NCBI GenBank assembly: GCA_046314385.1
Contig: JBKBWZ010000001.1
Coordinates: forward strand, 7,955-71,954
DNA: 64,000 nucleotides
DNA from: Alphaproteobacteria bacterium
GTDB taxonomy: Bacteria; Pseudomonadota; Alphaproteobacteria; Micavibrionales; UBA2020
Direction: 5' to 3'
Both the position numbers and the translations under genes were made by a program. The notes under the pieces are model-generated. The model made no database searches. It worked only from the letters and a program-made list of their open reading frames with translations, and was not told the DNA's origin. This document shows positions 1 through 64,000 of this stretch, in pieces; the stretch's first letter is position 1, and every line of letters begins with the position of its first letter.

Positions 1-241
1 GCAGACGGGCAGCGCTAACTTATAAGCGTTTTAGAAGATTTGCAATCTTGTGTCTTATACATATACGAGACACGGCTTTAATTGAATAATCCCACAAGCT
101 ATATATTTGCATAATGCATAACGACTTTACCCCGGCTTCCCTGCCCATTTCGTAAAAGGAAGTGCAAGTGACCCGGTCTGCATGGGGGCTACTTTATGCT
201 GCGCCACCAAAAAATGTGGAAACTGATGCTCGGGCTTAGGC

Positions 242-1585
242 TTAGATAGCTGCCGGGGCAGCGAGGGCGATGATGTCTTGTGAAGGCTTCAGGGTGAAGT
301 TGACCAGTGGCATAATTGTGGCCTCGTTTGCCATTTTCGGTGTTACATGCTGTAAAAGGGTCGCCAGTATCAATACGCCCTCCATGCCTGCCAGATGTGC
401 ACCGATACAGACATGTTCGCCGGCGCCAAAGGGCAAGTAAGCGAAGCGCGGGCGACCTTCGGCTTCGGATTTGTCGAAATGTTCAGGGTAGAAACGATCC
501 GGATGCTTCCAGAGGTCCGGATGACGGTGGGTAACGTAAAGGGGTAGCACGACCGAGCTCCCTTTGCGCACGGGGTACCCCAAGACTTCGTCGGCTTCTT
601 CGCTGAAACGGTGAATCGCCCAAGCGGAAGGATACAGACGCAGCGTTTCCTTGAAAACCATGCGCAGATAAGAAAGCCGCTCTATGTTTTTCGCATCAGG
701 AAGTCCCTGCGGCCCCAGAACATCGCGAAGCTCTTCGCGAACTTTGCCCAGTACGGCCGGGTTTCCAGCCAACGAATACCATGCCCATGCAATTGCGGTT
801 GAGAGGGTATCATAGCCCGCCATCAACAGAGTAATGATTTCGTCATGCAATTGACGGTCTGTATTTCCGCTGCGCACGAGGGCGTTAATCATCGAGTGTT
901 CGTCATCTTTGCGCGCCGCGGTGATGATATCGCGGACAACGGCATCGGCCGCGGCTTTGTCGCGGGAAAAGCGGCGGTTAACAGGCAGCGGCAAAAAGCG
1001 CGGCGGCGTCAGCGGGTTTTGGATAAATCGGTTGATATAGTAAAAGCCGTCCAGCATAGCGCTGGCAAAGGTCTCTACGCGCGGACGGATATTGTAGTTA
1101 AATAGCATGTCGCTGATATTGATAAGCCCAAGCGACATCATTTCACGGGAAATATTGACAGATACTGCCGTGCCTGCGCGCTGCCATTTGGTTGCCATCT
1201 CTGCAGTGTTGCGCACAATCATGGCGGCATATTTATCGACATGTGCCGGCTGGAAATAGGGGGTAACGGTACGGCGCTGTTTTTCCCATACGTCATCTGT
1301 GCTGGTGACGATCCCGTTTCCGCCAATATAGGAAACGATACGGCTCCATCTTGCGCCGCGGCTGTATTTTTGCCGCGCCTTGACGAGAATATGATGCAGC
1401 GCATCCGGCGCGGCAAAGGAATAAAAATTAATAAAAGGGTAGGCGTTGAAACGCAGGCAGTCACCATGCGCTCGGTGATATCGCAGGTAGAATCCGTAGG
1501 TGTCACGCTGCATTTCCGGCATATGGCCAAAAAGCAGGCGCGCACCGTCAATAGCCGGATATGGCATGGAGGGCAGCGTCGTCAT
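242..1585 (-). CDS. cytochrome P450 monooxygenase
   Basis: 447-aa ORF. It has the heme-thiolate signature FGAGEHVCIGAHLA (FxxGxxxCxG), an ExxR-like ETLR, and an I-helix-like LLMAGYDTLSTA. It is the last gene of an overlapping minus-strand operon. Confidence 0.9.
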   Translation of the reverse strand: MTTLPSMPYPAIDGARLLFGHMPEMQRDTYGFYLRYHRAHGDCLRFNAYPFINFYSFAAPDALHHILVKARQKYSRGARWSRIVSYIGGNGIVTSTDDVWEKQRRTVTPYFQPAHVDKYAAMIVRNTAEMATKWQRAGTAVSVNISREMMSLGLINISDMLFNYNIRPRVETFASAMLDGFYYINRFIQNPLTPPRFLPLPVNRRFSRDKAAADAVVRDIITAARKDDEHSMINALVRSGNTDRQLHDEIITLLMAGYDTLSTAIAWAWYSLAGNPAVLGKVREELRDVLGPQGLPDAKNIERLSYLRMVFKETLRLYPSAWAIHRFSEEADEVLGYPVRKGSSVVLPLYVTHRHPDLWKHPDRFYPEHFDKSEAEGRPRFAYLPFGAGEHVCIGAHLAGMEGVLILATLLQHVTPKMANEATIMPLVNFTLKPSQDIIALAAPAAI

Positions 1586-2462
1586 GACCTGCGCTTTCTT
1601 TCATGGCGTTGATGAAGCCGTAAAGATTTTCTGCGTCGTATCCGTGCAGCATCAGGCGGAAGCCGGCTTCAAATGTTGAAAGCGGAATCATCGGGTGTCG
1701 GTTATTGACGACACTCAGTATCTCGGGCCGGCCGAAAAGCTGGGCGACATAGGTAGCGATTGTTTCGTCGAGCTGCAGAGAGTTACTTGCACGCCAGAAA
1801 TCGTTGTCGGACAGCAAAAGGCCAAAAAGCGGCGTATACATTTCAATGGCGCTTTGCAGGTCAAGAAAGTTGTGCCAGCGGTCAGGAAGGGGTCCGAATT
1901 CATGATCAAAAGGGCGAATCGGAGAAAAGTCGATTTGCTGCAGGGGCACGGCCGCAAGCGTCTTGCCCTCGCTCTGTAAATGCGCATTCAAATAGATAAT
2001 GAAATTATAGATATTGAGATCGTGCTGGATAAAAGCATTCCCGCCGACATCGTCAATTTTACGCGGCAACAACGGATGGGCGGGCAAGGTGCCGCCTGCC
2101 AGATTACGGTTCAAAAACCCCAGAATCTGGCTGCCAATGTTAAAGTGCCGCAAAATAAGATAATTCGCATCCGGTGCGACAAATGTACGCATGCCCCAGC
2201 AGATTATGGCGTGCAAAGCACGCGGAGAGGTAAAGCGACGCGGCAGCAACAGCCGGAAGAGCTGTACGATGCCAATGCTGAGCCGGGCGAGGGGCCGCAC
2301 AAGGGGGAGTAGAAACTGACGGGATCGGCTAGCATTGTTGCGCAGAAGTGCCGACTTGACCTTTTCATCGATAAACGTACTGCGATCCAATAGCAGCGCG
2401 CGCCACGGATCGGGGTTCTGGTCATCATGCGCCGGCAAGGGGCTGGTCGCGCTGCCGGTCAT
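1548..2462 (-). CDS. hypothetical protein (no recognisable domain)
   Basis: 304-aa ORF. Its start overlaps the upstream gene stop by 4 nt (2459-2462). Its stop lies 38 nt inside the P450 ORF start. I recognised no catalytic motif. Confidence 0.6.
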   Translation of the reverse strand: MTGSATSPLPAHDDQNPDPWRALLLDRSTFIDEKVKSALLRNNASRSRQFLLPLVRPLARLSIGIVQLFRLLLPRRFTSPRALHAIICWGMRTFVAPDANYLILRHFNIGSQILGFLNRNLAGGTLPAHPLLPRKIDDVGGNAFIQHDLNIYNFIIYLNAHLQSEGKTLAAVPLQQIDFSPIRPFDHEFGPLPDRWHNFLDLQSAIEMYTPLFGLLLSDNDFWRASNSLQLDETIATYVAQLFGRPEILSVVNNRHPMIPLSTFEAGFRLMLHGYDAENLYGFINAMKESAGHDDAALHAISGY

Positions 2463-3172
2463 ACGTTGCCCAGTTCTTCAAGCTGGAGACGATAGAGCCG
2501 TGCGACAATTTTCGCGGTTTTTATAATACGCTGGCCCATGTCCGGTTCGTCAAGAATGCCGGACTTCAGGGTTTCGACAAAATGCTCCATATGGTCTTCG
2601 TCGTGTTCGGCGTGGTAAATAAAAAAACTGACCTGATCGTCGGAAAGGTTCAGTTGCTGCTGTATTTTGCGACCCCAGGCACCAGCTTTTTTTTCACCCA
2701 AGCCTTCAATAATAAACATACCGCCAAGAAGATCAAAAGGATTGGTCTGGCTGGCGCTGTGGTACATGAAGGCATGAAGTGCTTCGGTGCCGATATTCTT
2801 GGGCGCATTCTGGATGTCCGCCAGTGAACCGCCAAGCGAAACATAATGCTTTTCAAGCATCTGGAAATCCTGATGTTCCGACACGGCGTGTTTGAGAAAG
2901 ACCGAGCGCTGTTCCGTATACCGGGAATCTATGCTGGATGCCGCGCGGGCTATCCAACGTGCGCCTTCAACGACCTGTTGGCGGTGGTTGATAAGCAGAG
3001 CTTTGTAATCTTCCTCTCTGAATTTTCCGCGGCGCAGTTTGTCGATAAGCGGAACGGTTTCTATGGCGGTGTCAAAATCACTCCAGACAATCATCAAGCC
3101 GCGCATGACGGCTTCGCTATCCATCTGTGATGTTTCAGGCCTCTTCATTTTTGCATGTGCCATTCTAGACAA
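2459..3172 (-). CDS. heme-oxygenase-like diiron / iron-containing redox enzyme family protein (CADD/PqqC/TenA-like fold)
   Basis: 237-aa ORF. Candidate carboxylate/histidine ligands are SEHQDF, IIEGLGE and YHAEHDEDHMEH. The last contains the H-x3-D-x2-H spacing seen in CADD-type HDO proteins. Confidence 0.65.
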   Translation of the reverse strand: MSRMAHAKMKRPETSQMDSEAVMRGLMIVWSDFDTAIETVPLIDKLRRGKFREEDYKALLINHRQQVVEGARWIARAASSIDSRYTEQRSVFLKHAVSEHQDFQMLEKHYVSLGGSLADIQNAPKNIGTEALHAFMYHSASQTNPFDLLGGMFIIEGLGEKKAGAWGRKIQQQLNLSDDQVSFFIYHAEHDEDHMEHFVETLKSGILDEPDMGQRIIKTAKIVARLYRLQLEELGNV

Positions 3173-4292
3173 CCTCCAGCATCATCAATCCGTTCAGGCA
3201 GCGCCCGCTTTCCGGTACATGGCACAGGATTTTTTGTCCGGACGCAAGGGCTTTTTCGCGGCAGAGTTCTTCAAGCATGATAAAAATCGATGCCGTGCCT
3301 GTATTGCCGCGGGTATAGAGGTTGCTGAACCATTTTTCTTCCGGCACCAGCGCGCCCGCTGCGCGCAAAACGGCAACGGCATCCTCGCGCAGCGAGTGCG
3401 ATGAATAATGACTGCAAAGCACATCGACGTCTTCAAGCCTGAAACGTCCTTGCTGTATCAGGTCCAGATAATGTGATACCCAGACGGGGATCATCTCCTG
3501 TAAAATCGTGAAATCCTGCGTCAGCATCAAGGCGCCTTCCTCTGTAGCAGCCAGCGGGCTGCCGAAATCGCCCCAGGGGGAGATAGCGCCGTCCGCGCCG
3601 CGTGCCGCGCCTGCTGTCATGCAGGTGTCAAAACGGTCGGCGTAAGAGCGGATATCGATCCATAGAATTTTAAATGATATCTGCCGCGCATTCGGTTTGT
3701 GCTCCAATATGGCCGCACCGGCGCCATCGGAGAGGGTGAAGCGCAAGAAGTCTGCTTCTAGCGGAACACTGCCCTTATTACGGAAGTGTTTGGTGTGTTC
3801 GTAAAATCCAGGCCGGAAATAACGGCTGGCAAATTCGCTGCCGCTAACGGCTGCACAGGTATGCTCGCCGGCACGGATTTGCACATAGGCAGATTTCAGG
3901 GCCATCAGCGCACTTGCACAGACGCTTTGAAAGCTGGCAATTTCAAGCGGCGGTAGTTTAAGTTCTGCTTGTACATGGGAGGCAAGCCCCGGCAACAGCA
4001 CATCCGCAATCGTCGTCGAAGTCGCGAGATAGGAAATATCCGTAAGCAAGACTTCTGATTTTTCATGCGCATCGGCAATTGCGCTGGCGGCCATTTGTGC
4101 GTTTGAGTAAAGAGCCCGCCCGTCGCGATCAAGTGCGTAGTGGCGCGTCTTGATGCGGTTCTGGCGCAAAACAAGCGCACGGTGGCGTGACGGTCTACCG
4201 CCAATCAGCCCGAGATATTCCTCCATCTCTGCGTTGCCGATGGGGGCGCCGGGTAAAAAAGCGCCAAAACTGTTAATATATACGTCGTTCAT
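3165..4292 (-). CDS. beta-ketoacyl-ACP synthase III (FabH/KAS III)-like condensing enzyme
   Basis: The ORF-track entry is 3165..4643, but the homologous part starts at MNDVYINSFGAFLPG (ATG at 4292). The candidate Cys-His-Asn triad is FQSVCASALMAL, CSHYSSHSL and RGNTGTASIF. Confidence 0.85.
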   Translation of the reverse strand: MNDVYINSFGAFLPGAPIGNAEMEEYLGLIGGRPSRHRALVLRQNRIKTRHYALDRDGRALYSNAQMAASAIADAHEKSEVLLTDISYLATSTTIADVLLPGLASHVQAELKLPPLEIASFQSVCASALMALKSAYVQIRAGEHTCAAVSGSEFASRYFRPGFYEHTKHFRNKGSVPLEADFLRFTLSDGAGAAILEHKPNARQISFKILWIDIRSYADRFDTCMTAGAARGADGAISPWGDFGSPLAATEEGALMLTQDFTILQEMIPVWVSHYLDLIQQGRFRLEDVDVLCSHYSSHSLREDAVAVLRAAGALVPEEKWFSNLYTRGNTGTASIFIMLEELCREKALASGQKILCHVPESGRCLNGLMMLEVV

Positions 4293-5148
4293 GTGCTCCT
4301 GCTTTTGTGCAGGCGATAAAACCTGCAATGAAATCCTGCGTTTCTTTGTCGGCCAGTGCCGGTATGTGGCCGGCGTCGGGGCAGAGGTGTAGGGCGAGGT
4401 CGGGTTTGAGTGCCTGCAAATCGGCAATTTCCTGTGCCGTGCACAGATCGGATTTCCCGCCCGCGACCAATGCCAGCGGGCAGGCAAGGTTTTTGACGCC
4501 TTCGCTGATATCGATGCCCGCCCGCAAGGCGGGGGCAGCAAGGCGTGCGATTGTGGGGTCGAAATGAAAAATATATCCGGCATCGGTTTTGCGCAGCTGA
4601 TGCTCGGCATAATGCCGCCAGACCGCATCGCTGACATCGCCAAGCGGCAGATTTATTTTTAGCACCTCAAGATAGGCCTCGACCGAAGGCAGTATGGGTA
4701 GATTTTCCACGACATAATCGGCGATGCGGGCGCAGGCGGCCGGATGCGGGCGGTGCGTGATGTCAACCAGTGTGAGAGAGGCCATCTGCGCCGCGCCGTT
4801 TTGCGCCGCCATTTCAAGTGCAATCAACCCGCCCATCGAGGTGCCGATCCAGTGGACGGGGCTGCTGAAATGCCGCGCCAGCAGGGCCGTAAAGATTTCC
4901 GCATAGCGCGTCAGATGATATTCTTCGGGCGGCAGGCGCAGGCTCTCGCCGCGGCCGGGGGTATCAAAGGCGAAAAACCGCCAGCCCTGTGCGGCGAGCG
5001 CGGCGCCGATAAAATCGAAATCGCGCTTTTGACGCGTCAGGCCGTGCACGGCAACGATATCGCCGCGCGGCCGGCTACCCTGCGGCGGGTCAAACCGCGC
5101 ACAGGCAAGGCCATCATAAGCTTCAAGAGAGGGTGTCGGCGCAGACAT
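4273..5148 (-). CDS. alpha/beta-fold hydrolase
   Basis: Nucleophile elbow GTSMGG, HG oxyanion motif (VAVHGLT) and C-terminal DAGH. I prefer the start at 5148 (AAGGA 8 nt upstream); an alternative start is 5211. The stop overlaps the KAS III start by 20 nt. Confidence 0.8.
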   Translation of the reverse strand: MSAPTPSLEAYDGLACARFDPPQGSRPRGDIVAVHGLTRQKRDFDFIGAALAAQGWRFFAFDTPGRGESLRLPPEEYHLTRYAEIFTALLARHFSSPVHWIGTSMGGLIALEMAAQNGAAQMASLTLVDITHRPHPAACARIADYVVENLPILPSVEAYLEVLKINLPLGDVSDAVWRHYAEHQLRKTDAGYIFHFDPTIARLAAPALRAGIDISEGVKNLACPLALVAGGKSDLCTAQEIADLQALKPDLALHLCPDAGHIPALADKETQDFIAGFIACTKAGAHERRIY

Positions 5149-5209
5149 GGCGGTATCCTTTCGGGAAAGCGGCTTGGGAGCCAGTCTATAAACCTTGCCG
5201 CCCGCTGAC

Positions 5210-5238
5210 AAGGCACAAGCCGGATTGCCATGTGCCTT
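5210..5238. promoter_or_regulatory. 8-bp perfect inverted repeat AAGGCACA-N13-TGTGCCTT upstream of the hydrolase/KAS III/P450 operon
   Basis: Read directly from the sequence. It sits in the divergent intergenic region between the operon and the MscS-type gene. It could be an operator or a hairpin. Confidence 0.25.
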
Positions 5239-5293
5239 TAAAATCCGCTAGTATCCGCAAAGAATAACGCCTTGTACCAATGGAGACATATCA

Positions 5294-6166
5294 ATGGATA
5301 TCCAGAGCCTGCCTGCAGATTTCAACCAGGGAATGAAAATTCTTCAGGATAATCTGCCCTTTCTGCTCGAGGTGGGGACGCGTATTTTAAGCGCGCTGAT
5401 CATTCTTGTTGTCGGCTGGTTGGCCGGTAACTGGGTACAGCGCCGCGTGACGTCGATTAAAAAGCTGGATGCAACCTTGACCGGTTTCTTTGGCGGGTTT
5501 CTAAAATACGGCATTCTGGCTGTTTCGATGATTACCGTGCTGGGCCAGTTTGGCGTGCAGACGGCCAGTCTTCTGGCGGTGCTGGGTGCGGCGGGTCTGG
5601 CCATCGGCCTTGCCATGCAGGGCACGCTGTCGAACGTGGCGGCCGGGGCGATGATACTTATTCTGCGTCCGTTCAATGTCGGCGATTATATTCAGGCGGG
5701 CGGCATTGGCGGTACGGTCAAGGCGCTCGGTCTTTTTGGCACAGAAATGGCAACGCCCGACAATGTCTATATTTTTGTACCGAATGGAAAGATCTGGGGA
5801 GCAGACATCTGGAATTATTCGCGCCACCCGCACCGCCGTCAGGATATCAACGTGGCTATCAGCTATGGTGATGATATCGACAAGGCGCTTGGCGTGATCC
5901 GTGCTGTGCTGGAAGCCGAGCCGCGCCTGCTGCGCGGTGAAGAGGGCAAAGAGGCGGATGTGCTGGTCAGTAATATGGGGGATTTTTCCATCGATCTTAT
6001 TGTGCGTTTCTGGTGCGGGCGCAGTGATTACTGGGCGCTGAAATGGGCGCTGACCAAGGCGATCAAGGAAGCGCTGGATTCTGGCGGCATCACCATTCCG
6101 TTCCCGACCCGCACACTGGAAGTGCGCGATGGCCGGCCTGTTTTGCCCAAAGCGGCTATACAGTAA
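5294..6166 (+). CDS. mechanosensitive ion channel (MscS family)
   Basis: 290 aa. N-terminal TM helices are followed by the MscS beta-domain block PFNVGDYIQAGGIGGTVKALGLFGTEMATPDNVYIFVPNGKIW. A GGAGA RBS lies upstream. Confidence 0.9.
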   Translation: MDIQSLPADFNQGMKILQDNLPFLLEVGTRILSALIILVVGWLAGNWVQRRVTSIKKLDATLTGFFGGFLKYGILAVSMITVLGQFGVQTASLLAVLGAAGLAIGLAMQGTLSNVAAGAMILILRPFNVGDYIQAGGIGGTVKALGLFGTEMATPDNVYIFVPNGKIWGADIWNYSRHPHRRQDINVAISYGDDIDKALGVIRAVLEAEPRLLRGEEGKEADVLVSNMGDFSIDLIVRFWCGRSDYWALKWALTKAIKEALDSGGITIPFPTRTLEVRDGRPVLPKAAIQ

Positions 6167-6178
6167 CCCACGAAGGAT

Positions 6179-6970
6179 ATGGCCATCATGCAAAACGCCC
6201 TCTCCGTCACCGCAAAAAAATACCTTGTTGGCGGGGTGGCGTTATTGCTGATCGCGCTTGCTTTTGTTTTTCCGCCCATCGCGCAGGATCTGAGCTATCA
6301 CGATTTTGCCGACAAGCGGGCAGCGGCACATGTGCCGAATGCGGGGGATGTTCTCAGCAATATTCCGTTTTGCATTGCCGGCCTGTGGGGCATGGTTCTT
6401 TTGTGGGGCCGCCGTGCGGCAGATAAAGAAGCGTATCTGCTGTGGTATGTTTTCTTTGGTGGTGTTTTTTTGGTCGGCTTTGGCTCCGGCTATTATCACT
6501 GGTCGCCCGATAACCAGACGCTGGTCTGGGACAGGCTGCCGATGACGATTGCCTTTATGTCGCTTTTTTCGCTGGTGATTGCAGAGCGTATCGATGCGCG
6601 GCTGGGCTATGCGCTGTTTCCGGTTTTGCTGTTGATCGGCGCAGGCAGTGTTTGGTACTGGGCCTATACCGAAAGCATCGAGGCGGGTGATTTGCGGCCC
6701 TATGCATTGGTGCAGTTTTTGCCTGTCGTGCTGATTTTGATGATGGTGGCGCTCTTCCCGTCGGCGGCCGGCGGCACGCGGTATTTGCTGTGGTGTCTTG
6801 GCTGGTATCTGGCCGCCAAGGGGCTGGAGCATTTTGATGCAGAAGTCTTTGCCCTGCTGGGTCATACCGTCAGCGGCCATAGCCTCAAGCATCTGGCGGC
6901 GGCGGCGGGCGTGGCCTGTTTGCTGCCTTATGCGAAATTGAGACTGGTAGAAAAGCCTCCCGCACGCTGA
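6179..6970 (+). CDS. ceramidase-domain (alkaline phytoceramidase-like) integral membrane protein
   Basis: 263 aa and polytopic. Conserved-looking blocks are YHDFADKR...VPNAGDVLSNIPF, GSGYYHW and SGHSLKHL. Confidence 0.55.
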   Translation: MAIMQNALSVTAKKYLVGGVALLLIALAFVFPPIAQDLSYHDFADKRAAAHVPNAGDVLSNIPFCIAGLWGMVLLWGRRAADKEAYLLWYVFFGGVFLVGFGSGYYHWSPDNQTLVWDRLPMTIAFMSLFSLVIAERIDARLGYALFPVLLLIGAGSVWYWAYTESIEAGDLRPYALVQFLPVVLILMMVALFPSAAGGTRYLLWCLGWYLAAKGLEHFDAEVFALLGHTVSGHSLKHLAAAAGVACLLPYAKLRLVEKPPAR

Positions 6971-7022
6971 AAACCTTGGCCGCGGGGTTTCGCCTGTGCA
7001 GGAATTCCGCTAAGCTTGCCGC

Positions 7023-8369
7023 ATGGATACGGATGCTTTCGTAAATAGCGGGCGGCGCGGGCCGCCGCTTTGGGTCATGATGCTGGCGGGTTTGGCCGCG
7101 GGCGTCGGCGCCGGTATTTTGTTTGGCCCGGGCGGTATCTTTGCGCTGCCGGCCGAGGCGCTCTTGCCGGTCACCGATTGGGTCATGCTGCCTGCGCGGC
7201 TTTTTCTGGCGCTGATCACAATGATCGTTATCCCACTAGTTTTTTGCTCGATCCTGCTGGCGATCACCGAAAGCGGCGGGTTTTCTTTTTTGCGCAGCAT
7301 CGGCCCGCGTGTCGCGGTATATTTTGTCTGTACGACCTGCGTGGCCGTTTTGCTGGGTATACTGATCAGCGGGGTTATACAGCCCGCACAGCACGTACCC
7401 GACAGCTGGCTTTCCGCACGTATGGGCGGGGCAGAACAAACGCTGGAGAAAGCCGCCATGCAACTTGGCGGCGGCAAATCCATTCCGCAGTTGATTGTCG
7501 GTGTTATCCCTGTCAATCCGGCGGCGGCGGTGATGCAGCAGGAAATGCTGCAACTGGTTATCGCCGCGCTGCTGGCCGGACTTGCCTTGGTGGCGCTGCC
7601 GCGGGCGCAGGCACAGCCTGTGATCTCCTTTTGCGCCGGCGTGCAGGCGGCCTGCATGAAAATCGTTTTCTGGGCGCTTAAACTGGCGCCGCTCGCTGTC
7701 TTTGGGTTTCTGTTCCGTCTGACGGTGGAAACGGGGCCGGAGATGCTGACCGCCTTGTCGTGGTATATCGGTGCGGTGCTGGCCGGTCTGGGCGGTGTGC
7801 TTGTCATGTATATGCTTATTGTGTCTTTTGTGGCGCGTCGCTCTCCGCTCGCTTTTCTGGCGGCCATACGTGATGCGCAGATGCTGGCCTTTTCCAGCTC
7901 CAGCTCTGCCGCGACCATGCCACTGACGCTGGCCACAGCGGAAAGCCGCCTTGGCGTGCGGCCTGCGGTTGCGCGGCTGGTTGTGCCGCTGGGCACAACG
8001 ATCAATATGGACGGTACGGCGGTTTATCAGGTTATTGTCGCGCTGTTTCTGACCGGCTTGATGGGAATAGAACTGTCATTTGCACAAACGGCGCTGCTGG
8101 CGCTGACCATTGTCGGGGCGTCTATCGGCTCGCCCGGCTCGCCCGGTGTCGGGCTGGTGATCTTGTCGGTGATCCTGACAAATATCGGCATTCCGCCCGA
8201 AGCGATCGGGATTATTCTCAGCGTTGACCGGCTTTTGGACATGTGCCGCACGGTCGTCAACGTCACGGGCGATCTGGTGGCGGCAACGGTTGTAGACCGC
8301 TGGGCGGGCGAAGGGCTTCTTGCCGCGCCGCCGGCTGACAGCCTTACGGAGCAGAAAGTATCAGCATGA
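7023..8369 (+). CDS. dicarboxylate/amino acid:cation symporter (DAACS/GltP family)
   Basis: 448 aa. Motifs: SSSSAATMP, GTTINMDGTA, GSPGSPGVG and DRLLDMCRTVVNVTGD. The true start may be a few codons downstream. Confidence 0.85.
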   Translation: MDTDAFVNSGRRGPPLWVMMLAGLAAGVGAGILFGPGGIFALPAEALLPVTDWVMLPARLFLALITMIVIPLVFCSILLAITESGGFSFLRSIGPRVAVYFVCTTCVAVLLGILISGVIQPAQHVPDSWLSARMGGAEQTLEKAAMQLGGGKSIPQLIVGVIPVNPAAAVMQQEMLQLVIAALLAGLALVALPRAQAQPVISFCAGVQAACMKIVFWALKLAPLAVFGFLFRLTVETGPEMLTALSWYIGAVLAGLGGVLVMYMLIVSFVARRSPLAFLAAIRDAQMLAFSSSSSAATMPLTLATAESRLGVRPAVARLVVPLGTTINMDGTAVYQVIVALFLTGLMGIELSFAQTALLALTIVGASIGSPGSPGVGLVILSVILTNIGIPPEAIGIILSVDRLLDMCRTVVNVTGDLVAATVVDRWAGEGLLAAPPADSLTEQKVSA

Positions 8370-9730
8370 AACTCACCTTTCTCGGTGCGGCAGGTACGGT
8401 CACGGGTTCGCGTTATTTACTGGAAGACGACAACCGCAAGATACTGATTGACGCCGGATTGTTTCAGGGGCGCAAAGATCTGCGAGAGCGCAACTGGACC
8501 CCGCCGACATTCAACCCTGCCGATATCGATGCAATTCTGCTGACGCATGCCCATATTGATCACAGCGGATATATCCCGCGGCTGGTCAAGGACGGATTTC
8601 GCGGCCCGATTTATTGTACGTCCGCGACGCAAGACCTTTGCAATATCTTGCTGCCGGATAGCGCGTATTTGCAGGAGGAAGACGCCGCCAACGCCAATCG
8701 CTTCGGCTATTCCAAACACCAGCCTGCCTTGCCGCTGTATACGCAGGCCGATGCGGAGGCGGCGCTGGAGCAATTCCGCGCCATAGATTTTGGCAAACGC
8801 TATGCGCTCAAAGATAGTTTGCTGGGCTTTACCATGTACCGCGCCGGCCATATTCTGGGCGCGGCGTTTATCCGTGTGGATGACGGCATGACGTCGGTGC
8901 TGTTTGGCGGGGACATCGGGCGTCTCAACAATCCGGTCATGAAACCACCTGCCAAGATACAGGAAGCGGATTATCTGCTGATTGAATCAACTTATGGCGA
9001 CCGGCTGCACAATACCGACGATCCGACCGAAGATATTTTTCGCATTGTGCGCGATACGGCGGCGCGCGGCGGCACGGTCGTTATTCCGGCTTTTGCCGTC
9101 GGCCGTACGCAGGCGATTCTGTATCATATTTATCTGCTCAAAAAGCAAGGGCGCATCGCCGATGTGCCTGTTTTTGTCGATAGTCCGATGGCTATCCGCG
9201 CCACGGCGCTGCTTTCCCGCCATCCTGCCGACCACCGCCTGCCGCCGGATATCTGCGCGGCCATCGACAGCATGACGCGCTATACCCAGACAACGGAAGA
9301 GTCGAAAGAGATCAACAGCCGCAACAGCGGGATGCCGAAAATTATTATTTCTGCCAGCGGTATGGCGACAGGCGGGCGTATTCTGCACCACCTTAAATAT
9401 TACATCGGTGATGAACGCAATACGATTTTGCTGGCAGGGTTTCAGGCGGACGGCACGCGCGGTGATCGTCTGGCACGCGGCGAAAAAGAACTTTCGATCC
9501 ACGGGCAGATGTGGCCGGTGCGGGCGCAAATCGCGCATCTCGATAATATGTCGGCGCATGCGGATTATGCCGAGATACTGACATGGCTCGGCAATTTCAG
9601 CGCGCCACCACGCCGCGTGTTTATCACGCACGGGGAGCCGCAAGCCGCCGCCGCGATGCGCGGGCATATCGAAACGCGTTTTGGCTGGGACGCACATGTG
9701 CCTGAACATGGCGAGACGGTTGAATTATAA
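8366..9730 (+). CDS. MBL-fold metallo-hydrolase with beta-CASP / RNA-metabolising domain
   Basis: 454 aa. It has the HAHIDHSG metallo-beta-lactamase motif and a C-terminal MSAHAD...ITHGE block. Its ATGA start/stop overlaps the symporter gene. Confidence 0.85.
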   Translation: MKLTFLGAAGTVTGSRYLLEDDNRKILIDAGLFQGRKDLRERNWTPPTFNPADIDAILLTHAHIDHSGYIPRLVKDGFRGPIYCTSATQDLCNILLPDSAYLQEEDAANANRFGYSKHQPALPLYTQADAEAALEQFRAIDFGKRYALKDSLLGFTMYRAGHILGAAFIRVDDGMTSVLFGGDIGRLNNPVMKPPAKIQEADYLLIESTYGDRLHNTDDPTEDIFRIVRDTAARGGTVVIPAFAVGRTQAILYHIYLLKKQGRIADVPVFVDSPMAIRATALLSRHPADHRLPPDICAAIDSMTRYTQTTEESKEINSRNSGMPKIIISASGMATGGRILHHLKYYIGDERNTILLAGFQADGTRGDRLARGEKELSIHGQMWPVRAQIAHLDNMSAHADYAEILTWLGNFSAPPRRVFITHGEPQAAAAMRGHIETRFGWDAHVPEHGETVEL

Positions 9731-9748
9731 AGGACAAAGGGGGCGGGC

Positions 9749-11167
9749 ATGCAGGTGCCGGTCAAATATCTGAACGCCTACAGAAACGTCAAGGGCCGTC
9801 TTGACCTGCTGCGTTTCCTTTTCCGCTGGGATAGCGATTACCGCAAAGATTTGCTGATCACTATCCTTGCTTTTGCGCTGCTAGCCTATTCCATCTACGA
9901 CCTTGATGACTGGATGGATCTGGTGGCGATGGGTATAGAAATTACAATCATCATGCTCCAGCTGGGTAGGGAAATGTCGATTTTGCCGCGCGACTATCGC
10001 CCGTCGCAGGGCGGGGTGCGCTATACCGTGCAGGCCAGCACGCATATTTCTTATGAAGAACTGAGCTTTTTGATGTCCGGTGTGTATCCGCCGGTGGTCG
10101 AGGAAATGCTCGGCTTTCATTACCCCATGGCGATTGTGGGGATGAGCCGCGAAAGCCCGCTGGCCAGCCCTGCGTTTGACGATACGTTTATGCTCAAACG
10201 CAAAATCACCTATCGGGATGATGCGCAGGAACGCCGCTATATCCGCTCGCGCCATCAGGTACGCTATATCGCCATACGTGTCGCTGATAAACTTCAGCAT
10301 ACTACAAACGGTGTCAAGCTGGCGCTGCAGGGCACGGCGGATGCGCTTTTGTCGGGCTGGCCGGTGCCGCTGCGGAAGTCCTATTATTTTGATGCGCTTT
10401 TGACGGCAGAAGCCTTCCGCAGCCGTATCTTCCGCACCAATATTGACGGACAAAAAGAAGTCTATACCGATCTGACGACATACTTCCCCGTCTACAAAGA
10501 AACTGTCGGCGGGCAGGAATGTGTGCGTTTTACCGATGATTTTCATGAGCGTGTTTCCGGCCATGTCGGTATTACTTCTTTGCTGCTGACAGAAAACCGC
10601 CGTGTGGCGATGCTGTTTCAGGGGTCGACCAAGGCCATCGGCTCGCGCACGGTCAGTCTGGGTGGTTCGGGCTCTCTCGATTATGCCGATATGCAGCGTG
10701 CGGGGCATCCGGAAGACCTGCGCGAGCTTTTGGCCGCAGGCATGGCGCGCGAAGTGGCCGAAGAAACCGGCCTTAACGCGCATGTCAAAGAGATAAAGGA
10801 CAATACGCTGGTCATTGGCTTTTTCCGCTGGGTTGACCGCTGCGGCAAACCGGAATTTGTCGGGGTAACGCGCGCCGGCAGTATCGATTTCGCCAAAAAC
10901 CAGTCAATTGACGGCGACGAAGTCATCGGCTTTGATGAAATTCCGGTGACGGTAAACAGGCTGGAAGATTTTATCGATGTGCTGAAATATGTCCGCGATC
11001 ATGATATCAATGTCGCGCTGTCGTCTTTGATGGCCCTTTACCGTCTTGTTGTCGTTGCGCGTTATAACCGCAGCGGCAATATGACCGAAACCCAGCGCAA
11101 GGTCTACGACCGTATATCGTCTTTCCTGTTCGAAGGCTGGAAGATTGTTCCGGCAGACGGTGATTAA
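9749..11167 (+). CDS. membrane-anchored protein with C-terminal non-canonical Nudix-like domain
   Basis: 472 aa with two N-terminal hydrophobic helices. The Nudix-box core E-x7-REVAEETGL matches REUxEExGU exactly. The G-to-E spacing is longer than canonical. It begins 18 nt downstream of the MBL gene. Confidence 0.6.
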   Translation: MQVPVKYLNAYRNVKGRLDLLRFLFRWDSDYRKDLLITILAFALLAYSIYDLDDWMDLVAMGIEITIIMLQLGREMSILPRDYRPSQGGVRYTVQASTHISYEELSFLMSGVYPPVVEEMLGFHYPMAIVGMSRESPLASPAFDDTFMLKRKITYRDDAQERRYIRSRHQVRYIAIRVADKLQHTTNGVKLALQGTADALLSGWPVPLRKSYYFDALLTAEAFRSRIFRTNIDGQKEVYTDLTTYFPVYKETVGGQECVRFTDDFHERVSGHVGITSLLLTENRRVAMLFQGSTKAIGSRTVSLGGSGSLDYADMQRAGHPEDLRELLAAGMAREVAEETGLNAHVKEIKDNTLVIGFFRWVDRCGKPEFVGVTRAGSIDFAKNQSIDGDEVIGFDEIPVTVNRLEDFIDVLKYVRDHDINVALSSLMALYRLVVVARYNRSGNMTETQRKVYDRISSFLFEGWKIVPADGD

Positions 11168-12165
11168 ATCTCAAACGGCGCGACGCGTATATCGCCCGTG
11201 GCCGTGCCGCGCCAGTTTTGCTGGCTGGGTAGGCAAAGCGGGCGGATGGCGCCCAGCACGGCGGGTGATGCCAGCGCGTATTTCTCCAGCAGCGCATAAA
11301 GCGCCGCCTGCGCGCCGCGCGCCGCACCATCTTCGGTCTTGAGGGCGATGACCGTGTCTTTTTCGGGGATAACGGCGATATAGCAGCCCTCCGCACCGGC
11401 TTTGGAGAGAATGTCTCCGCCCGCGGCCTGCATCAACACGGTATCCAGTCTGTTTTTGCTGCCGCCGATATGCAGCGGATGCGCCGTCATCGCCTGATAG
11501 AGGTGACGGCAGGCGCTGCCGCGGCGAAATCCGGCCTTGTCGGCACGCATAAAAGCCGCAAATCCGCGCGCAAGGGCAGAAAGCGGCATGACAGGGTTGG
11601 GCGCAGAGCATCCGTCAATACCGCATTGCGTGCTGCTCAGCGGCAGACCGCAAAGGTCGGCAAGGGTGGCGAGGATCATCTGCTGCACCGGATGCGCAGG
11701 ATCGAGATATCCCTCCGCCGGCGCATCCATAAATTTAGCAAGGGTCAGCATGCCGGCATGTTTGCCGGAGCAATTGTTGCAAAGCGCGCTGGCCGGTTTG
11801 CAAAGGTCGGCATAGGGCGCATGCGCGCCGCAGCCAAGATGGTTTTCATCAAGCCCAAGCCGTGCCAGCCAGTCGGCAGCGGTTTTGACATGGATATCTT
11901 CGCCGCTGTGCGAAGCGCAGGCAAGGGCAAGCTCGGCATCGCTGACGCCCAAGGCCGCCGCCGCGCCGCTTTCGACCAGCGCCACCGCTTGCAGCGGCTT
12001 CAGCGTCGAGCGGGGATAGATCATCCGTTCGGTATCGCCATAAGCGGCGGCAACATCGCCTTCGCCGCGCAAAACAACAGCATGCACGCGGTGCAGGCTT
12101 TCGTCGATACCGCCGCGCGTGGCGGCAACGATCAGTGGCGGAAAAGGGCGGACTATGGCAGGCAT
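11164..12165 (-). CDS. asparaginase family protein (Asparaginase_II type)
   Basis: 333 aa. N-terminal LIVAATRGGIDESLHRVHAVV, then blocks ASHSGE, CSGKHAGML and GAEG, typical of the Rhizobium-type asparaginase II family. Confidence 0.75.
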   Translation of the reverse strand: MPAIVRPFPPLIVAATRGGIDESLHRVHAVVLRGEGDVAAAYGDTERMIYPRSTLKPLQAVALVESGAAAALGVSDAELALACASHSGEDIHVKTAADWLARLGLDENHLGCGAHAPYADLCKPASALCNNCSGKHAGMLTLAKFMDAPAEGYLDPAHPVQQMILATLADLCGLPLSSTQCGIDGCSAPNPVMPLSALARGFAAFMRADKAGFRRGSACRHLYQAMTAHPLHIGGSKNRLDTVLMQAAGGDILSKAGAEGCYIAVIPEKDTVIALKTEDGAARGAQAALYALLEKYALASPAVLGAIRPLCLPSQQNWRGTATGDIRVAPFEI

Positions 12166-12278
12166 GACGGCTCCGGCAGGTGTAAAGCTGTTGAAATATA
12201 GACGTTTTCAGGGCGGTTGACAAAAGCTTCCTCCGCTTCATATCATCAGCTCCCGATAAACATGGGCTTGAACGGAAT

Positions 12279-13085
12279 ATGACGGCACAGGCACCCAAGG
12301 CACTTGTGGTTTTTGATCTGGTATCGACGCTGACCGATGCCGGCCCGCGTTATGTGCGCGCCTTTGCCGATGTTTGCGCCGCGCATGGCTATCCGGTGCC
12401 GGCGGACGAAGACATCCTTGATATGCTCGGCAACAAATCCTTGCCCGATATTATGCGGCATTTTATCGGCGAGTTGCCGGACGAGACGCGCAAGGTCTTT
12501 ATGCAAGATTGCAACAATACCTGCGATGCCCTGCTGCGCCGTCCCGACTGGCAAGAGCGGCTGTTTCCCCATGTGCGCGAAGCGGTGGAAACGCTGACGC
12601 TTATGGGCGTCACGCTTGGCATTTATACCGGCACGCGCGAAGACGCGCTGGCAGACCAGCTGGATTATCACGATCTGGGCGCGTTTTTCGACCCGCGCTA
12701 TATCCGCGGCAAAGACAACCTACGCGATGCGGGCGTGAAGACATCAGACCTCAAGGCGGCGCAGCTGGCGGATATTGTGGCGGCTTTTCGCCGTGATGCG
12801 GGTGATAACGCCGTGATTGTCGTGATCGGGGACAGCGCCGCCGATGCGGCAGCGGCGGCCAAGCAGGGGCTTGATTTTGCAGGCTTCGCTGCCGATGACC
12901 GCAAAAAGGCACACATCGAAGCCGCAGGCGTGCAGCACATCATGCGTGATTTTGCCGACCTGCCGGATTTTGTCATGCGTTTCGTGCGTCCTGCGGGCAA
13001 TGATAATCCGCCGCCTGCGAAAAAGCCCGAAATGACCCCGCAGAAGGCGGGGCCGCCGCGCGCAAGCTCCCCACCACGCCCCTGA
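12279..13085 (+). CDS. HAD-superfamily hydrolase (atypical motif I) with Pro-rich C-terminal tail
   Basis: 268 aa. Motif I is VVFDLVSTLTD (second Asp replaced). GTRED and a late GDSAADAAAA block fit the HAD fold. Confidence 0.7.
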   Translation: MTAQAPKALVVFDLVSTLTDAGPRYVRAFADVCAAHGYPVPADEDILDMLGNKSLPDIMRHFIGELPDETRKVFMQDCNNTCDALLRRPDWQERLFPHVREAVETLTLMGVTLGIYTGTREDALADQLDYHDLGAFFDPRYIRGKDNLRDAGVKTSDLKAAQLADIVAAFRRDAGDNAVIVVIGDSAADAAAAAKQGLDFAGFAADDRKKAHIEAAGVQHIMRDFADLPDFVMRFVRPAGNDNPPPAKKPEMTPQKAGPPRASSPPRP

Positions 13086-13233
13086 AAACGACCTGAAAAC
13101 CGGCCTGCAGCGCCGCACAGCCTGTGCGGGAATATTTATATACCGGGGGCAATTTATCGTTGCATCCGCAAGACCGAATCACGCATCATGGTTTCCGTAA
13201 AGCAAACATTCACTCATATGCAGGAGGCGTGAT

Positions 13234-13512
13234 TTGACATCCCAGACGTTTAAACAAAAATTTTCAGCTGTGCGCGATTTTACGGCGGTGGCTTTGCTGG
13301 CCGGCGGCGCGGTTTTCTTTTATCACAGCGAAGCGCCTGCCGATACGCGCCCGCCGGAAGCCAAACATGCTTTTGTGGATGCAAATCCGATCCGTCTGGA
13401 CTGGGTTTCAGCGGCTTTCAAATCGCCGGCGGCCAAGACAGAGCCGCAGCCCAAAGCCCCGGCGCCGAAGCCGTCCTTTGTCGATGAAAATCCGATACGT
13501 TTCGCACGCTGA
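13234..13512 (+). CDS. small membrane-anchored protein with duplicated FVDxNPIR motif
   Basis: 92 aa. The TTG start is preceded by a strong CAGGAGG RBS at 13221-13227. It has one TM helix and two copies of the motif (AFVDANPIRLDW and SFVDENPIRFAR). Confidence 0.55.
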   Translation: MTSQTFKQKFSAVRDFTAVALLAGGAVFFYHSEAPADTRPPEAKHAFVDANPIRLDWVSAAFKSPAAKTEPQPKAPAPKPSFVDENPIRFAR

Positions 13513-13526
13513 TCGCCTGCGTCAGA

Positions 13527-14138
13527 TCAATCGAAGGTATTAAAGATCATGCCGGGGTTCAGGTAATCGAACAGCGTCTTGGTCGAGCTGTTGTTGACCT
13601 GCCCGCCGGTCAGATAAGGTTTTTGGTATAGTTTGTCTTCTTTGAAAACCATACTGAGCGCATAGTCAAACCCCTTGGAATCCGTTTGCATACGAATGGG
13701 TGATGTCAGCCCGTGGCGGCGTTTGACGCTTTTATATTCGATGCGATACCCTTCGAGGGATTCGAGGAAGCTGAGGATATTCTCGTCGGTATAAAAATGC
13801 ACGGGAATCCCCGCATCTTCACCGCCGAACAGGATGCCGACGATTTCATTACGGGCCAAACGGCGGAAATCTTTCTGCGTGCGGCCAAGGCGGGCAAAGA
13901 CTTCTTCTTTGGACATACCGGGCTCAAGGCTGCTGACCCAGTTTTCAAGATCTGTATTCTTATCGTAGTAAGATTTATTGACGGCATCTGTTCCGCCCGG
14001 CAATGTACCCGCGCAGCCGGACAGCAGCAGCACAGCGATCAGCAGCACCAGAAAAATACCCGTGATAACCGGCAGGGCAGGCCTTTGCTGTGCCGCGGGG
14101 GCCGTGAGAGTACGGGCGATAGGGCGTTTCCTGTGCAT
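13527..14138 (-). CDS. hypothetical lipoprotein
   Basis: The lipobox LLLSGCAG follows a hydrophobic signal segment. The start is taken at MHRKRP (the ORF extends to 14195). No known domain recognised. Confidence 0.6.
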   Translation of the reverse strand: MHRKRPIARTLTAPAAQQRPALPVITGIFLVLLIAVLLLSGCAGTLPGGTDAVNKSYYDKNTDLENWVSSLEPGMSKEEVFARLGRTQKDFRRLARNEIVGILFGGEDAGIPVHFYTDENILSFLESLEGYRIEYKSVKRRHGLTSPIRMQTDSKGFDYALSMVFKEDKLYQKPYLTGGQVNNSSTKTLFDYLNPGMIFNTFD

Positions 14139-14312
14139 ATCCTGCCTGAAGAGAGTCTGTAAGACATGCCGTCCGCAGGCGGGCTGCGGCAACATGTGCG
14201 TGTATCCCCATTATGCCGCGCAAAAATGAAATAAATCATTAACATGGCAGCCCCGTCTTGACGGCAGCCGCAAAAAAATCGGCTGTGCGGTGCAGCAAAA
14301 GCGGTGCGGCGG

Positions 14313-15665
14313 CTATTCCGAGAATTCCTCCAGATCGGGGATACGGGTAAAGGCGATCTTGGTGCCCGTATCGCGGGTTTGTTTCTGCCCGGATGTCATC
14401 CCCAGCACAACGGTGTCGCGGCCGAATTTCCGGTTCAGGCTGTCGATGGCGGCAGACATTTTGTCGTGCTTTTCTTTTTTGGGCCGTGCCGGCGCAGTCG
14501 CCCGGGTTCCTGACGCGTCTTTGTCTGCATCTTGCGCAGGGCGTGCTGCAAAGAGGTCTCCCTGCGCCGAGGCGCTTTCTTCGTCTTCAAGGCCGGAAAG
14601 TGTGACGGAGACTTTTTTGATGCGCTGCCGTCCGATTTCACGCTCGAGCGTTTCCCAAAGCCTGTCCAGCATACCGAGAAAAGAGAAACTGTCGCTGGCG
14701 GGGGCTTCTGCGGATATGTCGGCAGCAAGGCGCGGGCCATTTTCAATGCGTACCGACAAGGTCAGCCGCCGTGCCTGAAAATCCATACGGCGCAGACGGC
14801 TGGCGGCTTTCATCAGCAAGCGCCGCGCAACAAGCCGTGCTTCGGCCGGCGGGCGCAGCTCGGGCGCCAGTACGTGACTATGTCCGATGCTGCGTCTTTC
14901 GGTTTTTTCTTCCGGCAATTCAATGCCGCGCAGCAAATACCACATTTTTTCACCCCAGATACTGCCCCATATGGCGCGCAGATGTTTGGGTGAAAAGCCA
15001 TAGAGCTGGGCAATATCGCGCAGTCCGTGTTCGTTCAGCCGCCTCTCCATATTCGCGCCGATACCGGGCAAATCGCGCAGGCCCAGATGTAAAAGCCGCC
15101 CCGGAATATCTTTTGGCAAAAGCAGTGTCAGGCCGTCTGGTTTTTGCAAATCGGTCGCCACCTTGGCCAGATAGCGGTTGGGCGCCACGCCGATAGAACA
15201 GCGGACATAGGCGCCAATATGCGCGGCAATCCCCTGTTTGATCCTTTGTGCAAGGCCGGTGACAAAAGCAGGGTCGGTTTCGTTATCCATCAGCCGGCAC
15301 GCCACTTCGTCAATCGAACAGACGGCGGTGACCGGAATATGCCGGTCAATTTCATCGATCAGCCGGTGATGAAATTCGACATATGTTTCATGATTGCCGC
15401 TGACGCAAATCAGTCCGGGGCACAGGCGTTTGGCTTCGTAAACCGGTGTGCCTGTTTTGATGCCAAAGGCCTTGGCCTCGTAGCTGGCGGCGATGGCACA
15501 GGTGGCGTCGCTCGCCAGCGGGGTGACAATGATCGGCTTACCGCGCAGCGCCGGTTTCAATTGTTGCTCCACGCTGGCGAAGTAGCTGTTGAAATCGACA
15601 TAAAGCCAGCGCAGGCCGCTTTGCGCGGGCTTTGGTGGCGGCTCTGGCATGCCGGGGCGGGACAT
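14313..15665 (-). CDS. Y-family DNA polymerase (UmuC/ImpB-like)
   Basis: 450 aa. Motifs: LYVDFNSYFASVEQ, SIDEVACRL and LPGIG (helix-hairpin-helix). No umuD-like gene is adjacent. Confidence 0.85.
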   Translation of the reverse strand: MSRPGMPEPPPKPAQSGLRWLYVDFNSYFASVEQQLKPALRGKPIIVTPLASDATCAIAASYEAKAFGIKTGTPVYEAKRLCPGLICVSGNHETYVEFHHRLIDEIDRHIPVTAVCSIDEVACRLMDNETDPAFVTGLAQRIKQGIAAHIGAYVRCSIGVAPNRYLAKVATDLQKPDGLTLLLPKDIPGRLLHLGLRDLPGIGANMERRLNEHGLRDIAQLYGFSPKHLRAIWGSIWGEKMWYLLRGIELPEEKTERRSIGHSHVLAPELRPPAEARLVARRLLMKAASRLRRMDFQARRLTLSVRIENGPRLAADISAEAPASDSFSFLGMLDRLWETLEREIGRQRIKKVSVTLSGLEDEESASAQGDLFAARPAQDADKDASGTRATAPARPKKEKHDKMSAAIDSLNRKFGRDTVVLGMTSGQKQTRDTGTKIAFTRIPDLEEFSE

Positions 15666-15703
15666 CGGGGGCTCCTCGGTTTTGCGGTCAAAAAAGGGCG
15701 TAT

Positions 15704-15718
15704 GATCACTATATGTTC
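15704..15718. promoter_or_regulatory. candidate alphaproteobacterial-type LexA (SOS) box GATC-N7-GTTC
   Basis: It has one mismatch to the GTTC-N7-GTTC direct-repeat consensus. It lies 39-53 nt upstream of the Y-family polymerase start. Confidence 0.3.
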
Positions 15719-15844
15719 ACTTTATATACTCTTTTTGTTTAAAAGTCAAAGCGGCTCCCTTTGCGCTTCGTTAACCTTCGCATGCTAGATTAATCAGGCA
15801 CTTGGCGCATTGTCCGGGTGAACGGGACAGGGGGATCTCGCGGC

Positions 15845-18640
15845 ATGCAATATAAAACGGCAATGCAAATGCCAGGGAATATCGAAAGCAAATTTGTGCA
15901 GGCGCGGCGTATGGTGCTGCTCAATTTCATTTTGTTTGTACTTTATGCGCTAACCGGAAAGCTGGGTTTGATGGTTGCTGCGGCCCCCAGCTATGCAACG
16001 GCGATCTGGCCGCCATCGGGCATCGCGCTGGGTATGTTGCTGCTCTATGGCTACCGTTTGTGGCCGGGTATTTTTCTGGGATCTTTTCTGCTGAATGCGG
16101 AAATTGGCGGTATTTTCGGCAATATTGATCTGATTTTTTCTGCCAAAACAGTGGTGATTTTTTTCATCGCTCTGGGCGCGGTGCTGCAGGCTGTCATCGG
16201 ACGTTTTTTATTGTCACGGTTTTTTACTTTTCCGCTGACGATCGAAAGGCCGCGCGATGCGCTGAGCTTTCTGCTGCTGTCTGCGCCGCTGGGCTGTTTG
16301 GTATCTGCCAGTATCTCGAATACGGCGCTTTATATGGGGGGTGTACAGAATTACGAGCAAAGCCTCTACAGCTGGCTGACATGGTGGATGGGGGACAGCT
16401 TTGGCGTTCTGGCTTTTATGCCGATTACGCTGATTGTGGCCAGTACGCTATGGCCGGCGGGGGCGCAGAACAAGCGCATTTTATATTCTTTGCCGGCGAC
16501 GGCGCTGCTGGCACTTTTTGTCTCGATCGTCATCACTTTTGCGGCATGGAAAGTGATGGTCGAAAGTATCTTTGAAAAAAACCACGCTTCTTTCGTCAGC
16601 CTTGCGGACGAACTTGAAAAGGCGCTGCTATACCGGATTGATTCCTACGAAAAAAGTCTTTTGGGCGGGGCGGGCTTTTTTGCGGGGTCCGAAGAGGTCA
16701 GCCGTGACGAATGGCGGCGTTACACCGAATGGGTGGATATAGAAAGAAATTATCCGGGCATGAGCGGTATCGGTCATATCGTTCCCGTGGCAAAAAAAGA
16801 CCTGCAAAATTATATTCGTGCACAGCGCGAAGAGGGCTTCCCTGATTTCGATGTGCATCCGGACAAGGAATCCGAAGAAAATTTTATTATCACCTATGTC
16901 GAGCCGTATGAAAAAAATCGGCAGGCCGTAGGGCTGAATATCGCTTTTGAAAAAAACCGCTACGATGCGGCAACGCTTGCGCGCGACAGCGGGCGTACGG
17001 CGATTACCCGCCGCATCCAGCTGGTGCAGGCAGAACAGAAAACGCCGGGTTTCCTTTTGCTTTATCCGCTTTACAAGCGCGGCGCACCGGTACAGACCGA
17101 AGCCGAGCGGCGGCAGGCTTTTGAAGGGTGGATATATGCGCCGTTTATTGCGCGCAAGTTCATGACCGGCCTGGTCAACAGCCGTGATCATGAAACGGAA
17201 ATATATCTGGATGTATACGACGGCGACACAGCCGACCCGCGGTATCTGATTTACAGCAGCCGCGGGCTGACGGCGGAAACGCTGCAAGCGGGCGGCGAAA
17301 AGTCGCTGTTTATGATCCGCAAGGTGCTGGACGTCAAGCAGCAGCAATGGACGGTTGTCTGGCAAAGCGCGCCTGCGCTTGAAAACCGCATGCACAGTAA
17401 CGGGCCGCTGGTGATTTTGTTTGCCGGCATGACTTTTACATCCCTGCTGGCGATGTTTTTGATCGTGATGTCCAGACGCACAGAGCTGGTGCAGCAAGAA
17501 GTAGACCGCAAAACGCACGAAATCGGCGCAAGCGAAGAAAAAATGCGCATGCTCATCCGCCATACGCCGGCGGCCGTGGCGATGTTTGACAGGCAAATGC
17601 GATATATCATGACCAGTGAGCGCTGGCTGAAAGACTATGTCCTGCGCGAACAGGATATTATCGGGCGGTCACATTATGAGATTTTTCCTGAAATTCTGAA
17701 TATGCCGGAATGGCTCGACCATCATCAACGTTGCATGAAAGGTGAAAGCCTCTCGCGTGAGGAAGATGCCTGGGTTCGCCCCGACGGGCGCACGGAATGG
17801 GTGCGCTGGGAATTGCGCCCCTGGCGTGATGGCGACGGCTATATCGGCGGCATCATCATGTTTACCGAGGTGATAACAGAACAAAAACGCGCACGGTCGG
17901 AACTGCTGCGATCAAATACCGCGCTCGAAGAATTTGCCTATGTCGTTTCTCACGATCTCAAGGCGCCCGTGCGGCATATGGGCATGTGTGCCGAATTTTT
18001 GCAGGAAACCTATGGCGATAAATTTGATGATGAGGGGAAACGCTTTCTGGGCATTATTACCGACAGCAGTCTGAAGATGCGCGGGATGATTGAAAGCCTG
18101 CTCGATTATGCCCGCATTGGAACAAACGCCGAAGATTTCCGTGATATCGATCTTGAAAAAGCACTGGAATCCGCACGGCTGAATGTGACGGCGCTGATCG
18201 CGGAAACAGGCGCCGATATCCAGAGCGGACGTCTGCCTACCGTGCGCGGTATCGAGGGGGAGCTTGCCCGTGTCTTCCAGAACCTGCTTGAAAACGCGAT
18301 CAAGTACCGTAAAGAGACCGTGTCGCCCAAAATCAGGATCGACGCGGAGCGCAGCGGCAGCGTCTGGAAAATAACGGTGACAGACAACGGCATCGGTATT
18401 GATCCGCGCTTTGCCGATAAAGTCTTTTTGCTGTTCCAGCGGCTGCATGGCGACGAGAGTATTTATGCAGGGCAAGGGATCGGCCTTGCCATTTGCCAGC
18501 GTATTATCCGCTATCATGGCGGCCAGATTTATCTTGACCGTGATTATACAGACGGCAGCCGTTTTGTGTTTACGCTACCGGATTATATAGAAACCAAAAG
18601 TTCATTTGACGGAGACAGCCATGCAGCCAAAAGCGAATAA
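15845..18640 (+). CDS. sensor histidine kinase, MASE1-CHASE-PAS-HisKA-HATPase architecture
   Basis: The ORF opens at 15818 (GTG); ATG 15845 is preferred. It has an N-terminal polytopic MASE1-like region and a periplasmic CHASE-like block (ERNYPGMSGIGHIVPV). PAS is RHTPAAVAMFDRQMRYI and the H-box is FAYVVSHDLKAPVRH. The G-boxes are DNGIGI and GQGIGLAI. Confidence 0.85.
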   Translation: MQYKTAMQMPGNIESKFVQARRMVLLNFILFVLYALTGKLGLMVAAAPSYATAIWPPSGIALGMLLLYGYRLWPGIFLGSFLLNAEIGGIFGNIDLIFSAKTVVIFFIALGAVLQAVIGRFLLSRFFTFPLTIERPRDALSFLLLSAPLGCLVSASISNTALYMGGVQNYEQSLYSWLTWWMGDSFGVLAFMPITLIVASTLWPAGAQNKRILYSLPATALLALFVSIVITFAAWKVMVESIFEKNHASFVSLADELEKALLYRIDSYEKSLLGGAGFFAGSEEVSRDEWRRYTEWVDIERNYPGMSGIGHIVPVAKKDLQNYIRAQREEGFPDFDVHPDKESEENFIITYVEPYEKNRQAVGLNIAFEKNRYDAATLARDSGRTAITRRIQLVQAEQKTPGFLLLYPLYKRGAPVQTEAERRQAFEGWIYAPFIARKFMTGLVNSRDHETEIYLDVYDGDTADPRYLIYSSRGLTAETLQAGGEKSLFMIRKVLDVKQQQWTVVWQSAPALENRMHSNGPLVILFAGMTFTSLLAMFLIVMSRRTELVQQEVDRKTHEIGASEEKMRMLIRHTPAAVAMFDRQMRYIMTSERWLKDYVLREQDIIGRSHYEIFPEILNMPEWLDHHQRCMKGESLSREEDAWVRPDGRTEWVRWELRPWRDGDGYIGGIIMFTEVITEQKRARSELLRSNTALEEFAYVVSHDLKAPVRHMGMCAEFLQETYGDKFDDEGKRFLGIITDSSLKMRGMIESLLDYARIGTNAEDFRDIDLEKALESARLNVTALIAETGADIQSGRLPTVRGIEGELARVFQNLLENAIKYRKETVSPKIRIDAERSGSVWKITVTDNGIGIDPRFADKVFLLFQRLHGDESIYAGQGIGLAICQRIIRYHGGQIYLDRDYTDGSRFVFTLPDYIETKSSFDGDSHAAKSE

Positions 18641-19067
18641 AGAACCGTTTGTTATTTTGATTGCGGAAGACGAGAAGACGGATGCTTTTTTTGTGCAGGA
18701 AGCGGTCAACCGGATGAGCTGCAAGACAGATCTGCGCATCGTGCGCGACGGACAGGCTGTGATGGATTTTCTGGCGCGGCAGGGCGAGCATGCAGAAGCG
18801 CCGCGGCCCGATATTATTTTGCTGGATATCAACATGCCGCGTAAAAACGGGCATGAAGTTCTTGCCGAAATAAAGGCAAATGCCGATTTGCGGTCTATTC
18901 CCGTGATTATGCTGTCCGGATCAAATGCAGAGCGGGATATTCTCAGAAGCTACGAGAACCATGCAAATGCGTTTGTGACCAAGGCAAATGATTTTTCAGG
19001 CATGGTCCGGCTGATGGCGGCGATCGAGGGTTTCTGGTTCCGTACATCGACGCTGCGGCAGCAATAA
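18621..19067 (+). CDS. single-domain response regulator (receiver)
   Basis: LIAEDEKTD, ILLDINMPRKNG and a conserved K in FVTKA. A GGAGA RBS precedes ATG 18621. The gene overlaps the kinase 3' end. Confidence 0.85.
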   Translation: MQPKANKEPFVILIAEDEKTDAFFVQEAVNRMSCKTDLRIVRDGQAVMDFLARQGEHAEAPRPDIILLDINMPRKNGHEVLAEIKANADLRSIPVIMLSGSNAERDILRSYENHANAFVTKANDFSGMVRLMAAIEGFWFRTSTLRQQ

Positions 19068-19080
19068 ACGCTGCGCGCGG

Positions 19081-19488
19081 TTAAAGGCAGGCTGCTGTCA
19101 GCGCTTCGCCCAGAATCATATCGTTGAGATCACCCTTGGAGAGAACTTTCTGTGCGCCGGCTTTTAAAGCCTCTTCGACGGTGATCGGCGAGGCAAAACC
19201 GGTCAGTACAATAATCGGTGTGGTCTTTTCGGTTTTGCGGATATCGCTGATCGAACTGGGGCCGACAGAATCGGGCAGATTAAGATCAAGCAGAATACAG
19301 CTATAGCGCTTTTCCCGTAGTTTGCTGATCGCTTGTGCGGTTGTCTTGGCGACATCCAGCGTGGCATGCGGCGCGCAGCGCGACAGTTTTTTGCGGGTCA
19401 TTTCGATATCGACAAATTCGTCCTCGACGATCAGGATCTCGAGCGCATCGGAAATGTTCGCGGGGTGGTTCATCATGGCATGCCTCAT
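19081..19488 (-). CDS. single-domain response regulator (receiver)
   Basis: LIVEDEFVD, ILLDLNLPD and LSKGD. It converges on the plus-strand receiver gene with a 13-nt gap. Confidence 0.85.
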   Translation of the reverse strand: MRHAMMNHPANISDALEILIVEDEFVDIEMTRKKLSRCAPHATLDVAKTTAQAISKLREKRYSCILLDLNLPDSVGPSSISDIRKTEKTTPIIVLTGFASPITVEEALKAGAQKVLSKGDLNDMILGEALTAACL

Positions 19489-19608
19489 ATCATCCGTCCT
19501 GTTTGTCTTTATGCGCTTGCCGCCACGCGGCGGACAGGGGGCAATTTGTGTTAAGTTTATCCGTTTTTGCCCGCTTTGTCGAGCGGCCGCGGCACGGCTT
19601 TTTTGTGC

Positions 19609-21390
19609 CTATCTTTTGAGCGTGCGAAGGGCCGTTTTGCGCGGCGCTTGTGGTGTGCTGGCGGCAATATGCTTTTCAATCATTTCCAGCATGTCGCTGT
19701 ATTCTGTTCCGGTGCCGAATTTTTCGGTCAGCTCCCTTGCGCAGTCCAACGCCGATCCTTTGTGTTTTTCTTCTCTAACGTCTCCGTCACTGCGGTGCCA
19801 TTTTTTGTTGTAGGTAAAAACGCGCAGCGGATCGAATCCGTTTTCCAGCAATATTTTCAGTCCTTCTTTTTCGCGCAGGTGCAGGCAGTAATGTGCCGCG
19901 CTTTCCCCGGCTTCATCGGTGCCATGCGGGTCAGCGCCGTTTTTGAGCAGCAGTTGCGCCAGATCATTCGCGCGGTAGCGAATGCTGAAATGGATCAGGC
20001 TCTCACCGATATTGGGGCCGTTCAGGTTGGTATGTGCTTTGTCATTTGGATCCGCGCCATGATCCAAAAGCTGCTCCGCCACGGCCGCGTTGTCCGAGCT
20101 TGGCGAGTTGACGAGCTGGAAGAGGGGCGGGTTCAGTCTGGCTTGCGTATCGGGCTTTGTAATATCTGCGCCGCCGCGCAGGAACGTGCGCAGCAATTCC
20201 GGGTCGCGCGTATCAACAGCGTGCATAACGGGCGTGAGACCGTCTGCATTCCGCAGGTTTATATTTGCGCCGTACTCCAGAAGCATTTTGACCAGCGCCG
20301 CGTTGTTTCGCCGTGCCGCGGCAAAATGAAGTGGGGTTTCGCCGTTCTTTTTGCAAGGCGCATTGATATGCGCGGGCGGACAGTCTTCCAAGATACTTTC
20401 GGCGATATAAAGCCGGCCGTTCATGCAGGCGTAATGCAAAGGGCGCAGACCATTATCCGGCGCGGTTTCGCGCAGAATGTCACCGCCTGCCTGCCGCAGT
20501 GCATCGAAAACGTTATCTTTCCCCATAATAGCCGCCCAATGCATGGCGGTGCGGCCTTCTTTGTCAGGCGCATTCGGGTCGGCGCCGTGCTTGATCAGGG
20601 CGTGAATATAGTTTTCGTGGCAATTTTGATAGTTAATCGCATAGACCAGCAAAGGTTGGCCGTCTTTCAGTGTCTGGTTCGGGTCGGGCAGTGCTGCCGT
20701 TTCTTCTCTGGCGCCGTGTGCGCGCAGCCTGTCTGCCATATATTTCCAGTTGAGCGCTTTGGCGGCGGCAAGCGGATAAAGGCCGTAATCATCAGGCTTG
20801 TTTGGATCCGCGCCGTTCTTGAGCATGGTTTCGATACCGGCAGGATCGGCGCCTTGCAGCACAGCGCAGAGCAGGCGCGGGGCACCGGTTTTGCGGTCAA
20901 GTACTTCGTCGTGATCCGGATTTTCAGGGTCAATCCAGGCACCGCGAAGGGCCAGTTCGACCGCCGCATGCGGCCAGCCGCGCTTCACAACGGCAGCAAG
21001 GGGTGTTTCATCATTTTTGTTTTTAAGATTGAGATCGGCGTTATTGGCGATGATCTCATAGACAGGTCTGAACCATGTCGCATATTTGAGCATATAGGTC
21101 AGTGCCGTTTCGCGCTCGGAACGGTCGGTCTGTACGCTCAGAAGCGGTCTGCCATTCGGATCGCCCTTATACGCGGGTGGCGCCGCGCCATAAGCCAGCA
21201 GCATATCCGCGCCTTTCCACCAGTCGCGCTCGATCGCGGCCTGCATCGGCGTCATGCCGGCGTCATCCGGCATGTTTGGATCGGCACCGGCCTTCAGCGC
21301 AGCATAAAGCGCTTGCAAGGTCATACCGTCTTCTATTTGAACGGCGAGGTTCTGGTGCGCGGCGACGGACGGGGCGGTACGGCGGGGCAT
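19609..21390 (-). CDS. ankyrin-repeat protein
   Basis: 593 aa with many tandem ANK repeats (e.g. GETPLHFAAARRNNAALVKMLLEYGANINLRNADGLTPVMHAV, and recurrent GADPN). No signal peptide is evident. Confidence 0.9.
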   Translation of the reverse strand: MPRRTAPSVAAHQNLAVQIEDGMTLQALYAALKAGADPNMPDDAGMTPMQAAIERDWWKGADMLLAYGAAPPAYKGDPNGRPLLSVQTDRSERETALTYMLKYATWFRPVYEIIANNADLNLKNKNDETPLAAVVKRGWPHAAVELALRGAWIDPENPDHDEVLDRKTGAPRLLCAVLQGADPAGIETMLKNGADPNKPDDYGLYPLAAAKALNWKYMADRLRAHGAREETAALPDPNQTLKDGQPLLVYAINYQNCHENYIHALIKHGADPNAPDKEGRTAMHWAAIMGKDNVFDALRQAGGDILRETAPDNGLRPLHYACMNGRLYIAESILEDCPPAHINAPCKKNGETPLHFAAARRNNAALVKMLLEYGANINLRNADGLTPVMHAVDTRDPELLRTFLRGGADITKPDTQARLNPPLFQLVNSPSSDNAAVAEQLLDHGADPNDKAHTNLNGPNIGESLIHFSIRYRANDLAQLLLKNGADPHGTDEAGESAAHYCLHLREKEGLKILLENGFDPLRVFTYNKKWHRSDGDVREEKHKGSALDCARELTEKFGTGTEYSDMLEMIEKHIAASTPQAPRKTALRTLKR

Positions 21391-21450
21391 GAATGAATAC
21401 TCGGTTTTAAACAGGGTAATATCGATAATGAGGACATGTTAAACAGTTCT

Positions 21451-21479
21451 GAAAAATAAAACAACCCCCGACGCGGGGG
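21451..21479 (-). terminator. rho-independent terminator after the Hpt-kinase operon
   Basis: Hairpin CCCCCG-ACG-CGGGGG (21465-21479). On the minus strand it is followed by TTGTTTTATTTTT. Confidence 0.6.
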
Positions 21480-21512
21480 ATGAAAAACGTTATATAACAA
21501 TTAGATGATTGA

Positions 21513-23210
21513 TTAAGCCGGCACGGGGCGCGTCAGGACAGGCAAGTCAAGCCGCAGGCAAAGCCCTGCGCCCGGGCTGGATTCTGCCGACAGGCGGCCT
21601 TCCAGATTTTCGACCGCACGGCGCAGTGCGCCCAGCCCGACGCCGCGGCCGCTTTGCTCGGTCACTCTATCGCTGATCGTCATGTCGTCATCGAAAATGG
21701 TTTGCAGGATGTCATCCGCACTCATCGCGCTGAGCGCCTGTTTGTCCGCACCTTCTTTTTGCAGCAGCTGTGCCCGCAGCCGTTCGGTATCCACGCCGCA
21801 GCCATCATCGCTGATCGTCAGGATCAGGCGTGCCGGATTGTCGGGCGCGGGTGTGATCGTTATTTTGACCTGAAGCGCCGGCGGCTTGCCGGCGGCTGTA
21901 CGCATTTCGGGCGGGTCGGCGGCATGCACGGCAATGTTCTTGGCGATATGTACAAGTGTGTCGATCAGGGACTGATAGCGCGCAGGCAGAATGCGCAGGT
22001 TTTTGTCGACATCAACATCTATGCCCACTTCGCGGTTTTCGCGTTCGGCAAAATAGGTGATCTGGCTTTCAAGGCTGGCGACCAGATAACGCGCAGGTAC
22101 GGCGGCCAGATGATGCCAGAAATGATGCGCAAGATCAGCAGACGCCGCGCTGCTTTCGATCTGCCGTCCGATATGATAGAGCGTATCCAGCGGGACACTC
22201 GTCGTCATTTCGGCAATGTCAAAATCATGCCCCCATATTTCGCGCGCGGCAGAAAGACTATCTTCGATTGCGGCGGCCAGCGCGGCGGCAGCGGCGGCCT
22301 GTTCGTCCGGCGGCAGCTTTGTGCTTGCGGGTAGTGGCGCCAGACGGCTTTCCAGATCGTGCAGCGTGATGGCTGTGCCGTCCAGATAAAAGAAACGCGC
22401 ATTGCCCTTTAACGTATGCAGATCGTGGCGCAGGGCGGCGGGCGTGCTTTCCGGCAGCAGGGCGGCCAGCCCTTTAAGGCTGTCGATAAATCGCCTGAAC
22501 CCCTGACGTTCACGCACAAGACGTAAAATCCGCATGGCACGTATTTCCTGTGCATGGATGGCATCCTGCACCGCGATTTCACGCGTCACATCGGAAGCGA
22601 TAACCAGAATGGCGCGTATATCGTCGGCATTTTTATACATCGTCCTGTAGGACAGGGCGATTTTCCGTCCCTGACTGTGTGGATACCATGGCGGCGCAAG
22701 GGTGATCAGATCTTCAAAGGACATCGCCGTGCGGGCAGGATCAAAAACAATTTCCATCAGCGCTTGCAGGCGGGCTTCGGCCTGTTTGTCAAGCTTCAGG
22801 ACCTCGCTGATCGGTTTGCCGACCGGATTGCCTTCCAGCAGTGTCAGACACGCCCGCGAATAAACGCTGCCGCACAGGCCGGCTGAATCGAAAAAGAAAA
22901 GCCCCTGACCGAGACTTTCCAGCATCGCGTTGATGGTCAGGTTCAGGCGTTCCAGTTCAATATTCGCGTCGTTCAGCTCGTTAGAGCTGATCTCGATATT
23001 GCGTAGGGCAACCTTCATGCGGTCTTCGTATTGCTCGTGCACTTCATCAAGGTTGTGCAGAAACACAGGGAAATGTGACAGAAGCTCTGATACTTCGGCA
23101 TCAGCGACCGTGCCGGGTTTTAACGCGGCGACCATCTGCAGCGCGGTCTCGATTTCGGCGGTACCGAAGCTGCGTTTGAACAGGCGTGCAAAACGCTTGG
23201 AATAGGTCAC
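21513..23210 (-). CDS. CheA-like histidine kinase lacking P2/P5 (coiled-coil/PAS-like N-terminus, Hpt domain, HATPase_c)
   Basis: 565 aa. The Hpt phosphorylation motif is RHDLHTLKGNARF. ATP-binding boxes are ISDDGCGVD and GRGVGLGALR. There is no HisKA H-box and no CheW-like C-terminal domain. Confidence 0.8.
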   Translation of the reverse strand: MTYSKRFARLFKRSFGTAEIETALQMVAALKPGTVADAEVSELLSHFPVFLHNLDEVHEQYEDRMKVALRNIEISSNELNDANIELERLNLTINAMLESLGQGLFFFDSAGLCGSVYSRACLTLLEGNPVGKPISEVLKLDKQAEARLQALMEIVFDPARTAMSFEDLITLAPPWYPHSQGRKIALSYRTMYKNADDIRAILVIASDVTREIAVQDAIHAQEIRAMRILRLVRERQGFRRFIDSLKGLAALLPESTPAALRHDLHTLKGNARFFYLDGTAITLHDLESRLAPLPASTKLPPDEQAAAAAALAAAIEDSLSAAREIWGHDFDIAEMTTSVPLDTLYHIGRQIESSAASADLAHHFWHHLAAVPARYLVASLESQITYFAERENREVGIDVDVDKNLRILPARYQSLIDTLVHIAKNIAVHAADPPEMRTAAGKPPALQVKITITPAPDNPARLILTISDDGCGVDTERLRAQLLQKEGADKQALSAMSADDILQTIFDDDMTISDRVTEQSGRGVGLGALRRAVENLEGRLSAESSPGAGLCLRLDLPVLTRPVPA

Positions 23211-24370
23211 CGTCCGCTGCCCCCCGCTGCCCCCGTTTTTTCGCTAAAAGTGGTGATGGTCATGGTTTGGTTATGCAGCTCCGGCCGCTGGGTGCTGCCA
23301 AAAGGCGATACTTCGCCATAGGAATAAAACCCTGCATAGGCGGAGGCGCCCAGCTGCGCGGTCACAGCCTCGACTTCTTCGTCAATATCATGCCCCATGA
23401 CAAGACGCCGGCCGACACAGCTGACCATCAATGTTGCAGCGGGTGAGGGGGCGGCTTTGCCTGCTTCCTGTGCGGCGCCTTCGGCACCTTCGACCAAAGC
23501 ATCGATATCGGCATGCATCAGGCGCACAAGACTGTTTTGCGTCAGATTTCCGGCAAGAATGATGCTGTTCTCTGCCTCGTTGATATCAAGAATGGTGCGG
23601 ATCAGGCCTGTTTCCGTGCGATGCTGTGCATCGACAATAGAAAGCGGATACAAGAGCCCGCTGGAAGGAAGCTCGGCGGCTTTGTCACCAAGATAGGTTT
23701 TGTAAAGCTCCAGTGCCGGTTTGCCATCCAGCTCGTAGAGGATGTTATTAACGGCGCGCGTCACGGTGCGGATAGGTCCAAAGGGTTTCCATCCTCCTTG
23801 CGAACCGCTGCCCACAGAAATATTGTCGCCATAAAGCCCGAAGGCCACGGCACAGTCGTTCGTGACTTTTCCGTCAAGCAGGGTCAGCGTATCTTTAAAA
23901 GACGTACCATCACCGGCCAGGCCGCCGGTGATGACTGTGCCCGCCGGTGCGCCATCAGCCAGGCCTGCGGCAAAGGCACTGCCGTTGATACCCAGACCGG
24001 GCGACAAGGCAAAAATACTTTTTAATCCCGGTGTCGTGGCCAGTTGCATGGCGATGCTTTGACCGGACATATAAGAGCCGTTGTCGCCGGCAACGCAGGC
24101 ACTCGAGACACGCAAGCCGGTATTTTCAAAATGGATCGCCAGCAGCGTGATTTTGCCAACCGACGCGCCGCCGCCAAAAATCTCGCCGGCGCTCGAACAT
24201 CCGATCATATGAAAGTCGTCACGCGCGGCGGGAAACAGCGCCATCTGTGCGGCATCTTCCAAAAACCGTTTGTCGGCAAAGGCGATCAACAGCTGCGGAT
24301 TAATTTTGAGAAGGGTTTCAAGCGCGGCGGGAAGGCCGGCTGCATCTGTATTGAGTGACAGGCTTTTCAC
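23207..24370 (-). CDS. FIST (FIST_N + FIST_C) sensory domain protein
   Basis: 387 aa. It has MIGCSSAGEI and the C-terminal GFYSYGEVSPF typical of FIST_C. It overlaps the kinase gene by 4 nt. Confidence 0.8.
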   Translation of the reverse strand: MKSLSLNTDAAGLPAALETLLKINPQLLIAFADKRFLEDAAQMALFPAARDDFHMIGCSSAGEIFGGGASVGKITLLAIHFENTGLRVSSACVAGDNGSYMSGQSIAMQLATTPGLKSIFALSPGLGINGSAFAAGLADGAPAGTVITGGLAGDGTSFKDTLTLLDGKVTNDCAVAFGLYGDNISVGSGSQGGWKPFGPIRTVTRAVNNILYELDGKPALELYKTYLGDKAAELPSSGLLYPLSIVDAQHRTETGLIRTILDINEAENSIILAGNLTQNSLVRLMHADIDALVEGAEGAAQEAGKAAPSPAATLMVSCVGRRLVMGHDIDEEVEAVTAQLGASAYAGFYSYGEVSPFGSTQRPELHNQTMTITTFSEKTGAAGGSGR

Positions 24371-24408
24371 GGGTTTATCATCCCTGTTTTATAAAAAACT
24401 GCGGCGAA

Positions 24409-24903
24409 TTATGCGGAGAAATCTTTGAGGTTGACGCGAACGACGATGCCCAGCGGCTTGGGCGTACCGCCATTGTCATACTGGAAAGAAACATCGACAG
24501 AGGGAATGCCCGAAGTCGGGGCGGGTGCTTCGGCTTCGCTCACCATGCGCAGGCTGTGGCCGCTGCCATTAAGATAGGCTTTGATACCGCCCGCAACAAT
24601 ATTGGCGATTTCAGCAGCCATATCGGCGTACATTTCGGGGCTGTTCTGCATATCTTCGGGGTATAGTTTTGCGCCCGCCAGTGACAGCAGGCGGTGATCA
24701 AAATCCAGCACGACATCAACGCTGACGGCATCGCTTTCGCGCAGCAGAACATGGCTTCTGACAGGGGTTTCCATCGGCAGTACGGGGCGCCCGGCCGCGG
24801 GCTGTACGGGCCAGCCAAACATGCCTTCAAAAGTGTCGCGCATGGTTTTGCCGACGACATTCTGCATTTCTTCTTTCATCTTTTCATCTTCCCCGTTTGT
24901 CAT
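24409..24903 (-). CDS. CheX-like chemotaxis phosphatase family protein
   Basis: 164 aa. It has the ExxN active-site-type motif AAEIANIVAGG and the N-terminal TMRDTFEGMFG block, as in the CheX/CheC fold. Confidence 0.6.
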   Translation of the reverse strand: MTNGEDEKMKEEMQNVVGKTMRDTFEGMFGWPVQPAAGRPVLPMETPVRSHVLLRESDAVSVDVVLDFDHRLLSLAGAKLYPEDMQNSPEMYADMAAEIANIVAGGIKAYLNGSGHSLRMVSEAEAPAPTSGIPSVDVSFQYDNGGTPKPLGIVVRVNLKDFSA

Positions 24904-24907
24904 TTGC

Positions 24908-25348
24908 CTAGGCAGGTACTCCCTGCTTTTTTTCGGGCGCGATATTGCGCACGCGGGCCAGCCAGCCCACCACTTTTACAAGGTTCTTGTCGAATGTCTC
25001 GCGTGCGACAGGTTTGACGATATAGGCGGTGGCACCGGCTTTTAGCGCTTCGATCACGTGCCGCTCTTCGCTTTCGGCCGTGACCATGACGATGGCCATT
25101 TTGTCATACTCGCGGCTTTCGCGGAGTTCCTGCATCTGGGCATAGCCGGATTTTCCCGGCAGGTTCCAGTCAAAAAAGACAATGTCGTATTTGTGAAATT
25201 CAAGTTTGTGCAGCGCCTCGTCGCAGTTTGCGGCGATATCAATATTTTGAAAGCCGTTTTCACGCAAAAAACTTTCAATCAGGCGGCGGATAACCATGTG
25301 GTCATCCACGACAAGCACCCTGATATCCTCAACGTCCAGATCAAACAC
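24908..25348 (-). CDS. CheY-like single-domain response regulator
   Basis: 146 aa. Motifs: VLVVDDH, FFDWNLPGKSG, MVTAE and YIVKP. Confidence 0.9.
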   Translation of the reverse strand: MFDLDVEDIRVLVVDDHMVIRRLIESFLRENGFQNIDIAANCDEALHKLEFHKYDIVFFDWNLPGKSGYAQMQELRESREYDKMAIVMVTAESEERHVIEALKAGATAYIVKPVARETFDKNLVKVVGWLARVRNIAPEKKQGVPA

Positions 25349-25458
25349 GCGGCAACCTCCCTCATGGTCTCAATGCTGCATCCATTATATCAGGGGGGCG
25401 ATAAGCAAATAATTAACAAATCCTTCAAAAATCAATTTTTTTGTCATGGAAAAGGACG

Positions 25459-25989
25459 TTAACATATTGGCCGCAAGGCGTTTTTTTCGATATTTTGTGC
25501 GGGGTTGGGCCCGCCGCCCCAGTCTTCCAGCCATAAATCCGGCTTTTCCGCACGAAAAGCCGCCGCCAGTTTGATGCAATCGGCCGCGGCGGCGCTCTGT
25601 GCGGGGTCAAGAACCGTGACCTCGATTCCCTTGGCGCGCAGAAAGAGAATGGTCTCATCGCTGCCCGCATTGACGGTATCGCCAATCACCACACGGGGAA
25701 TGCCAAATTGCGCAATCGTGCCTGCACACATAAAACACGGCTGCAGTGTCGTATAAAGAACGCAGCCGTGCCGGTTCTTCATGCGGCCGGCCGCGCGGAG
25801 GGCAGACATTTCACCGTGCAGGATCGGGTTTCCTTCCTGTACCAGCATATTGTGCCCTTCGCCCAGAACGGCGCCGCGGGCTTCATCCACCAGCACCGCG
25901 CCGATGGGGCAGCCGCCATCGCTATAGCCCTTATGTGCCTGCAGGTAGGCGCGGCGCATGAATTTTTCATCATCGGGGCAGGCATTCAT
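25459..25989 (-). CDS. CDA-fold cytosine deaminase (yeast FCY1-type) / nucleoside deaminase
   Basis: 176 aa. The zinc motifs are HGEMSAL and PCFMCAG. Blocks [20 protein letters not shown] and WLEDWG are colinear with my memory of yeast FCY1. Confidence 0.7.
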
Positions 25990-26078
25990 GGCGTTTTCCC
26001 TTATTTGGCTGTAAAAAAAACATATCTCATGTTACAACCGTAACGCTTTTTAACCGACCCGCCAACAGGAAAGCCCGT

Positions 26079-29000
26079 ATGATCGCCCCCCTCCGCAAGA
26101 CCGTTTTCGACCGCGCGCTGCAAGAGCGCATTCTGGTGCTCGACGGTGCAATGGGCACAATGATCCAGAGCTATAATTTAGGTGAAGCGGAATATCGCGG
26201 GCAGCGTTTTGCCGACTGGCCAAGCGATCTTAAGGGCAATAACGATCTGCTATGTCTGACCCGCCCGCAGGTCATCGAAGAAATTCATACCGCCTATCTG
26301 GATGCCGGTGCCGATATCATCCAGACCAATACATTCAATGCGAACCGTATTTCACTGGCCGATTACGGCATGGAAGATCTCGCCTTCGAGCTGAACCGCG
26401 AAGCCGCCGCGCTGGCACGCCGCGCCGCCGATGCTGCCCAGACGCCGGACAAGCCGCGTTTTGTCGCAGGCAGCATCGGCCCGACCAACCGCACGGCTTC
26501 GATCTCGCCTGATGTGTCCAACCCCAGCGCGCGGAATGTGACCTTTGACCAGCTGGTGGAAGCCTATTTCGAAGCAATCGACGGGCTTGTCGCGGGCGGC
26601 GCGGATATTTTGATGATCGAAACCGTTTTCGACACACTCAACGCCAAGGCCGCCGTCTTTGCAGTGGAAAAATTCTGTGACGAGCGGAACATGCGTCTGC
26701 CGCTGATTATTTCCGGTACCATCACGGATGCTTCGGGACGCACGCTGTCGGGTCAGACGACGGAGGCTTTCTGGCATTCGCTGCGCCATGCCCGTCCTGT
26801 GGCGATCGGCCTGAATTGCGCGCTGGGGCCCAAAGAGCTGAGGCCCTATGTCGAAACTTTATCGAATATCGCGGATACCTGTGTTTGCGCCTATCCCAAC
26901 GCGGGGCTGCCGAATGCTTTTGGCGGCTATGACGAAACGCCTGAGCAGATGATCGCCGAAATGCGCGAATGGGCAGACCGCAGCTTTCTTAATATCATCG
27001 GCGGTTGCTGCGGCACAACGCCTGCGCATATCCGCGTTTTTGCCGAAGCAGTCAAAGGGCGCGCGCCGCGCAAGCCGCCGGAAGTCAAGCCCGCCTGCCG
27101 CCTGTCGGGGCTGGAGCCTTTTACAATTGACGAAGAGAGTTTCTTCGTCAACGTGGGGGAGCGCACGAATGTCACCGGCTCTGCCAAATTCCGCAAGCTG
27201 ATCAAAGACGGCCAGTTCGAAGCCGCCCTGACTGTCGCGCGCGAACAGGTCGATAGCGGCGCGCAGGTGATTGATATCAATATGGACGAGGGGCTGATCG
27301 ATTCTGTCGCGGCCATGACAACGTTTATGAACCTGATCGCGGGGGAGCCGGATATCGCCCGCGTGCCGGTGATGATTGACTCGTCGAAATGGGCCGTGAT
27401 CGAAGCCGGCCTTAAATGCGCACAGGGGAAATGCATCATTAATTCCATCAGCCTGAAAGAAGGCGAAGAGGAATTCATCCGTCATGCAAAACTGGCGATG
27501 CGCTATGGCGCAGCTGTTGTTGTGATGGCTTTTGATGAACAGGGGCAGGCAGATACGATTGGCCGCAAGGTATCGATTTGTACGCGTGCCTATAACATTC
27601 TGACGGAACGGCTGGGCTTCCCCGCCGAAGATATTATTTTTGACCCGAATATTTTTGCAATTGCGACAGGCATTGAAGAACATGATGCCTATGGTCTTAA
27701 TTTTATCGAAGCCACCCGCATTATCAAAAAGACACTACCGCATGCCTTGATTTCGGGCGGCGTTTCCAACGTGTCTTTTTCTCTGCGCGGCAATAACGAA
27801 GTGCGCGAAGCGATCCATTCGGTTTTTCTTTACCATGCGACAAAAGCGGGCATGGATATGGGGATTGTCAATGCAGGCCAGCTGGCAATTTACGACGATA
27901 TTCCGCGTGAATTGCGTGATGTGGTCGAAGATGTGGTGCTCAACCGCCGCGCCGGCGCCACCGAAGACCTGCTGAAGCTGGCTGAAAAATATCGCAGCGA
28001 TGGCAAAACGGCAGAAAAAGTCGACGACGTCTGGCGCAGCCTGCCGGTTGAAAAACGTCTGGAACATTCGCTCGTCAAAGGTATTGATGCCTTTATCGAA
28101 GAAGATACCGAAGCGGCACGGCAAGCCTCCAGCCGCGCACTTGATGTCATCGAAGGCCCTCTGATGTCGGGCATGAACGTTGTCGGCGATCTGTTTGGCG
28201 AAGGAAAGATGTTCTTGCCGCAGGTGGTGAAATCTGCGCGCGTGATGAAAAAAGCGGTCGCTTATCTGCTGCCCTATATGGAGGCCGAAAAAGACGGCAA
28301 AGCCAAAAGCGCCGGCAAAATCCTGCTGGCAACCGTCAAGGGCGATGTGCACGACATCGGCAAGAACATTGTCGGCATTGTGTTCCAGTGTAACGGCTAT
28401 GAAATTATCGATCTGGGCGTTATGGTGCCCTGCGAAAAAATCTTGCAGACCGCGCGCGATGAGAATGTCGATATCATCGGTCTTTCCGGCCTGATTACCC
28501 CGTCGCTTGAAGAAATGACGCATGTGGCGTCTGAAATGAAACGTCTGGGCTTTACCGTGCCGCTGCTGATCGGCGGGGCGACGACGTCCGAAGTGCACAC
28601 CGCCGTCAAGATCGCGCCGCATTACGAGCATGGCGTGGTGTATGTTGCCGATGCGTCACGCGCCGTCGGTGTTGTCAGCGCGCTTCTGAGCGACACGCAA
28701 AAGCCGGAATATCTGGGCACGATTAACCGGAAATATGCCGAAGCGCGTGAACGCTTTGCGGCGCGCGGGCCGAATAAAAAACTTATTCCGCTGGAAACGG
28801 CGCGGGCGAATGCCTTCCGTCCTGACTGGAAAGCCTATACGCCGCCGCAACCGCAAAAGCCCGGCCTGCATGTGCTCGACGATGTGACGTTTGATGTGCT
28901 GCGTCCTTATATCGACTGGTCGCCGTTTTTCTATACCTGGGGCCTGATGATGAAATACCCCAAAATTTTCGACGATGAAAATATCGGCGAAGAGGCGAAA

Positions 29001-29753
29001 AAGATATACAAAGACGCGCAGGAGATGATCGAAAAATTCAAATCCGACCCGCGCATTCGCCCGCGCGGCGTTGTGGCGCTGCTGCCGGCCGCAGCGGATG
29101 GAGAAGATATCATCGTCTATAGCGATGACAGCCGCACGCAGGAAATCAACCGCGTGATCGGCCTGCGTCAGCAGCTGGCGCGCGAAGGCGGAAAGCCGAA
29201 TTACAGCCTGGCCGATTTTATTGCGCCCGCAGAGAGCGGCGTGCCCGATTATCTGGGCTGCTTTGCCGTAACGGCCGGCGATGGACTGGAGCAGATCGTT
29301 GCAGAATACGAAGCGGCCCATGACGCCTATGGCAGCATGATGGCCAAGGCCGTGGCCGACCGCTTTGCCGAAGCTTTCGCCGAATACCTGCATGAACGCG
29401 TGCGCCGCGAATTCTGGGGCTATGCCGCGGGCGAAGCGCTGGATGTCGACGGGCTGATCGCCGAGAATTATCAAGGCATTCGTCCGGCACCAGGCTATCC
29501 GGCCAACCCTGACCATACGCAAAAAATTACATTGTGGCAGTTGCTGGATGCAGAAAAAAATACCGGCATCACTCTGACAGAAAGTCTGGCCATGTGGCCA
29601 GCGTCGTCGGTGAGCGGCTTTTATTTCTCCCATCCGGACAGCTATTACCTCAGCATCAATAATATCGGCCGTGACCAGCTGGAAGACTATGCGCGCCGCC
29701 GCGGCATCGACGTTGCAGAGGCAGAGCGCTGGCTGGCGCCCATACTCGATTAA
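26079..29753 (+). CDS. metH: cobalamin-dependent methionine synthase
   Basis: 1224 aa with the full Hcy / pterin / B12 ([11 protein letters not shown]) / AdoMet-activation domain order. The Hcy-domain Cys motifs are GLNCALGP and GGCCGTTP. Confidence 0.97.
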
Positions 29754-29789
29754 CAGCTGTGGTTGCGGTCTGTCTGTTTTTGGCGCACA

Positions 29790-30710
29790 ATGAATGACGC
29801 AAACAAAAGAAAGCAGCCGTCCATGCCCGGAGGATTTCGTAAGTTTTTCAATATCCTGACCGAAGCACAGCGTGCGGCGGTGGAATGGAGCGGCATGCAT
29901 ATCGGCTGGCCGTATGTGCGCGACAGGCTGCCGCAGGGCGACTGGCACCCGGTTTTGTTTTTTCCGGGATTTCTGACCACCGATGGCTATACCTCGGCGC
30001 TGCGCGAGCGCGTGGCCGGGGCCGGGTTTAAAACCTATAGCTGGGAAGGGGGGCTCAACTTCGGCCTGGATGCGGAAACCGCCGAACATGTCGCGCGCCG
30101 CCTGCACGAAGTTTATGCTGAAAACGGCGGGCGCAAAGTCTCGCTGGTCGGCTACAGTCTCGGCGGCCTTTATGCGCGTGAACTGGCACGCGAGTTTCCG
30201 GACATGGTACGTGCGGTGGTCACACTGGGCACACCCTTTGGCCGGATGGAGGATACCGCGCAGGCCTCGCCCTTGCCGATTGACAAGATCATCCGCTTTT
30301 TTACACGCGACAGCGTGCATGATGCGCAGGCCGATATCGGTGCGCGCTGCCTGACGCCGCCGCCTGTGCCGACCACATCCGTCTATTCACGCAACGATGG
30401 CGTGGCAGAGTGGGATGCCAGCCTGAACCCCAAAGCAAAACAAGCCGAAAACGTAGAAGTTTACGGCAGCCATCTGGGCATGACGGTAAACCCGCTGACG
30501 ATTGCCGTGGTGATCGACAGGCTGGCGCAGCCGGAGGGCGCGTGGAAGAAATTTTCGCCGCATCCGGATTTTACCCGTGCCTATCCGGAGACGCGCAAGA
30601 TTGACCTGCCCAAAAATCCGCGCTGGACGCTCAAGGGTAAAAAAGCCGTGCGCATTTTTGGCGCAGCCCCTGCGCGCAACCCCAAATCAAAAGATGCGCC
30701 GCATCCTTGA
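29790..30710 (+). CDS. alpha/beta hydrolase (lipase/esterase-like), paralog A
   Basis: The start is taken at MNDANKRK. The nucleophile elbow is GYSLGG. Blocks PGFLTTDGYT, TLGTP, PPPVPTTSVYSRNDG and GSHLGM are shared with the 53343-54191 gene. Confidence 0.8.
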   Translation: MNDANKRKQPSMPGGFRKFFNILTEAQRAAVEWSGMHIGWPYVRDRLPQGDWHPVLFFPGFLTTDGYTSALRERVAGAGFKTYSWEGGLNFGLDAETAEHVARRLHEVYAENGGRKVSLVGYSLGGLYARELAREFPDMVRAVVTLGTPFGRMEDTAQASPLPIDKIIRFFTRDSVHDAQADIGARCLTPPPVPTTSVYSRNDGVAEWDASLNPKAKQAENVEVYGSHLGMTVNPLTIAVVIDRLAQPEGAWKKFSPHPDFTRAYPETRKIDLPKNPRWTLKGKKAVRIFGAAPARNPKSKDAPHP

Positions 30711-30720
30711 CCGTTGGTGT

Positions 30721-33700
30721 TTAAAGCGTCGGGCTGCGTGACGGTACGGCGGCGACTTTCTGTGCAGCCGGTTTTTTATCGGCCGGCGTTTCGGGCGCAG
30801 GCGCAGCGGCGGGCGGTGTCACGCCATAGCTGCGGTCCAGTACCGGTGTGATTTCCGCGGCAATGGCAGCTTTCAGCGTCTGCGTCATCAGGCCGCTGGT
30901 GAATTTATAATCGGCCGCTTCGGGGCCTTCGACATAGGCGGTCATCGCGCCGTAAAAACGATCGCCAATGGTATAGACCAGCGTGGCGGTACGGCTTTTC
31001 ACTTCGGATGAAATCACGCCGCCGCGCGCCGTTACAGTATGCGAGCGGTTGTCGCCGGTACCTGTTTTGGCGCCAATCGGCAGCACCGTGCCATCGCTCA
31101 GTTTGATGCTGCCAAAGGCGCGGCGGGCGGTGCCCAGTTCGACCACGTTCTGCATTTCGCGGCGCACCAGCTGCGCAACTTCGGCGGGCAGGACGCGTTT
31201 GGGTTCGGCTTTACCTGCTTTGAAATCGAGCGCGTAGGGTGTGTTCTCGCCGAATTTGATATCGGTGAATTTTGTGGCAGGTACCAAAAGCCCGTCATTC
31301 TGGATGATGCCGGCCAAGGTCGCCAGTGCGGCAGGCGTATCGCCCGACGATCCAAGGGCGGAGGCATAGGATGCCGTCATTTTATCAAACGGAAATCCTT
31401 TTTCTTTCCATGTCGCGTGGATATGCGTGAAGGCTTCGTTTTCCAGCATGGTACGGATGCGGGTGTTTTGTCCTTGCAGGCTGTTTGATTTAAACAGCCA
31501 TTCATAAACTTCCTGCCGCGTTTGTGCAGAAGCGGCAACGGCGTCGCTCCAGCCGGCCTCCGGCTTTTCAGCGCGGTGCGATGCCAGCCACAGCGCCAGC
31601 GGATGGATCCGTGTCAGATAGGCGCGGTCGTTGAGGTTGAATTTTCCGGGCGCATGCTCTTCGTAATAGCGTTTGAAATCGGCATCGGGCGCACAGGTTT
31701 GGCAATGTTTGCGAATAAAGCCGCTCATCTCATCCAGCGTTGCATCGGGATAGAGCGAGCGGTGCACCACGGCCAGCTGCAGCGGCGTCTTGCGCGTCTG
31801 TCCGGCCAGAATGTCGGCGGTTTCCTCAAGCGTTTTGCCGCGCTGTTGCTGCCATGCCCTGAAGAGGAACGTTGTGCCTTCCTTGTCGGCGAAACGCTCC
31901 AGATATTCGCGGCGGGTTTCGCTTTGCGTGTCGGTATAGATATTCGGGTCGATATCCATTTTCTGGTAGAGCGTGTAATTCACCACATCGCGCATGATAC
32001 GGACAAAAGCCAGGTTATTGGATTTGTGGAAGGCTTCTTTGACCGTAAAGCTGCGGCCGTTTTCGTTGTTTTCGAAGTTGCTGAAGGTATGCACACCGCC
32101 GCCGGTAAAAAAACGTTCATGCGGGCTGGCGCTATAGCTGCGGTTCAGCGCGGCTTCAAGCGTGCCTTGCAAAGACGTATCAGCCGAAGCGGACTGCAGA
32201 TGGTCGATAACAAAACGTGTCAGTTTGTCATCCGGGTGTACGGTATAGTTGCGGCGGCTGTCGGCATCGACGGCACTGAACTTTCCGTGCAGATCGGCAA
32301 TGGCCTCCAGATACGAAACCAATGTGCGCAGCTTGGCGGTAGAACCCAGCTCCAGCTTGGAATCTTCATTCAGGTTGAACTGGCCGTTGAAATTGTCGGC
32401 CTGCACGCGCAGCACGTTCTGACCGTCAGGCAGACGTTCATAAAGCGTGTATGTATAAGTGATATTTGCGCCCTGTCCGGGTTTGAGCAGGCGGAACCCT
32501 GTCAGCCCGTGCTGTTCAGCCACGGCGGGATCGTTAAGGCTGTGCAGCTTTTTCGATACGGCGCGGTCAACCGGCACATCCAGCGTTGTGCGGGCAGTGA
32601 GGTCTAGGCGGTTGAGCTCGTACAGGCTTTTCATTTCAAGGGCGCGCAGCAGGTCAATTTGCAGCGCCGTGACAGCTTTCTGCGGATTGGGCGGTGTGGC
32701 ATGCTCGGCACGTACCTGCTGTGGATCGGCATAGGTCACACGGACGGCCAGCGTGGCATCACGCAGGCGCGGGCTGATAATACCTTCCTGCGCCAGCAGC
32801 GGCAGATAGGCATCAACGCGCGCTTCCAGCTCCGCACGTTCACGCAGGAAATAAGCGGAAGGTTTTTTAACGGACATGATGATGCTCAGCGTTTCGCGGT
32901 AAGCAATGGCTTTTTCGCGCATTTCCGCATCGCTGAGGCGGGTTTCATCCTTTTGCAGCAGTGCATTCACCTGCGCGGGGTCTTTGCCGAACCAGGCCTT
33001 GAGCCCGTCGGAGAAGCCATGCACTTCACCAAATCCGGGCACAGCCGAAAGGGGGATGGCATTGATGTAGTCAAGCGCGATACGTTGGCGGGCCTGGAGT
33101 GTGTTTGACCCTTCGGTATAGGCGCGCACCGATGCCGTCAGCATCTGGCGAAACTTTTCCGATTTGCTGCCACTGGTTTCACCGCCCGGAGAATGACGGA
33201 ATTTTTCAAGCTGGGTGGCCAGCGTCGATGCACCGGCGCCGCCGTTGCCGGTTAAATCCTGCTTGGCGGCATAGACAAGGCGTTCCCATTCAATCGCAGG
33301 GTTTTTTGCTTCAAAGCGGTTGCCGAACAACTCGCGGTTTTCAACGAAAAGAAGGCTTTTGACAAGCGCAGGGGGTACATCGTCAAAGCTTGCGTAGACC
33401 TGACGGGGGAAACGCGCGTCATGCAGGTCGCGGCCCAGATCGTCGGTGATGCGCAGGCCAGCCTGAGCTTTTTCATTATAAATCGGAAAGAGGCGGATGC
33501 CCGCAATCTTGCGTTCCTGCCATTCGGTTTCACCTTGCAGTTCATATCCGCGTTCGGTCAGGTTGCGGCGGATGTCGAGCGTCTGGGCATAGCCAAGGCG
33601 CATATCATAGGGGCCCGCCGCATAAGGCGCGCTATCGGGTCCGCTGGTTTTTGTCTCGGTGAAGGATCGCCCTTCGGCGGCGGCGGTAAATATTTTGGCC

Positions 33701-33894
33701 TGTACAAAAGAAGTCTGCGTTTCAACCGCGATACCCGCCGTCAGAACGGTGCCGGTGATGGCAAGGCCATAGACCCACTTTGGGACGGAACTGTACCAGT
33801 GAATTTTCTTGATCTTTTGTTCGCGGCCGGCGGCTGCGTTTTTTTCTGCGGCGTTTTTCGAGTCATCGCCAAGACCGTTTTTTTCTGTAGCCAT
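30721..33894 (-). CDS. large class-A penicillin-binding-protein-like protein (GT51-like + transpeptidase-like)
   Basis: 1057 aa with an N-terminal TM anchor. The GT51-like blocks are LLFVENRELF (degenerate EDxxF) and GASTLATQLEKF. The transpeptidase motifs are STAK (SxxK), SNN (SxN) and KTGT. Confidence 0.75.
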   Translation of the reverse strand: MATEKNGLGDDSKNAAEKNAAAGREQKIKKIHWYSSVPKWVYGLAITGTVLTAGIAVETQTSFVQAKIFTAAAEGRSFTETKTSGPDSAPYAAGPYDMRLGYAQTLDIRRNLTERGYELQGETEWQERKIAGIRLFPIYNEKAQAGLRITDDLGRDLHDARFPRQVYASFDDVPPALVKSLLFVENRELFGNRFEAKNPAIEWERLVYAAKQDLTGNGGAGASTLATQLEKFRHSPGGETSGSKSEKFRQMLTASVRAYTEGSNTLQARQRIALDYINAIPLSAVPGFGEVHGFSDGLKAWFGKDPAQVNALLQKDETRLSDAEMREKAIAYRETLSIIMSVKKPSAYFLRERAELEARVDAYLPLLAQEGIISPRLRDATLAVRVTYADPQQVRAEHATPPNPQKAVTALQIDLLRALEMKSLYELNRLDLTARTTLDVPVDRAVSKKLHSLNDPAVAEQHGLTGFRLLKPGQGANITYTYTLYERLPDGQNVLRVQADNFNGQFNLNEDSKLELGSTAKLRTLVSYLEAIADLHGKFSAVDADSRRNYTVHPDDKLTRFVIDHLQSASADTSLQGTLEAALNRSYSASPHERFFTGGGVHTFSNFENNENGRSFTVKEAFHKSNNLAFVRIMRDVVNYTLYQKMDIDPNIYTDTQSETRREYLERFADKEGTTFLFRAWQQQRGKTLEETADILAGQTRKTPLQLAVVHRSLYPDATLDEMSGFIRKHCQTCAPDADFKRYYEEHAPGKFNLNDRAYLTRIHPLALWLASHRAEKPEAGWSDAVAASAQTRQEVYEWLFKSNSLQGQNTRIRTMLENEAFTHIHATWKEKGFPFDKMTASYASALGSSGDTPAALATLAGIIQNDGLLVPATKFTDIKFGENTPYALDFKAGKAEPKRVLPAEVAQLVRREMQNVVELGTARRAFGSIKLSDGTVLPIGAKTGTGDNRSHTVTARGGVISSEVKSRTATLVYTIGDRFYGAMTAYVEGPEAADYKFTSGLMTQTLKAAIAAEITPVLDRSYGVTPPAAAPAPETPADKKPAAQKVAAVPSRSPTL

Positions 33895-34013
33895 GCTACA
33901 GCACTCCCCGCCCCGAGGGCCGACGTGTGTTTATGTGAAATGAAGTATAGCAAACGCCATGAAACTTGCAATCAGAAAACAGATACAAATTTGAAACGTA
34001 TTAAGATCATGAA

Positions 34014-35282
34014 TTATATACATTTTTCTGAGTGAGGGGCCTTTTTGCCGCAAGCGAAGAGAATCTGCCGCGCCGCTGCAACCCCTGTGGCAAAGCTTGC
34101 CTGCAGCAGATATCCGCCGGTGGGTGCTTCCCAGTCGAGCATTTCACCTGCGGCATATACATCAGGTATCGCACGCAGGCGGTAGCCATCAAGCGCCGTG
34201 GCGCGAATGCCGCCCGCACTTGAAATCGCGCGGTCGATCGAAAACGGCGCCTCAAGACGCAGCGGCAGTGCCTTGATACGCGCGGCCAAAGCCTGCGGCG
34301 AAAGCGTGCTGATATCATTGCCCGACGCGGCCGTTTCGCGCAGCAACATAGCGGCCAGCGGTGAAAGCCCGCCTGCACTGCGCAGCCATGTGCCAAGCGA
34401 TTTTGCACTGCGCGGTGCCGCCAGTTTTTGCGCGAGTGTTTTTAAATCCAGTCCCGGCCGCAAATCGAGGTTGACGGTTGCAAAACCGCCGGTTTCTATC
34501 GCATCGCGCAGCGGGGCGGAGAGGGCGTAGATGCCGCCGCCTTCGATGCCTTGCGCAGTGATCATCGCTTCGCCTTCTATGCGGCGGCTCTCAAAAGAGA
34601 GCGCCAGCGGTTTGAGCGGATGACCGGCGGCTTTTTCAACGAAAAACGGTGACCAGGCTACTTGAAAACCGCAGTTTGCGGGACGAAAGGGGGCAAGATC
34701 AACACCGCGCGCTGCCAGCAGCGGCTGCCATGTGCCATCTGCCCCAAGCCGTGGCCACGAGGCGCCGCCCAAAGCCAGCAGCAGGGCCGCAGGAGGGGCA
34801 TAGCGTTGAGAGCCATCCGGCGCTGTGAAAATAACGTCTCCTTGCGCATCCCAGCCCTGCCAATCATGCGAAAAACGAAAAGTAACGCCCATGCCCGACA
34901 GCCGTGCCTGCCATGCCCGCAGCAGCGGCGATGCTTTGAAACTTTTGGGGAAAACGCGCCCGCTGCTGCCAATAAAAGTATCCTCGCCCAAACCGGCGCA
35001 CCAGCTGCGCAGGGCATCAGGTGTGAAATCACGGATGGCTTGTTCGACCAGCCCGCGCCCGCTGCCGTAGCGTGCCAGAAAAGTATCCAGATGTTCACTG
35101 TGCGTCAGGTTCAACCCCCCGCGCCCAGCCATGAGAAATTTACGTGCAGGTACGGGTTTGCGCTCGAAAACTTGCACCGCCCTGCCTGCTGCGGCAAGTA
35201 TCTCTGCTGCCATCAGTCCTGCGGGGCCGGCACCGATAATATAAATATCAACGGACGGCAAAGGGGGGGCGGGTGCGGTCAT
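34014..35282 (-). CDS. NAD(P)/FAD-dependent oxidoreductase, HI0933/BaiN-like flavoprotein
   Basis: 422 aa. It has the N-terminal dinucleotide fold YIIGAGPAGLMAAE and the C-terminal AGEMLDWEAPTGGY typical of the HI0933 family. Confidence 0.85.
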   Translation of the reverse strand: MTAPAPPLPSVDIYIIGAGPAGLMAAEILAAAGRAVQVFERKPVPARKFLMAGRGGLNLTHSEHLDTFLARYGSGRGLVEQAIRDFTPDALRSWCAGLGEDTFIGSSGRVFPKSFKASPLLRAWQARLSGMGVTFRFSHDWQGWDAQGDVIFTAPDGSQRYAPPAALLLALGGASWPRLGADGTWQPLLAARGVDLAPFRPANCGFQVAWSPFFVEKAAGHPLKPLALSFESRRIEGEAMITAQGIEGGGIYALSAPLRDAIETGGFATVNLDLRPGLDLKTLAQKLAAPRSAKSLGTWLRSAGGLSPLAAMLLRETAASGNDISTLSPQALAARIKALPLRLEAPFSIDRAISSAGGIRATALDGYRLRAIPDVYAAGEMLDWEAPTGGYLLQASFATGVAAARQILFACGKKAPHSEKCI

Positions 35283-37831
35283 TGTTCTGGTGATACAAGG
35301 CCAAGCGCGCGCTGCGTCTCGTCGTCGAGGGTGCCTGTCGGCGGCAAGCCTTCGCGCCGCTGGAAGCTGCGCAGCGCTTCGTGCGTCGCCTCGTTCATGA
35401 TGCCGCCGCCGTGCACGCCTTCCAGCAGTTTTTCGGCAATCAGTTTCTCCTGCGCTGCGCGGATCATTTCATCGCGGGCTTTGTCGAAAACCACGATGGG
35501 GGCCATCTTGTCGATATTCCGTGGCGTCAGCGTGGGGCTTGCACCCGCGGCCGCCAGCAGCGATTTGCCGGCACTGTAAATGATCGGCTGCGCACGCATC
35601 GTCCAGTCGATCACAATTGATGTTGCCGGTGCGCGTTCAAATGATTTGTGCAGAAAAGCCTGATAGCTTTCGCTCTGCGCGGTGCGGCTGCCTGCAACAT
35701 AGGGGAAACCTGCAATAACCACGATCACGGCTGCCCATGCCGCCACAAGACGCAAGGGCGAAGGCCGCGCATCGGGATAAAAATACCGCCAGCCCAGACG
35801 TACGCCGGTAATCAGGCAGCGCGCGGCTGTCAGCATGACCAGAAACAGTGAAATGAACAGTGCGATGCTGGGGATATAAATAAAGCGCACGGCTTCTTTC
35901 CCGGCGGCTTCACGGCTTTCGCCATTGGCAAATTTGCGGCCTTCCAGTTCGGTTTCGCGTACATAGGCGGCGGCGCGGCGCTTGATGTCAGGCACCAGAA
36001 CATTTGCGACAAATTCTTCGCGCGTCAGGCTCAGGCTGAACCCGGGATAATACATGTCACCCAGATAATTGCGCAACTGGCGCTGGACAACGTTGGTTTG
36101 CACAAATTCGTCAAGCTGCATACCGGGGCGCATGCCGGATATACCGATAGAGGTGACTGGGCTTGGCTCTTCGCCACGTTTCAGACCCATCGTCCATTCA
36201 ACGCCGGCGCGCGCCATGATGCCGCGTGCCAGTGCGTCTTCCAGTGTGGCGACGTCGTCAATACGCCAGTCCTCGGGGAGCATAAAGGTCATCAGCTTTT
36301 TTTCGCGCCGCATCACATCAAGCAGTTTTTTGCGGACTTCTTTATGCAAGACGGGGGAATTTGCAAAATCTTCGCGCGTGCGTATATCGGCGCTGAATCC
36401 AGTATGTCTGTGGATATCGCGTGTGCAGAAAGGCATCAGACGTTCGGTGACGCGCTGGATGCTTTCCGGGCGGCAGGCAAAAGTTTCCCGCTGCGCAATT
36501 TCGCGCAGGTTATTGTCCATCATATGTGCACTGACAACGTCAGCTGGCTCAAGGCCGCTGCTTTCACACCAATAATCAAAAGGGACATTGTAGTCGATCA
36601 TATCGCGGATCATACGCCGGTAATTAATGGCTGTGCGTGTACGGCAGGTTTCATCGCCGCAGGCGATAAAGCTTCTGTTGTAAGTCAGAAGATTTCTATA
36701 CAAAATTGAGGCATTTTTACCTGCAAAAGCTCGGCAAGTGCCCAGCGCATCACGCATTTTGAGCCAGCCGTTATCGATGGCCGCGCGGGCGATGCGCAGC
36801 GCGTTATCCCTTGCCTCGTGCAAAAACGGCTCGGAAAGCGCATCGCCATAACGGTTTGAAGCGATTTCGTAAGGTTTAAAAACCTGTTCGCGGAATTCGT
36901 TGGCAATATCCTGATATTCGGCATAGCGCGCATCGATATTCTGGATGTCGCTGCGCATGACAACCAGCTGCACGATGTCGGTTTCTTTTTCGCGGATCAT
37001 TTCCTTGGCTTCTTCGGGGAACTGCATAAAAAGACTGCCCATCAAAACCAGAAAAGTACGCAGCGCCGGATCATCGTCTTGGTCAAATCGCAAATCGCGC
37101 AGCGCCAGAATGCCGTGACCAAAGCCGGTGCGCATCATCTGCATGTAGCGCGCATCTAGACGCGTTTCCCAGCTGGTCGGGTGAATCATAAACCGCTCGA
37201 TGATAATCTTCTGGCCAAAAAACATGGCCGGCCAGCTGATCATCAGAATACCCGCAACAACAACGGCACGGTGCAGCTGGTGGTAATGCGCCAGCAGCAC
37301 CGTCAAAATGCCGAAAAGCGGCAGGATGATCCACAGCATCGAGGCATCGGGCGGCGGGAAATCAATCTGGATATCCGCGCCCGCGCCGGTGATCAGCTGT
37401 GTAAAAGTAACGCCGGACGGATCAAGCCCGCCATCTACGGGCGACAGGGGCGAGAGCAAAAACAGCAGCGGGCAAAGAACCGCCAGCAAGCCAAAAACAA
37501 TCTGGTCAGACAGGCGCGACATACGAAAGCGGTCGCGGGCAAAAAAGCCGGCCACCAGCAACGACAGCCCGACGCCGGATACCGCGCGCCCCAGATATTC
37601 GACATCGCGCAGGTCGTCGGCGGTCGCGGTAATATCGCTGGCGGTATCCAAAAGCCGCGCGTTGAAGATGAATTCGGCCAGAATATATAAAAGCCCGCAA
37701 ACGAGCAGTGCCATATCAAGCCGGATGCCCGCGCCCGGCGAGGGCGTGGCGGCAGGGGCGGTTTTAGGCTGTGGCGCGTTATCGGACACGAAAACCTCGG
37801 CAGGCGGCAGGATAGGCAGGGCGCAAGGCAC
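35279..37831 (-). CDS. large polytopic membrane protein with C-terminal peptidoglycan-binding (PG_binding_1-like) domain
   Basis: 850 aa. TM clusters lie at the N-terminus and near residue 640. The C-terminal LRSFQRREGLPPTGTLDDETQRALG is PGB-domain-like. It overlaps the flavoprotein gene by 4 nt. Confidence 0.7.
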   Translation of the reverse strand: MPCALPILPPAEVFVSDNAPQPKTAPAATPSPGAGIRLDMALLVCGLLYILAEFIFNARLLDTASDITATADDLRDVEYLGRAVSGVGLSLLVAGFFARDRFRMSRLSDQIVFGLLAVLCPLLFLLSPLSPVDGGLDPSGVTFTQLITGAGADIQIDFPPPDASMLWIILPLFGILTVLLAHYHQLHRAVVVAGILMISWPAMFFGQKIIIERFMIHPTSWETRLDARYMQMMRTGFGHGILALRDLRFDQDDDPALRTFLVLMGSLFMQFPEEAKEMIREKETDIVQLVVMRSDIQNIDARYAEYQDIANEFREQVFKPYEIASNRYGDALSEPFLHEARDNALRIARAAIDNGWLKMRDALGTCRAFAGKNASILYRNLLTYNRSFIACGDETCRTRTAINYRRMIRDMIDYNVPFDYWCESSGLEPADVVSAHMMDNNLREIAQRETFACRPESIQRVTERLMPFCTRDIHRHTGFSADIRTREDFANSPVLHKEVRKKLLDVMRREKKLMTFMLPEDWRIDDVATLEDALARGIMARAGVEWTMGLKRGEEPSPVTSIGISGMRPGMQLDEFVQTNVVQRQLRNYLGDMYYPGFSLSLTREEFVANVLVPDIKRRAAAYVRETELEGRKFANGESREAAGKEAVRFIYIPSIALFISLFLVMLTAARCLITGVRLGWRYFYPDARPSPLRLVAAWAAVIVVIAGFPYVAGSRTAQSESYQAFLHKSFERAPATSIVIDWTMRAQPIIYSAGKSLLAAAGASPTLTPRNIDKMAPIVVFDKARDEMIRAAQEKLIAEKLLEGVHGGGIMNEATHEALRSFQRREGLPPTGTLDDETQRALGLVSPEQ

Positions 37832-37960
37832 GACCTTGAACGTCTAATATTGAAATATAAAGGAAAAAGATCAACATAGTCTTAATCCGGCAGCCTGCGG
37901 CGCGGATAATATCATTATATTCCAGAGGGTTGTCAGCGGGCGTGGCGCGGGCGTGACGGA

Positions 37961-38200
37961 TTATTCCGAAAAACTGACGCTGACGCCGCGCTTTTTGAAA
38001 TAGGACTGCATCATTTTGCGGCCCTGACGGTTGTTTTGCACCAGCCGTGCAGGGTCAACGGTCACTTCTTTTTGGCCGGCACTGCCAAGGGCGATTTTGA
38101 GATCGGCAATCAGCCCGTCGATATTTTCATTGTCGTTATAGAGAGAGGCATAGATATCCTCGAGAATATCGGCAACGGGGCGTGCGGTCATGGCGGTCAT
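37961..38200 (-). CDS. hypothetical small protein
   Basis: 79-aa ORF in an otherwise empty interval. No motif recognised. Confidence 0.4.
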   Translation of the reverse strand: MTAMTARPVADILEDIYASLYNDNENIDGLIADLKIALGSAGQKEVTVDPARLVQNNRQGRKMMQSYFKKRGVSVSFSE

Positions 38201-38274
38201 CTCCTCGGCGCGCGGCGGCGCAGGTTGAATAAGGCCGTATCTTATAAACCCGCGCGCGGGGAGTCAACCGAGGC

Positions 38275-39030
38275 TTAGGGTGCCGGCGCGGAGAGGCGTT
38301 TGAGAGTTTGCGGTAGGTCGCGCATATCGTCGATGACGGTATGGGCACCGGCGTCCAGCAGCGCCTGTTTCAGTGCAGCGGCTTCGGCGCGTTCGGCAAG
38401 GCCGGTGAAGCCGACACGGATACCGATGCCGGCAGAGACGGCAGCACGCATACCGGTCACACTGTCTTCGACCGCAGCGGCTTCGGCGGGGGCGATGCCG
38501 GTTTTTTCTGCAGCAAGCAGATAGATGGCAGGGTCTTCCTTCAGCTTTCCGGCAACGTCTTCAAAGGCGCTGAAGAGGCGCGGTGCAGGGATGCGCTCTC
38601 TGTACCCATGTTTGTCGAGAAGGGGTTCAATGCGCATGCGCGGGCTGTTGCTGACAATGGCCACGCCCAGCTGCATATCGTCTTGCAAAGTAGCCAATAC
38701 TTCGCCGATGCCGGGGGTGAGCGCGGCATTCACAATCGCCTGTTTTGTTTCAGGGCGCAGTTTGTTGATGCGCAGGTCTTCGATATCGAGCGTGATTTTT
38801 GCATCCTGCGGCAGACCGGCATTGATGACGTCCTGAAACTGCTGCGCAATTTGGCCAAAATCTTTGCCGCGCATATCCAGCTTGCCGATTTCATCGGTCA
38901 TGGGTTTGCCAAAGGCTTCATTGGCGAAGTTTGACAGCACGCGGCGCGTGACTTCGATGCTCACGGCTTCGGTATGGGCGATGGTACCATCCCAGTCGAA
39001 AAAAACTTCTTTCAGTTTTGGCGTCGTCAT
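38275..39030 (-). CDS. HAD-superfamily hydrolase (beta-phosphoglucomutase-like subfamily)
   Basis: Motif I is FFDWDGTIAHTE, motif II is VSNSP and motif IV is VEDSVTG. Confidence 0.85.
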   Translation of the reverse strand: MTTPKLKEVFFDWDGTIAHTEAVSIEVTRRVLSNFANEAFGKPMTDEIGKLDMRGKDFGQIAQQFQDVINAGLPQDAKITLDIEDLRINKLRPETKQAIVNAALTPGIGEVLATLQDDMQLGVAIVSNSPRMRIEPLLDKHGYRERIPAPRLFSAFEDVAGKLKEDPAIYLLAAEKTGIAPAEAAAVEDSVTGMRAAVSAGIGIRVGFTGLAERAEAAALKQALLDAGAHTVIDDMRDLPQTLKRLSAPAP

Positions 39031-39761
39031 GCGGTTGTCCCCGTTTTGGCGGTGATAAAGGTTTCGATGGCGGCGGTAACGTTATCGGCGTCTTCCATAT
39101 GCGCAATATGTCCTGCGCCCTTGATACTGACGAGCGTTGATTGCGGCAGCAGGCTGTGCATTTCGTTTTGCAGGTCAGGCGGGATCAGAGCGTCTTCATC
39201 GCCGCTGATGACAAGTGCGGGTATCTGGAGATTCTGCAGGAAATCAAGGCTGTCCGGCCGGTTGGCGCAGGCTTTTTGATGACGGGCAAATCCGTCATAA
39301 CCGACGCGCAGCGAAATATCGCGCAGACGCGCAATCAGGTCTTTGTCGCTCTGCGCGCGCTGCCCCAGAAAAGCGTGGTAATGGGTGTCGTCCTGCCGTG
39401 CCGCGTGCCATTTGTCGGGACCGGCAGCGATGTCGATCATGCGCTGGCGTTTGCGCTCCGGCGTATCGGCGCGGGCGGTGGTGCAGCAGAAAATCGCTTT
39501 TTTGATGCGCGGGTTTGCGCTGGCGATATCTTTTTTAAGTGCGTCCAGCGCAACATAGCCGCCCATGGAAGTGCCGCAAAGGATCACATCGCCGGCCGCT
39601 GCACCCAGCACGCGGTCCGACATCGCGGATATATCATCCAGATCCGAAAGATCGACGGTCACAGCGGCATGGTTTTGCAGCAGCGCCGCTTTTTGCGCAT
39701 CCCATACCGTGTCGTCGGAAGACGCGCCGGGAATAAAGATGACAGTCGGCGCAGGGCTCAC
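39027..39761 (-). CDS. alpha/beta hydrolase
   Basis: 244 aa with GTSMGG nucleophile elbow and C-terminal GAGH. It has 4-nt overlaps with both neighbours. Confidence 0.85.
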   Translation of the reverse strand: MSPAPTVIFIPGASSDDTVWDAQKAALLQNHAAVTVDLSDLDDISAMSDRVLGAAAGDVILCGTSMGGYVALDALKKDIASANPRIKKAIFCCTTARADTPERKRQRMIDIAAGPDKWHAARQDDTHYHAFLGQRAQSDKDLIARLRDISLRVGYDGFARHQKACANRPDSLDFLQNLQIPALVISGDEDALIPPDLQNEMHSLLPQSTLVSIKGAGHIAHMEDADNVTAAIETFITAKTGTTA

Positions 39762-40966
39762 GGCTTGGGTCCTTTGCTCACCTGTTTAGGGGCGGGCGCA
39801 GCCGCTTGCGGCGCGTTGTCCTGCACGATGTGGCGCTGCATATCTTTTTGCGGATCGGCAGGGACACTGGCACGCAAGGGGGCAGGTGCCTGCGCCGCGG
39901 TTTTGATCCAGCTGCAAACTTCGTCAATCCGTTTTTCGGTGACGAGTTCAGGGTAATGTCCGACGCCTTCATACAGCATCAACGACATATCAGGACGGCT
40001 TTGCAGCATTTTCTGGACGATTTCCGGCGTAGCGGTATTGGATTTTTCACCGGCCAGCAGCAAAACCGGTGCGGGCAATTTGGCAAAAGCATCCCATTTA
40101 TCGTAGGGCTTCAGGTATTCATCGGCATAGCCGTACATTGAATTCGGGTCATAAGCCCAGCCATAGCCCTCGCGTGTGAAATGCGCAAAACCGTGGTTAA
40201 AATCATGCACGATAAAATCCGGATCAACGGGCGCGCCATGTCCGGCAAGGAAATTGCCGAGCTTTTTTACAGCCTCGTCCACGGTGGGAGAGGCGGGGCG
40301 TTCGCGGTTGCGCCAGGCACGGCGCAGCTTGGGCCCTGCCGGTGTTTCGGGCGGCATATCGCCAATAACCGTGCCCGCCCACTGCGGATGGGCAAAGCCC
40401 TGGTCGACCATTTCGTAAATCACTTTTGACCCGTGCGAATGGCCGATCATGTGAAAAGCGTTTTGTGGTTTCACGTGGTCGATCAGTGCGGCCACAATCG
40501 CGGCATAGGTTTCCAGTGTATAATCGCCGGGCATGCGCAGGTTACCGCTATGCCCTTTGCCGGGATAATCGAGCGCGATGACGTTGAAATTTTCCGCAGC
40601 GCCTTCGGCAAAAAAATCAAACCGCCGCGCGCTGTTATAAATACCGCCAAGGCAGATGATGGTCTCTGCTGTTTCGGGGTTGTTGCGTGCTGTCCAGACG
40701 TTGTAGGAAATCGGCACTTGCTGGGTTTTGACCAGATTGGCATCGTCGTGCAGGCCTTCGGGCAGATAGGCCTTCATGCGGTCTTCGTGATGGGTATAGG
40801 TGAATTCGTGGCGCGTGAATTGCGGCAGAAACCGTGCATCCAGTGCAAGGGCGCGCGCAGCGATTTCTTTTTCCTGCGCGTTAAAAGCAGCTTCGACCGC
40901 CGCCGATATATTGCCGAAAACCGAAATATCCCTGTTTTGTGCCATGGACCGCTCTCTTGCTAACAA
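39758..40966 (-). CDS. alpha/beta hydrolase with low-complexity C-terminal tail
   Basis: 402 aa with GHSHGS nucleophile elbow, GKGHS and C-terminal GVGH. The tail is Ala/Pro-rich. Confidence 0.8.
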   Translation of the reverse strand: MLARERSMAQNRDISVFGNISAAVEAAFNAQEKEIAARALALDARFLPQFTRHEFTYTHHEDRMKAYLPEGLHDDANLVKTQQVPISYNVWTARNNPETAETIICLGGIYNSARRFDFFAEGAAENFNVIALDYPGKGHSGNLRMPGDYTLETYAAIVAALIDHVKPQNAFHMIGHSHGSKVIYEMVDQGFAHPQWAGTVIGDMPPETPAGPKLRRAWRNRERPASPTVDEAVKKLGNFLAGHGAPVDPDFIVHDFNHGFAHFTREGYGWAYDPNSMYGYADEYLKPYDKWDAFAKLPAPVLLLAGEKSNTATPEIVQKMLQSRPDMSLMLYEGVGHYPELVTEKRIDEVCSWIKTAAQAPAPLRASVPADPQKDMQRHIVQDNAPQAAAPAPKQVSKGPKP

Positions 40967-41127
40967 TGAAACCTGTCTTTGAGTGTTTCTAGTTGCCAGA
41001 AAATTAACATATTGGCAACGATATGTCTAACATTTTATGAAAAACAATAGCCGTTTTTGGCAATTTTATGAGGGGTTTATGTGTTGCGGCGCACAAAAAA
41101 TCTGCTTTTGGCCGCCAATTTGTCTGC

Positions 41128-41664
41128 TTATTTCGCCGGTTCGGCGTCGTGCAGGCGATAAAACGTATTGTAATCATCGTCACGAGGCACCAGCTCCAGC
41201 CGTCCGCGCAGCGTCACCGCGTCATAGGAAAAGGCGAGGGGTTTTTTGACGCGCGTTTCGATGATCAGGTTATTCGACACGTGATAATGATAGGGACAGG
41301 TCAGCGGAAAGGGGCCCAGCAAAAAAACAGACTGCTCTTCGTTTTGGTCCATCGGAAACATAAATCCGCGCACAAGGATATTCTGGCCGTCAAGTTTTTT
41401 GAGATCGTCCTGAAATTCCGGACGCACACCGATGCGGTCATAACCGCTTTTGCCTTTTTCGGTATATTCGATTTGCTTGGTGCGGCCAAAAACCTGCCAG
41501 TCGGTGCCGCCTTCGGGTGTGGCCACGAAATCGGGCACATTCGATAAAATAAATTCATCGGTATAGGTTTGCGTGAAGGTTTCTATTTTTTCAAAAGCCG
41601 TGGCCACCTTTTGCGGGGTGGCAAAAAGCACAATCACGATAAAGGCAAAACGAAGCAGACGCAT
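41128..41664 (-). CDS. exported DUF3299-like protein
   Basis: 178 aa with a signal peptide (MRLLRFAFIVIVLFA). It sits 3 nt downstream of the FtsX-type permease. The family call is from memory of the DUF3299 context and is not verified. Confidence 0.6.
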   Translation of the reverse strand: MRLLRFAFIVIVLFATPQKVATAFEKIETFTQTYTDEFILSNVPDFVATPEGGTDWQVFGRTKQIEYTEKGKSGYDRIGVRPEFQDDLKKLDGQNILVRGFMFPMDQNEEQSVFLLGPFPLTCPYHYHVSNNLIIETRVKKPLAFSYDAVTLRGRLELVPRDDDYNTFYRLHDAEPAK

Positions 41665-41667
41665 AGA

Positions 41668-42924
41668 CTACCTCTGGCTTAAAAGCTGCGCGGGGTTGGC
41701 GCGCGCCGCGCGCAGCGCGGGCAGCACACTGGCAGCAAGTCCCGCAACCAGCACCGTCAGTGCCAGCCAGAGCCAGTGAATATCGGCTTGCAGCCCGCCA
41801 GCGCCGAGCGCGGGTATGACCGGCGCCAGCAGCACAAAGCCCGCCGCGCCCATAACAAAACCAAGCACCAGACCGCCTGCCGTCAAGGCCAGACCTTCCA
41901 TGAGCAAAAGCCCGAACAGGCGGCGGCGGCCATAGCCCAGCGCGCGCAGAACGGCAAGATCGCCGCTGCGGCTGTCCAGACTGCCCGCGATACCGGCAAA
42001 GATACTGAGCGCGGCCATACCGATCAGAAAGGCGGCAATATAACCCATGCTGCGCGCCCCCAGGCCGAAAACCGCGTTTAGCCGCGCCATTTCAAGCGCG
42101 GGGTTTGCGGCTTGCAGCATGCTGTCGCGGTTGATGCTGCGCGGCAGGTTGATATTGGCAAGCGGGCTACGGGTTTTGACCAGCAGTGCGGTTATTTCCG
42201 CAGGTTGCTTTGCAGGTTTTGAATGATCGTGATTGTGTTTATGGCTGTGATCATGATGGTCATGGTCATGGTCGTGATCGTGATCGTGATCGTGATGTTC
42301 TTCATGTTTGTGGGCTGTTTCCTGTCCATGCAGGGCCAGAACCGAATTGACCGATGTCAGGATCAAACGGTCGATCACGCTGCCCGTCGGGGCCAGAACG
42401 CCGACAACCTGATACGGCTGGTGATCGTGGCTGTGCCCGTCTGCGCCCAACCCGTGTGCGCCGGAAAATGTCTGCCCAAGGGCAAGGCCTGTGGCTGCGC
42501 CGGCGACAGCTTCGAATTCAGCTTCCCACAGACGGCCCTGCGCGAGCTTTGCCGCGTAATGCGCGGCATAATCGGCGGTGGTGCCGACAATCCGAAACCC
42601 TTTCCAGTTATCGCCAAGCGCCAGCGGGATGGCCTGCCTGACCTGCGGATGATGCATCCATTTTTCGGCTTCGCTATAGGGGATATTGCCGGTCGGGATA
42701 TCGGCATGATAAAGGGCAGATAACACCAGCTGCAGCGGGCTGCCCTTGGCGCCGATCACAATATCGATACCCACACCATCGCGCTGGATGCGTTTTTCCG
42801 CCGCGGCGGCGAATTGCAAGACAACCAGCGCCATCATGACACCAAAGGCGGTCAACAAAACCGACAGCAGGCTGACAATTTTGCGCGACAGCAGGCTATG
42901 CAGGGCAAGGGACAGGTCATTCAT
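41668..42924 (-). CDS. ABC transporter permease (FtsX/MacB-type) with His/Asp-rich periplasmic insert
   Basis: 418 aa. It has an N-terminal TM helix, a large extracytoplasmic domain and three C-terminal TM helices. The insert reads HKHEEHHDHDHDHDHDHDHHDHSHKHNHDHS. Confidence 0.85.
   Translation of the reverse strand: MNDLSLALHSLLSRKIVSLLSVLLTAFGVMMALVVLQFAAAAEKRIQRDGVGIDIVIGAKGSPLQLVLSALYHADIPTGNIPYSEAEKWMHHPQVRQAIPLALGDNWKGFRIVGTTADYAAHYAAKLAQGRLWEAEFEAVAGAATGLALGQTFSGAHGLGADGHSHDHQPYQVVGVLAPTGSVIDRLILTSVNSVLALHGQETAHKHEEHHDHDHDHDHDHDHHDHSHKHNHDHSKPAKQPAEITALLVKTRSPLANINLPRSINRDSMLQAANPALEMARLNAVFGLGARSMGYIAAFLIGMAALSIFAGIAGSLDSRSGDLAVLRALGYGRRRLFGLLLMEGLALTAGGLVLGFVMGAAGFVLLAPVIPALGAGGLQADIHWLWLALTVLVAGLAASVLPALRAARANPAQLLSQR
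42247..42300. repeat. in-frame hexanucleotide microsatellite encoding the His-Asp run
   Basis: (GTCATG)x2 is followed by (GTGATC)x3 GTGATG on the plus strand. It codes for the (HD)n tract of the permease. Confidence 0.8.
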
Positions 42925-43547
42925 GGCGCAAGCTCCAGCACGGTGTCAAACAGCGGTTTGATCCGCGCATCATGCGTGGCGACAACCAGTGCCGCGCCGG
43001 CCGTTTTGGTTTCATCCAGCAGCAGGCGCGCGACGTTATCCGCCTGCACATCGTCCAGCGCCGATGTGGGTTCGTCCGCCAGCACAACTGCGGGGCGGTT
43101 CATGAGCGCGCGGGCAATCGCGGCGCGCTGCGCTTCGCCGTGGCTCAGATTGCGCGCGGCGCTGCGGCGTTTATCGGCAATGCCCAGCCGGTCCGTCAGA
43201 CTATGCATATAGGTTTTGTCCGGACGGTCGGCGGCAAGGCAGATGTTCTGCTCCACGGTCAGATGGCCGATCAGATGCAGTTTTTGAAAAACGATGCCGA
43301 AATGATTGCGCCGCAGGGCGTCAAGGGCCTGGCCGGAGAGCGTGCCGTAAGCTTGCCCGTTCAGGCTGACCTGTCCATGATCCGCGCGCAAAAGCCCTGC
43401 CATCAGGTTGAGCAGCGTTGTCTTGCCGCAGCCCGATGGCCCCAGCAGCAGCAAACGCGCCCCCGCCGCCACGGAAAGGGCAGGGATACGTAAAATTTCG
43501 CGCCCGCCGGCGCGCTGGCGAATATCCGTCAGCTCAAGAGTTGTCAT
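42921..43547 (-). CDS. ABC transporter ATP-binding protein
   Basis: Walker A is GPSGCGKTT, the signature is LSHGEAQR and Walker B is VVLADEPTSALD. It overlaps the permease gene by 4 nt. Confidence 0.9.
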   Translation of the reverse strand: MTTLELTDIRQRAGGREILRIPALSVAAGARLLLLGPSGCGKTTLLNLMAGLLRADHGQVSLNGQAYGTLSGQALDALRRNHFGIVFQKLHLIGHLTVEQNICLAADRPDKTYMHSLTDRLGIADKRRSAARNLSHGEAQRAAIARALMNRPAVVLADEPTSALDDVQADNVARLLLDETKTAGAALVVATHDARIKPLFDTVLELAP

Positions 43548-43582
43548 CTGTCAAAACCTTCGTGTTTCGGGCAGGTTCAAAT

Positions 43583-43597
43583 TGTTACAATATAACA
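43583..43597. promoter_or_regulatory. candidate Zur box TGTTACAATATAACA
   Basis: It has palindromic arms TGTTA/TAACA. There is one mismatch to the core TGTTATAATATAACA of the proteobacterial Zur operator as I remember it. It lies 36-50 nt upstream of the ABC ATPase start. Confidence 0.5.
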
Positions 43598-43620
43598 CCC
43601 ATGCCGACAAGAGGTTCCCG

Positions 43621-44568
43621 TTAAAGCCCGATACTGCCCGCCGCGGCGCGCAAAACATGGGCACTTTCTGTCAAGGATTGCTTTTCGGCGGCGGCAAGCG
43701 GCGGCAAGAGTGTATGTCCAATACCGGCGCGTGATACCGTGCGCGGCAGGGAGAGGGTGACGTTTTTGACGCCACCGACATCGGGCGTCAGCATGCTGCA
43801 GGTGATGATGGCGTGTTCGTCATCTGTAATGGCCTGCGCCAGCCGTGCCATACCGGCACCGATGCCGAACCATGTCGCTCCCTTACCTGCAATGATCCGC
43901 GCCGCGGCGCGGCGGACGCCGTCGTCAATCTGCACGCGGATATCTTCTGTGACGGGCGCGGCCAGCTGTGCGGCGCAATCCGCAAGCGGCATATTCCCGA
44001 CGCTGACGCCCGACCAGTGCAGGACTTCTGAATCCCCGTGTTCGCCCAGCACATAAGCATGTACCGAATGGCTGGAGACCCCCAGATGCGCCGCCAGCAG
44101 CGCGCGAAACCGTGCCGTGTCCAGAATGGTGCCGGAGCCGATGATACGCGCAGGCATAATGCCGTGGCTGCGTACGGCGATATGCGTGACCATATGCGTC
44201 ATCACATCGACGGGGTTACTGGCGATCAGCAAAACAGCTTCCGGCGCGGCATCCAGAATACGCGGCACGATGTCTTCAAAAACCTCGGCGTTACGTTTTA
44301 AAAGATCAAGCCTGCTTTCGCCCGGTTGCTGCGCCACACCTGCGGCGATCATTACAATACCTGCTCCCTCCAACGTGGCATAGTCGCCGCCGCCACTGAC
44401 GGGGATGGGTGCGGCGAAAGGTGTGGCATGCAAGATATCTTCGGCCTGCGCGCGTGCAAGATCGGCATTTTTATCGACCAGTACAAGCTGTGACCCGACG
44501 CCGCGCAGAACGCAGGCATAGCCGCTGGCTGCGCCGACCTGCCCTGCGCCGATAATGCCGATTTTCAT
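43621..44568 (-). CDS. ldh: L-lactate dehydrogenase
   Basis: 315 aa. The N-terminal motif is KIGIIGAGQVGAA. The substrate-loop GVAQQPGESRLDLL has Gln (LDH-type) rather than Arg (MDH-type). The catalytic-His block is GEHGDS. Confidence 0.8.
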   Translation of the reverse strand: MKIGIIGAGQVGAASGYACVLRGVGSQLVLVDKNADLARAQAEDILHATPFAAPIPVSGGGDYATLEGAGIVMIAAGVAQQPGESRLDLLKRNAEVFEDIVPRILDAAPEAVLLIASNPVDVMTHMVTHIAVRSHGIMPARIIGSGTILDTARFRALLAAHLGVSSHSVHAYVLGEHGDSEVLHWSGVSVGNMPLADCAAQLAAPVTEDIRVQIDDGVRRAAARIIAGKGATWFGIGAGMARLAQAITDDEHAIITCSMLTPDVGGVKNVTLSLPRTVSRAGIGHTLLPPLAAAEKQSLTESAHVLRAAAGSIGL

Positions 44569-44918
44569 GAAGAGATCCCCTTTGCGGTTGGTGTCATGTT
44601 AGGTCGTAGGTTATGCGGTGCTGCGCATGAAAACAATAATCTGTGCGGTTTTTGCCGTGCTTTTATAGACGTCTATGAAGGGGCTGCGAATGTTCCATAT
44701 TGCCAGCCTTGCCAGGGCAATATTTTAACGGGAGGGTAAAATGCATGCTGCACATCTGGCGGATTACAACGCAAAAGAGGCTTCCTTGCGCCGCCCTTAT
44801 GCGGGCGGGGGTATGCCGCATCGCATCCTTATCAGCGGGTGGCTATACCTGTTCTTACCACTTTATCAACGGCCACTTGTCCTCATTTACAGGGCTCAAA
44901 CTCTTTCAAAGGAAAATC

Positions 44919-45428
44919 ATGTCTCAATCAAAAGTCATTACGGCTGTCTTCGATACGCGTGCTGCAGCGGATTCGGCGATTTATAAGCTTGAACACGCGG
45001 GCTACAGCGAAAAAGAAATTACCCTGCTTATTTCTGAAGATACGCGCGGCAAGCATTTCGGTATCGAAACAGGCTCCAAAGCCGGTGACGGTGCGGCAAC
45101 AGGCGCAGCAATTGGCGGCCTTACTGGCGCAATTGGTCTGGCGCTGGCCTCTGCGGGTACGTTGCTTATTCCGGGTTTGAACCTGGTTGTTTCCGGCGTG
45201 TTGATCGGCGGTCTTGTCGGTCTGGGCGCAGGTGCGGCAACGGGCGGACTGATCGGCGCGCTGATTGGCCAAGGTATTCCTGAGCATGAAGCCAAGCTGT
45301 ATGAAGAGGCTGTCCGCAAGGGCGGTATTCTTATCGCCGTTGAATCGAAAGACGATGCCGGTACGCAGAGAGTCAAAGACATCCTCAGCGGTGCTGACGC
45401 AAAAGATGTGATGTCCCGCGCCGCTTGA
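44919..45428 (+). CDS. general stress protein (YflT/GSP17M-like N-domain, glycine-zipper middle)
   Basis: The start is taken at MSQSKVITAVF, because the N-terminal extension to 44700 looks non-coding. The middle is a Gly-zipper (GAATGAAIGGLTGAIGLALASAG). The C-terminal block is PEHEAKLYEEAVRKGGILIAV. Confidence 0.6.
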   Translation: MSQSKVITAVFDTRAAADSAIYKLEHAGYSEKEITLLISEDTRGKHFGIETGSKAGDGAATGAAIGGLTGAIGLALASAGTLLIPGLNLVVSGVLIGGLVGLGAGAATGGLIGALIGQGIPEHEAKLYEEAVRKGGILIAVESKDDAGTQRVKDILSGADAKDVMSRAA

Positions 45429-45456
45429 TCAAGTAAACAAAAAAGGAAAATAAACG

Positions 45457-45903
45457 ATGAAAAATAAAATCATGATGCTGGCGCTGGCGGCCACGGTTTC
45501 TCTGGGTGCTTGCGCTGCGCCACAGGGCAGCAACACGCAGAACCGCGAATACAGGCATAGCGAGACAGAAGCCCAGCAAAACAACAAATATTACACAGAT
45601 AACGCGCGTTACTATAAACATGACAACAGAGACACCAGAAATGAAACCTACGTGATCCGTGGCGAAGATCTGACACGCGAGGATGTGCGTAAAGTACAGA
45701 GGTCGCTTGCCAGAGAAGGGTTTTACCGCGGCAAGATTGACGGTATCTGGGGTCGCAGCACTTCGCAGGCCATACTGGATTACCAAACCGTACGCTATCC
45801 CGGCCGCACAGGTATGACGATCCATACGCTGCAGGAATTCGGCGTCAGCGTCGATCATGACTATAACAACAGACACCATCGCCAAAAGTACAATAACCGC
45901 TGA
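45457..45903 (+). CDS. lipoprotein with peptidoglycan-binding-like domain
   Basis: The lipobox is SLGAC. The PGB-like block is VRKVQRSLAREGFYRGKIDGIWGRSTSQAILDYQ. Confidence 0.65.
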   Translation: MKNKIMMLALAATVSLGACAAPQGSNTQNREYRHSETEAQQNNKYYTDNARYYKHDNRDTRNETYVIRGEDLTREDVRKVQRSLAREGFYRGKIDGIWGRSTSQAILDYQTVRYPGRTGMTIHTLQEFGVSVDHDYNNRHHRQKYNNR

Positions 45904-45925
45904 TACTGAAACAAAGGAATGCCCC

Positions 45926-46096
45926 ATGCATAAAGACCGCATCAAAGGTTCTGCCAAGCAAGTGGCCGGAACAATCAAAGAAACTGCCGGAAAGCTGACA
46001 GGCGATGCCAAGCTGAAAGCCGAAGGCCAAGCCCAGAAGCTCGAAGGCAAACTTCAAAACGCCCTTGGGGGTCTGAAGGATACCGCTAAAAAATAA
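45926..46096 (+). CDS. CsbD-family stress-response protein
   Basis: 56 aa. KDRIKGSAKQVAGTIKETAGKLTGDAKLKAEGQAQKLEGK is the classic CsbD repeat. An AAGGAA RBS lies upstream. Confidence 0.8.
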   Translation: MHKDRIKGSAKQVAGTIKETAGKLTGDAKLKAEGQAQKLEGKLQNALGGLKDTAKK

Positions 46097-46115
46097 CCGC
46101 TACACACAAGAAAAA

Positions 46116-46144
46116 GTCCGGCGCCTTTCAGGGTGCCGGACTTT
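46116..46144 (+). terminator. hairpin terminator candidate
   Basis: GTCCGGC-N12-GCCGGAC followed by TTT. The T-tract is short. Confidence 0.4.
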
Positions 46145-46171
46145 CCAATGATTTTTTTTTAGGAGAGTGAA

Positions 46172-46732
46172 ATGTCAAATATTCGTATGTTTTTTCTAAC
46201 CCTTATGCTTGTTATGGCGTCGTTCATCCATATGGGGGTGACGCATCAGGCTCAGGCGGCTACGGCGGAGGAACTGGATAAAGATTCTGCCCAGGCCTTG
46301 CAAAACCTTTACAAAGCCAATCCGCTGGCGAAAAAGCTTTCCGGCAGTGCCAAAGCTGTCCTTATCTTTCCGAATATCGTCAAGGCCGGTCTTGTTTTTG
46401 GCGCCAGCTATGGCGAAGGCCAGCTGATCAAAGACGGAAAAGTAGAAGACTATTATAATTCCGTTGGCGGCTCATGGGGGTTGCAGGCGGGTGCGCAATC
46501 TTACGCATACGCTGTATTTCTGATGACAGACAAAGCGCTGGAAACGCTGTATGAGTCTCAGGGCTGGGAAATTGGTGTCGGTCCGACTGTTGTATTGGTT
46601 GATGAAGGCGTCGCCAAGAACCTGTCCAGCTCGACACTGCAAGATGATGCCTATGCCTTTATCTTTGGCCAGCAAGGCCTGATGGCAGGGCTGAGCCTTG
46701 AAGGAACCAAGGTTTCCAAAGTCAGACGCTAA
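46172..46732 (+). CDS. exported SYLF (YSC84/DUF500) lipid-binding domain protein
   Basis: 186 aa with a signal peptide. The blocks are AVLIFPNIVKAGLVFGASYGEG and GGSWGLQAGAQ. An AGGAGAG RBS lies upstream. Confidence 0.75.
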   Translation: MSNIRMFFLTLMLVMASFIHMGVTHQAQAATAEELDKDSAQALQNLYKANPLAKKLSGSAKAVLIFPNIVKAGLVFGASYGEGQLIKDGKVEDYYNSVGGSWGLQAGAQSYAYAVFLMTDKALETLYESQGWEIGVGPTVVLVDEGVAKNLSSSTLQDDAYAFIFGQQGLMAGLSLEGTKVSKVRR

Positions 46733-46761
46733 TTGTAGATAAATATCTTGCCCAAGCAAAA

Positions 46762-46790
46762 GGCCGCCCGCAGATGCAGGCGGCCTTTTT
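46762..46790. terminator. bidirectional rho-independent terminator
   Basis: GGCCGCC-N10-GGCGGCC is flanked by an A-run upstream and TTTTTG downstream. It lies between convergent genes. Confidence 0.75.
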
Positions 46791-46812
46791 GTTTGTTTCC
46801 GTGCCTGTGCGC

Positions 46813-47637
46813 TTAGGGCTGTTGCGGTTGGGGCGCTTTAGGCTTCGGTTCTTTTTTCGGCGGCGTTACCGGCTCTTCGCGGCGGATGCTGAACAGCGTG
46901 GGCTCGTCAAAGCCCTTCTTCGCGCTTCGGGCCGAACGTCCGAAGACAGCTTTCATTTCGCTGATGCCGCGTCCGGCGGCTTTCAGGAACCGCATAGTAA
47001 GGTCAGGCAGCACGGCGAGACCTTCTCTGGTGGTGCGGGCAAAGGTATGCCAGCGTTCGCTGCGCATTTTCTTGCCTGTGGTGCTGTAAACCGCGCTGCG
47101 CTCTTTGCGTGCGGCTGAAATTTTTTCGCCCAGTTCCTGTTTTTTCGCTTTCATGGCGGCTTTGTGCTCTTGGGCAATTTTGCCGCTTTCGTCTTTCAGC
47201 TCGCGGTTGGCGGTGTAAAGGCTGTTTTCGGAGCGTGCCAGTTTGGCGCGTTCTTCCTGCAGTCTTTTTTCCAGCTCGGCGATCAGCTGTTTTGATGCGC
47301 CGACTTCCTGCGTCAAACCCTCAACCGTTTCGCGGCGGACCTTGATGCGTGCTTCGCCCGCGGCGGTCAGCTGCTTGTCGTGCGCTTCCAGCGTGGGGGT
47401 GTATTTGTCGAGCAGGCCTTTCAGCTGCGTATCGACGACGGCGCGTTCTTCAGCGGTTTGCTGCTTCGCAGCCGTGGTTTTGGCAGCTTCGGCACGGAAA
47501 ATCGATACGGGGCGCGGTCTGTCTTTGAATCCTTTTTCTTCGGCCGGCGGTGTGGCAGCGGCTGTGCCGTTAGAATTGGCGGCGGCTTCGGGTTTTGCGG
47601 CGGTGTCTTTGCTGTTTTTCTTGCCAAACATATTCAT
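46813..47637 (-). CDS. hypothetical coiled-coil protein (Lys/Ala/Glu-rich, Pro/Lys-rich tail)
   Basis: 274-aa ORF with heptad-like charged sequence. No enzymatic motif. Confidence 0.55.
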   Translation of the reverse strand: MNMFGKKNSKDTAAKPEAAANSNGTAAATPPAEEKGFKDRPRPVSIFRAEAAKTTAAKQQTAEERAVVDTQLKGLLDKYTPTLEAHDKQLTAAGEARIKVRRETVEGLTQEVGASKQLIAELEKRLQEERAKLARSENSLYTANRELKDESGKIAQEHKAAMKAKKQELGEKISAARKERSAVYSTTGKKMRSERWHTFARTTREGLAVLPDLTMRFLKAAGRGISEMKAVFGRSARSAKKGFDEPTLFSIRREEPVTPPKKEPKPKAPQPQQP

Positions 47638-47840
47638 GTTCTCCTGCTTTTTGGAAGGGGAGACGATGTGCTGCGCCTCGTGAAATAATACAAAATATCG
47701 AATACCGCCAAAGTGTAGGGAAGGGGGGCAGGCAAGTCAACCTTGCGGAATGCTGTAAAAACAGAGGTTTATCGTCACGCAGCCTGTGCTGAAAACGATA
47801 TCGCTCTATTTTTGCGGCTGATTTTGTACGAAGAAAAAAA

Positions 47841-47915
47841 TGGCTGGGGTGCTAGGGATCGAACCTAGGAATGGCGGTACCAAAAACCGCTGCCTTACCG
47901 CTTGGCTACACCCCA
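47841..47915 (-). tRNA. tRNA-Gln (anticodon UUG)
   Basis: The reverse complement is TGGGGTGTAGCCAAGCGGTAAGGCAGCGGTTTTTGGTACCGCCATTCCTAGGTTCGATCCCTAGCACCCCAGCCA. It folds as a cloverleaf with a 7-bp acceptor stem, anticodon loop TTTTGGT, a GGTTCGATCC T-arm and an encoded CCA. It closely resembles E. coli tRNA-Gln. Confidence 0.92.
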
Positions 47916-48344
47916 ACATGCGCAAAGAAAGACGCGCAACAATCGGGCTTTGGCGTGTATCGGGAGTCTTATGCAGAATCCGGCTCACCAAAGTCGTGAC
48001 ACTCTATAAAAAATTCATGCGCCGCGCAAGAAGTAAGCGCGGGGCGGCGCTCAATTCGTCTGTCGTTTTTATTTTACGTAATTTTTACATAAGGCGAGTA
48101 AAAACAGCTATTTTGGCCGGGCGCTGCGGTATGTGCCGCCGGCGCGGCTATGGTGGCAGCCGCTGCAGATACCCGCGCTCAAGGGGCTTTGGGGTGGACC
48201 CGTCTATCGCCGGTCTGTCAGGCGCGGGGAGAATCTGTTATGGTGTGCACCTTACATAAAGAATGGGCTCCGCGCGCTGAACTGCATTGTCCTTTTGTGC
48301 CGCCGCGCCATAGACCGCCCTTACCGCCGAGGATCGATATCCGC

Positions 48345-49883
48345 ATGACACGTTCGCCGATCGATACGCCCAAAAATGCCCCCGCCGCGCCGCAAAAACC
48401 GGCAGATGCGTTATCACATCAGGAACGCGTCTATTTCGAAATGTTCCGCGCCATCGAACAGCTGGGCCGCAAGCTGGAAAAAGCGGAGGCGGAAAGATTT
48501 ATCCTTGCCCGCCGCCTGTCCGATATCGAAGACAGCGCCGAGCGTGACGAAAACACGGGCCGTCTTTATCTGCCTGCCAAAATAGAATCTGCTGTACCGC
48601 CGCCGCCTTCCGCGGCGCAGCGTTTTGCCTTGCCGGCTGCACTGGCCAGCCTTGTGCTGGCGCTGCTGACGCTGGGGGCTGTCCTGATGCAGGATTTGCC
48701 GCAAAGCACCGCCGTGCAGGCGCCGCGCAGCGCCGCAGCAAGCTTCACGCCGCCGCTGCCGCAGCAGCCGGCAGAGGGCTTGACGCGCATGGGCTGGCAT
48801 AGCCGCATCCCTGCCGAAGAAACGGCGCGCGCCGCACAGGAAATTGTTTCGGCCGAAGCCGCTTTGACGCCGCAGCCGTCTGCACCCTTCGCAGAGCTGT
48901 CACCGGCTGTCGATATGCCCAAGCCTTTGACGCCAGAAAGAGAAACAGAAGCGGCCAAAAACGAAGCATACGATGCAGATGATTTCGACACGCATCTGGC
49001 AGATGCCGATTTTGATGCGCATCTGGCAGATGCGCTGGAAGACCTGACGTCGGAAAGCGATATGGCCTTTTGGGGTGAAGAGACCGCAAGCCCGATCGCG
49101 GCGGAAATGGCCCTCACGGAACCTTCGGCACCGCACAGCGCGCTTGATGAAACGGATGCCGAACTGTTTGCGTCCGGCGCTGCCGCGCAGGTGTCCGCTG
49201 CACCGCCGCCTGCACCCGAAGCGGCCAAACAAGCCGCCGCACCTGCCGAAAAGCCCGCCGCGACTGTATCTGCCGCGCCCTCTCAGGATTTCGCCCCTGC
49301 GCCCCAGACGCCGCTGATGCGTGATGCGCGCCTGCCGCCGCCTTTGGCGGCACTGGAGGCCCGCGCCTTTGACGGCATGCCCGAAGCGCAGCATGATCTT
49401 GCGACGATTTATGCCGAAGGCCGCCGTGTGCGTCAGGATTACGCCCGTGCGCGCGCCTGGTTTGCCCGTGCTGCCGATGCGGGCATTGCCAATGCACATT
49501 ATAATCTGGGCGTGATGTCGCAGCAGGGGCTGGGAATGCCCGCTCATGCTGCCGCCGCGCGCGGCCATTACGAAAGAGCCGCGCAGCTTGGCCATCCCGA
49601 AGCGATGTACAATCTGGGTCTTGTCTATGCCGAAGGCCGCGGCGTGCCGAAAAACACAGTGCGTGCGGCTTCTTATTTCAAACGCGCGGCAAATGCAGGC
49701 ATGGTGCAGGCCGCTTATAATCTCGGCGTGATCTATGAAACGGATGCGCTGGGCAAGCCGGATATCAAAGCCGCAATTGAATGGTACGATGTCGCCGCCG
49801 CCGAGGGCAACCGCGATGCCGCCCTTGCGGTGCGCCGTCTGACGCGTCTGCAGCAGGCCGAAGCAAGTCCTTCGCTGCGCTAG
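48345..49883 (+). CDS. Sel1-repeat (TPR-like) membrane-anchored protein
   Basis: The start is taken at MTRSPIDTP (the ORF opens at 48150). It has an N-terminal coiled coil, one TM helix and an acidic/Ala-Pro linker. Four C-terminal Sel1 repeats are visible (AQHDLATIYAEGRRVRQDYARARAWFARAADAG and similar). Confidence 0.75.
   Translation: MTRSPIDTPKNAPAAPQKPADALSHQERVYFEMFRAIEQLGRKLEKAEAERFILARRLSDIEDSAERDENTGRLYLPAKIESAVPPPPSAAQRFALPAALASLVLALLTLGAVLMQDLPQSTAVQAPRSAAASFTPPLPQQPAEGLTRMGWHSRIPAEETARAAQEIVSAEAALTPQPSAPFAELSPAVDMPKPLTPERETEAAKNEAYDADDFDTHLADADFDAHLADALEDLTSESDMAFWGEETASPIAAEMALTEPSAPHSALDETDAELFASGAAAQVSAAPPPAPEAAKQAAAPAEKPAATVSAAPSQDFAPAPQTPLMRDARLPPPLAALEARAFDGMPEAQHDLATIYAEGRRVRQDYARARAWFARAADAGIANAHYNLGVMSQQGLGMPAHAAAARGHYERAAQLGHPEAMYNLGLVYAEGRGVPKNTVRAASYFKRAANAGMVQAAYNLGVIYETDALGKPDIKAAIEWYDVAAAEGNRDAALAVRRLTRLQQAEASPSLR
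48981..49034 (+). repeat. 27-bp tandem duplication inside the Sel1 gene
   Basis: gatttcgacacgcatctggcagatgcc is followed by gattttgatgcgcatctggcagatgcg. They encode DFDTHLADA / DFDAHLADA. Confidence 0.85.
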
Positions 49884-49904
49884 CCGCGGGCTGCGGGCGC
49901 GTTT

Positions 49905-50819
49905 TTATTCCTTGAAAAGTCCGGTGGCTTTGATCCACCAATGCGGATATTCCAGCCGCAGTTTGTTGACCGCTGCTTGTGCGGCGCCCGCACTGTCGTA
50001 AAGACCAAAGCAGGTGGCGCCGCTGCCCGACAGCCGCGCGATGTGGCAATTCGGTGTGGCCGCAATGGCCGCCAGTGCCGTGCGGATATCGGGGCTGACT
50101 TCGATGGCGGCATCGGTCAGATCGTTGCGGTAAAAGCGAAGATCCGCAATCCATTCCTGCAGGTTTTTGCGCCGGCCGGTGTGCTTGATGGGCGGGCTGT
50201 AGCGTCCGGAAAAACGCCGCGCAAAACGCGCGAATACTTCGGGTGTCGGTGTTTGCACGGGCGGCGTCACCAGCACCAGATGCATTTCCGGCATATCTTG
50301 CATGCGCATCATTTTGTCGCCGACGCCTTCCATCCAGACGGCGCGGCGATAGAGACACGCAGGCACATCTGCGCCCAGCTGCGCGGCCAGCCGCTCCAGC
50401 CGCGCGTTTTCTTCGGACAGACCCCACAGCCTGCAAAGACCGCGCAGCGTGGTGGCGGCATCCGATGACCCGCCGCCCATGCCCGAGGCCACGGGCAGAT
50501 TTTTTTGCAGCGTGATGTGGCCGGTCGGTACATAATCATATTCCTGCGCCAGCGCCTGTGCCGCTTTATAGACCAGATTGCTGCGCAGGTCGCCGACGTC
50601 ATCGGCGAAATAGCCCTGAATATCGATAAAAAGACTGTCATGACGCGAAAAAGTCAGATGATCGCCCGCATCGGCGAAAACAACGATGCTTTGCAAAAGA
50701 TGATAGCCGTCATCGCGCCGCCCCGTCACATGAAGGAACAAATTGACCTTGGCGGGCGCCGCGAGCGAGAAGGTCTTCGCGCTCATGTTGCTCATGTTGT
50801 TCATATTGGTGTGGCGCAT
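49905..50819 (-). CDS. ispE: 4-diphosphocytidyl-2-C-methyl-D-erythritol kinase
   Basis: PAKVNLFLHVTGRRDDGYH and the GHMP-kinase motif PVASGMGGGSSDAA. The start is uncertain (50819, or 50786 at MSAKTF). Confidence 0.85.
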   Translation of the reverse strand: MRHTNMNNMSNMSAKTFSLAAPAKVNLFLHVTGRRDDGYHLLQSIVVFADAGDHLTFSRHDSLFIDIQGYFADDVGDLRSNLVYKAAQALAQEYDYVPTGHITLQKNLPVASGMGGGSSDAATTLRGLCRLWGLSEENARLERLAAQLGADVPACLYRRAVWMEGVGDKMMRMQDMPEMHLVLVTPPVQTPTPEVFARFARRFSGRYSPPIKHTGRRKNLQEWIADLRFYRNDLTDAAIEVSPDIRTALAAIAATPNCHIARLSGSGATCFGLYDSAGAAQAAVNKLRLEYPHWWIKATGLFKE

Positions 50820-50820
50820 G

Positions 50821-51150
50821 TCAGTTCTCTTTATCGTCCTGCGGCACGGCGACACACATTTTTTCGGCGCAGGCTGCGCGCAGCATCTGCGGCTCTTCGA
50901 TCCGTGCGCAGCGGATGCGGAATTTGACGTCATCGTAGTAATGCTGAAGCTCGCCGCGGCGGTCTTTGCGCGCGGCGGCGACGGCGCCGCAGGGCAGCGA
51001 CAGAAGGGTGCAATCGTTATCGGCCGTGCAGGCGCTATAAATCGGCAAGGTCAGATCGGGGTCATCACCGATCGCGGGTGTGCTGTCGTGAACAAGGATG
51101 ATCACGGTTGAAATGATCAGGATAAAAAGAGCCGGCAGGGCGATGCGCAT
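50821..51150 (-). CDS. small exported Cys-rich hypothetical protein
   Basis: The start is taken at MRIALPALFILII (signal/anchor). The mature part has six Cys. It sits between the TPR gene and ispE. Confidence 0.45.
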   Translation of the reverse strand: MRIALPALFILIISTVIILVHDSTPAIGDDPDLTLPIYSACTADNDCTLLSLPCGAVAAARKDRRGELQHYYDDVKFRIRCARIEEPQMLRAACAEKMCVAVPQDDKEN

Positions 51151-51232
51151 GTCAGACACGGATGCTTGTCGTTGATAAAAAATCTCTGCGGCATATCGCC
51201 GCATGTCCGTTATTTATAGCGTATCGCAGGGG

Positions 51233-52981
51233 TTAAAGCGAGGTGTCTTTCTGCACCACAACAGTGGCCGCAGGTTCGATGCCGTTTTTGATCTTGCGAT
51301 CGACGGTGGCGCGGAAATCCGCGTCTTTGCTCAAGCCGCGCGCGTGCTGCCATTTGAAACGCGCTTCGGTTTTGCGCCCGGTCTGCCAATAGGCATCGGC
51401 AAGGTGGTCAAGGATGGTGGAGTCGTCCGGCACCAGCGCGACAGATTTTTCCAGCCAGTAAACCGCCTGTTCCATGTCGCCAAGGCGGTAAAAAGCCCAG
51501 CCGTAGCTGTCCAGAATATAACCGTCATCGGGGCGCAGGGCGACGGCGCGGCGGATAAAATCCATGCCTTTTTGCAGGTTTACGTTTTTATCGACCCATG
51601 TATAGCCGATATAGTTCAGGATCATCGGGTTGTCGGGCTGGAAGGTCAGCGCAAGCAAGAGGTCCTTTTCTGCGCGGTCCCATTCATTCGCGCGCTCCAG
51701 CGACATGCCGCGCGCATAGATCAGCGCCCAATGCGTCTCTGCCGGCTCGCCAATCTCGGCCAGAATTTCATCATAGATGGCGACAGCCTGCGTAAAATCT
51801 TCGCGGCGGCGGTGCATATCGCCAAGCGCGGTCAGCGCCTGCGTCCGTGCCTGCGGCAGGGCGGCAAGGCCGCGCAGCATATCTGCCGCAGCATCCGGCA
51901 GATCGGCACTTTCGTATACTTCGGCGATGCGCAGCCGTGCGAGCAGATAAAGCGGGGAATCTTTTGCAATTTCGCCATAAGCCGCGACCGCTTCGGGATG
52001 GTGTTCGTTGATGGCGGCGATATCGCCGATCATCAGACGGCCAAAAGAAGATTGCGGCGATAAAACCAGTACCAGCCGCGCGTAAATCTGCGCGCTGTCA
52101 AAAGAACGTCGTTCAAACAACATCGTCGCCAGTTCAAACAGCGCAACCCCTGCACCATCGGCAGGGCCGCGGATCATGCTGTGGCGCGGCGCTGGTTTCT
52201 GCGCTGCGGCTTTGCTGTAAAGGCTGCCAAGCCCTTCGTAAAGGCGCTGCGCGGTCGCCGTATCGCCGTGACGTTCAAAAAAATCGGCCAGCAGCAGGGC
52301 ATTGTGCAGTGTCAGGCTGTCTTCAAGCGCAACGGTGTAATGCTTTGCGGCATTCGTCATGTCGCCTTCAATATCGTACATCATGCCCAGATGCAGATTG
52401 TACGTCGGGTCGGTTTCTTCGGAATAGGCGGCCAGATGCGCCACCGCACCTGCACGATCCCCCAGCCCGAACTGCGCCCAGGCGGTCATCAGCGGTTTGG
52501 TGTATTGGCCAAATCCGTCTTCGGGCAATTTGGCGACCAGATCAAGCGCCGATTGGAATTCACCGCGTTTCAGTGCTTCGCTGGCCAGAAAAATCAAGGC
52601 GATATCTGTGCCATTTTGCTGTTCGGTCAGAATACGTTCGGCCAGGCGGCGTGCGGCGGGCAATTCACCGGCCCCGAGCGAAAGCAGAAAGGCGCGGTTG
52701 GTCATCAGCTCGTTGTTTTCGTCAAACTCGACAACGGCATTCATGTAATGCTGTGCGGCTGTCCAGTCTTGCTGGCGCTGCGCAAAACGCGCGGCAAGGT
52801 AATTGCCGGAAAAAGTACTGCCGGTTTGCAAATCAGCGGGCGCAACGGGCGTCAGCGCAAAAAGCGTTTGGTTGATTTCGGTCGTCTGTTCAGAATTGGC
52901 AAGGGCGACCAGCGGGGTGCCGATCAGTGCCAGCGCACAGACCATCGTCAGGGTTTTAAAAGAGCAGAAAAAAGATGTCAT
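51233..52981 (-). CDS. exported tetratricopeptide-repeat (TPR) protein
   Basis: 582 aa with a signal peptide and many TPR-like units (e.g. AVYWLEKSVALVPDDSTILDHLADAYWQTGRKTEA). Confidence 0.85.
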   Translation of the reverse strand: MTSFFCSFKTLTMVCALALIGTPLVALANSEQTTEINQTLFALTPVAPADLQTGSTFSGNYLAARFAQRQQDWTAAQHYMNAVVEFDENNELMTNRAFLLSLGAGELPAARRLAERILTEQQNGTDIALIFLASEALKRGEFQSALDLVAKLPEDGFGQYTKPLMTAWAQFGLGDRAGAVAHLAAYSEETDPTYNLHLGMMYDIEGDMTNAAKHYTVALEDSLTLHNALLLADFFERHGDTATAQRLYEGLGSLYSKAAAQKPAPRHSMIRGPADGAGVALFELATMLFERRSFDSAQIYARLVLVLSPQSSFGRLMIGDIAAINEHHPEAVAAYGEIAKDSPLYLLARLRIAEVYESADLPDAAADMLRGLAALPQARTQALTALGDMHRRREDFTQAVAIYDEILAEIGEPAETHWALIYARGMSLERANEWDRAEKDLLLALTFQPDNPMILNYIGYTWVDKNVNLQKGMDFIRRAVALRPDDGYILDSYGWAFYRLGDMEQAVYWLEKSVALVPDDSTILDHLADAYWQTGRKTEARFKWQHARGLSKDADFRATVDRKIKNGIEPAATVVVQKDTSL

Positions 52982-53342
52982 CCTTCAGCGGGCTTTCTGT
53001 CCTGAATTTTTTTCGTTTCACGTATTCCTTGGCCGCGCCGCCTGCTTGTTAATATGAATGCCTCGCTTCAGCTGCATATTAATGTGCAAATGACAGGGCT
53101 TTTTCCCCTACGTACAGAATCCCATAAAGAGGTTAACAACCCGTCACTATCCGCCGATTATGGTCAGATTTTTTTAAGGGAAAGATGATTGCGTCTGCGC
53201 GCAAGCATGTTGCGCAAATGGCCGCGAAATCGGGAAATTTTCTTGTGTGCAGCGCACAAAAATGAGTTTTTTCTTGCGCTGGCTGTTGTTACAGCGCAAC
53301 ATACCGAATGTTTTGGAAAAGAAGCCAGCGGGACGGACACAG

Positions 53343-54191
53343 ATGCAAAAAAGACTGACCCAGATGTTCAACGCCGCGAGCGAAATGCAGCGGCTGATGA
53401 TTGATGTCATGACCTTTCGCGCGGGCTGGAACAGCGTCAAGGACAAGCTGCCCAAGGGCGACGGCCACCCCGTTCTGGTGCTGCCCGGTTTTTTGACGGA
53501 TGACAGCTATACGGCCACGCTGCGCGCCGCGATCAAAGAGCAGGGCTATGACGTCCATGCCTGGGGCGGCGGTATGAATACGGGCTTTGACGACCGCGCG
53601 GCGAAGCAGCTGCGCGAACAGCTGCACAAAATTTACGAAGAAAGCGGCGGGCAGAAAGTCACGCTGGTCGGCCATAGCCTTGGCGGTATTTTCGCGCGCG
53701 AACTGGCGCGGGAATTCCCCGATCTGGTGCGCGGCGTTGTCACGCTCGGCACTCCGGCGGGCATGGTGGGCAAACCGGGCTCGTCTTCTCCGGCGCTGGA
53801 ACATCTCTATGGGCTGTTCAATCCGAAATCCGAACACGAAAACATTGACCTGCAAGTGCGCGGCGCAACGCCGCCGCCGGTGCCGACGACGGGTATTTAT
53901 TCGAAACTCGACGGCATCGTCTGGTGGGAAAGCTGCCTCAACCCCGCCGGCAAGCAGACGGAGAACATCGAAGTGCGCTCCGGCCACCTCGGCATGATCG
54001 CCAATCTGCCTGCTGTCGTGGCGCTGATGGATCGTCTGTCGCAAAAAGAAGGCGACTGGCGCAAGTTTGATGGCGCCAAATACGGCGCGGAAAAATACCC
54101 CGCTGTCCCCGCCAACGACGACCTGCCGCAAAATCCGGAATGGACGGCGAAAAACGCCAAATCGAAGCCGCTGTTTGGCGGGCCGAGGTAA
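53343..54191 (+). CDS. alpha/beta hydrolase (lipase/esterase-like), paralog B
   Basis: The start is taken at MQKRLTQMF by alignment with paralog A. The nucleophile elbow is GHSLGG. Blocks PGFLTDDSYT, TLGTP, PPPVPTTGIYSKLDG and SGHLGM match the 29790-30710 gene. Confidence 0.8.
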   Translation: MQKRLTQMFNAASEMQRLMIDVMTFRAGWNSVKDKLPKGDGHPVLVLPGFLTDDSYTATLRAAIKEQGYDVHAWGGGMNTGFDDRAAKQLREQLHKIYEESGGQKVTLVGHSLGGIFARELAREFPDLVRGVVTLGTPAGMVGKPGSSSPALEHLYGLFNPKSEHENIDLQVRGATPPPVPTTGIYSKLDGIVWWESCLNPAGKQTENIEVRSGHLGMIANLPAVVALMDRLSQKEGDWRKFDGAKYGAEKYPAVPANDDLPQNPEWTAKNAKSKPLFGGPR

Positions 54192-54211
54192 TTCAAATCT
54201 TTGTAAAAAAA

Positions 54212-54238
54212 GTCCCGCGTTATGCGGGGCTTTTTTTT
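54212..54238. terminator. bidirectional rho-independent terminator
   Basis: GTCCCGC-GTTAT-GCGGGGC (one G-U pair) is flanked by an A7 run upstream and a T8 run downstream. It lies between convergent genes. Confidence 0.75.
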
Positions 54239-54256
54239 ATGCTGTATTGACGGTGG

Positions 54257-55906
54257 TTACATACTCCCGTAATTCGGCCCGCCGCCGCCTTGGGGGGTGA
54301 CCCAGTTGATGTTTTGGGTCGGGTCTTTGATGTCGCAGGTTTTGCAGTGTACGCAGTTTTGCGCGTTGATCTGCAGACGCGGCTCGCCCGCCTCGTTATG
54401 CACAATCTCGTAAACACCGGCGGGGCAGTAACGCTGCGCGGGTTCATCGTATTCGGCAAGGTTGATGCGCACGGGCACGCTCGGGTCTTTCAGCTGCAAA
54501 TGGCAGGGCTGGTCTTCTTCGTGGTTGGTGTTGGAAATAAAAACCGATGACAGCTTGTCAAAGGTCAACACGCCATCGGGCTTGGGATAATCAATCTTCG
54601 GCGCGTCCTTGGCTTTTTTCAGCTGCGTATGATCGGCGTGGTTTTTCAGCGTCCACGGCGCGCGGCCGCGCAGGAATACCGTATCGATGGCGGAGTAGAG
54701 AAAGCCCGCGATAAAGCCCTTGTGAAAACTCGGGCGGATATTGCGCACGCGGTGCAGTTCCGTGTGCAGCCAGCTGTCCTTGAATTTTTGCGTATAGGAT
54801 GCGCACGCCGCGCCCTGCGCTGCGCCGGCGGCAAAGGTTTCGGCCAGCGCCTCGGCGGCCAGCATGCCGGATTTCATGGCGGTGTGATTGCCTTTGATTT
54901 TGGGTACATTCAGGAACCCTGCCGTGTCACCGACCAAAAGCCCGCCTGCAAAAGTCAGCTGGGGCAGCGATTGCAAACCGCCTTCGCTGAGTGCGCGCGC
55001 GCCATACGAAACACGCCGCCCGCCTTCAAGATATTTGCGCACGGCAGGGTGCAGTTTGAAACGCTGGAATTCATGAAACGGCGACAAATGCGGGTTTTGA
55101 TAGTCAAGGCCGATCACAAAACCGATCGACACCATATTGCCTTCCAGATGATACATCCACGACCCGCCATAGGTTTTGCTGTCCATCGGCCAGCCTGCCG
55201 TGTGCACGATCAGGCCTTTTTGGTGTTTGTCCGCAGGAATTTCCCACAGTTCTTTGATGCCGATGCCATAGGTTTGCGGGTCGCAATCCTTGCGCAGGTT
55301 GAATTTTTCAAACAGCGTTTTGGTCAGCGAACCGCGGCAGCCTTCGGCAAAAACCGTTTGCTGTGCATGCAGTTCAATGCCGGGCTGATAGGCGGCTGTG
55401 CGCTCCCCGTTTTTGCCAATGCCCATATCGCCGGTCGCCACGCCGCGCACCGCGCCGTTTGCGTCATAGAGCACTTCGGCGGCGGCAAAGCCCGGATAAA
55501 TTTCCACGCCCAGCGCCTGCGCCTGATCGGCCAGCCAGCGCGCAAAGACGCCAAGGCTGATGATGTAATTACCTTTGTTGTGCATCTGCGGCGGGGTCGG
55601 CAGGCGAAAGGCGCGCTTTTCGGTCAGGAACAGAAACTTGTCTTCACCGGCGGGCGTATCGAGCGGTGCGCCTTTTTCTTTCCAGTCGGGGATCAGCTCG
55701 TCAAGCGCGCGCGTCTCCAGAACCGCACCGGAGAGCAGATGCGCCCCGACCTCCGAGCCTTTCTCAAGGATACAGACCGACAAATCCGGCTGCAGCTGTT
55801 TAAGGCGGATCGCGCAGCTGAGCCCCGACGGCCCTGCACCGACAATCACAACGTCATAGGTCATGACATCGCGGGCGGGTGCTTCGGGGGTGTTCACATC
55901 GGTCAT
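54257..55906 (-). CDS. electron-transfer flavoprotein:ubiquinone oxidoreductase
   Basis: 549 aa. It has the FAD fold [12 protein letters not shown] and the C-terminal 4Fe-4S motif [12 protein letters not shown]. The end [12 protein letters not shown] is typical of ETF-QO. Confidence 0.93.
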
Positions 55907-55977
55907 GGCGTTCTCTTTATATTATTGTCGCTTTAGGGTATAACGGGTGAACAACATTATAGGTATATCCGCCGCCA

Positions 55978-56820
55978 ATGGAAGAAAACCTTTCCATTTC
56001 AGCCCTTTCGCCTTTTCAGCTGCTCCAGTTTTATGTGGATTGCGGCGTGGACGAGGTTATGGGTGACGAGACACTTGACCGCACGCTGATTCCGGAAAAA
56101 ATTTTGCCGATGGTCGCGCCAGCTGCAAAGGCATCGTCTGCGGCGCCGCTTGCGGCATCAGCCGCGGCGGCCCCTGCCGAGGGGGTTGCAGGCGCAATTG
56201 AATCGATGGAAGAGGCGCGCACGCTGGCTGCGGCCGCGCAGACGCTGGACGAACTGCGCGCGGCGATTGACAGTTTCAAGGGGCTTGGTATCAAACGTAC
56301 CGCAACCCAGATGGTTTTTGCCGACGGCAACTCGCAGGCGCGCGTGATGTTTGTCGGCGAAGCACCGGGCGCCGACGAGGACCGCATCGGCAGACCCTTT
56401 GTCGGTGTCAGCGGCCAGCTTCTCGACAAGATGCTCGCCAGCATCGGTCTCAGCCGTGAAGAAAACGCCTATATCAGCAACGTCATCAACTGGCGCCCGC
56501 CCGGCAACCGCGCGCCAGATGACTCCGAAATCGCCTTAAGCCTGCCGTTCATCCAGCGGCATATCGAACTGGTCAATCCCGCCGTGGTGGTCTTTGTCGG
56601 TGGTGTGTCGGCCAAGGCCTTGCTGGACACCACCCAAGGCATCACCCGTTTGCGTGGCAAATGGACGGATTTTGCGACATCTGGAATGGTTCAGCCGATT
56701 CCCGCGATCTGTATGTTCCATCCGGCCTATCTTTTACGCTCGCCTCAGCAAAAATCGCTGGCATGGGCTGATTTGTTGTCATTAAAAAACAAATTACGCG
56801 CGCTGGGCGTTATTTCCTGA
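55978..56820 (+). CDS. uracil-DNA glycosylase, family 4, with N-terminal extension
   Basis: [23 protein letters not shown] and the C-terminal HPAYLLR motif. Confidence 0.85.
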
Positions 56821-56839
56821 CTTTTTTCATACGTGGTGT

Positions 56840-56869
56840 TTGACAGTCGCCCGTCTTCGCCCCTAGCAT
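56840..56869 (+). promoter_or_regulatory. sigma70-like promoter candidate (TTGACA-N18-TAGCAT)
   Basis: It has a perfect -35 hexamer and a 4/6 -10 hexamer. It lies about 290 nt upstream of the next start codon (57164). Confidence 0.3.
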
Positions 56870-57163
56870 TGAAAACAGCAGAAAGCGCAAACATGAAAAC
56901 CGTACAAAACAACGTACATCTTCACCTCCTCTCCGTGGCCGCATGCCTGAATGGCGTGTCTGTGGCCTCCGCGCCCTGTATCATGCGACTTCATACCCTG
57001 TCCCAGCGACAGACCTGCGTGCGACGAATTTGTCATTGATCTGACACCCGCCGCACCAACGCTGCCTGAGCGCGATCAGGCCCCCAGAACCAGAAACGAA
57101 ACATGAATATAGGCCAGACTCCGCGTATGTATGCGGCTGGCCACAAACCGGGAGGAGAACCCC

Positions 57164-57391
57164 ATGTCCAAAGCCGCCGCTGCCATGCCCCTGAAAGCCC
57201 CCGCCGAATGGGAAGTCGACCAGATCAAGAAAATCGCCCGCCATATCTCCGGCCTTACCGTACAGTTTGACCGCCGCAAAGGGCAGCCGACCGCGCTGGA
57301 TATTCTGGGGCTTGAAAAGCTGACAGGCACGGGCTGGTCGGCACGTGTGAATATGCTGATCGAACAGGGCATCGCCTTGCTGGACGGCTGA
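57164..57391 (+). CDS. small hypothetical protein, possibly BrnA/RHH-antitoxin-like
   Basis: 75 aa with a strong GGGAGGAG RBS. The C-terminal LDILGLEKLTGTGWSARVNMLIEQ resembles the BrnA block D-V-L-x-W-F-K-x-x-G-x-G-Y-Q-T-R-I-N. The resemblance is weak and recalled from memory. Confidence 0.45.
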   Translation: MSKAAAAMPLKAPAEWEVDQIKKIARHISGLTVQFDRRKGQPTALDILGLEKLTGTGWSARVNMLIEQGIALLDG

Positions 57392-57626
57392 TACGTCGGT
57401 CACAGACACCTGAAATCCCCGCCGGCCAGAATCGCGGCGGGCGGGGATAAAGGGGTATTTAATTTACATAATAAATACAAACACGATACGCAAAAGCCCG
57501 AATAAGGTCTTGTTTTGGCGTTTTAATTTTCGATAATGCTGTAAAAGTTTGCCAAAGTGGCGGTTTCGCGCTACGACTCTGCTACCTTTGAACAACAGGG
57601 GCGTGTGTGTTTTGACAACGACCACG

Positions 57627-59615
57627 ATGCAAAAGCAGATCCGCGGGATTTTGGCCGTGGCGGCCTTGGTCTCCTGCATCGGCACGGCGATTGCGGCAAC
57701 CTCTATACCGCTGCCCGTCCGTAAGCCTGCACAGCAGGCCAGCCAGATACAGCCGCGTGATCCGATAAACGATATTCTTGCCAAGGATGTAATGTACCCG
57801 CGCCGCAAGCCGCAGGGGCAGATGCCGTCCGTGGCGGGCATGCCTGCGGCTGCCGCTTCGGCGGCGGCGGCTTCGGCTGTGCCGTCGCAGCGCCCATCCA
57901 TCTTCTCGCGCGTTTTCGGCCATATTTCGGCAGGCAAACGTCTGAACGACCATGATGCGGCACGCTATGCGCATATTTTTGCCTTTCAGGACACCGGCGA
58001 TTTTACCCGCGCCGATGCCGAAATTGCCAAACTCGACGATGACCGCCTGATCGGCCATGTCATGTACCAGCGCTATATGCACCCCAAATATACGGCGCGT
58101 TATGATGAACTTCTGGGCTGGCTCAAGCTTTACGCCGACCACCCCGGCGCGCAGAAAATCAGCGATCTTGCCGAACGCCGCAAACCGGCGGGGGCAGGTC
58201 CCGTGCCGCCATCGCGTTATGGCCGCGGCGTGATGGGCCAGCAGGATTACGATGTCGGCCAGCTGGCACAGCCCTATCTGGTGCAGCGCAACCATACGGG
58301 GCGTGCAAAAGAAATTATTTCTGTCATCCGCCGCAACCTGTCGGATTCGCCGAGCGCCGCCCTGCGCGTGCTTGAAACAGACGAGGCGCGGCGTCTTTTC
58401 TCGGCCGAAGAATATGACAGCCTGCGTGCCGATATTGCAGGGTCTTACTTTTTTAACGGCAAGACGCGCGAAGCCCACGACGTTGCGCGTGCCGCCGCGC
58501 AGCGTTCAAAACTGGATGTGCCGCAGGCGGGATGGATTGCAGGTTTGTCTGCGTGGAAACTGGGCAATTACGCCGATGCGGCCGGATTTTTCGAGCTGAC
58601 GGCCAATTCGTCCCGCTCTTCCGCCTGGATGAGCGCAGCGGGCGCCTATTGGGCGGCTCGGTCTTATCTGCGCAACCACCAGCCGAACAAAGTCGGCTAT
58701 TGGCTGCGCCGCAGCGCCGAATACCCGCGCACCTTCTATGGCATTATTTCGCTCAAGGCGCTGGGGATGGAGCAGGTCAAGTTCAGCTGGAAAGTGCCGT
58801 CTTTGACCGACCGCCATGTCAAGGCGCTGTCTGCCGTGCCCGCCGGACGCCGTGCACTGGCGCTGGTAGATGCCGAACGTTTTGATCTGGCCGAGCTGGA
58901 AATGCGCCAGATTAACCCCGGCCGTGATTTGCTGCTACAAGAGGCGATGATTGCCGTTGCGACCACCAAAGGCATGCCGCATCTGGCGATGCGCATGGGC
59001 AGCGCTTTCCGCGATGTAAAAGGCGAGCTTTATGACGCCGCACTCTATCCCGATGCGCCTTGGGTGCCGGAGCGCGGCTTTCATGTCGACAAGGCGCTGG
59101 TCTATGCGTTTATCCGTCAGGAATCAAAATTTGATCCGCAGGTGATCAACCGGTCGTCCGGCGCGCAAGGGCTGATGCAGCTGATGCCGGCCACGGCGCG
59201 GCATGTGGCAAACCAGCATGGCGAAAAACTGGAAGACGGCAAGCTGCGCGACCCGCAGATCAATATCGACCTTGGACAAAAATATCTGGCCGAGCTGTTG
59301 TCGCATAGTGCAGTTGACAACAACCTGTTCAAGCTGGCTGTGGCCTATAACGCCGGGCCGGGCAAGCTGAGCCGCTGGCAACGGAGCGTCCGCTACGAGG
59401 ATGACCCCCTGCTGTTTATCGAATCGATCCCCGCCGCCGAAACGCGTATTTTTGTCGAAAGGGTGCTGGCCAATTACTGGATTTACCGCATTAAATTAGG
59501 CCAGCGCACGACCTCTCTCGACAACGTGGTGGAGGGGGATTGGCCGGTTTACAACGGTCAGGACGGTGCGGGCAGACGCGCCCTGGCCGAATCCGGCTTT
59601 TTCTTGACGCGCTAG
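57627..59615 (+). CDS. soluble lytic murein transglycosylase (Slt70-like)
   Basis: A signal peptide follows ATG 57627 and the N-terminal domain is superhelical. The SLT catalytic block is RQESKFDPQVINRSSGAQGLMQLMPATA, followed by AYNAGPG. Confidence 0.85.
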   Translation: MQKQIRGILAVAALVSCIGTAIAATSIPLPVRKPAQQASQIQPRDPINDILAKDVMYPRRKPQGQMPSVAGMPAAAASAAAASAVPSQRPSIFSRVFGHISAGKRLNDHDAARYAHIFAFQDTGDFTRADAEIAKLDDDRLIGHVMYQRYMHPKYTARYDELLGWLKLYADHPGAQKISDLAERRKPAGAGPVPPSRYGRGVMGQQDYDVGQLAQPYLVQRNHTGRAKEIISVIRRNLSDSPSAALRVLETDEARRLFSAEEYDSLRADIAGSYFFNGKTREAHDVARAAAQRSKLDVPQAGWIAGLSAWKLGNYADAAGFFELTANSSRSSAWMSAAGAYWAARSYLRNHQPNKVGYWLRRSAEYPRTFYGIISLKALGMEQVKFSWKVPSLTDRHVKALSAVPAGRRALALVDAERFDLAELEMRQINPGRDLLLQEAMIAVATTKGMPHLAMRMGSAFRDVKGELYDAALYPDAPWVPERGFHVDKALVYAFIRQESKFDPQVINRSSGAQGLMQLMPATARHVANQHGEKLEDGKLRDPQINIDLGQKYLAELLSHSAVDNNLFKLAVAYNAGPGKLSRWQRSVRYEDDPLLFIESIPAAETRIFVERVLANYWIYRIKLGQRTTSLDNVVEGDWPVYNGQDGAGRRALAESGFFLTR

Positions 59616-59758
59616 GCGTGCGCCCTCTGGCGTAATCTGCCGCCATCCAGTATCATGTCAGGCCGGAAAAGGCGCGCGCTTTGCGGGCCTTCTCCGCGTT
59701 TATCCAACAGTTCATCGACCGTTCGCGCGTGCGGACGGAAACGGCAAAGAGGCATCAC

Positions 59759-62425
<2,667 letters not shown>

Positions 62426-62586
62426 GCACCGCTAACTGCCTGTAAATCAAGAGGCTTGCACGGGCTTGATTTATCTGTAAAAAGACCGTATAGAAAGCGC
62501 GACCGCCGGGCAAAGGGCTCTGCGGCCTGACGAACGCATGGGACGGCCATCTGGCTGCCCCGCCATTAAAACAAGAGGGAAATAAC

Positions 62587-63009
62587 ATGGCCAAGGAACG
62601 CACACTGTCGATCATCAAACCGGATGCGACGCGCCGCAACCTGACCGGTAAAATCAACGCGAAATTCGAAGAAAAAGGCCTGCGTATCATCGCGCAAAAA
62701 CGCCTGCACCTGACACCGGAACAAGCCGGCAAATTTTATGAAGTGCACAAAGAGCGCCCGTTCTACGGCGAGCTGGTCAGCTTCATGATCTCCGGCCCCG
62801 TGGTCGTGCAGGTTCTGGAAGGTGAAAACGCCGTTGCCGCCAACCGCGACATTATGGGCGCCACCAATCCGGCAAACGCCGATGCCGGTACCATCCGCAA
62901 AGAATTCGCTGAATCGATCGAAGCGAACTCGGTGCATGGCTCCGACAGCCTCGAAAACGCGAAAAAAGAAATCACATTCTTCTTCAGCGAAACCGAAATC
63001 GTCGGCTAA
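62587..63009 (+). CDS. ndk: nucleoside-diphosphate kinase
   Basis: 140 aa with [10 protein letters not shown] and the active-site [18 protein letters not shown] lies upstream. Confidence 0.97.
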
Positions 63010-63030
63010 TCGCCACAGATTCCCGAAAAA

Positions 63031-63061
63031 CCCGCCGCGCATCTCGCCGGCGGGTTTTTTT
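63031..63061 (+). terminator. rho-independent terminator after ndk
   Basis: CCCGCCG-N10-CGGCGGG followed by a T7 run. Confidence 0.8.
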
Positions 63062-63158
63062 GTGCGCGGGTGTTCAAACCCAGGCAAAACAAACGCTTGG
63101 CGCTTAGTTTCCCGTGCCTGCGGCGCCCGTGATAAAATAAAAGAAGTATCTCCAGCGG

Positions 63159-63923
63159 ATGCGCCCCATGCAGCATAAACAGCGGCATATTATTTTCGAT
63201 CTCGACGGTACGATTTTCGATACCGAATACGAGGTATCGCGCATCACGGCCGAGCTCGCAGCCGACCGCGGCTGCGCCATGTCGCCCGAAGACGTCTTTC
63301 AGCGGTTTGCCGGTCTGGGCTGCGAAGATAAATTTGCCGCGATTGCGCATACGTCGGGCATGTGCTTTACCGCGGCTGAAATCACCGATCTGACGCTGGC
63401 GCATGAAGACCGCAAACAGCAAATTTATTACGGCGAACGACTGCCGGTTGTGCCGGGCGTGCCCGAAGTTTTACAGGCGCTGTCCGCGGCGGGAGATATT
63501 CTCAGTATCGGGTCCAGCAATCCGACGGGGCGTTCTCGGCTCGGGCTGGAAAAAGAAGGGTTGATTGATCATTTCGGATCGCGCCTTTACGGCCCGGATT
63601 TGGTAGACGGGCGTAAAAAGCCGGACCCTGCCATCTTTCTTTATGCGATGCGTGCGAACGGGTCATCGACGCAAAATACAATTGTTATCGAAGACACCGA
63701 GCCCGGAATTGTCGCGGGCCGAACGGCAGGTGCTTTCGTCATCGCCTATCTTGATCCGCGTTTCGGCGCAGGCATGGCGGCGCTGGAAAAAGAAAAATCC
63801 ATGCGTCTTGCCGGTGCGGATGCGGTGGTGCGTGATTTCCGTGATGTGCTGGGTTTTATTCCGTCCTGCGCGCCCCTGCCGCTCACGGGTACTGTTTTGC
63901 GCAGCGCGCACGCCAAGCCCTGA
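63159..63923 (+). CDS. HAD-superfamily hydrolase
   Basis: Motif I is IIFDLDGTIFDTE, motif II is GSSNP and motif IV is IEDTEPG. Confidence 0.8.
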   Translation: MRPMQHKQRHIIFDLDGTIFDTEYEVSRITAELAADRGCAMSPEDVFQRFAGLGCEDKFAAIAHTSGMCFTAAEITDLTLAHEDRKQQIYYGERLPVVPGVPEVLQALSAAGDILSIGSSNPTGRSRLGLEKEGLIDHFGSRLYGPDLVDGRKKPDPAIFLYAMRANGSSTQNTIVIEDTEPGIVAGRTAGAFVIAYLDPRFGAGMAALEKEKSMRLAGADAVVRDFRDVLGFIPSCAPLPLTGTVLRSAHAKP

Positions 63924-63925
63924 TT

Positions 63926-64000
63926 TTATTCCTGCATAAAAGCATCAAGTTGCAAGCGCGTATCCTGATAAATGGGGCGCAGCTTTGCGACGATATCGGC
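63926..64000 (-). CDS. possible 3' end of a minus-strand CDS running off the window
   Basis: A stop codon complement lies at 63926-63928. The frame is open to the window edge (...ADIVAKLRPIYQDTRLQLDAFMQE*). It is too short to identify. Confidence 0.25.
   Translation of the reverse strand, partial: ADIVAKLRPIYQDTRLQLDAFMQE

Follow-up and report, generated by a model that had tools for sequence, protein, structure and literature searches.

Ketosynthases of the StlD/DarB family are known from small biosynthetic loci, of which DarABC and StlCDE are the canonical examples. These loci were fetched as controls for the present comparison; they contain DarA/StlC and an ACP, and neither a heme-oxygenase-like dimetal oxidase (HDO) nor a DUF6999 protein is present in them. 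Some of the accepted DAR clusters have no ACP and draw on primary metabolism (PMC6836626). In cyanobacteria, DarB-family ketosynthases occur in small aromatase-free clusters, the products of which are described as unknown, and such DarA-less DarB homologues may not form carboxy-CHDs (PMC6836626). The HDO superfamily includes oxidative decarboxylases, e.g., UndA and BesC (PMC11363339). The literature searched contained no description of a ketosynthase that has an HDO as a fusion domain or as a partner protein.

The window, i.e., the whole stretch of 64,000 nucleotides analysed here, contains such a pair of genes within a set of five consecutive minus-strand open reading frames (Table 1). All five are present as originally predicted, and they are in frame with no internal stops. 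The hydrolase and ketosynthase (KS) genes overlap by 20 nt (4273-4292), the HDO and DUF6999 genes by 4 nt (ATGA, 2459-2462), and the DUF6999 and P450 genes by 38 nt (1548-1585), or by 20 nt if the alternative ATG at 1567 is used. The 38-nt version is used by the called genes of loci L001 and L002 and by the ORF list of L009. Three of the four proposed overlaps were thus recovered, and the fourth, 8 nt between KS and HDO (3165-3172), depends on a TTG start. The HDO gene called on L001 and L002 starts with the ATG at 3163, which gives 234 aa and a 1-nt spacer to KS, and this start better fits the homologue lengths of 221-227 aa. The KS/HDO junction is tight under either start. In other lineages the same junction is a 1-4 nt overlap, and that between HDO and DUF6999 varies between an overlap of 8 nt and a spacer of 1 nt. 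The KS ATG is preceded, at a distance of 4 nt, by an AGGAG motif. The five genes constitute a compact, co-oriented and almost certainly co-translated operon, as had been proposed. The Pfam and NCBIfam scans and the gene calls also agree with the earlier view that no ACP, CoA ligase, regulator or exporter is encoded within it. Among sequencing runs, this operon sequence was found in DNA metagenome runs only.

Table 1. Coordinates of the five-gene operon and its flanking regions in the window.
Feature	Position	Strand	Description
Alpha/beta-fold hydrolase	4273-5148	minus	ATG start, 291 aa; operon gene 1
StlD/DarB-type beta-ketosynthase (KS), as assigned from sequence	3165-4292	minus	ATG start, 375 aa; core gene 1
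Heme-oxygenase-like dimetal oxidase (HDO)	2459-3163	minus	ATG start, 234 aa; core gene 2
HDO, alternative start	2459-3172	minus	TTG start, 237 aa
DUF6999 protein	1548-2462	minus	ATG start, 304 aa; core gene 3
Cytochrome P450	242-1585	minus	ATG start, 447 aa; final operon gene
Divergent intergenic region between the operon and an MscS-type channel gene	5149-5293		145 nt; likely promoter region
Non-coding spacer downstream of the operon	1-241		First part of a 366-nt intergenic region; operon end

Upstream of the operon, the divergent intergenic region is the one non-coding gap of any size, and it is likely to be the operon promoter region. Within it, a sigma-70-like match on the minus strand (TTGTCA-17-TAGACT, 5211-5183) precedes the ATG at 5148; promoter-like matches in this region are no commoner than in shuffled sequences. 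At the opposite end, no terminator-like site was found in positions 1-241. Contig L001 is near-identical to the window, and there a sugar epimerase/dehydratase gene begins 366 nt past the P450 stop; the spacer is part of this ordinary gap preceding same-strand sugar-nucleotide genes. The AT-richness of the spacer had been taken as a hint of horizontal acquisition. Base composition does not support this suggestion: the spacer is an ordinary intergenic stretch at 45% GC, and the operon at 54.8% GC, compared with 56.6% for the window, shows no compositional sign of horizontal transfer.

The conservation of the operon was examined in about 60 non-redundant loci, both metagenomic and genomic, and the gene order in the 52 non-redundant loci with enough upstream sequence. 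The genes for KS, HDO and DUF6999 follow one another in the same order and on one strand in 50 of these 52 loci, and the order is kept even where DUF6999 belongs to a distant branch, with 28-31% identity to that of the window. KS and HDO are joined in one ORF in 23 of 60 loci; the 626-aa fusion of L075, for example, contains both Pfam domains. The full five-gene set is restricted to relatives with a DUF6999 identity of at least 90%. The expected co-occurrence and order therefore hold for three genes but not for five, and the conserved unit is KS-HDO-DUF6999. Three loci of one clade (L027, L028 and L040) carry DUF6999 with no adjacent KS or HDO. The three-gene module is widespread in uncultured Alphaproteobacteria, and it is found as one compact unit on long contigs (2.3-2.7 Mb), some of which bear the name Micavibrio sp. 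Across lineages, identity amounts to 64-88% for HDO and 57-90% for DUF6999, and the flanking genes are entirely different. Genes of the FA_desaturase family are neighbours in at least seven loci; in four loci, the gene directly downstream encodes the acyl-ACP–phospholipid acyltransferase Aas (equivalog, 1668 bits). The accessory genes (P450, desaturase, Aas, hydrolases) all act on lipophilic or acyl substrates. No published work on the module was found in the literature searched, and no assigned product was found there or in NCBIfam, Pfam and the PDB, in accordance with the original prediction that the gene combination is not a characterised pathway.

The first core gene had been described as a FabH-type condensing enzyme with a Cys-His-Asn triad. 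It is a condensing enzyme, although its sequence identifies it as an StlD/DarB-type cyclising ketosynthase rather than a generic FabH, which narrows the possible chemistry considerably. The protein aligns over its full length with the StlD crystal structure (PDB 5GK0, E 2.4e-73), with no indel in the active-site segments, and matches the DarB model with 315 bits. In this alignment Cys125, Glu153, His295 and Asn330 correspond to C126, E154, H302 and N337 of StlD. The three residues of the proposed triad are invariant in 40 of 40 family members, and the Glu is present in 39, with Asp in the remaining one. The Glu of StlD at this position reportedly has a role in cyclisation. The score against the StlD/DarB family NF005293 of NCBIfam (365 bits) is below the curated cutoff of 450, which points to a sister group, possibly with a different reaction. 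The KS sequences form clades distinct from the characterised DarB and StlD, to which they are 36-43% identical.

The second core protein is, as had been proposed, a true heme-oxygenase-like oxidase, and it has a full set of candidate ligands. It matches PF14518 with 48 bits (cutoff 28.9), and its AF2 model (pLDDT 91.5) has the seven-helix HO-like fold of UndA, BesC, SznF, CADD, FlcD/E and HrmI, with which the domain is shared. In Foldseek comparisons, the TM score is 0.80-0.82 with 3DDE, 0.77-0.79 with CADD (0.83-0.86 when normalised to CADD instead of the query) and 0.73 with UndA, so that the closest characterised structural neighbour is CADD and not UndA. 3DDE, a structural-genomics protein of unknown function, is the only sequence-level relative in the PDB, and it also has the six candidate metal ligands. 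None of these residues (H92, E96, E153, H184, D188 and H191) varies in an alignment of 36 sequences with identities down to 28%. As in the known superfamily, they comprise three His and three carboxylates with a C-terminal H-x3-D-x2-H motif, whereas the first two are arranged as H-x3-E in place of the usual E...H. The aromatic residues W27, Y53, W70, Y107, Y183 and Y224 are invariant in the same alignment.

The third core protein, previously considered to have no recognisable motif, in fact belongs to Pfam DUF6999 (PF22523, 361 bits) and is the most diagnostic member of the module. Its AF2 model is all-alpha, with 12 helices (pLDDT 94, pTM 0.90), and no transmembrane segment is predicted. Compared by Foldseek with the PDB and BFVD, the model had no match (best E about 0.5-1, TM of at most 0.23), and a profile search of PDB sequences gave zero matches; the modelled fold is apparently unsolved. 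An alignment of 41 sequences, with identities down to 21%, shows no variation at H106, P133, H147, D201, D232 and H273 and almost none at R105, D148 and E278. From this constellation of His, Asp and Glu residues, the protein is probably a metalloenzyme.

The two outer genes were correctly recognised in the original prediction as an alpha/beta hydrolase and a P450, both by Pfam matches and by sequence motifs. The hydrolase matches Abhydrolase_1 (69 bits), Hydrolase_4, Abhydrolase_6 and Thioesterase (28.6 bits), and has a GTSMGG nucleophile elbow and the His of DAGHIP; its best PDB matches are the uncharacterised hydrolases 3BWX and 4OSE. It is a candidate thioesterase or release enzyme. Orthologues occur in L001, L002 and L009 only, and the window hydrolase is a lineage-specific accessory. 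The P450 matches the Pfam p450 model with 230 bits and contains the FGAGEHVCIG heme-Cys loop and the ETLR motif; the nearest solved structures are those of the putative P450s 7WZL and 3DBG, LUTEIN DEFICIENT 5 and P450 BM3. In 7 of 58 loci, the gene that immediately follows DUF6999 encodes a P450, and proteins about 40% identical to the window P450 are encoded downstream of the module in L041 and upstream, divergently, in L039. The P450 is a recurrent, non-universal tailoring enzyme.

We propose, tentatively and with slightly less than even confidence, that the operon is a self-contained, O2-dependent pathway building a lipophilic small molecule from fatty-acid intermediates. The module product is probably a fatty-acid-derived ring compound, made by a route that bypasses the usual DarA aromatase. 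A ring-lipid pathway is supported by the KS-HDO fusion, the conserved gene order, the KS catalytic residues, the HDO ligands, the absence of DarA and the neighbouring genes. Weighing against it are the sub-cutoff KS score, the caution about DarA-less DarB homologues (PMC6836626), the closeness of the HDO to CADD rather than UndA, the H-x3-E order of its first two ligands, and the clade in which DUF6999 has no KS or HDO beside it. The KS, like DarB/StlD, would take 3-oxoacyl and 2-enoyl thioesters (of ACP or CoA) out of housekeeping fatty-acid metabolism and join them by Michael addition and Claisen cyclisation into a carboxy-2,5-dialkylcyclohexane-1,3-dione. The HDO would receive this product directly and oxidise it with O2, most economically by an oxidative decarboxylation/desaturation of the UndA/BesC type, which would aromatise it to a dialkylresorcinol and let the HDO stand in for DarA; aromatisation of a cyclohexanedione is not a known HDO reaction. 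The soluble, helical DUF6999 protein would perform a third obligatory step, and its role is a guess: perhaps release or hydrolysis, or further oxidation or rearrangement. In the window lineage, the hydrolase may aid thioester release or trimming and the P450 may hydroxylate the ring or chain. In other lineages, the fatty-acid desaturase may act as the tailoring enzyme, and Aas would tie the module to acyl-ACP/phospholipid metabolism.

An unlikely but serious alternative is a head-to-head Claisen condensation by the KS without cyclisation, of the kind catalysed by OleA, NocG and pyrone synthases, which would give a 2-alkyl-3-keto acid or a pyrone. UndA-like oxidative decarboxylation or C-C cleavage by the HDO would then lead to a long-chain ketone, olefin or pyrone-type lipid. 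The resemblance of the HDO fold to the fatty-acid decarboxylase UndA agrees with this, as do the neighbours of the FA_desaturase family, presumably reminiscent of UndB-type chemistry. The sub-cutoff KS score and the separate clades point the same way, together with the possibly different reactivity of DarA-less DarB homologues (PMC6836626) and the precedent of NocG, a KS-like enzyme catalysing non-decarboxylative Claisen condensation of two fatty acyl thioesters (PMC9486936). Cyclisation is favoured instead by the Glu matching StlD E154, by the full-length alignment with StlD without active-site indels, and by the absence of OleB/C/D-like genes from the loci examined. The HDO could also act in the manner of CADD, either self-sacrificially or by processing an amino acid, to provide the KS with an aromatic or unusual starter unit for condensation with a fatty acyl thioester. 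The structural proximity of CADD and the invariant aromatic residues suit this mechanism, but it is highly improbable: the identity to CADD is just 11-13%, the KS-HDO fusion is explained at least equally well by action of the HDO on the KS product, no amino-acid-activating enzyme accompanies the module, and all neighbours point to fatty-acyl chemistry.

Whichever chemistry operates, cyclising or non-cyclising, the triad might have a housekeeping function and make an essential molecule of the membrane or of a cofactor-like kind (for instance a quinone or antioxidant head group, or a particular membrane lipid) rather than a dispensable secondary metabolite or signal. The conservation of HDO and DUF6999 is unusually strong for a biosynthetic cluster, the module is a single compact unit on the megabase-sized contigs, and Aas, a phospholipid-remodelling enzyme, recurs as its immediate neighbour. 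The varying tailoring genes (P450, desaturase, hydrolase) are however typical of specialised metabolism, and we consider such a role distinctly unlikely. We give little credence to the view that the hydrolase gene, perhaps together with that of the P450, only neighbours the pathway genes and has no part in the pathway. It gains from the narrow distribution of the hydrolase, which in L009 lies about 400 nt from KS, and from the lack of the P450 in 51 of 58 loci. It is opposed by the overlaps of both genes with the core in the window, by the P450 having joined the module in at least three separate arrangements (window lineage, L041 and L039), and by a second, different alpha/beta hydrolase that abuts KS on the upstream side in L022.

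Compared with the OleABCD system for long-chain olefins, the module KS is StlD-like and not OleA-like. OleC is an AMP-dependent beta-lactone synthetase and OleD an SDR; domains of these types are absent from the operon in the Pfam and NCBIfam scans, and the Ole pathway is not known to have a counterpart of the oxidative enzymes of the operon (HDO, P450). The cyanobacterial DarA-less clusters, compared through their description in the review, share with the module a DarB-family KS, small size and the absence of an aromatase; the review mentions no HDO or DUF6999 partners (PMC6836626), and the module loci are alphaproteobacterial. With brt and the putative microcarbonin cluster, the module shares the lack of a dedicated ACP and the tailoring by desaturases or oxygenases (PMC6836626). 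The DarA/StlC aromatase and the DarC/StlE ACP are both missing from the module in the loci examined. Neither remaining core protein is a DarA homologue in disguise, which was ruled out by hhalign (probability 0.6% for DUF6999 and 0.2% for HDO). Among the closest known systems are the DarABC/StlCDE clusters for dialkylresorcinols and bacterial stilbenes (Pseudomonas, Photorhabdus, Bacteroidota, cyanobacterial brt). Their KS is of the same family as that of the module, which can be aligned end-to-end with the StlD structure and has the same Cys, Glu, His and Asn. Like these DAR and stilbene clusters, the module is small and fatty-acid-fed, and it replaces their DarA/StlC and DarC/StlE with DUF6999 and an HDO that is often part of the KS polypeptide.

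The conserved unit of the operon is a triad, in which a ketosynthase (KS) gene is followed by genes for a heme-oxygenase-like dimetal oxidase (HDO) and a DUF6999 protein. The 97 loci collected come from metagenome assemblies and MAGs, with two control genomes added, and gene order was counted over the 52 non-redundant DUF6999 loci whose upstream sequence reaches at least 2.1 kb. In 50 of these, KS and then HDO lie directly upstream of DUF6999 on the same strand, and the two exceptions (L028 and L040) form one clade together with L027. Even the DUF6999 branches with 28–31% identity to the window protein have HDO immediately upstream, together with KS where the contig reaches that far. Moreover, KS and HDO are encoded by a single ORF in 23/60 loci. 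An example of such a fusion is the 626-aa protein of locus L075, where the ACP_syn_III and Haem_oxygenas_2 domains are joined by a linker of ~35 residues. Gene fusion of this kind is classic evidence for consecutive action of both enzymes on a shared intermediate. The DUF6999 proteins of the L027/L028/L040 clade are ~61% identical to that of the window, with no KS or HDO within 5–7 kb upstream, and this clade is the sole exception to the triad.

The original prediction treated all five genes as one co-expressed unit; conserved order holds for the triad and fails for the two outer genes. The window hydrolase has orthologues only in the near-identical contigs L001 and L002 and in the close relative L009, while in L022 a different alpha/beta hydrolase abuts KS. 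The P450 is found directly 3′ of DUF6999 in 7/58 loci, comprising the window lineage (DUF6999 identity of at least 71%) and L041; in L039 a related P450, divergent, lies upstream of the module. The hydrolase and the P450 are therefore lineage-specific additions. The other flanking genes are wholly different between lineages, and it is the constancy of KS-HDO-DUF6999 against these varying surroundings that defines the triad as the unit.

Features of the window operon, its surroundings and related loci
Feature	Locus	Coordinates	Strand	Remark
Alpha/beta hydrolase	window	4273-5148	-	ORF without internal stop
KS	window	3165-4292	-	ORF without internal stop
HDO	window	2459-3163 (ATG) or 2459-3172 (TTG)	-	ORF without internal stop
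DUF6999 protein	window	1548-2462	-	304 aa; ORF without internal stop
P450	window	242-1585	-	ORF without internal stop
Hydrophobic protein	window	6179-6970	+	263 aa; two genes from the operon
Hydrophobic ORF	window	7023-8369	+	448 aa
ORF	window	8366-9730	+	454 aa; 4-nt overlap with the preceding ORF
tRNA gene	window	47844-47915	-	60 bits
Aas	L031	7852-11268		~1130 aa; MFS, acyltransferase and AMP-binding domains; directly downstream of DUF6999
Aas	L079, L083, L090			as for L031
Aas-type protein	L012	13764-16879		few kb from module
ORF	L053	3611-4492		293 aa; between HDO and DUF6999
Gap	L046	5772-7001		1.2 kb; between HDO and DUF6999

The five consecutive minus-strand ORFs predicted in 242-5148 are all present, and the junction overlaps of 20, 4 (ATGA) and 38 nt were reproduced. 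The 8-nt overlap claimed between KS and HDO depends on the start codon: it exists with the TTG start and gives way to a 1-nt spacer with the ATG at 3163. The latter start is favored, since it better fits the lengths of the homologues and is the one called on L001 and L002, with the same 1-nt spacer. The KS frame extends in the mechanical ORF list over 3165-4643 (-), adding 117 codons up to a TTG within the hydrolase gene (492 aa), and the L001 gene call begins at a TTG at 4328 (387 aa). Homologue lengths of 374–376 aa and the good AGGAG site preceding the ATG at 4292 place the KS start at this ATG. As expected originally, no ACP, CoA ligase, regulator or exporter was found among the operon genes. 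The stretch 1-241, whose AT-richness had been taken as a possible hint of horizontal acquisition, has 45% GC, compared with 56.6% for the window as a whole. It belongs to a 366-nt spacer of ordinary kind, beyond which lie sugar-nucleotide genes. The operon itself has 54.8% GC; the compositional signal sought was not found, and composition thus gives horizontal acquisition no support. Promoter and terminator scans returned site numbers not above those in shuffled sequence. The contig sequence is present in hot-spring and lake metagenomes, and no RNA runs carry it.

Beyond the operon, the 263-aa hydrophobic protein is annotated by Pfam as Ceramidase (PF05875) on L001, has no NCBIfam match and is paralleled by an ORF of similar size (260 aa) at the corresponding position of L009. 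Its connection to the lipid chemistry of the operon is possible. The two overlapping ORFs that follow have the same sizes in L009, and the first of them looks like a transporter. With gathering thresholds, the tRNA gene is the sole Rfam match of the entire 64-kb window.

To our knowledge, DarB/StlD-type ketosynthases are the only known builders of resorcinol or cyclohexanedione rings from two fatty-acid intermediates, and antibiotics, pigments (flexirubin) and cell-cell signals are among the compounds they give rise to. The window KS was predicted to be a FabH-type KAS III enzyme with a Cys-His-Asn triad; the triad is confirmed, but the generic FabH assignment is replaced by the StlD/DarB family and DarB as the best models. 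The top NCBIfam match is NF005293 (StlD/DarB family) with 365 bits, below the curated cutoff of 450, and the same model is the top match of the fused L075 KS at 444 bits, also under this cutoff. The score against the DarB model is 315 bits. Residues 2-375 align with the crystal structure of Photorhabdus StlD (5GK0, E 2.4e-73), and in this alignment C125, E153, H295 and N330 correspond to StlD C126, E154, H302 and N337. All 40 family members share the Cys, the His and the Asn, and the additional active-site Glu is kept in 39, the remaining one having Asp. These alignments show the window KS to be, as far as its residues can tell, a catalytically intact member of the cyclising family. In a rough, unrooted, distance-based neighbor-joining tree, the DarB/StlD clade stands beside one clade of fused KSs, and not outside all module-associated KSs; identities between the KS groups are 36–47%.

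The HDO (234 aa) matches Pfam PF14518 with 48.2 bits (gathering threshold 28.9). Its AF2 model is confident (pLDDT 91.5) and has the HO-like helical fold, matching the uncharacterised protein 3DDE best (TM 0.80-0.82), followed by CADD (0.77-0.79) and UndA (0.73). Six candidate ligands (H92, E96, E153, H184, D188 and H191) are conserved without exception over 36 sequences, with identities as low as 28%, and 3DDE has them too. The superfamily is described as using three His and three carboxylates in the order E-H-X-H-D/E-H, with E...H as the first pair (PMC11363339). H184, D188 and H191 fit the superfamily motif H-x3-D-x2-H, but the first pair is H-x3-E, the reverse of the published order. For the six metal ligands sought in this protein, originally read as 237 aa, the conserved residues thus provide a full set of candidates, with the order of the first pair inverted. 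Many stand-alone HDO orthologues (~221–232 aa) are labelled '3-oxoacyl-[ACP] synthase III' by JGI/NCBI, and one is labelled 'long-chain-fatty-acid--CoA ligase'. The P. aeruginosa 'putative 3-oxoacyl-ACP synthase' in PDB 3BJD likewise matches the HDO fold (TM ~0.7). These labels look like annotation transferred from KS-HDO fusions.

The third member of the triad, in which no recognisable motif had been seen, belongs to the Pfam family DUF6999 (PF22523), matching positions 1-275 of the 275-position profile with 361 bits (gathering threshold 27). The AlphaFold model (pLDDT 94, pTM 0.90) consists of twelve helices, and Foldseek searches with it against PDB and BFVD returned nothing comparable (best E ~0.5-1, TM ≤0.23), so that an HD-domain, ferritin-like or HDO fold found no support there. 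The profile search of PDB sequences was empty. H106, P133, H147, D201, D232 and H273 are invariant in 41 sequences, down to 21% identity, and R105, D148 and E278 are nearly so. In the model, the invariant His and Asp are all predicted to lie within helices or at their ends, and this pattern of conserved residues and helices suggests a soluble helical metalloenzyme. A membrane protein was considered and rejected: transmembrane segments are not predicted, hydrophobicity stays below the usual threshold in every 19-residue window, and the weak Foldseek matches to transporters are noise. Among 90%-identity clusters, DUF6999 has 3007 homologues (334 cluster representatives at 50% identity) and HDO has 1708. 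The sources named include Micavibrio sp., Rhizomicrobium sp., Rhodospirillaceae and unclassified Alphaproteobacteria, a taxonomic breadth drawn from metagenome contigs; the genome-contig scan with the single DUF6999 protein gave three close relatives only.

The accessory genes of the module all act on lipophilic or acyl substrates. The window hydrolase scores 69 bits as an alpha/beta hydrolase, with a weak thioesterase match (Pfam/NCBIfam), and the P450 scores 230 bits against PF00067 and contains the heme-thiolate loop FGAGEHVCIG (FxxGxxxCxG) and ETLR (ExxR). A gene of the FA_desaturase family is located beside the module in at least 7 loci and sits between HDO and DUF6999 in L059, L060, L064 and L092. 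Aas (acyl-ACP--phospholipid O-acyltransferase, 1668 bits, above cutoff) is directly 3′ of DUF6999 in four loci, an adjacency that hints at a link to acyl-ACP supply or phospholipid remodelling. Between HDO and DUF6999, the fused-KS locus L053 contains an ORF without Pfam or NCBIfam match, and no long plus-strand ORF is seen in the gap of L046. A recurrent neighbor of ~630 aa (L009, L011 and L012) turned out to be a set of unrelated proteins, by eye UvrC-like in L009 and coiled-coil-like in L012.

In the proposed pathway, KS would convert fatty-acid-synthesis intermediates into a carboxy-dialkyl-cyclohexanedione, which HDO would directly oxidise, in the simplest case by oxidative decarboxylation and desaturation as in UndA and BesC. 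On this substrate, such an oxidation would yield a dialkylresorcinol, an aromatisation that would replace DarA, and DUF6999 would carry out a third obligatory step. In the window lineage, the hydrolase would assist release and the P450 would hydroxylate the product. We give this specific sequence of reactions slightly less than an even chance. Alternatively, KS could condense its substrates head to head without cyclisation, with ketones, olefins or pyrones arising from a subsequent UndA-like decarboxylation. The UndA-like fold of the HDO suits this account as well; the OleABCD system, however, combines an OleA-type thiolase with OleC and OleD, whereas the operon KS is StlD-like and no AMP-binding or SDR domain of the OleC/OleD type occurs in the five operon proteins. 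We consider this alternative somewhat unlikely.

A CADD-like HDO supplying the starter unit is highly improbable, although CADD is a close fold match; the KS-HDO fusions fit an HDO acting on the KS product at least as well. That the hydrolase, the P450 or both are bystanders agrees with their restricted distribution, but the overlapping junctions tie them to the triad; we consider it distinctly unlikely. A housekeeping role of the product, compatible with either chemistry, is unlikely. Returning to the ring-forming pathway, its boldest formulation describes KS-HDO-DUF6999 as an unrecognised biosynthetic system, widespread in Alphaproteobacteria, in which HDO would be a decarboxylative aromatase or perform a new oxidation on the KS-made ring, and DUF6999 would be a metalloenzyme whose fold is absent from solved structures. 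Uncultured and partly predatory (Micavibrio-like) bacteria would, on this reading, make a conserved compound with them, be it a lipid, a signal or an antioxidant. Taken as a whole, this formulation is tentative and rather doubtful. If the proposed chemistry is true, decarboxylative aromatisation would be a new reaction type that widens the HDO repertoire, DUF6999, with >3000 homologues among 90%-identity clusters, would receive its first function, and a large, mostly uncultured part of Alphaproteobacteria would gain a new conserved metabolite. The module is only ~2.7 kb long and appears self-sufficient, which makes it directly testable by heterologous expression.

Among known systems, the dialkylresorcinol pathways are the nearest. 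DarB joins a beta-ketoacyl and an alpha,beta-unsaturated acyl thioester into a carboxy-cyclohexanedione, and aromatisation by DarA/StlC is accompanied by decarboxylation (PMC6836626). The control loci L093 and L094, with Pseudomonas chlororaphis DarA-DarB-DarC and Photorhabdus StlC-StlD-StlE, both contain DarA/StlC (313–315 aa, no Pfam match) and an ACP of ~80 aa, and have neither HDO nor DUF6999. In contrast, a DarA-like gene is found neither in the operon nor as a recurrent neighbor in ~60 related loci, where HDO and DUF6999 are the only universal partners of KS. Descent of the missing step from DarA was rejected for DUF6999, whose hhalign probability against DarA/StlC is 0.6% (0.2% for HDO) and whose N-terminal sequence differs; that of DarA/StlC, MKxVLVVxYSQSGQ, looks flavodoxin-like by eye. 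No PP-binding (ACP) gene occurs in the operon or any annotated related locus. The brt and microcarbonin clusters likewise have no dedicated ACP, so that an ACP is not universal to DAR clusters, and some accepted clusters without it use acyl-ACPs of primary metabolism (PMC6836626). The papers that look nearest concern listianol, made by a cluster with DarA and DarB, and nocuolin A (NocG; PMC9486936), and both describe different systems. Full-text searches covering DUF6999, DarB/StlD and HDO-ketosynthase pairing gave no account of the KS-HDO-DUF6999 module. The condensing enzyme is of a known family, probably with related chemistry; its obligatory partners HDO and DUF6999 are new for the StlD/DarB family, and DUF6999 is without a solved structural relative. 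"DarA-less" DarB homologues with unknown products have been flagged as an open problem (PMC6836626). The operon offers a concrete candidate answer to this question in a fixed and very widespread three-enzyme module, where an HDO, often fused to KS, and DUF6999 stand in place of the aromatase and the ACP.
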